64,000 bases of DNA from Paraspadella gotoi (taxonomy: Eukaryota; Animalia; Chaetognatha). The number at the start of each line of letters is the position of its first letter. Positions within the stretch are counted from its first letter, which is position 1. Positions 1-64,000 of this stretch are shown one piece after another. A program made the translations under genes and the position numbers. The DNA is taken from positions 11,853,553 through 11,917,552 of the forward strand of contig CM119267.1 in NCBI GenBank assembly GCA_051294375.1, in the 5' to 3' direction. The notes below the pieces were generated by a model. It ran no database searches and was not told the origin of the DNA. It saw nothing but the letters and a program-made list of their open reading frames with translations.

Positions 1-582
1 CTGTCACAGTGTTTCAAGAAGGAATGATCCAAATCAATAATTAATATCAAGCACTTTTTTTCAACTATTTATTGTGTTTTAACTTTCTTTTCGTTGCGTT
101 TGGAATTTAGAGAAAACAGAGTTTTATTTGTTTTCTCTAAACTACTTATTTATTTATGTATTCATAAATAAAAGCATCTATATATTGGAATACGAAATCT
201 TGATTCGTGTACGTCTCTTGTCACTTATATAAATAAATATGAAAATTTTCTCTATCAATCATAAAAAAGAAGTTAAAACTTAAGTCTTTAAAGATTGCGG
301 AATAATAAAGCTAAAAATGCTACTATAACTACCTTTCTCCTATCTCAAAAATGAACGAAATTTTGCGAATGAACGAGTAATTTTTTGTAATGATGCCATG
401 ATTAATAAACATTAAACAAAGATCGTCAGTCAACCATTAAGTCTAACTGAGACATTGCACAACCAAATCTTTACAATGAAGAGGTATGAAATTGGTGCTG
501 AATCTGGACTCGAGGCAGCTCGACCGCAGAACTTTTCTACGTCTTTCCATTCGACGCCTAAGTTGGCGCATTAGTTTCCGGT

Positions 583-1950
583 TCAATTGGCATAGTGACC
601 ATTTGGCTGGTTGTTGGCTTTCTTGTATTCATTGACTTCATCGGCGTCTTCCTCCACCAGTTTGTTGTGGACATCCATGAGACCTGAGGAAAAGAATTTA
701 GTTAAGGTGATGGCAAAAGATCGCGAAAGATGTACGCAAACGCAAATACTAAACAAGCGCGTATTACAAGAGATATATTCATCAAAATAAATTAATATAA
801 GTTATATTGTATACACACAACAGCAGTTAAAATCATGTACTACTGATCGAATCTCACACTACGACCTCAGACTTTTGCCACTGTAAGTAAAAGAAAAATG
901 GGTTCACGAATCAGTTAACTAATATGAAACGATTAAAAGCAGTGAAATAAATATACAAGTGCTTTTAGTTAAACCGATCACGAATTTCTGACTAGAAACT
1001 TGAAACTCACCTTTGAAGTATTTGACGGTTTTGACTCTGAGTTCCAACGTCGCGTCTTCGTCGCACACGAACGTCGCCTTCGGGTGCAACTGGAACGCGC
1101 TCACCGTCCACATGTGATTCACGCCTGCGCGCGGAAGGAAAAGGTGTGAAATCTCGGTTGAACAAAGTGACAAAAGTGATGAGTGAAACTTCGAATCGGA
1201 AAAAGCCGTCGCGTTACGGGTTAACCCTCTCGCATCAAAAGTTAAGAATTTGAATAAGGCGTAAAATGTATGCAAATTGAAAAGGAAGAATGGGAAATAT
1301 CTGATTTAAAGCTCGAATAAGTACGCCGAGACTTATTACTTACAAAGAAGATAATAAAAACCCAAACGGTTTACTTAAATTTCTCAGAAAAAGAGTTTGT
1401 ACAATATACAATTTACATAGGACTTTAAAAAAGGAAAGCGTAAGCAAGGAGAGCTGGAAGTGAAAGTATAGCAGTAAAAGTGAGTGATGAAAGTTGGGAG
1501 AGAGGCGCGAAGTGAAGACGAGAAAGAACTGGCATCAAAATCGTAATCCTCGAAGATTGGAAATCATGAAAAAACTGAGCGAACTGAAGATTACAGAAAG
1601 AAAAATGATGATTATTTTTTTCCCGAAAAATATGAGCGACTTTGAACGGTGAAGGAAGAAAGTCGGGCGTGGAAATGGAAAAGAAGTTAGAATGGAAAGA
1701 GGGCAGAAAATTATGAGTGGGAAAAAACAAAAGATTTGAAAAAAAAATGGAAACAAAAGTTTGAAGGTTCGGAGACGAAAGATGGCGATGAAGATTTTGA
1801 GATGAGAAAAGTAAACCAAAGAATTTTGATGAAGCGAAAACGAATTAAGAAATTAGAAGAGATTAGAGAAAACTCGGGAAAGTGTATAAAGTATAAAGCA
1901 TATAATTAAGATTAATGAATAACGATTAACGATTAACATCGTCGCGATAT

Positions 1951-2042
<92 letters not shown>

Positions 2043-5000
2043 AATCGAATTCCTCCGGACCATTGCTCTTCCCAGATGCCATTTCGTAAAGCTTAAAACT
2101 CTAACAAATAGTTTTTCAACACTGGTTTCACTGATTGCCGTGAGCATTGTGCATATGTGCAATGTGCAACGAGTCATCGACATCGTGACCGTTGTGAAAT
2201 CCCGCGCTATAAAATATTTACTTTATGAAGCGATTTTAACATTTTAAATAAGATTATCATCAATATATAAAATAAGACATACATTTTTAAGTGTATTTTC
2301 TTGATAGTTGATTTTGTTTGTAATGAGCGAAAAAAGATAAGGAGTGAATTGAAACTGTTTTGAATCAGAAATATAATGGACAGTATTCTGTTTTTTAAAA
2401 CTAAGCGTTAGTCCATCATGAGTTAGCAACTTTGATATACTGGCGTTCTTAACATGATATATTTTTATGGTACAGTCTTCTGAGGGCTTTCGAGGATTAT
2501 CATATTAATTGCTCATTTTTTATGATACTTTTTTATAAAATCCTCATGAAGTAAGACCGAAATTTTTTTTTCAAGAGAACTATTTCGAACCGTGGCGACA
2601 TTTTTCCAACCACCTGTTAAAGTAAAGTAACCGACAGGACACGATATCTATACATAAAAATGTTATGTCGTTTTTCTCTAGTAATGTGTTTCTTTTTTCA
2701 AAAATGTTAAAAACCCGCCTACCATCTACTTTCTTCCTCAACCCTTCCCCTTTTGCACACACTTCTTCGGTGGCTTTGTAGCAACGCGATACGCCTTGTG
2801 AGATCCCGTGAATGAGGGATGCATGGACTTCGGGCGCGCGTTCCATGCACGGGTTCCACGCCCAACCGTCAGCGCCCGATGGTGCGGGCAGCCGGCTTGG
2901 GGACTAAAGAGACTCGTGATGTGCTATATTATCTGCTGATCACGAGTCGCTTTGATTCACGTCTAGTCGTGACTCATTATTCGTAGGTCGGTTGGTCGAT
3001 CGTTTCTTAAGTCATTTGGTCGGTCAGATAATCTATCGCTTTGTCGGTAGTTCCTTTCGTCGTCACCTTGGTCATTTTGTTGGCCATTTCGTCGGTCAGT
3101 ATTTTCTTGTTTCGACGGTCTTTTGGTCTGTCGGTTAATCTATTAGTTTGGTTATTTCGTCGGTATTTTTTCAGGTCGTTCTCGTCTCGTTTTGTTGGTT
3201 ATTTTGTCGGTCAGATTGTCGGTTACTAAAACTATCAGTTCGTGTACAAGTGTTTGTTAGTTTGTTAGTCGTTCCTTTGGTTCCTTTGGCTTCTTTCGGT
3301 TTGTCCGTGTTTTCCTCGCTGTCGGCCTCACCTTGGAGAGGTCATTGCCGAAGAATCTTGAGTTGGCGTCGATGGTGTCTTTGGCGAGCGTCTTGACTCT
3401 CGTCCGCGAGGCGAGAGAGGATCCGGGTTCGTTGAAGGCGATGTGGCCGTCGGGGCCGATTCCGCCGATGAAGAGGTCCACGCCTGCAGAAGAAAAGGAG
3501 AGAGATAATTTAGCGCCATCTATTCGGGTTCCTCTCTACTTTTTTTTCTTTTATAACTTCTCATTTTTATCTACGATATTCTTAAGTAGTTTTAACTTCT
3601 TTAACTTCTTCTTATTCTTCTTCTTCTTCTTCTTCTTCTTCTTCTTCTTCTTTCCATTCTCCATTGGTTTCCATTATTATTATCGTCTCCTTGTCTCTTC
3701 TCATTCTTCTCCCGCTCACATTTAATTTCCCGTTTTTGATTTCCCCATTCTAAATCTAAGCTGCTTATCCTGCTCGGGCGGATATTTAAATTATTTCAAG
3801 GAATTATCGGACAGCCAATGGCAATAAAGGAATAAGTTCGGTCCTTTCTTTTAGTCACCTTTGCGTCATCTACATTGAACAAAGCCCAAATGCTTTTAAC
3901 GCTCTCTCTTCTCTCTTCTCTCTCTCTCTCTCTCTCGCCGTCATTTATTTATCCCAGAATAGTAAAATATGATATATTTGTTAATAATATTTTTTTAAAA
4001 AGTAAATTTTTAAAAATATATTTTTAAACTTTTAATAAATTATCAGATTCTTCAACAAAAGTTGAATAAAAAATATAAAAATGTTATCAAAAAATTCTGT
4101 CATCTTCAAGCATTTAAAATGGGAAAAAAAAAATAAAAAAATTATGACTTTTTTATCTTGTAGAAAAGAACTTAATATATGTTTATAAAATATTTTAGTC
4201 TTATTTTGCCGGACTAAACATAAATATCATGATAACAATATTTATATAAAAGTTTCTAATCTTTTTTTATGGCGAATCCAAATCTGTCTTTAAAACATAA
4301 AAATTAATTTTTTTTAAAATTAACGATATTTTAAGATATTACTACCTAATTAATTGAATTTACAATACTGTTATGGCTTAAAAAAAGATTTTAAATTCGT
4401 TAATTACATATCCATAAGCAGTAAAAATAATTTTCTCATCCAACTCATTTCATGGCACTTCACACCTAACTGATCAGGGTTAGGATTAGGTTAAGGATAG
4501 GTTCAGGATTAAGTTAAGGGGATAGCTTTAGCGGTAAGCTTAGGGTTTAAATCATTATTGTTTGCGTTACCAAAAGTAAAGAGAATTTTTGCTTAAAACA
4601 ACGAGTTTGTTTATAAATATTTGTACAATGTTCGGTCCTTGGTTTTGGTTTAAAATTAGGGAATACTCACTCCGATTTTGGAACAGAAATGGTTCCTCTC
4701 TCGTTCTCTCTCGTCTCTCTCTCATCTCTCTTCTCTCTTGTTAGCGATTTTTATCTTGTTATTTGAGACAAAATCTCCCCTCCGCGCCCGTTGACCTTAC
4801 ACCCACCGGAACCCGTGTACTTACCTTCTGCGATCTGCACCATCGCTTTTGGTGTGGACGTTTTGTGCCGCGCGAGCGACTCGCTGGCTTTCGCGCCGTC
4901 ATCTCCAATTTTGATCCAGAGATCTAGAGTAATCTGAGAGACCAGAGCAAGTACGGCCAGGCCCAGCGGTGATCCAGCCCACAAGCAGCACCAGGCGGTA

Positions 5001-7546
5001 TGCCGTGTCCTGACCTCTTGGAGTCTGCCGTGAGCGAGGAAAGTGGAAGGAGGTGGAGGTGGTGTAGGTGTCGTTTCACCCATAATTTGAAAGTTTTTCA
5101 GATGTTAATTTACCATCTAGTGAAAATATTCCGTTGGGAGTAAAAAAATAATATTGTTACTCTTTTTTGTCAAAGTTGGGCAACCGCCTTATGTGTAACC
5201 ATCGCCTAAAGGAAAAAAAGAACACCTGGCACATTTTCGTCAAATCCTGAACTGAATCCACGTGAGCCAATACAACGTCGAAAAGATCTTATATAGTGCC
5301 CCACCTTCCAAGGATGACATGCCAGTAAAAATTTCACTCTCTCTTCATGACCCGAACGGCTCACGACAGCGAGCAGTTACTGTGTCGATGGAGCTATATA
5401 GGGTATAGGCGAGATATAATAAAGAAAAAAAAACTCTTAATATGCAAACACTTCGGAAGAAAAAATCAGCATCTAGCAGCGGCGCAGCCTGCGGAGACGA
5501 CAAAACAAAAACAGTAAAGCGAATGTCCGCTCCGTCTTCCCTAAATACCAATTCCAACTAACACGGATTCAATCGACGAGCGTTTCTTTTTTTTTACTTT
5601 TATCTCTTTTAATAATTATCGAAGGACAAAGCTCGGCCGTAATTAATCTAAAAATCAGAACGTGAAAAAGGAGAAGAAATTATATCGATCTCTACATCGT
5701 CGCGTTAATCGGAATTATCGACAATTGCAACTTCAAGATGGACGGGAGGAAACGAAAAATAAAAAAAAAAAGAACAATACGGAGAGACGAACCCAATTTG
5801 TTTTTCCGTTTCTCGTGGAAAAAATTCGGAACAGGTTTCTATTTTTTTTTTTCGAGACGTCTTCACCTGCTCTGCTGTTTCGATTCTTAATCAATTTTCT
5901 GCATAAATTTTTTATTTTAAAAACTTCTTTGGGTCTCTCAGTTAGTGCAAGTGTCTCTCCGACGAAACGAAACTAAGTATGTTGTCAAACCAGCTCAAAT
6001 AAGTTCATCTGTCGTCGTCTCGTTGCTCTTCGTCGTCGCCTGCCCGCAATCCAACCTTCGATCTTCACCTTAACTGTGAAAAACGGAGAAACGAAATATC
6101 TTTTCTAAAAAATGACATGACGCTATAGTATTATAGCTTTATAGCGGCTTTGTCTGTTCCTTGTACTTTTGTTGTTTTTGTTTCTATAGTTGGTAAATTA
6201 TATCTTTTTGTTTCTGAACATTCCGTTTCCTGTTTTTACTTCTTCTTCGTTTGTTATCTTTTCTGAAATATTTTTTGTTCTTTTTTCTCTTTCTTTCTTT
6301 CTTTCTTCTTGACCATATCTCGTGTCCTCTTTATTCCACGCTGTCTAGACTATACTCCTCTTACTTCCGTTTCTTGTCTTATCTTCGTGCCCTTCTTTTC
6401 TCTTTCTTTCTTTCTTCATCTTTTTCTTTTTTCTTTCTATCGTCTCCTTTTTCTTCTCTGCTTTCTCACTATCCATGTCTCATTCTGCCTCAACCAGTTT
6501 TCCAGCACTACGCCTGTTAGCGAACGATGTCCTCACGTATCTCTGAGCTCTATCATCGCTCAATTCTCTCACTGCGAGTCTCTCTCCTCTCTCGTCTCTC
6601 TCTTCTGCGAAGTCTCTCGATGTTACGCTCGAGCAGTCGCGAAAACGCTTCTCCAGCCCGCCGCAACCTGAAATAAGCACGCGGCAGATCTCCGACTCGC
6701 GATTGGTCTACAAGGGGAAGGTGGGCAGGCGCGGATCAGCCGGCCTGGCGGCGGCGGCGGGGCGGGGGCCGTGGAAGGCGGCAACGGGAGAACTTTTGCT
6801 CGCGCTTGAATCAGCTGATCGAAGGAAAACTCTCGAGGGTGATCTAAATAGAATGTTCCGGAAACCGACGACTAAAATCCGTTCGATAATCGGCGATAGG
6901 GGACGGGGGGGGTTTCGTCCCGTAGGTGCGCCTTTTGTCAATGTGTCAAACATGGCGCCTCGTCCTCTGCGACGACGACGAAAATCGGATTTTGAGGTCG
7001 CACATTGTAGGATTCTCGTCTGCGGATTCGACATGGAATTGTGGAAATTTTGATGAGAAAAAAAATGCGATTTTAAAATAAGACTTCGCAGTTAATTCAC
7101 CGCATCATTATCAACGTTTTTAAAATTTTGTAAATATGATTTTCTTTTCGCCAATTGTCTCTTCTTTTAAGCAACAAAATCCTCATCATATGAACTTTCG
7201 AAGTCTGATACGTTGATTCCATCGTTCACCGCTTATGTCTTCCATTGTCCTTTCTTTTTTTAAGTCCTTTAATCATTGACCTTTAATTCATTGTTATTTA
7301 AAAGGAGAAAGTATTTTGAAATTGAATTTACCACTACCAACGACAATTAAAACCGAATAATTAACAATTTGAACTGAGCTATGAATTAATCTTTTTCGGT
7401 AATAAAGGTTTAAAAATATTCCATTTTTTTAAAGGAAGGATTTTTTGGGGATTTGCCATTCGTTAAAAACGCAAATCAAGTTCTTGAATGCATGGGACCG
7501 AGTGCAGAGAGGATCGGTCAGTGCTGACGGATAGAAGAGAAAGAAA

Positions 7547-7577
<31 letters not shown>

Positions 7578-9678
7578 GGAGAGAGAGAGAGAGAGAGAGA
7601 CGAGAGAGAGAAGAGAGAGAGAGAGGAGAGAGAGAGAGAGACTCGTTAATATCGACTTTTGCGGTCACCAGATTACTAATGATGTTCAGTTCAAACTGAT
7701 CTCTCTCATTTTAAAGTCCGCGACGGACGACGACGAAACGACGAAAACGACGGATAATCAGCATGACAACGATGCCGACGAAATCGGTCGTCGCCGATTA
7801 CGATGACCTACGACACGGCGTGGCTGCGGACGCGACGACGACGACGAAAAGTTGACGCCTTTTTCGAAACCGGTCGTCTTTCCCGTTTTTATCGTTTTAT
7901 TGGCTACATCGTTTTGGGATGAAAAAATTTCGCCGTAACTAATTTTATTTGAAATAAAATAGTTCATTTCTTAATTTGTGTAGACTGAAGAACCTTGATA
8001 GATTGTTAAAATTTTTGTTGGGCGGGAATCGGGGTCTTAATAACTTTTTTAATTTGTAATTGATTTTTATTTTTTCATAGGAAAACTTCAACTCGAAAAT
8101 TTATGTTAATGAAAAAATACGTCACCATAAAAACAAATACAAAGCTCAAACGTAGAAGTAAAAAAAAAGAAAAAAGGTCCGTCGTCCAAATTTAAAAAAA
8201 GAAAAAAAAAGAAAAACATTTGAAAAGAAAGTTGAACGAAAATGCGAACTTCATAATTTTTGGACGGAAAAAGATGAAGTGGCTGATTGGTTCGGCCAAT
8301 ACGTTCAAAAGAAATTCATCAGGTGAATAGTAAATCATAATCAATAAAGAAAACATCGTTAATATATAATCCTTATGAATAAAAATGCCTGTTATTTTTA
8401 AAAACGAAAAGTCAGCCTTATCTTTGTTATTTTGCTCCTCGGCGAATTATCTACAGTACCGGAAACCAGAATGTCGTAAGGCTGTACATTGGGAAAACTT
8501 TTCATTTATAGGATAAATAGCTTTAGAATTTTATAGGAAGGTTGCCTGATGGCTGGCCATATGCCCATTTAAGCAAATTTTCAAAAAAATAATCTTAACC
8601 ACTTAAAAATTGGGGCGTTCAAAAATTTTTTTTTAAAAACTCTGCATAGCTCTAATATATTTTAAATTTTTTTTCTTAAATTTGCCAACTTATACTCAAG
8701 AGGGTTTGTAAATTCTGTAGAAATAATTGTTACCTATTCAAAATTTTTTTTCCATATTTATCAGTTGCTAATATTTTAGCATGGGTTCATTTTTTCAATG
8801 ATGCATAACTTCCTGTATTTGGAATATTATGGTTTTAAATTTTAGTAATAGGTGGGGCCTTTGGGTAAGTCCTACAATACATATAAATTTCAATCATTTT
8901 GAAAAACTTTTTGACCACAGGTCATTTTTTTTTTACAAATCAATTGTCAATCCTGCCTAAAAAATTAGTATTGCAAATAATGTTATTCGTTGCCTATAAA
9001 TTCAGTTAAAACATATTTAAAATAAGCCCCTAAAGCAAAAAATTTTTCTCACATTTTAAAAACTCATTTGATATATGTTGCAGGCAGTGATTTTGCTTTG
9101 GGTATTTTTCAATAATGAAATTGGAACTTAAAATAACTATAATTCTTTTTTCCCACGATAAATATGAAAACACTCTTTATTTAAAAAACGGTTGGCATTA
9201 GTTATCTTTTCCTTAAACATAAAACTCACTGGGTAAATTTCTATGCTTTCAAAATACGGTAAGACATTATTTCTTTCAACCTTCAAATCATTCAATGACG
9301 GTTCAGCCTTAATTAAGGAAGAAACTAAAAACGATGTTTTTCATGGTAAGAACAACTTTTAAGAAAAATTGGCTCGTAAGAACTGTTGCCGTTTTTTTAG
9401 ATATAAACTACTACTTAGGCAAAAAATCGGCACACACTATGGTAGGAAACTTTTTTTCTTAGTTTTCCATTGGCTTTTTCTTAATTTCTTTCTTTTTCGA
9501 ACTTTTGGTCTGACTACTCTCTTTTTCTCTTCTCTCTGTTGTTAAGTATGTTTGATGCTTCACGCCCCATAATTAAGCGTTAAAATTTTATTTTATTTTA
9601 TTTGACATAGTCGGTAACTTCTGTCTTCAGCTCGGCCTGCACCTGTCAATACTATCCTACTCAATTCTTGGGTGGACG

Positions 9679-9709
<31 letters not shown>

Positions 9710-12700
9710 TCTCTCAGGCATAATTTTGACAAATTTCTTATAAAATTCACATGTTGCGTGAAGAAGACTCGAAAAAGAATCGAAACTGTCCCGTGTTTCA
9801 AAGAATAAGTCGTGTTTGTAAAACAAAATAACTTTTTCTCTCTTATTTTATTTCGCGAAAACTTCGTAGTAGCGTATGATTTTATCAAAGTTTGGTGCCA
9901 AGGCAGATTTAAAAAATCGAGCAGATTTTTGCGGAAATTTTTTCCGCCAAAAAAAGCTTGTCATTGAGAGAATTAAATTTGCTGACGCTTCCTTTCAATA
10001 AAAGAAGGGCGGTTTTTTGTTTTAATTGTCAACCTTAGTATGTTTATCATGTCTTAAAACTATAAAATAGTTTAAAAACCGTGTTTTAGTTCAAATAAAC
10101 GCACCTCAACAAACCTCACAAATTAAAAGTGACTTAATTTTTTGGAGCAAAAGTATTAAAATTTGCCCGAATTTTTTAGTACCAGAAGCACGTTCATAGG
10201 GGCAATATTATTAGAATTGTGAACATTTTGAATTATTTTTGTTTTAACAAATTGTAATAAATTATAAAAATGTTAAAGTTTTTTTGACCAGCAATTTAAA
10301 TTAATTCCCATAGGGTAAACAATAAATGAACCAACTGAAATTAACAAACTCAAGAGTTAAAGCCAAAGATAAGAAGGACCCGGAAAGCCGGACATAGTAA
10401 AAAAATTTTTTCTTCAATGATCTTTTGGCATTCAAATCTTCAAGGACAAAAGTGGAAAGATGGCGACATAAAGGACATAATTTGTTTATTAAAATTAGCA
10501 AAATTGAACTATTATTCATGATTTAAAAAAGGCGCCAGCATGATTTCAATTAATCCGGTAGTTAGGCCCACTTTGTCTTTAGGATTCAAATTAATCAATT
10601 TTTGAACGGTAATATTCTCAGCAATTATTGCCAAAAAGTGGTTTTTTTTTTTCTGGAATTCCTCGATCAAAATCACTGCCTGCATTTATTATAATTTTTT
10701 AAATTTTTTCACATAAACTAATCCATTTTTTAAAATTTTTGTGTACACAAGATAATATATAATCAGACCTTTAAAAAATACCATCAAACCTAATTTTTAT
10801 TATAAATTTCAAATATATTTAATGTATTTTAAATATTACTAAAAATAGGATTTTAATAAGCATTCTGCTAACTTTTTCAAAGTGGCATCATTGAAAAGAG
10901 GGGCAAACTCAATGATTCCAAATATATAATTCTTTATTTACCAAATTTAATGTCCCAAAGATGCAGAGATAATTCTTTTCCAAAGGCTCAAAATTGAGAA
11001 AAAACACTTACTTTTTAATCGTTAATAGAAAATGCGACTATTGAAAGTTTTGTTTCAATACTGGTAACTAGTGTCAAGAATTGTGCATATTTTGTGGTAA
11101 TGTCCATGTCAGGGAAGAAATAAATATATAGTAGATTCCTCAATCGATTTTTTAAATTTGCCAGAACCATTTTACTTTTTACCAAGTTTAGAGTATCTGA
11201 AATGTTTCTCTGATTACGCAAAATAGAATTGAGAAAATAAAAAATTAATAGTACCAATAGTTGGTGTTATGTCTCAAATAGATGGAAAAAAAAACCTTGT
11301 TTAAAAAATTTGATCTTGGCACTGATAACATTATGGAAAAAATTTTGATAAGTAACAATATTCTCAGAAGTTAAACCCTTTGAGTAGTATTTAAGTGGCC
11401 AAAATTTTGAAGAAAAAAATTATAACAAAATTTGCGAGCTATGCAGTTTTTAAAAAAAAAATTTGACCAATTTTTAAGTGGTTTAAGACTTATTTTTTTT
11501 TGAAAAATTGCCTTAATGGGGCAATAGCCAGCCACCAGGCAAACTTCCTATTAAAATCTTTAAAGCCATTAATCCTATAAATGGAAAAGTTTTCATTGAT
11601 ACAGACTTACGGACATTCTAGGTTCCGGTTACTGTATTACATTGTGGTTCGTTTATTAAATCCTAAAAATCGCTGTTACCCACGTAAAAAACTCTTGAGC
11701 ATGAACAAATTATTAGAAAATTTTAATATTTTATTATTCTTATATATAGGTTTATTATCAAATGAAAGTGGTACAACCAAATTAAATTCAATAATAATCT
11801 ATTCTTGCACCTTGACTGTCATAGCAAACAAACCGGGGTCCCTCAAACCCACTTTTGTTCTGGGTCTCCGACGGGGGAGCACCCCGCGGGGATGTACAAA
11901 AAGCTGAATCGAGTATTACCAGAAGGGCCGAGCTCTCCTTCCAAATTACGTGAAGACCTTCAACATGGACGATACGGGGGTTGCCAAGGAATTCACCCCG
12001 AGGCTATCACACGTGAGTCAGAAGCGAGAGGAAAGGTGAAATTAAAATGAGTGAATTAAATTAATGGATGACTTAAATCCAATCAATCCATTAATTAAAT
12101 GTAAATAGGTGCGAGATAGAAAAAAAAGATTAGAAAAAAAAGGAAAGAAGAAAGAGTGAAAAAGAAAAGAAAGAAAGAAAGAAAAGACTAGAAAGAAAGA
12201 AAGAAGATAAGACAAAAAGAAAGACAAAGACGGAGAAAGACATAAAAATTGAAAAGAGACAATAGCTCCAATAATCCTCAAATGGAACACTTTTTTTCAT
12301 AGCCGACCTGTCATTTTCCCAGCTTCATGTGGGAAAACTTCTTCAAACACATCGACATCCTCCCGACCAACAACTCACATCCTCGACGGAAACGCGACCG
12401 ACACTCGACGCCCGGAGTGCGAGGAGTTTGAGGGAAGATCAAAGCGGGCGCGGAGGGAATAGGGGGGCGAGGGGGAGGAAGGAGAAGTTAAAAAGGGAGG
12501 AAAGAATGGGGGAAAGAAAAAAAAGAGGAGAGGGAAGTAGGAGAAGGAATGAGTATACTATAGGGGGAAGAGGTTAAAGAGGGAGAGAGAGAGAGAAAGA
12601 GCGGAGACGCGGAGAGAAGTCTGAATGGCGACAGGGAGCCGGACATCGTTGGGAGAAAGAGGAGAGAAAAGAGGAGACGTACAGAGAGGAGAGGAAAGAG

Positions 12701-12991
12701 AGACGAGAGACAGACGAGAGATGAGAGANNNNNNNNNNNNNNNNNNNNNNNNNACATTTTTAGGATTTATAAACGAAACCACAATGTAATAGAGATTTCG
12801 CCGAGACAAAATACAAAGATAAGGCTGACTTTCGTTTTTAAAAATAAAGGCATTTTATTCATAAGGATATTCTATTACGATGTTTTTTTATTGAATATTG
12901 ATTTACTATTCACCTGATGAATTTTCTTTTTGACGTATTTGGCCGACCAATCAGCCACTTCATCTTTTCCGTCCAAAATTATGAGTCGCAT
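583..12991 (-). CDS. GNPDA: Glucosamine-6-phosphate deaminase/isomerase, 7 exons; exons 2-3 displaced to the + strand
   Basis: Minus-strand exons: 12991-12914 ([26 protein letters not shown]); 3483-3332 ([51 protein letters not shown]); ~2895-2762 (indel-ridden, reads as [38 protein letters not shown] once stray bases are removed); 1124-1011 ([38 protein letters not shown]); 683-583 ([13 protein letters not shown]...HYAN*). The clean exons have GT-AG ends with consistent phases and match animal GNPDA1/2 motifs. Confidence 0.95.
4825..5030 (-). other. Frameshifted inverted copy of the K2P TM4 exon (16094-16275)
   Basis: Shares LGLAxLALVxQI and RHKTxxxKAMVQI with the intact exon; several indels. 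Confidence 0.85.
8242..8321 (+). other. GNPDA: Inverted, error-rich second copy of GNPDA exon 1
   Basis: atgcgaacttcataatttttggacggaaaaagatgaagtggctgattgg...catcag/gtgaat is the reverse complement of 12914-12991 with scattered 1-bp indels. Confidence 0.9.
8454..11634. mobile_element. Tc1/mariner-like DNA transposon, ~3.2 kb, apparently non-autonomous, in GNPDA intron 1
   Basis: TA|CAGTACCGGAAACCAGAATGTC...GACATTCTAGGTTCCGGTTACTG|TA; imperfect TIRs of ~190 bp (8454-8650 vs 11440-11634); internal inverted motif gcaggcagtgattttg at ~9080 and ~10668; empty TA site at 12790-12791 in the other copy. No transposase recognised. Confidence 0.85.
11826..12455 (+). CDS. GNPDA: GNPDA exons 2 and 3 in the wrong orientation (error-rich sequence)
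   Basis: Reading across indels, ~11826-12012 gives [38 protein letters not shown]...LPRxHPExYH then gtgagt, and ~12322-12455 gives [43 protein letters not shown]. These are exactly the GNPDA segments missing between exon 1 and the 3483 exon. Confidence 0.9.
12729..12753. other. Assembly gap (25 N) at the orientation switch
   Basis: Run of exactly 25 N. Confidence 1.
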
Positions 12992-13594
12992 TTTCGTTCA
13001 ACTTTCTTTTCAAATGTTTTTCTTTTTTTTTTCTTTTTTTAAATTTGGACGACGGACCTTTTTTCTTTTTTTTCTTCTTCTACGTTTGGAGTTTTGTATT
13101 TGTTTTTACTTGCTGACGTCTTTTTTTCATTAACATGAAATTTTCGAGTTGAAGTTTTCTATGAAAAAACTAAAAATCAATACAAATTAAAAAGTTATAA
13201 GACCCCGATACCCCCCAACAAAAATTTAACAATCTATCAAGGTTCTTTCAGTCTACACAAATTAGAAAAGAACTATTTTATTTCAAATAAAATTTAGTTA
13301 GCGCGAATGTTTTCATCCCAAAACGATGTAGCAATAAAACGATAAAACGGGAAAGACGACCCGGTTTCGAAAAGCGTCACTTTCGTCGTCGTCGTCGTCG
13401 TCGTCGCCAGCCACGCCGTCGTGGTCATCGTAATCGCGACGACCGATTTCGTCGGCATCGTTGTCATGCTGATTCGTCGTTTTCGTCGTCGTCGTCGTCG
13501 TCGCGGACTTTAAAATGAGAGATCCAGTTTTGAACTGAAAATCATTAGTAATCTGTGACCGCAAAGTCGATATTACGAGTCTCTCTCTCTCTCT

Positions 13595-13782
13595 NNNNNN
13601 NNNNNNNNNNNNNNNNNNNNNNNNNNNNNNNNNNNNNNNNNNNNNNNNNNNNNNNNNNNNNNNNNNNNNNNNNNNNNNNNNNNNNNNNNNNNNNNNNNNN
13701 NNNNNNNNNNNNNNNNNNNNNNNNNNNNNNNNNNNNNNNNNNNNNNNNNNNNNNNNNNNNNNNNNNNNNNNNNNNNNNNNNN
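13595..13782. other. Assembly gap (188 N) in a (CT)n tract
   Basis: N run. The inverted copy has an (AG)n-rich tract at ~7530-7640 at the equivalent position. Confidence 1.
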
Positions 13783-14698
13783 CTATCCGTCAGCCACTGA
13801 CCGATCCTCTCTGCACTCGGTCATGCATTCAAAGACTTGATTTGCGTTTTTAACGAATGCAAAATCCGCAAAAAATCCTTCTTTTAAAAAAATGAAATAT
13901 TTTTAAACCTTTAATTTTACGAAAAAGTTAATTCATAGCTCGAGTTCAAATTGTTAATTATTCGGTTTAATTGTCGTTGGTAGTGGTAAATTCAATTTCA
14001 AAATACTCTTCCCTTTTAATAATCAATGATTAAAGGTCAATGATTAAAGGACTTAAAAAAAGCAAAGGACAATGGAAGGACATAAGCGGTGAACGATGAA
14101 TGAACGTATCAGACTTCGAAGTTCATATGATGAGGAATTTTGTGCTTAAAAGAAGAGATAATTGGCGAAAAAGAAAATCAATATTACAAAATTTTAAAAA
14201 CGTTGATAATGATGCGGTGACTTAACTGCGAAGTCTTCATTTTAAAACGCAGTTTTTTTTCTCCCATAAACATTCCACAATTCCATGTCGAATCCGCAGC
14301 GAGATCCTAACAATGTCGCGACCTCAAAATCGATTCGTCGTCGTCGCAAGGACGAGGCGCCATGTTGACACATTGACAAGGCGACCTCGGGACGAAACCC
14401 CCCCCGGTCCCCCATCGGCGATTTCGACGGATTTAGTCGTCGGTTTCCGGACATTTTTAGTTTTTTTACGATTCAAACCTCGAGAGTTTTCCTTCGATCA
14501 GCTGATTCAACGCCGAGCAAAAGTTCTCCCGTTGCCGCCTCCACGGCCGCCGCCGCCGCCGCCGCCGCTGAGCCGCCTCCCTTTAGACCATCGCATCGAG
14601 ATCCTCTTCTTATCGGCGCTGGAAGCGTTTCGCGTGCTCGAGCGTAACATCGAGTGAGATGAGAGAGAGAGAGAGATTGCAGACAGGAGAGATGAGAG

Positions 14699-14732
<34 letters not shown>

Positions 14733-14851
14733 CGATGAAGAGAGAGAGAAGCCTCAGAGAAAATCTACAGGATGCAATGAGGCAAATAAAGGATATGAGA
14801 AAGAGAGAAGAAAAAGAAGATAAAAAAAGAAAAAAAAAAGAAAAAGAAGAA

Positions 14852-14907
<56 letters not shown>

Positions 14908-16093
14908 AAAGAAAGAAAGATTTAGAAGAAAAGAATAGAAAGAACAAAAAAATATTTCAGAAAGATAACAAACGAAGAAAGAAGTAAAAAACATGAAACG
15001 GAATGTTCAGAAAGAAAAGATATAATTTACCAACTATAAAAACAAAAACAACAAAGAAGAAAAAGCCGCTATAAGTATAAACTATAAAGATGTCATTTTT
15101 AGATATTTCGTTTTCGTTTTTCACAGTAATAATCAGGTTGTTTCGGGAGGCGACGACGAAGACAACGACGACGACGACGATGAACTTTTGAGCGTTGAAC
15201 AACTTTGTTCGTTTCGTCGGAGAAAATTATGACTAGACTGAGAGACCACAAAGAAGTTTTTAAAATAAAAAATTAGACAAGAAAATTGATTAAGATCGAA
15301 AAAGCAGACGGTGAAGACGTCTCGAAAAAAAAATAGAAACCTCGTCCCGAATTTTTCAGGAGAAACGGAAAAAACAAATTGGTTCGTCTCTCCGTTGTTC
15401 TTTTTTTTTTTTTATCGTTTCCTCCCTCCACTTGAGTTCGTTGAATTGATCGATAATTTCGATTTACCGACGATGAAGATCGATTAAATTTCTTCCTTTT
15501 CACGTTTGATTTTTAGATTAATTACGAGTTTCTTCGATAAATTATTAAAAGAGATAAAGTTAAAAAAAACAAAAAACGCTCGATGAATCCGTGTTAGTTG
15601 GAATTTGGTATTTAGGGAAGACGAGCGACATTCGCTTTACTGTTTTTGTTTTTGTCGGCTCCGCAGCTGCCGACGCTGCTGATGCTGATTTTTCTTCCGA
15701 AGTGCATTCATAAGAGTTTTTTTTCTTATTATTATTCCCTATATTCCCTATATACTCCATCACACAGTAACTGCTGTAGTGTAAGCCTTCGTCATGATAG
15801 AGAGTTGAAATTTTTACTGCATCATCCTTAGAAGGTGGGGCAACTAATAAGATCTTTTGGACGTTGATTGGCTCACTAGGATTCAGTCAATTGACGAAAA
15901 TGTGCCCAAGGTGTTCTTTTTTATCCTTTAGGCGATGGTAGCACTAAGGGTGTTGCACCAATTTTGACAAAAAGTAGTACAATATTATTTTTTTACCTCC
16001 CAACATATTTTCCTAGATGTAAATTAAGATCTGAAAACTTTTCAAATTTGGGTGAAACATCCTACCCCTCCACCTCCCTTCCACTTTCTCCAG

Positions 16094-27323
<11,230 letters not shown>

Positions 27324-27907
27324 AGGCCAGAGGCCAAGAGTAGATGCTGGTGGCCAAATTTTAGAGGCCTTGGAAAGAGAGAAGCAATTAAGCAATGTTC
27401 ACTCGCGCAGCCTTCAGAGTTACTCTTTATCCGCAATAGGAATTTGATTTAATTTAATTATTGCAACTTGTATTATTAATCCAATTATCTACACATCTAG
27501 TTTCAATTCATGACTTTTTTTTATACTTTCTGCAATTCTTATAATTTCTCCATGCTATCTTATTCTGTTTTCTAGCATTCCCAGTACACTTCTTAACGCC
27601 ATGTAGCGAATTTGTTTTGTATTCTGTTTTTATTAAACAAAAAATGATTTGGAATTTTTGAGATTCTTTGTATGCAAATACAATACGTAATTTATGACGA
27701 ATCGACGAATTTCTCTAATTGGAACGAAAATTGAGAAAAGAAACATAAATTGGAAATGTTTATGATGGCAACCTTAAAAGAAAAGTGCGTGACATAACAA
27801 TAAAATTTAATTAACCGCACGATTCTTTCAAAGTGAATTTTTATATCTACATAAAAGAAAGAGTTGAAGCTCGTAAATACAATATTAAGTCTTTTGTTTG
27901 TTAGTTT

Positions 27908-29115
27908 TTATCTCAGCGCCGCCGTCTCCGGTAGGAGTTCGTACGCGAGATCCCACCCTCGACCTATCATTGGCTCCTCGGCGACGAATCGGATTCTGAC
28001 GAAAGACGTCCTCGCTGGCGATAAGTAAATTTCTTGCCTCGGAATGGCGCCTGTGAATTATGAATGGGTATGCAATGGGCAATGGGTATGCAATGAATAG
28101 TTTACGTAATTAGGGCTATTTTAAATCTATGTGCCGCCAACTATCACACAGACGAATACCTTGATTCCATTGTTTCAAAGTCCTTACCTCTGGGACAGCA
28201 GACCTTCCGCGAGTGCTGCAAACGACGGTTGAGGTCAAACGAGGAGAATTCCAAGTAAGATTTCGTGCAAAAGTCATTCGGTTCTCCGCTCCACATCAGC
28301 ATTGAGTAGTCCTTCATCTTTACTCGAAGCTGCAGTAATAAAATCAGTAAACATCAACAAAATACAAACATCAATGTATCTCAAACGTTCTCACCATCCT
28401 GTGAATGCCGACGGTCACGTCCAAATAACATCCGGGATATCGCCGGGCCGTGATCTTTTGTTCAATTTGCTTTCCCCAGTCGAAACTTGGTGGAGAATAG
28501 TCGGGAGAGCAAACCGACCCTTTAGTCAAAAGAGCATCTGAGTCGAGATCTTCGAGACGGCGAATCGATGAACAAATATCGACGGAAGGATTGACGTCGT
28601 CTGAATAATAGATTGAAAAATGAAATAAAATAAGGGACAAAGAGAAGAAAGGAAGGAAAAAGGAATAAGGATTTAGTATATTTATGAATACATAGCGATG
28701 GATAAAACACGACTTTTTAAATACTGAATAAATTAATAATAATAAATAGATTATTACTTGACCATATTCACAGAGCGAAAAAAAATTAAAGAGCAAGTAA
28801 CTTGAATTTAACTTTTAAGATAAAACAACGACTGTTTCAGGATTTATCCAAAAAAGTCTCACCTCCGACGAGATTTCTCTCCTTCAAGAATCGAATTTTG
28901 TTCGGCGGGAGAATCGTCGTCAAATCCACCTCGCGACCATCTTGATAGACCCGGATGTGACGCTGCTGCTGCTGTTGCTGCTGTTGGTTTAGTTTTTCTA
29001 GATGTTGATACTGCGAAGTTCGCCGATGCGATTCCCATTGTGGCGACGGCGACGCCTTCAGAGTCGCCGAAAGAAAAATCACGTAGATGAATTCGACGAT
29101 CGATGAGAAACGCAT
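27908..29115 (-). CDS. Secreted single-CUB-domain protein (~250 aa)
   Basis: Exons 29115-28863, 28600-28395, 28329-28188, 28050-27908, all GT-AG and phase-consistent. Signal peptide MRFSSIVEFIYVIFLSATLKA, a polyQ pro-region, then CUB-like C...GSVCSPDY...YPGCYLDVTV...LRVKMKDY...FCTKSYLEF...KVCC...VRIRFVAEEPMIGRGWDLAYE. Confidence 0.8.
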
Positions 29116-29423
29116 GATGGGCGTTGATGGCGTAGCGTCGGTGGCGTGGATGACGTTGGGAATGATGGCGCTGAGAGACTTTGGCTGCGAATCGCGCCGG
29201 TGCTGGGTTTCGGTTCTGAATAAAAGGAACAAAGATTACATTTCTGTAATTATCTAACTTAAAGATATTAAACTAAAAACATTAATGTAAACCCTCCCGT
29301 TTATTGTTTTAATAATTTAACGAATTTCCGGTACAAGGAAGCGAAAAATAAATAGATGAGCGGAAAAATAAACATCCCACATCTGGTCAGAGAGAAAGAG
29401 AGAGAAAGAGAGAAAGAGAGAAA

Positions 29424-29529
<106 letters not shown>

Positions 29530-32500
29530 TTAAAGTGCTTTTGCTGAGTAATCTAAAAACTTTAAGAGGTTTCAACTTGTTATTATCTTCTTAGCCAAAT
29601 GTCAAGATGACTTTCACTTAAAATATCTAAACTAAAACATTGGCTGAAGAGAGTTTAAATGGAGTGAAGTTAAAATGGAGATGGACTCGGCAATGAAGGA
29701 AGGCAAAATAAGGAAGGCAAAATAAACTGCCCGATTCATGAACCGGAAATAAGTCGAAGAAACGAGTAACTCTCGAGGAACGGGATCAACAGATGAATTT
29801 CATCCCGAAAATACGTTTTTCCGAGGATGCGTAGCAGATGGCAGCATTGGTGAAATTTTTACAAAAGAGCGTGAATAGCGTGAGAAGAATTCACGTTAAG
29901 GTGGAATTTGTCTACGCAACCTCGTCATTTATCATTGCGTTTCTTTTTATTTTCACTGAGCTTTTTCAGTTTCCGATTTTAGTTTTGTTTTTGTTTTTAA
30001 TTTTTTTAACGTGCGGTGAAATCGTTCGATCTGTGTCACTTTTCAATTTTTTTTGGTTAAAAAAAAAGAAGAAGAAAATGAGAAGGAAGATTAATTTTTC
30101 CTCACTAGATACAAAATTATAACAAAAAACGAAACTACAAAGAAATCTTTTTAGCGATTCGTTTTTATGAATAGATCCTAATAATTTCTCCCCCCCCCCG
30201 TAAATTCTTTAAAAAATGCGCGGAAATGAAATTTGAAAAAGAGATTTTCAATCAACATTAAGTTCGCCGAAAGAATCTTTGGACATCTCCATTGTTTCCG
30301 TGGGTGAGGAAAAGGGGAGCGGTTACCCGATAAATCCAAGTCAAACGGTGGAGTTATGACGACGACGACAACAACAACGACAAGCAGCTCGCTGACAAGA
30401 TTCTGTAGAGAGGAGAGGGTCACCTCATTAAGTCGATAAGCAACGCATTCGGAAACGATCGGTTTCTCTCGTGATATCAAAAATTCAGAGTCAAGACGGA
30501 AAACCGAAAAACCGCAAAAGAAAATCGGTTTAAAAAATATGATTAAAACTGCGAGACGCGATGACTGAGCACTGAGCACTGAGCAGAGAGGGCGCAGGAA
30601 GGGTTTGGCTGGGGGAGAACTGCGGGTTGATGTGCTTCGTATTTTCCCACAAGTGTTGGGAGCCTCACATTGCAGACCGATTCGTAATTCCCAGACGAGA
30701 AAAAATCGCACCCCCTCGCGGGTTTTTGAAATTGACTTTATGGCAAAAAAAAAAAACCCAAAAAAAACAATAAAACAGCAAAACCTCCATGAGAAAATTA
30801 AATGAATACATAACAAAATTCAAATTTTGCCAAACCTCTAATGTAATCCAATGGATAAAAATTATAAACAAGATCGAGACTTAGATTTTGACGTCATGAT
30901 CCTCAAACCCCCCCCCCAAAAAAAAAGAGAAAACGAGTCTTAAAAAATGAGAATCCCCCTCCGCCCCCCCCCCCGCCTTGTCGAAAAAGTGAAATGGCGT
31001 CGATCACCACTTTTAGTTTTTAATCAACCTTTCGTCGTCGTCGTCGTCGTTGAGATATTATCTGACGAGAGAGACAGAGGATGGAAAGTCAAATTAGAGG
31101 GAAATAAAAAGTGATGTGGCTGAGGCTATTTCACAGCTATTTCCAGCTATTTCTTTAATTTCTTTAATTTTTGTAAAACACGTTGGAATAATAATAAATA
31201 AAAATAAAGCAATAAATAATAATATCAACAAATAATAATAATATCAACAAATAATAACAAATAACAACAAATAACATAGTAATTAATAATAAAGCAGGTT
31301 TTAAAAATACAATAAATGATTCATAAATTACGTTATAATGTTGTTAAATCTTAAAAATTGATGTTAATTTTTTGAAGGTAAGTTAAAAAATAATCATGTT
31401 CCCTCTCTCCTATCTTTGTCGTCAGTCTCTTGAGCATTGGTCAATCAGAAGACAAGACGGAGTTGCCAAGAGAGGCACGCTATTTTATAAATCAGATAGA
31501 TTCCCTTCAATATTATTAAATCATAAGTTAGTATTTTAATCATTACAGTTTTTAAAAAAATTAAAATTTAATAGTCAATCGCTATCGCGGCATTTAATCG
31601 AAAACTTTTTGGGAGATGAATCAACGGTGAAAAACTTCCGAGTGGCGAATTTAGATTTGAAGAAGAGACCCGATTCACTTCGAGCTTTTCACTCCTTTTT
31701 TTTCCCCTTTTTTCTCCTTTTTTCCTTTTTCTTTTGGCCAACGAAACGAAAACATAGCAAAGGAAATAAAAAAAGGGACGTAAAATTGCGAGCGAGGGAA
31801 AGTCTCGTTGTTGTGGTCGTCGTCGTCGTCTTCTTCTTCTTCGTCGTCGTGGTCATCGTCGCCTATTCTTTATCCTCCCTCTTATCGTCGTCGTCATCGT
31901 CTACATCATCTTCGTCCTTTTCTTATCGAATTCTTCGACGTCGCCGCCGCTTCTTTTATCATTGTTTTACGATTATCGTTGTTTTGATGGGCATTAAGAT
32001 CGCCGTTAGAGGCTCTTATCTCCTTTTTCGTCGTGATTACGGTCAGTGGGCCCGGGTCCGATAATGATGAACGTCTCTCGCTGCGCTTCTCTCTCTTTAT
32101 CTACGTATTTTATTACTCAACCCTAAACGTCCCAGAGCGTTGGCCGTTCGACACCCGATGTTCGTTTGTTTTTGGTTGTTTTGTTAATATATAGATCGAA
32201 TTCGATGCAGTTGAAAAGATCGACTTTCGAAGAGAATTGCAGATCGTTAGAAGATCAATGAGCTGGTAGATAAATACTGATGGGGAAAGATGTAGCTTCT
32301 AATCTTTTGCGGCTGGAGTTGATATAATTGAAACTTTTCTGTCACATAGAATCGATGACTGGCAACGAAAGCTTTTTTTCTTATCATAGCTTTTTGGTTT
32401 TTGCTTCAGATTCGCTTTGTTTTTTCAAGTTGAAAATCCGGACTTTGAAATTCACCACCGACCAAGAAAACGTTTCCAATCAAAATAAACTCATCAATTA

Positions 32501-32737
32501 TTTCTTTTTGAAAAAAAAATTTAGTAGAGGAAATATTTTTGTTGTGATTAAATATTTGAGATATGAACTAAGTTTGTATGGAATTTCCGAGTAAAAAAAT
32601 TCTGGATTAGAGGAAAAGGCGTTCGAGCTTAAAAAATAAGTTAAAATGGGTTTAAAAAACGAATTCCTTACAACAAAAGTGATGAGTTTATCGCTTTGTC
32701 TATTGATAGAAAGAAAAATATTCGAATTATCATAAAA

Positions 32738-32781
<44 letters not shown>

Positions 32782-33440
32782 GCTCAGTCTGGATATCGTA
32801 AAAAGTCGATATCGGCGTGATCATTTCTCGGTGACGTTTTATGTTGCCATCTGATAATGAAAATTTGGCAACCAAAGATGTAAAAATGAAAATCCAAGTT
32901 AAATTTAGCCAAAATTAAAATTTTAATCTCTAAGAAAAAATACTTTAGCCCATTCAGGCTTCTAGGACTGGAGCACAATATGAGTAATTGAGTATCTGCA
33001 TCGCGTATTTACAATCGTAATTTTATTTTGAATTTTGGAGAAAGAGAGAAAGAGAGGGAGAGAGAGGGAGAGTGAGGGAGAGAGAGAGAGAGAGAAAGCA
33101 TCGCTGATAGGCGAAACGTAAATAAAGAATAGACGAAATTAGCGTTTCTTTTTTATTTGTTTGTATTTCAAACCAATACGAGTAGTTCTGCCAGTTATTA
33201 AAACTTTCTTACTTTAAATATGAAATACATTAGCTTTTTTTTTTAAAAATGACTTTTAGATGTTTACCAGGTTATTCTTTCAAAAATTAATTTTTTTTTA
33301 TTTTTAAAATTTTAAACAATAACTGTGGGATTTGATATGCGAGGTTTTGTTTTTCGCTTTGGACCAAAGTTTAAAAGAGTTTCAGAAAATTTATTGATTG
33401 TCTATGAGAGAGAAAGTGAGCACTTTTAGGCGTTTTTACG

Positions 33441-33496
<56 letters not shown>

Positions 33497-34826
33497 CTAT
33501 CAAGATAACAAAAAATATTGAAAAAAACCGTTTCGAGATAAAAATTAGTGCAAAAATTGTTGCATTCAATACCAAAGATATGAAAGAATACATCCCTTTC
33601 ATTAAGGATCGAAGGGATCATTATTTCTTATCTAGTATTACATTATAAAACATAATACTCGCTACTTTATATTTAGTTCAAAAAATTGCAAAAAATGAGT
33701 CTGATAGCTGAGCTCGCGAATCTAAAATTTATCATCATCAGCTTCCAGAAAAAAAATATCGCTCGCGAAATAATGAGTGGATAAAATTCCCAAATGAGAT
33801 CATTAGGGAGAAAATTGGGCGTCGAAATCACGAAGAATCAAACACGATTTTTGCTCCAACCAAAAAAAGAAAAAAAGAAAAAAAAATACGTAAAACGAGA
33901 AGTTGTGAGACTCGGGAGAAAAAGCCAAGTTCGCGTAAGACGAGAAGGACGAGAGAGATGTTCGTTCTACTCGAATTTCCCATTCGTTAATTGGAATCGT
34001 CTGCCGCTAAAAACGCCTCGGCGCGAAAAGAAGGAAGCTGTAGTTACTTTTTTACTTCGGTTTACATTAAAACTTCCGTTCACATCACCCGTTTTTCTCA
34101 GGAGTTGGTGTAACAGAAGAAAATAGAAATCTTGTCCAAAAAAAAATATAAAAAAAACACTCATATTAAAAAAAAAACTTGGTGAATGATCATAAGCAGA
34201 AAACCAGAGGCGACGGTTGCACCAGCTTCTCTCGAACGAGGAACAAAAAGTCATAAGAAAAACAAAGACTCGATCTTTTTGTTTGATGTTTTGATGTTTC
34301 TTGTTGCGCAATGTTTCGCCATCAACATTCAACATCTTCCAATAAACCAGAATTTGTTTATATCGCGCGAAACGAAAACAACGGAGACGATGACGATGAC
34401 GACGGCGACGACCATTCTCGATGTTGTGTTAAAGTATCACGTCACGTGAATTCGTGATCCCTTTGCCGTGAGTCAGGTTCGCTCGATTTCTCTCCTCTTT
34501 TTAAAAAGAGGAGACAACTGTTGTGAACTCGAGAGTCAACTAATTATTACTGACAAACACACATCCTGAAATGCGTGAATGACTAAAAATGAAAACATAA
34601 CGACTCTATCTGCATTATCTATTGGCTTGTTACAAATTACGTCAAATAGAACAAGGAGGCTTTCAGATTAAATCAGTGCATGAGGGATTACCTAAGCTAA
34701 AAAAAAGTCGTAGTTAGATAAAAAAAAATGTTTTTTTTCCGTCGTGTTGGTTAACTTTTTTTTAAAGTGAGTTTTTACTGTTGTTTATTATTTTTTGTCA
34801 AGAGAAAAAAAGTTATGGGCGCCTTC

Positions 34827-34858
<32 letters not shown>

Positions 34859-35648
34859 CACCCCTCCCTCCCTCCCTCCCTCCCTCCCTCTCTCTCTCCC
34901 CTTTTTCTCCTCACATACTTCAAACTTTTCTTTTTATTTCTTGGTCTTCTCATCACAAATAAAACAACACCCGATGTATTTCAAAAATCTCATGTCAAGT
35001 TTGAATGGCAGATGCGAGTATGGACTGTGAGACGGTGAAACATCAAAAAAAAGGATAATCATCTAATCTATCAAACGTAATTATTCATGGAGAACGGGAG
35101 AAGACAGTTTACTCGGTTAAGGTTGTTCATAAGTGTTGGTAGCGAAGGAGAGTTTATGATACATTAAACAAAATTAATTAAAAAATAAATCTTAAAACGG
35201 AGAAAAATTCTTCTTTTTATTATCTACAAGTTATTTGTGGCCAAAGAGGCCAATTAAGCTAACAACGAATGTGAAAGATTTCGCTGTTTTTGATTAAATG
35301 AGTTGAGTAATGTTAGTCAGCATAATGATAAAAAGAATCTAATCAACTTTCTTTTTTCTTTTTTTACAATCTAGTCCCGAAAAGCAATGATAGGATTCCT
35401 GTATTGCAATGAAAATAAACGTATTAGTTTAGTGATACCGATACTTTAGTGATTCCCATACCCTAACCTCAATTTTAAACCAGGTGAAGCAAAGAGATAT
35501 TTTCTTCACCGACAGATAACAAACCAAAAATCCGGAAACACCAGACATCAATAATTGGGATTTTTTTCGCCATCAAGATCCACGGGATGAGCTATTCTGC
35601 TCATCGAACTCTCGACTAAACAACAACGACGACGAAACGACCTAACTA

Positions 35649-35705
35649 TTTTGGGGGTACAAATTAATTTTAGGGGTACAAATTAATTTTGGGGGTACAA
35701 ATTAA
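35649..35705. repeat. 19-bp tandem repeat x3
   Basis: Unit tttt(g/a)ggggtacaaattaa. Confidence 0.9.
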
Positions 35706-35976
35706 GTATTTAATGGTCCGTCGGTCTGTCTGATTTTCTTTTTTGAGCCTGAGGATATTTCGTTCAAAAGAGTAAGCTTCAATAGCAAAATTGATTAGTT
35801 ATAAAATTTACAATAATAAGCCCTAAAAAGCTTGCTAAATGTTTAAATAACAATGAAATATTTAAATTATTTTTACCCTCCTAGACTTATTAAATGCTTG
35901 AAGTCTTGGTTGTTGTTTCGTCGAAAGAAAAAGAAGAAACTCTGAGCATTAAACAAACGCAATGAAAAGTTGAATA

Positions 35977-36842
35977 ATTGTGACGACTTTTCCTCCCTTG
36001 ACTTGCATCTACGACTGCAACGGCAACGGCACCTGCGAAAAAGGCGCCGGCGTTAGCGGGTCCCGCGTGAGAACTCAGCGCCGACTCAGCGCCGACGCTG
36101 GAGTCGACGAAGTGGTGCGACCTCTCGGAGCGCGAGACTTGCGCGACGGCGGAAGTGTCGGGAACCGGATTTGTGGAGGGCGAGGGGTTGGAGTGTGGTC
36201 TGGAGAAAGCTAAAAAACTATGAAGGGAATCTTTTTTCCATTTTTTTCCATCTCCGTGTCCAATTCCGGCGCCGTCACTTTCGCCGCGGGCGCCGCCGGT
36301 TCCACGCCGCTGCCTTTCGTCGTCTTCAATGGAAAGTGCCACGAGTGCGTCCCCAATGACGCTGGAGACAGCGGCGTCAAGTGTAGCCGTGTATTTAAGT
36401 CCGCCTGCTTCGTGGATGACGTCTGCTACGACGCCGGTGCCGCTAATCCCGTCGACGGTTGTCTCGTCTGCGACCCCAAAGGTTAATAGAAACCTCGATT
36501 TGGAGATTTTAGAATTAGAAATATTTAACCTCGATCTTCAATCTTTATTCAGCGCGTCTCGATGACTGGACGTCATCCTGCGCCACCTTCTCCTTCCCCA
36601 TCATCACCGTCGTCCTCGTCGTCGTAGTTATCGTCGTCATCATCGTCGGCGTTCTCCTCATGATGCGAGAGAAGCGTCGACGGAAGCGCACCCTCGATCT
36701 CTGCTTCCGCGCGGGCAATCGTGACGGGAAATCGTCGACGAGCGACTCCGGAGACTTGGGTCTCTATGAGTTGACGATGAAGGAGGAAGGGGGCGTTGAT
36801 AACACTTACGCCTATGCATCTAACGCAGCGCTGGGGTTTTGA
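35977..36842 (+). pseudogene. Fragment of an invertebrate VWDE-like (vWF-D and EGF) type I membrane protein; frameshifted and 5'-truncated
   Basis: CIYDCNGNGTCEKG (half EGF), frame change to PTLESTKWCDLSERETCATAEVSGTGFVEGEGLEC, frame change to ISVSNSG...FVVFNGKCHEC...C...CFVDDVCYDAGAANPVDGCLVCDPK, intron 36482-36552, then DDW, TM IITVVLVVVVIVVIIVGVLLMM, basic stop-transfer and tail. No start or signal exon found. Confidence 0.6.
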
Positions 36843-37306
36843 GGGGCGAGGTTGTGTGGTCTCTGAATTGTAATAAATATTTCTTTAGTTTCATTTGCAT
36901 TTTAATTCTTATTGTTGCCGTATATTCTTTTTTATATCGTTTGAGTTACTTTTCTATAAAATTAAAATAGCTACAGTCATTACTTTAGTTTGTTTTTTCT
37001 GAATGAAAACATTTAATATCTAAGGCTAAGCAAAGGTTACTTCTAACTCGACCTTTTTTAAAACATAAACAAATAAAAATAAAAGACGAGTCGAAGATGT
37101 GTTTCAGGAAAACAAAAGAAAATCATTTACAGCCAGCGTCAACTGAATCACCAATCTAAGAAATACAAATCAAAATAAAACGTAATGAAGCATATAATGA
37201 ATTAATGGTGAAGATGATAATAATGGGGATGACATTAGCTAATAATGATAATTTGAAGTTAATTAAAATCAATGACCAACGACGACTTAAATTTTTCTAT
37301 GCGGTA

Positions 37307-39880
37307 TTACCAAAACCTAGACTCTTCCTCGATCTCTTTGAACAAAACCATCCCCGGAGAGGTCGGTGAGAGTAGGGGGGCGTTGGACGACGACGTCGAC
37401 GGCTTCTGAGTTCGCGTCGGCGCCAAAGACGACGAATCCGGAAACGAAAAGACGGGCGTTTCGTCGTTTGCGTTCTCGTTGTTGTTGAAGGAACTTTTCG
37501 GGCTTTCATCGATGTCGCTATTGTGCATGTGACGAACGGTTTTGCTGTTTCTTCGGTTGGGGCTTTTCCGATTTTTTAATTTCGGCCTTTGAGTGACGAA
37601 ATAGTCGCGAGGCTCATTTTCTATATGCTCATATTCCTCGTCGTGGTCGTCATTGTCGCCTTCGTCGCCTCATAAAACAAAATAGCAACGGTTTGAAATT
37701 TCAGATTTTTTTTATTTTTATTAATAAATTAATAATTCATTTCTGATGTTCTACTGTTCAATTTACTGTTATCTAATTTGTGTTCTGTAAAACCACTGTC
37801 GCCCATGGTCCTCGAACCCGCTGTATGAATAAATACAAATACAAAATTATATTTATCTGTTAGAGGTACCTGCTGCTCTTCCTTTCTTGAGCCCGTTATC
37901 CCTGATCGAAGGGCGATGCGCTGCAATGGTAACGACGAAGTAAATTAACAATAACCATATGAACATTGTAACAATGTACTTTATCAATCGATTTTATTTC
38001 TCCACTCACTCATGGACCGTGTCCACCGTCTCCGTCTTCCAGCATCCGACGCGAAGGTCCAGGGATCGAAGACGGCGTAAAAGATGACCATGACGACGAG
38101 GGTGAAGAGAAGGTCGGCCAAACATGCCCACCCGTAGTTGTCGAAGATCAACTCGAAGATGTGGATCTCGGATCGAATTTGGAAGGAAACTTCCATCCCG
38201 CCCGCACGGTTGATCGCCATGAGGCTATGGTTCTTTAGCGGCACCACCGCTGGAGAGGAGATATACTGTTTGGAGCGAATAAAATATTATAAAATATAAT
38301 AATATGATTTTAAAACTATTCATTTCTTGTTAGATAAGGCTCAGCTTTGCATTTAAGTTTAAAAGGTGTAAAACTTTTTTTTAATTTTTATACCAATAAA
38401 CGAACCAGTTTCTCGAGGGCGGCGATCCATTTTCCCTCAGCCTCGTAATAAACATTTTTCGATACTGGGTCTTTGAAGATGGAGATCCGATTGCCCTGCA
38501 TGACGTCGCAGCCTTGTCTGAAGTAAAAGTAGAGAGCGATTGAAACATAGATGATATAATTTGAGATTGGACCCAGTGTCTCCCAAGCGCCGAGAATCAG
38601 GCGTCGCAAGATGGAGGGCTTTTGATGTTTCGATCCGGATTTTGGGATCTGGCGAAGAAAGAAAAAAGAGTTAAGTTTATTTTTTGGTTAAACATTATCC
38701 CGTCCAAAAGTTTTTCACTTCGGGGGACAAAATGTGAATCAGAGAGAGCGGAAAATTGTTCGAGCCGGATGTAATAAAACGTCTAATGAGATTAAAAATG
38801 GGCAAAAATAACTTCCAGCCATTCGAGCATTCACTACCAGAAAAGTTAAAACTTTAAAACAACAAAAAATGAGAAGAAATAGACAGATTATGGTCCCAAA
38901 CATCTGTTACCGGTCTGAAGAGATGAGCCGGAATGACTCTAAACAGCGTCACGAACGCGACCGCCGTCGCCAAGCTGCCGACGTCCCTCTCCAAAGCAAT
39001 GGAGATCGACGCGCCGAGGAAGCATCCGAGAAACATGGCTGAACACAATGACCACGCAACGAAGGGAGTGAAGATCCCCAGCAGCAGGTAGAGGTTCGTC
39101 GGTTTCTTGCCCGCCGCCAGCTTAACGAGGTGACTGCCATACAGCTTTCTGACGACCGTGAAGGCCATGTTGGCCGTGCCGACGACCAGTTTGATGAGCG
39201 GGAGGTACTCGGCGACAGATCGCGTCGTTTCGGTGTTGCTGCAGTCTGCGATCAGGCAGTCCAATCCTTGGTTCATGCCGCGGCTCAGGCCTTTCGACCA
39301 GCAATGCGAAGGGCCGATGGCAGTCCACCTTTGGGAGCAGGTGGCATTGCGTCCGTAGATTGTGGCGTCATCGCCAATCTCGGCGAACCTCAGCCCGTCC
39401 CAACTTGTCTTCTCGAGATCTTCTGGGATCGGGAGGAACATGCGCTTCTGGCCCAAAGAGATCCGTAGGATAAAGAGCTGGAGGGTATTCTGTCCGATTC
39501 CCTCGCAGAGCACCTCGGATATTGAAAACATGGCCAAGACTTTCTCCCTGTGACTCTGTTTAGACCTGGCCTCGTGACTTAGGCTCTTTGAGGCGTCTGC
39601 TTTAGGGTTGTTACGATCCTTCCATTCTTTCCTCCACGCTTGAAGAGAGTCCAGCAGCTCGTCCCAGTGGAAAAAGATCGGTCCGAGGTTAAACATGAAA
39701 AGAAAAGTGTAGAGCATTTTGGTGGAGGCGTCCTCCAAGCGCGGGTAGATCTTCTGACAGGTGGACATAATCCTCATCCCGATGAAGAAGTTGATGACGG
39801 CCCCGATTGCCATGAAGAGAAAGGTGAAGACGGCCCAGTTGACGTCGCCTTCGTAGCCGTAGTAAAGGAAGAGGTACCTG

Positions 39881-39930
<50 letters not shown>

Positions 39931-42900
39931 ATTGGAATTTTTTGAAAAAACGTTAGGAAAGTTTAGAAACGATCTACAAGGTCTTCAATCTTGACTGATA
40001 CGAAAAAACTTGTAATATAATCAAAACAAAGAGCATTTGGGTTAAAAAAATTTTTTGGACAAATAGATAGTGAAAATAAGTATTTAATTATAATAAAAAT
40101 AACAATTTCAGCTTGGGGAAAAAAATTACAAAAATATGACTTTGTTGATAAATAATAGTTATTATAGTAAATAAGTTAGGTATTACATGAGAATTTTTGT
40201 TTATAATAACAAATCGCCAAACTGATTTTTTATCACCAAAAATTTTTATTTTTATATCAGATAACTTCATAATTAGCATTATTACTTATTAAAGCATTAA
40301 AAACTGTTAAAATTTGGACGAAAGAATAAAGAAAAGTGACTCCACGCTTTAAGCCACTGTGATCATACCATAAAGAAATTGATCATTTATTTAGGTCAAT
40401 ATAAACATCAAATAGTTTTTTAACTCATAAATATTATAAAAATAATATACAGTAAGAGAATTACGAGTTTAATCAAATCTTTTCGTATCAGTCCAGATTG
40501 AAGACCCTGTATAATTTCATTGGCCGAGGTGAGGACCTAAATTTCATTTTTAAGTAGCAAATTCATTTGTTATTTAAAAATAAACAATCAAAACTTTTTC
40601 ACACACCAGTCAGTAGCGACGTCGAAAGAGTAAAGCAATGAAAAGACAACTGGTTTCACCACAAGGAGAACGAGTGAGACGACGAGCACAACGATTCTCG
40701 GGAGTCGCGCTCCGACGCCGGAATCTGATACAGTCTTTTTCGACGCTTCATCGTCTGTCTTTTCCTTCGCACGAATGCGTGCAGCGACCTTGGACTTTTG
40801 CTTTTTCAAAAGGACGACGGCAGCTACGAACCAAATCAGTGCGATCGCTGCACAATATTCCACGATCCTCATCTGCACCGGATGCAGCGCGCAGATCAAG
40901 TAAGTCATTGTGGTGACTTTTTGGGAACCGTTACAGTGATTTAGTTGAGAGAAATTGGCGACGATCGGTTGATCGGCCTTAGATGCGTTCTTCGCGCAAT
41001 TTTCTTCACAACTGATCGACACGAATTTTGGAAAACTCGCTCTAAACGTGTGACTGTTGCTTAGCAACGGACGACCGCCGTCGAGACGCCAAACGATGTC
41101 CGACGAGTTGAGCTCAGGACATTCGAGTTCTTTCGAGGTATCGATGTAGACCCTTTCGTACTTCTCGCAAGAGGGCGAGACTCCCGCCTCGACCCAAGCG
41201 CCCATTTTTTTGTGCGGGTCTTCTGTGCAAGTAATGGATTTGGATCCCTGGAGAGTATAGCCCTTGCGACACTTGAGATAACACGTGGACCCTTTGATCG
41301 AAAAAGGGCAACCCAACATGTTTTCTTGGTGGTAGGGAAGGCAGCCATCTGCAGTTGTAAACGTAATGATATTCATAATTTACGTATTTATTGAAATAAA
41401 ATAATTATTAAAATATTTTTTATTCAACTTCTATTCCTTTTCATTTTTAGATGATTAAGATTCAACCGACCGTATTTTGTCATAGTAAGGTTTTTCCAAA
41501 TATATTTTTTTTCAATCCAGAGCTCCATGTCAGATGATATGAATTTTTGGGTTTTCGTTTCTAGGCCAACTTTATCCAAACAGACAGAATATCCCGACCC
41601 GATTTCATTTGATAAGGCTATCAGCATATTCTTTATGCCGTCCAAGGGAGGATTGCAGGTACAGTTTTCTTGCAGATCGTCATTTGATGAAAGACCTTTA
41701 TTATTGTTTATATTGAGCGAACAAATTTGGTCATCATCTGCTGAGATTTTGACGCTGAATGATGATGATGATCCAGATCCCACAAGAGAGCAAGTCGACA
41801 AGCTAATTTGAAAGTCCTTTACCATTTCTGGATTATGAAAATGAATAATTTATATTATATTCACATAATGATGCAGTATCGCTCTAGGAAACAATTTATT
41901 TTACCTCTTTCGCAATTAAAACCAATGAAAAGGCCGGTGCAATTGCATCGGTATTGATTGATTCCATCGATGCAATTTCCCCCGTTCTGACACGGATTCG
42001 ACTCACAATCATCAATGTCTATTTAAAAGAACATTGAGCCTTTATACTCGTTTTTTATGACTAGTTGGATAAAAACATGAGCTTACTTATGGAACAATTT
42101 TTTCCAGTAAATCCTATGTTGCAATTGCAGGTGTATTTATTTATTCCATCTAGGCAGGTACCGTTATTTGCGCAAGGTTGTACCTCGCACTCATCAATAT
42201 CTAGTTACAACAAAATAATACAAAATATTGATTAAGAATGACTTAATTGCGTTAACCATTGTAGTTGGTGACTGTATAGAAGTGTTCTCATTTGGAGGAC
42301 TTTTAGGTCACGTGGGTCATATCTCTGGCCACCGTGGTCACCTTTTCACGTCGCCAAACTCACTTATCTCACAAGTAGGTCCAGAGAATCCGGGAACGCA
42401 TTGGCAATCGAATCTATTTACATTATTAATGCATGTTGCATTATTTTGACATGGATTGGATGCGCATTCGTCGATGTCTGGTCAAAATATATTGTTTAAA
42501 ACGTAATTGGAATAATGACAATTTTTTGACTAAACCTGTTTCACAGTTTTTTCCAGTGTAGCCAGCTGTGCAGTTACAATAATAGTCGTTAATACTGTGA
42601 ATGCAAGTGCCCATTTTACAAGGGCTCGACGCACATTCATCGATGTCTGGCGGAAAAATATTGAAGTTTTAATATATATTTAGAAAACGATCCTCATTTA
42701 CTTCTGTAATTTTTTTATAAATTACTATAACAGAGAATATCAATATTGGGTAAAAACCTTCGGAGCACTGGGTTCCAGCGTATCCTGGAACGCAATGGCA
42801 AGTGTAATATGTGTCACCGTCTTCGCAGGTGGCGCCGTTTTGGCACGGATTTGGTTCACAGAAGTCAACGTCTTAACAAAAAGAGAAAAGAGCATCGATG

Positions 42901-44389
42901 AGAGATGAATGCCATTGTGAATTTACTAATAAATTGCTCATAACATTACGTACCTATTTCGCAGAGTTTACCCGTGAACCCTCGTTCGCACTTGCATTCG
43001 AAAGCATTGATGTTATCCAGACAGATTCCATTGACGCAAGGATTTGAGACACATTCGTCGATATCTATGTATTAGTAAAATAGAGAGAGTCAATAAACTA
43101 TTCCGCATTAATTTAAATAATCCGCCTATGCCTTACCCCTTTGACAAATTCCTAAACTGTCAGAGATGTTTACTTTTTTTCGCGCTAAAAAAAAAAGATG
43201 TTAGTGATAATAAATAATCCCGAAAATTTATTTTGCCGGTAAGTTCAACGTACCTTCTACTAACTCACTGTAAATGAATTCGTTCAGTTGTATAACAGTT
43301 TCATTCGTAAATATTGACCGTGAATTATCAGATTCTTTAATATCAATCACAACATCGAGAAGTGCACCGCGATTCTCTGTTAGCAATAAAATTTGCTGAA
43401 TACTAACGAATGTTTTTTTTAATTTTAAAGCTCAAACATACATGTATATTGTATAAACATTTTACCTCCAATCCAAAGTTTCATGTTGGAAAGCGCGGCA
43501 TAATCGTTCACTACACGAATTTCAATAGCATAACAATAATAATAATATTCATTCGCAAGGGTCTTTTCAGCAAAAAATTCATGGCCCTTTCCACCCTGTA
43601 GATGTTTATCATAGCCGTATCGGCAATCATTGTTAATAGCTATTATATCGTGTTGCTGCTTTACACTATAGTGCGCTTTGAATTTTATTTTTTCCACTTT
43701 AACCGGCCAATCAAAGTGGAACCACCATCGAACGGTTTTCTGTTTAAACTCTTTAGAGCACCAATAATCATACGGACTCCCGTCAAGAAACGCATCTTTT
43801 GGGGGGTAGTTAGCGATTTTGCTATATATTTCCGAGGTAGCAACTGCAACTCCATTTTTTTCTTTGTCCAAAGTTAATGCTGAAAATTTTGTAGTCACAT
43901 TTATTGGATTAATGATTTAAGATATTGTAATTGTTAATATTTAAAAAAATACCCTTTTCAGGAGCAAGATACCAATATTTTCCCGCCATGTCAAAATTCT
44001 TCAACAACGATTTGATTTCACTTATTTTATCAGTGTCCAGAACTGCCAACCGGCGACCGTCTTCAAGTAGAAACAAAGTTATCAAAATTTAAACAATGAA
44101 CAAAATTTTAAAATTGAGAAAATTACTCCTTTTTCTATATCCAGTTCCAGTTAAAACTTCCCATCGTTTTTTCCTGCTTACCCTCACTTTCGCACCATTG
44201 CCCGTGTTCAGCGATGCTTCCATCATTCCACACGACCGAATATTCGAAACCATTCATGGTTCCGAGGTGAACCATCGGCGGAGATTCCGACAACGACGAC
44301 GAAGCACGATAAACGAACAAAAATAGGAATAGAACATAACTTGCAATGATCCCGCTAAAATTACATATTTGCACGACAAGAGGCGCCAT
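37307..44389 (-). CDS. ~1,500-aa receptor-like XK-related protein: signal peptide - CTLD-like - discoidin/F5-8C-like - 6x Ca-binding EGF - PLAT/LH2 - Sushi - Ig-like - TM - XK-related multi-pass domain - acidic tail
   Basis: 19 phase-consistent GT-AG exons: 44389-44182, 44060-43953, 43879-43466, 43376-43254, 43184-43137, six EGF exons between ~43064 and ~41905 (DIDEC...CxCxxGxxGxxC), 41827-41471 (PLAT-like), 41348-40607 (Sushi, Ig-like, TM, start of XK), 39877-38911, ~38649-38406, ~38265-38010, ~37920-37870, ~37820-37767, ~37668-37307. XK hallmarks: [11 protein letters not shown]|[21 protein letters not shown] and [24 protein letters not shown]. Confidence 0.85.
39977..40509. mobile_element. 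Tc1/mariner-type MITE in the intron that splits the first XK helix
   Basis: TA|CAAGGTCTTCAATCTTGACTGATACGAAAA...TTTTCGTATCAGTCCAGATTGAAGACCCTG|TA: ~30-bp TIR and TA target duplication. Confidence 0.85.
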
Positions 44390-45483
44390 CTTGGACGTAA
44401 TTTTCGGATCTGAAGAAAATCCCGGCGACTTGAGATATTATACGTACAATAAAATGGCTCCCACAAAGGTTTCATTCAACACGAGGATATACACGGATTA
44501 TCCGATGTAGAAACTCCCCGGTTTAATCCCGCAGAATTGACTAACACTTTGATTAGGAAATAGATATCTAGTGATCAGAGATTATACCATAAATCGGAAT
44601 AAAAATATTAGCTGAGGGAAAAGTCGACATAAAATATATGTTCATATACGTTAAATGAAAAAAAAATAGGGAAAAAAAGCTTGGACTGAAGAATAAATCT
44701 ATGAAATTGGTACAACCAATATAAAAATTATCTACGTATATCTTTTTACCCGCAGAGTCTAACGTTCGTGTTGCCCATCCAAAGCAGTTTTGACTAGAGT
44801 TTAGGAAAAGTATTTTTTAATGTATAAACGTAATTAAAACACGGTTCAGAAAAACGAACGAATAACGGTCATGATAATTGATATTTGTGAAAAAGTCGTC
44901 GTTGTTGTTGTTTTTGTTGTTGTCGTCGCCGCAAATTGACCTTAAAATGCTTAACTTAAGTCAAACGAAGTTGAGGGAAAGAGATAAGGTCAAACGTTTC
45001 ATCAGTGACAATGTGTGTAAAACTATCTGTATCACTCATTTTCAGGATGAATATTCCACTGTTGTCCCGCTTATCTCCTGTTTCGCAATCGCCCCTAAAA
45101 CTTTAGACAGTAGACAAATATCTTATTTTGAATTCGTTCGTTGCGTAATAATGTTTATCATTCCTAATCGCATTCTTGGTCTGGTAAATAAGGGAAGTAG
45201 AGGCTTGAATATGTAACTTATGGGCACAATGGTTCGTGGTAAAGTCGTCGTTGGTCGAGGTTAGGTTCTTCGTTTGGAGGTGACACAATGTAGTAATTAT
45301 CGAGTGGCATTCGGCAATAAATCACGACAGAATTTCTTATTAGAAACTAACGTGTACCATTTCAATAGCGCCATCGTAAATCATAGAAAATGTCGTTTAC
45401 GAACGACGTTTTTCTCTCGGACTGAAGACTTTTCACCTCGGCAACCCTAATCAATTTTTAAGACCTCCGGGACCTGGCGTGAA

Positions 45484-45582
<99 letters not shown>

Positions 45583-46113
45583 TAAAAATTTGGCGGGTAT
45601 CCTTTCTCGTTTCTTTTGGGAAGAGGGATTAGGGAGGAGCGAGCCAGGGGGCAAGGGTGAGGAAAAAAATGACGTGTCTGGTTTTGAAATATACTAAGAG
45701 GCGGATTTTGATACGAACCAGATATTAAGAAACCTAAAAAAAATATTTTTATTTTTATCTTTTTTTACATATAAATGTGTCGAAAAGAAAAAACAGACAA
45801 TTCGTATGAGGATCAGATCTCAGTTTTTCTTTTTTGACGGACAAAAAGAAAAAAAATTCTTTACTCGAAACTTTTCGCGCGCGTCGATCGGAGCGAGTCT
45901 TCGAGCATCTCGTCCGTAATTCCTGGGTCCCATCCCGCACCTGCCCTGCGTAGTGTGTATTTATAGCGGAAATATTTTTAAGCCGACGATATTGAAACTT
46001 GTTGCGTCCACACTGTCACCGATTCTCAGGATCCGTCTCTAATCCCATTTACTCGATTTTTTCTCCACTATTTTTTACTCCTGTTTTTGAAAAAAGGTTT
46101 TACTCTTTAAATT

Positions 46114-46362
46114 ATGAGGCTAATCCGACGAGAAATTTTCCGCAACAATTTTTCTGCATCAATAAGAATCTGCAGTCGCTTTTTTTCATTATTTTTAATA
46201 TTTTTTCTTGTGGCCGATGCTTTCAAAATCTATTGGAACGCTCCGTCGGAAAATTGTGGGTTTCTAAATCTCACCGCCAGGTTAATAAACTATAGTTCCC
46301 AAGTAAATCATTTGGATCGGTCAATCAATCAATCAATTAGTAAATCAATAAATAAAAAAATC

Positions 46363-46430
<68 letters not shown>

Positions 46431-49400
46431 CGAAAACAATTTTAAAAAGAAAAACCTTTAATCCAGATTCGGTTTGACAACCAACTCGAACGAGTCCTTC
46501 AGACTGGGAGACGAGATCGTCATCTTCTACGACCACGAGTTCGGCCGCATCCCCTACTACAACCCCGAAGATAACGCCTACTACTACGGCGGCATCCCGC
46601 AGCTGGGCGAGTGGAGGCTGCACCTCGAGCAGCTCGAGAGAGACGTCAACCGCTTCATCCCTGACCGAGACTTTCGGGTGAGGACGGGCGATGGAGTTGG
46701 AATATGAGACCAGGGCTTAGGGATTAACGAGACGATTAGGATCTAATTATAATATGAGACCAGGGCTTAGGGATTAACGAGACGATTAGGATCTTATTAT
46801 AATATGAGACCAGGGCTTAGGGATTAACGAGACGATTAGGATCTAATTATAATATGAGACCAGGGCTTAGGGATTAACGAGACGATTAGGATCTTATTAT
46901 AAACTTTTGCAAAACGAAAATAGGTTAGGTTTTTGCTATTGTAGGAAAAAAATATCCCAAAAAAATTAAATACCCTGAAGGTAAGGTAAGGGAATAAGAG
47001 AAATAAATAGTATTTTTATTCATTTTATTCAGGGTTTGGCCATTTTAGATTGGGAGGAATGGCGTCCCCGTTGGGCGACGATGTGGAAAGGCTCGGACAA
47101 GTTTTGGCCTTACCAGGATTTGTCGATACGGAAAGCTCAGCGGGATCACCCAAGGGCGAGGGTAAGGTTAAATTGTAAACATTTGACGAAAATTTTTGCT
47201 TAACAAATTATAATAATAAAAATAATAATAACTTAAAATAATAACTATGTTCGAAAGCCATCTAAACGATTTATGGATTAGCAGTAATTTATCGCTCAAG
47301 CCCGGAAGATCTACTTTGTACTAAATCACTTAACTATCAATCTTAATCTCACTCTCGATAAATGATAATTTACGGCTTCCAAAGGAATAATCAAATATAT
47401 CGGGCAGGCATATACTCTATGTATAAGTTATATTTCTGACATAGAAGGGGAAAAAGTCACACGTTCGCAAAGAAATAACGATAAATAATTGTACGGTGAC
47501 CTTATATTTTTATATATCGGTCGTCCTTCTTTAAATCTAGTTCTCCTAAAAACTTTTCCTCAGCTTTACAATAAGAAAATTCACATTTCTCAATCTCATC
47601 TCGTCCGAAATAACGGAGTTGGTTTTTCTTTCGTTTTTAGTACGGGGAACGGGAGGTTTGTGGATTGGGTTGAAAAATCAGCGAATATTAATATTCTTAG
47701 GCATAGACTCGAAAATGAAAACAAAGAAATATTTTTTTTCGCCGTCGCCGAATATAATATTTTGTCAGGGGATTTCGAGAAATAAATCGGAAGCGAGAAT
47801 GGGGAATAAGCGGGATAAATAAGAGAAAAAAAAATAAAGAAAGAAAGAAAAAAGAAAGAAGTAAAGAAAGAAAGAAAGAACAGAAAGAAAAAAAAGACGG
47901 ACGAGAGAAGATGATCTAAATAACGAAAAGAGAAACTTAATGAAACTGGATCAATGACTTCCGTCTAAGCTTCTTTATTGCGACAACAGTGAGGGGAGAG
48001 GAGCACAATTACCATTCAACAGTGAAAAAATGTCATAAATAAAAAGGTTAAAAAAAAAGACCTTTCCTTATGTCGTGGGCGAATTCACTTTTCCTTATAC
48101 ATCCTACCATCCCGTTCGAACATCCCCCACCGGACCACCCCCGATCGTCGAAACACCCTCTAACTCCAAGAGGAGTCTTCGTTTGGCGGAGGCCTGGGCC
48201 TCGCTCGAATGGGATCAAAGCGCCAACAGGTGGCTCAAGGAGACGCTGGCTCATTGCAAGAGACTCCGCCCCAAGGCGCGATGGGGTTACTACCATTATC
48301 CGGACTGCTTTCAGTATAAAAGTACGTACCAGAGATTCTTTCCTAATCGTACTTTTTCTTTTAAAATGTCGTCCGAATGGAACACCGTATTATTATTATA
48401 TTTAATATTATTTATTATTAGTAAATTTTGGCTCTGTAAACTTCAATAATTTTTAAAACTTAAAATTTTATTAACTATGTGTGTGGCGTTCAGTGTTTGC
48501 ACTTCTTTCTTAGACAAGGATTGCAAGGAAATTGCAGTGGACACCAATGATTATCAGTACGCGTGGATGTGGAAATATCAGGACGCCTATTTTCCTTGCG
48601 GATATCACGGTCTTAACAGGTGAAACAAATTATTTGTAATCAAAAACTACATTTAAAATGCCCTGTTTATCGTGAAAGATTTATCAGCTCACAAAGGAGT
48701 GACTCACTAATTTGAGTGACTCGAAAGTATTCCGCTTAATTCCGTGAAAAAATATTTAATTGCATTTCATTGGTTTACAATCAATTTATTTTTTAAAAAC
48801 ATTCGTGATTAAGAGTTTTTGAATTTTTTTGAGACAGCTAAACATATATAGTGATTATTTAAGTACAGCGTAGACTGTGTAGACTGTGTTTGACTAACGC
48901 GTCTAGAGCCTCGGTTGTTGCTGAGTCGTTACGGAAATGGATTGTGATTCCGGATTCGACATCCAACCAGACCTCGTGGAATCTGGCATCGAAACGGGAG
49001 TTGAACCCGACGTCGCCGCTGGCGCTCTCACGACATTATCAGATGTCGTGTCAATACCGACGGCGCCTGCAGCCTCGGCTGCTGGAATCCAACCTAAATC
49101 GTAGGGCGGCGGCGGCGGTTCGTCTGCTGGCGCCGACGGTTTTGGAAAATCCAGCGCTGCGACGTAAGGTGGCGGCGCTTGCGGCGTTACCGCAGCGCCG
49201 TCTATTGTTGTGATCGTGCGAGTTTCATTATCGATTATAAGAATGTTTATATCTCAGTTTCTTGTCTAAATTACGTTGCATTACTTATTACTTATTACTA
49301 AGATTAATATATTATGGTGGACTAAAATCCACCAACCGTTCATCAGCGGTCATTGGTGCCGGAGGCAAGTCATTCGTCTCCCAACCCAAAGGTCCGGGGT

Positions 49401-51038
49401 TCTAGCCCGGTGGTCGTCTGGCAGTTAAGAGGGACGGAGCGCTTAACCCGCCTGTAACATGGTGTTACAGCCTGATCCGAAGCTCAGGGACTGCTTATAT
49501 TGAACGGTTCTGTCATTAACATATATCAATAATCACTGTCTCTTCAATATGAATATTAAGGCGTAGTAAAATTTCTAAATTTAACTCTTAAAATTTTAAA
49601 AGTGAGGAACGAACAACATTATACTAATGAACATTTATGTAATAAAAAAATTTATAATAAATTTTACAATTTACGCAGTAGGCCATATTTATACTAGTAC
49701 TAAACCAATAAATGTTAAAATTTCAAAACAGTTTTTTCTAAGATTTTTTTGCAGATTTGGATTCGTCATAAAAAGTTGATAAAAAGAAATATAACTCTTT
49801 TTGAAAAATTCCTTCATTAAGTGGGTCAAAAATTAGAAAAAGCTATATTTTAAGCTGAAAATTAACTTTTTATATATTAAATATAGTTTTTTTTTATTTT
49901 TAACCCACTTAATGAAAGAATTTTTAAAAATGATTTATATTTTCTTTTATTAACTTTTGACGAGGAATTCAAATCTGCAATCAAAATTAAGAAAAGCCTA
50001 TTTTGAAAATTTTCGATTTTATAAATATAGCCTACTGCGAAAATTAAAAAACATAAAATGATTTTTTTTTTACAAATTAATATTCACTGATGGTATGTTG
50101 TTCATAATTGACTTTTAGAATTTTCGTATGTAACTTTCACGACGCCTTAATGAATATGTAAGAATTATTGCGCTAAGTAAACTTAAACCAAATCGATAAT
50201 GAGACCCAAATGTCCGAAGCAACGAGACTGTGAAAAGAGAAAAAACGCTAGGTTGACAATGATGACACTCCCCTAAGTCGTTCCGCGTTTTTAGTTTTCT
50301 TACGCTAAATTCAGTGGGATCATATGACATCCCCCGGTTGTCTTCACCAACAAAAGGCGTGTGACGCTGGTATAACGCCTCCATTTGACGCTGTCGTTGC
50401 TGGTCTGAAGAGGGAGACGATAAAAGAGCTATTTTGTTAAGTTTGTTAAGTTGGCGGAGAAAACAAAAGGCCATCGATCAATTTTGTGTCGTTCGTACTT
50501 TGCGTAAATCTAATCGGTTGCCGAAAGTAAGGCCGCGGTTCACTCACCCCTCCGACGAATCATAGCTTCGGTCCTTCGCTTTTCCCATTGAACGGCAGCG
50601 CAGACGCAAAATCCAAAGACGACGATAACTCCGATGGTCGTCCCCAGGATTCGCAACCACCACGTATCGCCTGAAACAAAAGAACAAGAGATTTCTTCAA
50701 ACTAAGTTTCTGTGGGTTTCCACAATTAGGAATATACTTAATATTCCCTAATTTCGCTTTCACAACCCCTTATCTTTATTTCCGACCTAGCCCGCTGACC
50801 TGCATCGTTTAAACTCGGGACTTGAATGCAATCAGGATTTAGGTAGCACTCGCAATTATCCTCATCAGAATCGATCCTGATTCAGACAAAGCTTCATCTT
50901 AGTCGCCCGAATAAGAAGTTATCATTTTCAAGATAGTGTACGTCTATAAGATTTTGTGAGTGATAATTATCTATGAAGATAAAGTGACGATGATGGGATT
51001 AAACTAAGATTAGAGAATCAATTCATAATATTCTTAAA

Positions 51039-51098
<60 letters not shown>

Positions 51099-53117
51099 TG
51101 AATTTAAATATCAAACCTAAATTTTAATATTTAGAATAACAGAAGCATCTATACTCACGTATAATCGTACAATCTGCAATTGTGGACACCGTCGCAGATT
51201 TTGCTGAGCGGCAAACACTTTAACGTGGAAAAGTACAACTTGAAAAAAATTAAGGACAAATAAGAAAATATTTCCCATTCGAATCGCCAGGAAAGGAGCC
51301 GGAGGCCCTCTCACCGTCGCGTTCAACTCGGCGTCCCTCGATCGATTTCCCGGCGTATTGACACCGGACACTTTGTCTTTGACGCCCTTCTCGACTCCGG
51401 TCACGTTAAAGCCGAGGGCATGGCTCGTTACATTGGGGGAGTTCATGACAAACGAAATACAGTCGAATCTCCGAATTTTTCTATTTGTGCAATAAAATGT
51501 GAGATGTCTGCAGAAGTGACGCCACTCGTCCGAACCATCTGGACAATCCATAAATCCGTCGCAAACTGAGAGATAAACGAGCTAATGATTCAAATCATCA
51601 ACTTTATACTGTCTTGCCTGGTGACGTTGCTTCAACTGTCTTACCTTTTCTCCTCACTTTCTACTCACCTTTCTCATTACTGACACAGTCCCTTTCCCAA
51701 AAATCTGTACGGGTGACGCAGTGGAACTCGTTCTTTTCGCCGGTGCAGCTGTCGGCGCGACACCAAACGACGTCGAAACAAAGCGTCGAAAACAAAAAGA
51801 AAAAGGATTTCATGATGACGAAGAAAATCATAATATTTACAATTACGTTACAAATTTGGGGTGGATTTCGACATTTTGACCCAATAATACGGATTCTTTT
51901 CGGTTGAAGTTTTGATTGCTTTTTTTCTGCTTTATCTCTTATTCGAGAGGGTTCCTAGCGCAGATAAGGAGAGTCGTGGCAAAGGGCAAGTTATTTTTTT
52001 AATCCGAACGCTGAATAATAATAATACATGTTGAGAAAAAAAATCAAAATTAAAGATATTGTTTTTATCTACCTGTTTCTTGGTCGATCATTCATTTCAA
52101 AAATTCCTTTCACGCGATTAAAAGTAAGATATATTCATAAGGCTAAAATAAGGAATATCAACGTTTCATTCTTACTCTTGACATAGAGTTGAACAAAAAA
52201 ATTAAAAAGACCAAGAATATTGCTATTTGGTTTTCATTTAAAATTAAATATTCCAAATGTGTCATTTGTTTATTAACTTCAGCATTGAAGCGGTGACGTC
52301 GGAAATTACAAGAATTCAAAAGAGAAGAAAAAGGGAAATCAGAATGAAGCAGAGGCAGAGATTAATACGCCGACTCCGAAGAAATCAGGTCAGATAATTA
52401 GTTTGAATCTCAAGTAACTAATATTAATAAGAACGATACCCGAAGTAATACCCCAAAAGAGAAGCATTGATTTATTCATGTATTAATTAATTTATTTAAT
52501 TTATTCTATTTATTATTCGATTGATAGCCATCCTTCCGCGGCGATTCCATAGTTCGAGACACTTCCTTCGGATCTTTCACCAAAAACGGGCGATTCTCCC
52601 CTCACGGTCCAATCGCCGACAAACCGTGGTTTCTCTACGTTAAGTGAGAATTTTTCAGTCGCCCGGAATTTCTAAAACAATATTATTATTTTTTGAAGTA
52701 TTTATTTTTTGATGACCGACCTTGACACATCCAAATACAAGATTCTCCGAAGAGGCGTCGGGCGGCAACTGCTACGAAAAAGGAAGTAGTTACGTTTTTC
52801 GCGACATCTACCGCCTCATGAATTCGGTGGGTTATGCTTGGATTCACGGCGCTGCTGGCGTCATCTTGTGGGACGCCGGCTGTTTCTATAATTACCCAGA
52901 GCTCCACCCTAGGTAAATTTAGAGCGTTTTATATGTTTTTCTGATTTTCTCAAAACCTATTTCGTTCTATTTAATTTAATTTAATTTAATTTATCTATTC
53001 GACCTGTTTGATTGTTTTTTTAGATATTGTGCCGATCTGCGTCGTTACATCGACTCAACTTTGGGTCCTTTCTGTAAAATGCTTCTCGATTCCAAATGGT
53101 TTAATCCGCACGGTTAA
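46114..53117 (+). CDS. HYAL: Hyaluronidase (glycoside hydrolase family 56), no C-terminal EGF domain
   Basis: Exons 46114-46280, 46467-46677, 47033-47161, 48171-48321, 48514-48619, (51950-51985, GC donor), 52283-52388, 52528-52643, 52742-52912, 53024-53117. Motifs FKIYWNAPSENC, IVIFY..G..PYY, GGIPQLG...HL, GLAILDWEEWRPRW (catalytic D-x-E), LRPKARWGYYHYPDC, GAAGVILW, YIDSTLGP. Confidence 0.95.
46701..46900. repeat. 50-bp minisatellite x4 in hyaluronidase intron 2
   Basis: Unit aatatgagaccagggcttagggattaacgagacgattaggatct(a/t)attat, variants in ABAB order. Confidence 0.97.
48903..51813 (-). CDS. LDLRAD-like type I membrane protein (signal peptide, 2x LDLa, TM, two PPxY motifs) nested antisense in hyaluronidase intron 5
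   Basis: MKSFFFLFSTLCFDVVWCRA; LDLa1 CTGEKNEFHC...DCVSNEK|VCDGFMDCPDGSDEWRHFC; LDLa2 CTNRKIRRFDC-[~55 aa insert]-CLPLSKICDGVHNC...T|IDSDEDNC; TM WWLRILGTTIGVIVVFGFCVCAAV (~50660-50595); last exon ~49200-48903 with APPPYV and PPPPPYD. Splicing into the last exon is uncertain. Confidence 0.85.
49313..49547 (+). mobile_element. tRNA-derived SINE-like repeat, copy 1
   Basis: tRNA-like head with acceptor-like GCGGTCA/TGGTCGT, A-box-like TGGTGCCGGAGG and T-arm CCGGG-GTTCTAG-CCCGG; highly similar second copy at 57570-57804. Confidence 0.7.
49560..50146. mobile_element. Fold-back MITE with TTAA target duplication (Kolobok-like GG...CC termini)
   Basis: TTAA|GGCGTAGTAAAA...TTTCACGACGCC|TTAA; the whole ~590 bp is an imperfect palindrome centred near 49860. 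Confidence 0.8.
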
Positions 53118-53276
53118 TTTAAATAACGTTTATATCATAGGCCTCGTCATTGTCATTAACAATTATATTAATTAAAACAAAGAAAAAATATCGACAACAA
53201 AATTTACATAATCAGTCATCCCAAATAATTATTTAGAAAAAAGTATCTTCCTTTGCATCTTATTTTACGATTTGTA

Positions 53277-53895
53277 TTTTAGTCGAATCTGCTTATCAGC
53301 AGATTCCGACTCTATAATTCACTTTGTCGGTCTGTCGGTCCTACCCCAAAAGCTTGTCGGTGAATCATTTTGTCATATAAGAATATTGAATTATGATAAA
53401 TTAGGCAAAAAAATAATGTCTGTCCGTCCGTCCATCCGCCTGTCTGAGTGTCCGTATCCCCTTAGTGATTGAATGGCTGGATTAAAATGAAATTTTGTGT
53501 GTGGGTAGGAAAGTGTGTGATTGAGCTGGATATAAAGTTATGATGGAATCGTGCAAATGGAAATGGGTTTACATGGAAAAAACATAAGTCACATTTACTA
53601 AAATCTTCTAATCAGTTTTAAAAATGATGCAAGTTAAAAAAATGATGCAAGTAAAAAAAAATGATGCAAGTTTAAAAAATAAAAATAGTTAAAAAAATAT
53701 TTGTTTGTACCTTAGTAACAGTTTAATCACTTGCAAGTGATTTAAATATATTGGCGCAGCCATTGGTTTGGTATAGTATAATCAGTTAGGATTAAATATT
53801 AAAATAATTATTCTGATTTATCATCTGATTAGCTAATTACCTCTTAATTATCATAGGCAGATCCGACATTGTTTGCTCAAACATGTTTGTTTTCA
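53277..53895 (+). mobile_element. Second HINE-like (Helentron-derived) non-autonomous element
   Basis: TTTT-AGTCGAATCTGC-ttatca-GCAGATTCCGACT hairpin, (GTCC/GTCT)n microsatellite, 3' sub-terminal GCAGATCCGAC (~53858) followed by hairpin TGTTTG-CT-CAAACA and a T-rich end. Confidence 0.65.
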
Positions 53896-54521
53896 ATTTT
53901 GTAATTCGCAGATTATTTAGAATTCTGACTGTTACATGACAAAAAAAATTTTTTTTATGTTTTCAAGAATGTTCCGTTAAACTCCGTTAGCGTTTTAATT
54001 AATATACATAAATACATAGATAATTGAGTGTGGTGGTTGAGCTAACGTAGTTTCACAGTAATTTTATATTTCTTCAGAAATAACAGTTTTTTCAAAGTAC
54101 TTCTAACAACAAAACAATTCAACGGTTTTTTAATCTTTTTGTGGCGCAGGACACAAAAAATTAAATCCATTATTGCTGTAGTCAAAACTTCGAAGGTCGT
54201 TGGAGGGAGAAATTCACCAATGTACAACAACTACTACGTTAACTTGTTCTTTACTAACAACGACGAAGGAGCCAACATTCATAACCAAGAAGCAATAACA
54301 AAAAAAATATGGTTTGGTATTGGTAAATACTGAACGGGTGGCTTTTTATAAATAAAATTTCAACAAGCTATCACATTCTTTCTCCATGTTGTTTTTGTTT
54401 CTTAACGCGAGCGCTCGATACAATAAAAATTTTAAACGGCACGGCTTAAAGCCGCATAATAAATCAAAATGACGGATGTGCTCAACGAATCTTCTACCGG
54501 AAGTGGCAGGATCGCCCCGTA

Positions 54522-57500
54522 TCAGTTACTCTGCCATTCGTCGCCGTCCAGCGTCTCCACCGACCCGACGACCTCGTGGTAACTCGGCGGAGGCGTCACA
54601 AAGTCCCGTCGATCGGCGTCGACGATGCCCGCCGCGACGCCGCCCGACGAGCTTCCGCCGCCGGCGCCGCCTCCTCCTCCAAAGCAATCCGACCCCCTGG
54701 CCGCCATGTCGTCCGGTTTTCCGTCGCCGTCTTCAACGACAGGACCGGCCTCCGCTTTGCCGAATACTTCCGGGATGACGCCCTCTCTCGGAGCGCCTTC
54801 TCCCAGGACGCCCTCCCCGCTCGTCGACCCCGTCTGCGTGTAGGTGTGGCAGATGGAGTGATAGGGCGGGGGTGTGGCGTCGTTGTACGGAAGAAGCTCG
54901 AGGGTGTGTCGCAGCGCCACTAGTTCCAGCGACGTTCTCACTTCCGGGAGAGAACCGGAGCCGATCGTGGCGCCGGAGTCGACGGGGACGGCGCCGTGGC
55001 TTTGAGCTCCGCCTCCGACGGCGACGTTGTGACGGACCAAGTTGAGGCGATGGGAGGAGGGGTTGTAGCGAACGGAGGCCGTCGTCCGTACCGTGACGTC
55101 CTCGCTAGAGTTGGGGGATTGGGCTTCCGCTGTTGGCGTCGAGATTTGGGAAAGAAAAGGGATTAACAGACAGCCTAAACTCAACCGGGTGCGATCTCGT
55201 TCAATAATAAGGAACACTATATCTATATCTATATCCTAACTCAAGAAACCTTATTCTAATTACGAATTTTGTTTGAATAACTAAATATTGATAATTGTCT
55301 CTTTTGCCACTACTGTCTGTCATCGTCTTGGTCATAACCTTACTCATTACTCCAGATATAATCAAATTTGTTAATCGAAATTAGGTACACTTCGTTTTTC
55401 GATTAAACGTCAACGGAAACGAAAGCTAATTTTTTGAGAGAATTTTTAACAAAACAAAAAAGGTCCTGTTCCGGATTCGGGGGAGCCCGGTCTGAGGGAA
55501 CGCCTAATGGACCGGGGCTTTCGTTTTTATGATCGTCTTTATGGACGTCGTTAGTTTCGATTTCTACTCCATCGTTCTCTTCGCCATTTTTTTCCACCGT
55601 CTCCGTCGTTTCTCTTTCTCTCTTGGCCAGCAGACGAGAGTAGGTTTTAGAAGGAGGAAACATAGAAAGAGAAGGGAGTTGAGGTCTCTCTCTCCCTCTC
55701 ACCCTTGTTCTTGACTACATAACGTTTTAGTCCTCTAATTTGCCATTTTTATTCCTCAATTTTCTCTTCCAATTTTATCCACTCAACATTACAAAGAAGA
55801 GGAATAAGGTTAAAAACTATCTTCGCTTAGAAATTAGGATTCAGCTATACTTGAACTCAGTGTATGTAAATCTGCTTCCATGACATCTTTCTCCCTTCAC
55901 CTTCAGTCCCCCTCCTCTTGCCGCCACCTCACGTCGACTTACCTGACCCCAACTCACCCATCTTAGCGCTTCCACCTCTTCGAAAATCCTCTTCTCCCCT
56001 TATATCCTTCAATCTCCGAATCAGTCTTGCGATTTCTATTCTCTCCACCTCGAGTCGTCGAGAGCGAAGCGTGACTCGTTTTCGCAATCACATTAGCAAT
56101 CATTTGCTTTCCTTTTATCTTTCTTCCTATGACAACAGCCGGGTTGCCTGTGATGCCCATTGGGATGGGGCATCTCACTGTTGGCTTTGGGGGCTTCCGA
56201 CCCTCAGTGACGCCTCCTGTCACTGGCGCTGTTACCCTAGGAAGGTCTCGCTTAGTCAACGCAGAGGAAGGAGGTTAGGACTGTGGAATGGTGGAATGAT
56301 GCGTTCCCCCTCTGAGCCAATGGGATTGGCTGAATGATGATGGACGTGAGGCTGGGTAAATATACCGCCAAGACATCAGTCAGGTTCTCCAGGCCTGAGA
56401 GGTGTCTTACATGACTGTTACCATAGTGGGAGAGAGAGAGTGCAAGTTGTGGGGGCATAGGCGTTTATCGTAACGTACTCCAGGGGCATAGGCATTTTTC
56501 ATAGTGTACCCGAAGTTGGCAGGGCATAGGCGTTTGTCGCAGCTCACCACTTATGGCAACAGCCGGGTTGCCTGTGATGCCCATTGGGATGAGGCATCTC
56601 ACTGTTGGCTTTGGGGGCTTCCGACCCTCAGTGACGCCTCCTGTCCGTGGCGTGGTTACCCTAGGACGGTCTCGCTTTGCCAAGGCAGAGGGAAGTCATT
56701 AAGACTGGATGGAACGCAATGCCTGGGATGGTGCGTTCCCCCTCTGAGCCAATGGGATTGGCTGAACGATGATGGACGTGAAGCAGTGTGAATAAACCGC
56801 CACATCCCTTTGTTTATTTATTTATTTATTTATATTTTTTTATAATTTCTTACTATTTACTATTTTATATTTAAATTATTTCATTTCTAAAATTTTTAAT
56901 TCCTCTTCCTATTTCACTTGTATTATAACAGAAATTATAAGATCTGGGATTTTTTGTTTGAAGCACAATTTTTCCCCTTAGCCATAAACCCATAAACGCT
57001 TCACTTTACTTTTTTTAAACACCTCCCCCCCGACTGCTTCACCACCTCGCCCCACCCTCTTCCTCTTACCCTCCACGCTCCTGGCGAACTCTTCCACCTT
57101 AGACCGGATGTTGCTGTAGAATAAGGCGAAGAGGCCGACGAAGATTCCGGCCAACCCGATCGAGAGTCCGATGAGGAAGGACGCACCCTCGCAGGCCTGC
57201 TCGTCAGTCGAGTCACCGTCCCCGCAGTTGGGCACGTAGTTGCAGCGCAGCGAAAAGTGTACGCAGTAGCCCGTCGTCATGCAGAGCAGCTGGTCGCACC
57301 TGAGTCGGTTGTAGATGTTAATTGTTATATATCTTATTCCTTTTATTGTAATCCTAAACTTTTACATAATACAATATTGCCTTTGTCAAAGTTATTGTAT
57401 CGAATTTCCCTCTCTCTCTATCTCTCTCTTTCTCTGAAATGAAAAATTTGTGAATTCACAAATCTGTTATTAAGCGCTGATTGTAATTGTAAAAAGTCGA

Positions 57501-57969
57501 AACATGTTGCTTACAAATTTTGTTATTTTTTCTAAATGTCAAAGTAAAATTTAACGATAATACGAAATTTATGGTGGACTAAAATCCACCAACCGTTCAT
57601 CAGCGGCCATTGGTGCCGGAGGCAAGTCATTCGCATCCCAACTCAAAGGTCCGGGGTTCTCGCCCGGTGGTCGCCTAGCAGTTAAGAGGGACGGGGCGCT
57701 TAACCCGCCTGTAGCACGGTGTTACAGCCTGATCCGAAGCTCAGGGGCTGCTTATATTGAATGGTTCTGTCACTAACACATAACAATCATTATTGTCTCT
57801 TCAAATTGCCCGTACCGCTCGGCTCTCGAGACGGCCGTCCATGAGATCCTAAAAGCCTTCAGTCCGGTGGGCCAGTTGCGCTGGACGAGCGTTAAGTTGG
57901 TCGTGGAAGCGGAGACCAGGACTTCGTCGTTTTCGCCGGGGCAACGGGTGGCCACTTCCTCGACATTGC
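54522..57969 (-). CDS. CUB(partial)-LDLa-TM protein with cytoplasmic PPxY motifs (LDLRAD/LRP10-12-like); 5' end not found
   Basis: Exon ~57969-57815 RCPGENDEVLVSASTTNLTLVQ...KAFRISWTA (CUB C-terminal half); exon ~57299-57070 CDQLLCMTTGYCVHFSLRCNYVPNCGDGDSTDEQAC plus TM FLIGLSIGLAGIFVGLFALFY; last exon ~55130-54522 with TPPPYH and TPPPSYH. Phases are consistent. Confidence 0.8.
56127..56803. repeat. Two tandem copies (~56127-56370, ~56551-56803) of a GC-rich ~245-bp interspersed repeat
   Basis: Shared tatg(a/g)caacagccgggttgcctgtgatgcccattgggatg...gcgttccccctctgagccaatgggattggctgaa...accgcca. Confidence 0.9.
57570..57804 (+). mobile_element. tRNA-derived SINE-like repeat, copy 2
   Basis: Same boundaries as copy 1 (tatggtggactaaaatccacc...tgtctcttcaa). 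Confidence 0.7.
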
Positions 57970-58919
57970 CTGAAGTGGGAGGAAAGGAGAAAGGGACAAG
58001 CTTGATTGCATTACCCTAAACTTTTGAAATCGACAAAAAACCGAGTTCCTGAAATTGTCATACAACCCAGCAGGCCAGCATGCTACCCCTTTCCCTACCT
58101 TTCCCGATTACGTTAAAACCTACTCCCTCTCTGCTTGCATGCCAATTCATAAAAACCTTTCCTTACTCGTTTCTCCAAATTGACTCAGGTCAAGAGGCCA
58201 AGCTCATTGAAGGTTTCCCGATGAGAAAAAACCGAGTGAAGGGGTCGAAACGATTTTTTCAAAGATCACGAACCGAGCTCGAGTGTTGTTGTTGCTTCGA
58301 TCTTTCTTGTCCTTACGGTTTACCTTGCTGAGTTGCTATAGTCTATAGTCTATATAGTCTATAGTATAGAGCGAGCGAGCTGCCTAACACTACACATTTA
58401 TAATTTAATTATTATATATATTTTATATTATATATTTTATTATTATAATTTAATTTATAATTTAATTTACTTTAAGTTATAAAGCGAGATGCTGTGTGAG
58501 TACGTTCTCGGAGCTGTATCACTAATAAATCTATACTAAATTACTGCATTTGCCGGATGATTTTTTGTTCCAAGAAAGGAAAGGTGGGGGAGATTCTATG
58601 AGCGGTTTTTTGGAAAAAGGTTTTTCGTTTCAAAGATATTAAGGAATTAATGCCAAAAATTGACTAAAACAACCAAATTTTCTATGAAGGAAGGCGAATT
58701 TTGAAAATATCTTGGAGATATAATTGGAGTCCGTGACCTAAAAGTAATTCATGTCAAATTTCATGAGGAACCGCTTTACCGTTTGGGCTGCTACTAATTT
58801 ATTTATAGTTTGAATTGAGTGATCCCTGACCTTAATAAAAATAAAAAAATCGAAAATTGTCGCTTTGCTTCTGGGAATTTCTCCTAACGTCACAAGAGAA
58901 TATAATCAATCGAGCAATT

Positions 58920-61900
58920 TCATTCGTGAAAAATAGCGAACATGAATTCCGAGGGGGTGGAATACACCCCCTTAATTGAGCATTTAATCGCGTTGTGGGA
59001 ACCTTCCAAAACATTCGGATACATCGGAGCGGTTGGGCCCGTCTGGAGTAGGACGTTGTGCCACCACCCGCAACCATAGCGTTCGGCGTTATTTCTTTTG
59101 TCCGTCCGTCATTGTCTACGTCCTTGGTTGAAAATTTCTGGTTTCTCGCCATGCCCAAGACGTCGCAAGGGGGATTCATGTGAAAATTGTATCCGATAAG
59201 CAAATCGCCGAAAGTCCACTGATAGCCGTCCGATTCATTTTTCACCTGAAAGTGTCAACGGGACTCAAGACTAAGTTACAAATTTTCATTGCATTATTTA
59301 TCAAAGTAGGCAACCGTATTATCATAATATAATCTACAGGGTTCGGACTTAAAACTTTCCCCCATAGGAAAAATTATTAATTATTAATTATTAATTCCCG
59401 CGGCGTTCGCCCGATCCTCCGATCCGTTTTCGATTCTCGGAGGGTTGAAAGTTGATAATTTGTACTTAATGATATATCTAAACAAGTTTGAGTATTATCG
59501 GTAATTAAATAATTAATATTTAATTAATTAACTCAAGTTAATTAATTAATTGATAGATTAATTGACTCATTAATTAATAATTGATTTTTTAATTGACTAA
59601 TTATTAATTAACTGATTAATTATTTGATTAATTTATACATCTTGCATTTACATTTAATATAAAAATAAAAAGAAGCATAATCAATTAGTGAAACAGGTTT
59701 TTGGTTTTTTTCCATTTAAACTCATTTCCACATCAAACAATTCCTACCGACATACACAATTTCAGGTCAATTGCCCCATCCACTCATGAGCAATTGGCCG
59801 GTCATGGCTCGATAATAAAACAATTTTGTAAAACAATTGTGCGTGGGGGAGGTAAGATTCAAGTCGGAACTCTGTATTGTGGCGATATATTCACTCTGCC
59901 TCACATCAACAATTGTTTGGCCAATCCCATTGCTTCAGAGGGGAACGCACCCTCCCAAGCGTTACGATCCTTCCACAGTTCCTAGCGACTTTCCTCTGTG
60001 TTGTCAAAGCCTAACCGCGCCTGTGACAGGAGGCGTCACTGAGGCTCGGTAGCCCATAAAGCCAACAGTGATATGCCCCATCCCAATGAGCATCTCAAGC
60101 AACCCGGCTGTTGCCATAATATAAATTTTTTTGGAGAATTAGATTTCTTTACTTTTACGTATCCCTAACCCTCACCATGAAGTCTGGCCAAACTCCAACT
60201 CCATACTGTCCCTTCAACGGATCGTCCTTAGCGCGTTCGCTTGATGACCAGCCTTTCTTCCACCATTTGAACTTTGCAATCAAATACCAATTTCCAGATT
60301 TTGTCAGTTCGTTTAATTTTTCCAAGCCGAACCACAAGTTTTTTCCTGTCATATTCGTAAACAAGTTTAACTAAATACTTTAACTACATACTTTAACTAA
60401 ATACTAAATAATAAGCTATCGTTTCAAGCAAAACGTCACGAAAACCAGCATATAAAATATATTAGTCAATACTCAATAGTCATATATAACAAGATTGAAT
60501 TAAATTGGATGCCTTAGAAGGAATAACTAAACAGACATAAAAAATGATATTTCTTGAACAGGTTGACGTAAAATATTTTGGTATCAAACAAAATTAAAAA
60601 TTTCAGTTATTAAACTTAAATTTATTATCACGAATAAGCGCAAAAGTATAGACCATTTCATAGGATACCTAAATTTTAAAAATTGAACAAAGCAAACTCC
60701 TGTAGTTTTTTCATGATTTTGTAAAAAAATTTCTTAAATTGTATTTTTTATTATTTAATTAGAAGTGTTGTTTTTCGTTGTCTTTTCGTTGGTTAAGTTT
60801 AATAAGAGAAATATTGATTTTTCACAACGAATTTTAATTCACATTGTTACAGACATGTTTCGAATAGTATTTCTATTCATCATCAGTGTAAAAACGATTT
60901 GTGGATCAACAAGTTTAGCAATGTTAAGAATGATTTTAAGGCCAGGGATCACTCAACCTAATATTGTAGAAATCTTAATTTACTGTATCTTAATCATTTT
61001 CTCACATCTTGTAAGAGGTTTTCTATTAAAAAATAATCGAAAACTTTTAAAAATCTACCTAAAATGTTATTAAAAATTTAAACAAATTTTTTTCTTCGGT
61101 AAAACTAGATTTTCAAGAGAAAAATATTTTTTTAAAATGTAAGCTAAATTTCTACAACCAAATTTTTAACTTAAAACTGATTCTTTACAGTAAGCTCAAT
61201 TTCTACTTCTTATATTTAATTCTTCCTTTGGTACAAGTCCATACTTAGGTTGTATCACTAATAAGTCTAAAACAAACTACTCTACACATTTTTCAGATGG
61301 GTTTTTATGCTTTTATGAGTTTTATGAGTTAAAAAACTTATCGAATTTATTTCAATTTGACTTTTTACTTTATATAAATGTTTATATCATAAAATAGTTG
61401 CCTTATTTTCTAGGGAATCTCTGAAAAAAAATCAAATCTGAATTTAAAAAAATTAAAAACAGTAAGCCATTTTTTTAAGACATCAGCGTTGAACAAACTC
61501 CATCATCACATCCCGTGCTTGTGTATGTTGTGGTGAATCTTGCAAAAATAATGAGTACAGAATTTAACTTTCTTGACGAAGTGAAGTTAAAAACGAAGAG
61601 TTGCAGCTCAAACCACAGGACTCTTCTTGAAGAAAAAAATATCTTGGGTAAGAAAGGAAAGTGGGGGAGATTCTATGAGCGCGTTTTTGGAAAATATCTT
61701 TCGTTTCAAAGATATCAAGGAATTTATCCCAAAAATTGACTAAAATAATCAAATTTTCTATGAAGGAAGGCAAATTTGAAAGTATCTTTTCATAGAATTG
61801 GAGTTCGTGACCTAAAAGTAATCCATGCCAAATTTCATGAGAAACCGCCTTACCGTTTGGGCTGCAACTCTTCAAATAGGTTTCTTTTATTTTATATAGT

Positions 61901-62041
61901 ACAAAAAAAATCGAAAAAACGATAACGCCTTTGAAAAAATAATAAAGTGAATACATTTTCGGAATCGTCAGGAGTTCTCCTTTCGAAATCCGAGCTCGGT
62001 TTTAGCCTAATTATAATTTGAATTAAGTGATCCCGGACCTT

Positions 62042-62089
<48 letters not shown>

Positions 62090-62990
62090 TAAGGTAAATA
62101 ATCTTTTAAATTGTTTCTTTAGATGCAGCTACAGAGCTTTTATAATGCAATATTTATTATTTTTAAAATCATCTACTTACCTTGTTTCTATAAGTTTTTT
62201 AATTGATTTAATGATAATCTATTGAATAGCAACCATTTTTTTCTGGCTTAATGATTCAATAGCTCAAAACTTTAAATAATAAAATTTATACTTCAAAATA
62301 ATTAACATATTTTTATTAATTTTTTTCTTTTTTTTAATATATACATTTTTATTTTATTGATGCACTTATTTTATACAAAATTAAAATTTAAATAATTTAA
62401 ATCAATTTAAAATATTTTTCTATGCATTTCTTTTAATACAATTCATTCAAAAATATAAAACTTAATTTAAAAATTAAAAAAATTAAAAACTAAGACTCAT
62501 GTTTTGCAAAAAAAGTTTATAAAAATTGAATTCGAAATATAGTATCATAAATGGTAAGAACTTATCTTTGACATTGTTATCTCAGAAATAATATTTAGGA
62601 ACACATTTCCGCACAATATGTAAAAGTTAACCGACAGTACCATTAGGACACACTGTAATACAGTTGTGAGTGGATATCCAACATACAGTCTGTATGTTGG
62701 ATATCCACTCACGATCTCAATCAGATTCGTACCTCTCGCAAATCCCATTTTGTATTCACTCCACGTATTTTTCTCCGTAAAAACCTTCGCTTCTTCCGAA
62801 TACACGTTGTGCCACAGAAATGGGATGAAAGTGTGTTTGATCGGAGACACTGTCAGAGGGAGAAAAGTTATATTTTACTTACTATTTACTTTACTATTAC
62901 GCTTTATTATTTTTCCCCTTTTTTTCACCGCATTCATCAACGACGACCTTAAACGATTTCAAAAATCTTTTCATCTTTTTCACGTTTATC
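58920..62990 (-). CDS. Fibrinogen-related domain (FReD) protein; one frameshift, possibly a pseudogene; 5' extent uncertain
   Basis: Exons 62849-62733 (FTEKNTWSEYKMGF), 60345-60176 (NLWFGLEKLNELT...), 59245-58920 (NQKFSTKDVDND, then in a shifted frame RNNAERYGCGWWH...FMFAIFHE*). Further exon-like blocks at 62.9-63.9 kb do not join without stop codons. Confidence 0.8.
59878..60119. repeat. Third, inverted copy of the ~245-bp GC-rich repeat, in a FReD intron
   Basis: Reverse complement reads tatggcaacagccgggttgcttgagatgctcattgggatggggcatatcactgttggc...gcgttcccctctgaagcaatgggattggcc. Confidence 0.9.
60940..62039. mobile_element. Kolobok-like non-autonomous DNA element; partial copy at ~58515-58830
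   Basis: TTAA|GGCCAGGGATCACTCAA...TTAAGTGATCCCGGACC|TTGA. The partial copy shares internal blocks (aagaaaggaaag(g)tgggggagattctatgagcg) and ends GATCCCTGACC|TTAA. Confidence 0.7.
62666..62712. repeat. Perfect 47-bp palindrome (23-bp arms, 1-nt spacer)
   Basis: GTGAGTGGATATCCAACATACAG-T-CTGTATGTTGGATATCCACTCAC. Confidence 0.97.
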
Positions 62991-64000
62991 GCCCTTTCAC
63001 AAGAGCATCATTAATTCATTATTATCATTAATTTAATTCTTTTACTGTCATCATGAATGCTCTCCTGCGAAGAGAAGATTGCCGTGTCCATCATCGAGAA
63101 ATTTGTTCTCATCATCGGAGTAATCGTTGTCATCATCGCGGGCGTCGTCGTCATCATTACTGAAAAATAAATATTAAAACTGACGAAAACTGGTCAATTT
63201 AAGCGACGAATTAAGTTATTGAGCTAAAGTTTCATGCGAGGAAAAAAAATAATTAAAATAGAGGTTCTCACTCATTTCTTTTTTCTGTTTTAACATCGAC
63301 TTCAGCTTTACGTTTTCCTTCTCCAAAATCTCGCTTCTTTTCAACGCCTTACTTACCGAAGAGACGGTACGTCGCACCTAGATAGGAAACTTTCCGTTTA
63401 ATAATTAATCCTCTCTTTTAACATTATCAAAACAGTTCATCTACCTTCGTAATGCTAATTTTCACTAACCACTTTAGAGCATTTCTCTTCCATCTTTGTA
63501 ATAGTAAGTAGAATATCCTGAAGTCGAATAAATTCTAAGTAAGATTTGGAGAAAGGGATTTTTCAACTTTATATTGAATAAAATTTTAATAAAAACTTCA
63601 TAAAAATTTTCTAAAGAATACTGCTTTTAATATTTAGCGGAGAAGCACATAGGTTCCGCCTATAAACGTCGCATTTAGCAAAAAAGCAACTCTTTCCAAT
63701 CTTGTTCAGTTGTTACTTACAATATTAATTTGATTTCTACCAAAATACAAATTGGGATGAACTAGGGGTTGGTTGAAATCATATCCACCCATTTCAAATG
63801 TTAAAAAAGTACAATTTTTGCAACATTTAGGAGAAAAAATCATATCCATTTTTGTCCATTTTCACTTTCGTCTTCTGATTACAGTGCCAAGGAAAGTTGA
63901 GAAAATTTTTTTACTTTGGAAATTCGTTCTTCCTTATCTTCTTTACCTCTGGGTAAATTTATTTCCTTAAATCATTTCTAGTTTGCCTATGAATTAATTT

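Follow-up and report, generated by a model that had tools for sequence, protein, structure and literature searches.

The window, by which we mean the whole 64,000-nucleotide stretch of Paraspadella gotoi DNA analysed here, contains on its minus strand a gene whose predicted product joins a long extracellular region to an XK-type membrane domain. We assembled an 18-exon model, running from 44389 to 37307, which encodes 1518 residues with 0 internal stops. GT-AG borders are present at all 17 of its introns, and the introns of the window are in general short, AT-rich and of the GT-AG type. Taken by themselves, the EGF, sushi and hyaluronidase matches of this eukaryotic DNA would suggest an animal source. 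The strings named in a preliminary description of this DNA all fall in one frame of a minus-strand open reading frame (41379-40588). Exon 13 (41348-40607, minus strand) encodes a sushi domain, a Cys-rich module, an extra transmembrane helix (TM0), a 36-residue linker and the first helix of the XK domain. Upstream of this exon lie 12 further exons that the preliminary description did not mention.

Several other features share the window. Hyaluronidase exons (PF01630; 46465-48446, plus strand) stand head to head with the XK gene, and a convergent neighbour (35974-36842, plus strand) consists of Cys-rich exons followed by a single-helix exon, with no informative Pfam match. Exons at 51120-57361 (minus strand) encode LDL-receptor class A repeats, which score below the Pfam cut-off, together with a membrane helix and a PPxY-like tail. 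Near-identical translated runs in opposite orientation at 6547-7091 and 14226-15006 are likely to represent an inverted duplication. We take the stretch at 919-1305 (minus strand) to resemble glucosamine-6-phosphate deaminase, and that at 15895-16341 (plus strand) to resemble the C-terminal part of a two-pore potassium channel; neither has a Pfam match at E 0.01.

Transcript structure and ectodomain

Splicing was assessed using contigs of X1, a run that we took to be RNA on its canonical joints: these are seen for 13 of the 17 introns, and 2 further introns are implied by record coordinates. Two other runs, X2 and X3, matched the window only at a repeat. In X1 record 2, letters 1-929 correspond to 41533-40605 and letters 933-1566 to 39872-39239. 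This fits the predicted junction 40607/39877 exactly, so the exon bearing the module and TM0 and the exons of the XK domain belong to one spliced transcript. Exon 13, from its sushi domain through the module, TM0 and linker to XK alpha1, is thus spliced to the XK exons. Multi-copy AT-rich repeats are found within intron 13 (40023-40511) and upstream of the gene (44700-44732), and both stand out in X1 by a very high summed depth of contigs and by numerous variants.

Rather than standing alone as a unit of basigin size, the module and helix form the foot of a large predicted ectodomain. This predicted region of about 800 residues, comprising a signal peptide, six EGF repeats and a sushi domain, had been overlooked previously. 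Exon 1 (44182-44389), which is covered by X1 record 3, provides the start codon and a hydrophobic N-terminal segment (residues 8-26, hydropathy 2.21) that is predicted to serve as a signal peptide or anchor. Exons 2-5 (44060-43953, 43879-43466, 43376-43254 and 43184-43137, the last being a micro-exon) encode extracellular modules, are connected by X1 joints and gave no relevant Pfam or PDB match. Six EGF-like repeats follow in exons 6-11 (41905-43064), one per exon and with phase-1 introns throughout, as identified by Pfam, tblastn and X1 joints; the Pfam cut-off was exceeded in all three of the EGF exons scanned, and the other three match these by tblastn. The open frame of exon 12 (41471-41827) encodes a 119-residue module with no Pfam or PDB match. 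The region of exons 1-3 has what we take to be a lectin-like and discoidin (F5/8)-like look, and exon 12 a presumably PLAT-like one. These lectin, discoidin and PLAT labels were not confirmed, and the C-type lectin profile gave 0.3 bits. The sushi/CCP domain at the start of exon 13 (41164-41348) scores 22.2 bits against PF00084 (cut-off 20.7) and has weak matches to complement control proteins (best E 0.011). A match to factor H at E 1.1 was taken as chance.

All 12 introns of the ectodomain are in phase 1. Predicted intron 12 (41470-41349, 122 nt, GT-AG) has a weak donor and a stop in frame at 41426-41424, and is unspliced in X1 record 2, the sole contig covering it. Incomplete splicing at the weak donor may account for this, the contig depth being about 6. 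For intron 11 (41904-41828), the X1 contigs display no joint; depth arithmetic is compatible with this intron being either spliced or unspliced, and hints at a short gap before 41533; we gave this calculation no weight. We infer that the EGF block is joined in frame to the sushi exon. Base composition changes at the same boundary as the retained intron: GC3 is 238/625 (0.38) in exons 1-12 as against 542/834 (0.65) in exons 13-18 (P 2e-24). Exons 1-12 also differ from the rest of the window, where 11 stretches that are likely to be coding have a GC3 of 0.50 to 0.86 (these were picked by eye, and the frame is that of their open reading frame).

These features could mean that the locus makes two products, with exons 1-12 encoding a secreted EGF protein that ends at the stop in intron 12, and the sushi-module-TM0-XK cassette expressed separately or as a minor spliced form. 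The unspliced state of the intron, its weak donor, two AATAAA sequences past the stop and the coincidence with the GC3 step would all fit such an arrangement. However, the cassette would then lack any signal peptide, and upstream the neighbouring gene is the divergently oriented hyaluronidase. The intron itself is intron-like in composition (GC 0.21), its acceptor is good and its phase agrees with that of the adjacent introns, and two AATAAA sequences occur in 10% of shuffles and in 2 of 16 other introns. Three of four homologue fragments have acceptor-like residues directly before the sushi domain, as judged from protein only, and X1 contigs, at a depth of about 6, drop variants. We therefore consider separate products improbable. 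The GC3 step and the phase-1 introns together suggest an outer block that either was added to an older cassette by shuffling or belongs to a gene of its own. We regard it as likely that exon shuffling placed the outer ectodomain, as an exchangeable block, on a sushi-Ig-like-TM0-XK cassette of greater age.

The Cys-rich module and the extra helix

The module preceding TM0 spans about 95 residues (708-802; 41163-40879) and is conserved in a homologous fragment (P0003, below). The ELEC, IVWRLDG and SISC strings, from which a minimal Ig domain had been proposed, are indeed in frame and place Cys722 at 41121, Trp732 at 41091 and Cys759 at 41010. The module holds five Cys residues (722, 759, 763, 784 and 798), not the two listed earlier, and the spacing from Cys722 to Cys759 is only 37. 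Shuffling the 100-residue segment 20,000 times produces a bare C-x(7-15)-W-x(20-60)-C pattern in 18.6% of cases, which makes it weak evidence. When hydrophobic context is included, the frequency falls to 0.37% of 20,000 shuffles, for a pattern that was picked after seeing the sequence.

A tyrosine-corner motif before the F-strand Cys is a hallmark of canonical IgSF domains. A motif scan of the module found neither D-x-G-x-Y-x-C nor Y-x-C before Cys759. The 100-residue module matched 0 Pfam families, and thus no Ig family, and no basigin chain appeared among PDB sequence matches at E up to 10. When AlphaFold was given the single sequence, the module stayed unfolded (mean pLDDT 44.6); given two sequences, the program placed strands at module positions 22-26, 45-53 and 83-89, corresponding to the Trp, Cys759 and Cys798 segments (mean pLDDT 54.6). 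Foldseek matches to the two-sequence model, at E 0.4 or worse, were mostly PKD, cadherin, butyrophilin and glycan-binding beta-sandwiches, and the Atlas neighbours of the module were Ig-type clusters at 0.75-0.78, below the tool's 0.9 mark. Together, these three signals, each of them weak, lean toward an Ig-like beta-sandwich. The module is therefore probably such a sandwich rather than a canonical I-set domain. Matches in a wide VIA search were taken up by helical hairpins (best Z 7.8, residues 91-184) and say nothing about the module. As another candidate we considered the HYR domain (PF02494), which was rejected: the Pfam scan of the module contained no HYR match, a profile built from 16 HYR domains of 3 proteins gave at best 0.8 bits, and the hhalign probability was 0.9%.

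TM0 (residues 807-826; 40866-40807, minus strand) was identified by hydropathy and by identity to P0003; the Kyte-Doolittle 19-mer mean over these 20 residues is 2.45. As had been described, it is followed by a basic stop-transfer sequence, KKQKSK (40806-40789). This opens the predicted cytosolic linker of 36 residues (40806-40699), in which a DDE triplet stands 18-20 residues past TM0 both here and in P0003. One might speculate that this triplet could take the part of Glu230 in basigin. Cys798 lies 9 residues before TM0. Both the order of elements and the charge bias around TM0 fit a helix that passes from outside to inside and adjoins the module. XK proteins have a cytosolic N-terminus, so that one additional membrane pass is required by any ectodomain fused to them; TM0 would be explained by topology alone.

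We searched 1.84 billion representatives using HMMER and obtained 59 proteins at E up to 0.001. The order of module, TM0 and XK is conserved in one of them, P0003, a single-member ENA record of 188 residues from a 704-base contig that aligns with query residues 79-246 (37%, E 1.6e-14). This fragment carries the module, TM0, a shorter linker and XK alpha1-alpha2, unbroken. Identities are 24/64 in the module, 10/24 in TM0 (residues 803-826), 6/25 in the linker and 12/29 in alpha1. Within the aligned range P0003 shares the Trp and four Cys of the module; Cys722 lies outside it. In the other 58 proteins the best stretch begins in the sushi domain, and four short fragments (P0025, P0033, P0045 and P0056) also share a few residues past it. 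A Pfam scan of 27 of the 59 matches showed all 27 to be sushi proteins, 0 of them with XK or IgSF families. Word-based protein searches yielded P0003 alone among 1361 candidates, with none among 5879 longer candidates for exon 13 or 2223 for exon 14, and metagenome scans confirmed 0 of 297 and 0 of 147 stretches. Across the protein, HMMER and metagenome searches no full-length homologue was found, and a single homologue covers the fusion.

The XK domain and its conserved residues

The XK domain begins at residue 863. Its first helix, alpha1 (TM1; 40698-40607), contains Asp888 and Asp892 and was recognised by its identity to P0003, whose own alpha1 stretch matches positions 5-46 of PF09815 (E 0.0064, below the cut-off). 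Exon 14 (39877-38911) encodes XK TM2 to approximately TM6, with Trp907, Glu1014, Glu1018 and Gln1022. It scores 36.7 bits against PF09815 (cut-off 24.8) over profile positions 20-146 of 337, and its XK region reaches 0.92 to XK clusters in Atlas. Exons 15-16 (38648-38406 and 38265-38010), connected by X1 joints, encode a predicted re-entrant helix, TM7 (alpha9), a loop with a lone Cys1262 (38510) and TM8. We take this loop to be equivalent to that in which Cys347 of XK sits. Taken alone, exons 15-16 gave no XK Pfam match, no Pfam alignment extends over the C-terminal half of the XK domain, and phmmer at E up to 10 returned no XK structure among its matches. Exons 17-18 (37920-37870 and 37668-37307), supported by X1 joints and record 1, encode a predicted cytosolic tail of about 150 residues and the stop; the tail contains the only D-x-x-D-[GSAN] caspase-type motif, at residue 1400. 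A loop of about 78 residues with four Cys and an N-glycosylation motif (39450-39217, minus strand) separates predicted TM3 and TM4, and a second long loop, of about 80 residues, separates predicted TM7 and TM8.

XKR8 is reported to have eight transmembrane helices and two half-helices (PMC8500837), and TM3 is reported to be polar across the XK family (PMC8298096). In our protein hydropathy exceeds 1.5 in six segments and predicted TM7 falls below this threshold; alpha9, TM7 and TM8 are named by helix order and hydropathy only. Six residues of XKR8 are reported to be needed for scrambling, namely D26, D30, E137, E141, K134 and R183, with D129 contributing to stability (PMC8500837). XKR8 D26, D30, W45, E137, E141 and Q145 correspond at identical spacing to D888, D892, W907, E1014, E1018 and Q1022. 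The two spacing motifs occur together in 0.025% of 20,000 shuffles, and D-x3-D-x14-W is also present in P0003. Four of the six scrambling residues (D26, D30, E137 and E141) are thereby kept, and R183 cannot be placed. By ungapped spacing, K134, D129, R42 and Q155 are replaced by S (Ser1011), V (Val1006), D and I, respectively.

On the basis of the kept residues, scrambling activity is plausible. Given the four replacements and the C-terminal half that cannot be aligned, it may have been lost, and one alternative holds that the protein is a non-scrambling adhesion or signalling receptor, its XK domain a diverged membrane anchor and scaffold and its function residing in the ectodomain and the 150-residue tail. 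Retention of four buried acidic residues together with Trp907 and Gln1022 argues against this alternative, as does the shared motif in P0003, and we regard it as doubtful.

Relation to known XK complexes

In the structure reported for the XKR8-basigin complex, the basigin helix lies on alpha9, and basigin E230 pairs with XKR8 R284 (PMC8500837). The same report describes E230 as indispensable for the chaperone effect and surface delivery, a single Ig domain as sufficient, and cross-links between basigin A207/P211 and the outer end of XKR8 alpha9, through T302 and T305 (PMC8500837). XK is reported to be disulfide-bonded to Kell via Cys347 (PMC11371627). The preliminary description had proposed, along these lines, that an accessory Ig-TM subunit is fused to the XK domain. 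Pfam and the X1 contig show a covalent link of the module and helix to that domain, in an order conserved in P0003.

The specific likeness to basigin or neuroplastin that had been proposed with this fusion was not supported. A built-in basigin or neuroplastin would have TM0 resting on alpha9, the Ig-like module as the membrane-proximal Ig domain, and the two acting as an attached folding or trafficking subunit, possibly secured by a Cys798-Cys1262 disulfide. The order of elements is that of the minimal basigin chaperone, one Ig domain plus helix (PMC8500837). TM0 is conserved to much the same degree as alpha1, and other 24-mers of the XK part or signal peptide reach at most 6 identities to the TM0 of P0003. 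The odd Cys count of the module and the single Cys1262 in the loop after predicted alpha9 are compatible with the disulfide, at a site where engineered XKR8-basigin cross-links form and, by analogy, XK bonds to Kell via Cys347 (PMC8500837, PMC11371627). A linker of 25-36 residues would not prevent TM0 from taking the alpha9 position.

Against this stand several findings. Asp and Glu are absent from residues 810-840 and from P0003 81-110, and thus there is no equivalent of Glu230. No Arg is evident before predicted alpha9, within the half that cannot be aligned; the nearest basic residues for the role of XKR8 R284 are R1230/R1231, in the predicted re-entrant helix. The module lacks a Pfam Ig match and the tyrosine corner, its Cys-Cys spacing is short, and topology accounts for TM0 without a chaperone role. 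A prediction of the complex without alignment, with module-TM0-alpha1 and exons 14-16 as separate chains, scored 0.00 twice and carries no weight either way. Furthermore, XKR9 is reported not to bind basigin (PMC8298096), and purified XKR4 and CED-8 are reported to scramble in liposomes (PMC12334663), so basigin does not appear to be a family-wide need. We therefore judge a built-in basigin to be unlikely. Less probable still is a family of ligand- or adhesion-gated scramblases with such a built-in subunit, in which TM0 would occupy the basigin site, Cys798 would be tied to Cys1262, the EGF/lectin-type ectodomains would be swappable and phosphatidylserine would be exposed independently of caspases.

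The explanation that we place first, and to which we give roughly an even chance, is a receptor-like XK lipid scramblase in which TM0 serves primarily as a topological anchor. The long extracellular region would have the module and TM0 as its stalk and anchor, in a predicted protein with nine membrane-spanning helices. The signal peptide would send the chain of EGF, sushi and Ig-like domains outside; TM0, stopped by KKQKSK, would bring the chain back to the cytosol and thereby leave the XK domain in its usual orientation. TM0 would pack somewhere on the XK core, and the acidic residues retained in TM1 and TM3 would form the lipid path. The placing or gating of phosphatidylserine exposure would fall to binding or adhesion by the ectodomain instead of to a separate chaperone subunit.

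Such a protein would resemble the XKR8-basigin complex (PDB 7DCE; PMC8500837) in its XK core, with D26/D30/W45/E137/E141/Q145 conserved by spacing, and in having an extra helix with a probably Ig-like domain outside. It differs from the reported complex in that the helix is covalently N-terminal to alpha1 and has no Glu230 equivalent, and in its non-canonical five-Cys module and predicted EGF/sushi ectodomain of about 800 residues. The reported XK-Kell complex (PMC11371627) is similar in that XK is covalently tied to a single-pass partner, and a lone Cys is present here in the predicted last outer loop. Nothing in our protein resembles Kell, however, and the disulfide here is a guess. Kell is a separate type II protein of the metalloprotease family. 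A long modular ectodomain on a multi-pass effector is also found in polycystin-1, with its extra N-terminal helices and Ig-like PKD modules, and in adhesion GPCRs; these have another membrane fold, and no GAIN domain was seen here, so we draw only an analogy and claim no homology. XKR9, which folds without basigin, and XKR4 and CED-8, which scramble when purified, differ from our protein in that the portions of the reports cited here describe no extra helix or ectodomain and attribute regulation to cleavage of the cytosolic termini (PMC8298096, PMC12334663).

The mostly open-access literature that we covered on XK architectures and invertebrate XK evolution contained no XK protein with an ectodomain. 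The architecture is real, conserved in P0003 and apparently undescribed. In the same literature, XK scramblases are switched from inside the cell, by caspase cleavage or phosphorylation. If an XK protein does have its own ectodomain, contact from outside would have a means of controlling local phosphatidylserine exposure, as in cell fusion, pruning or engulfment. The single chain would also provide a natural test of whether the XK fold has, in the partner site used by basigin and Kell, a slot that is ancient and can be reused. Even if TM0 is only an anchor, the protein would represent an undescribed domain architecture of a known family.
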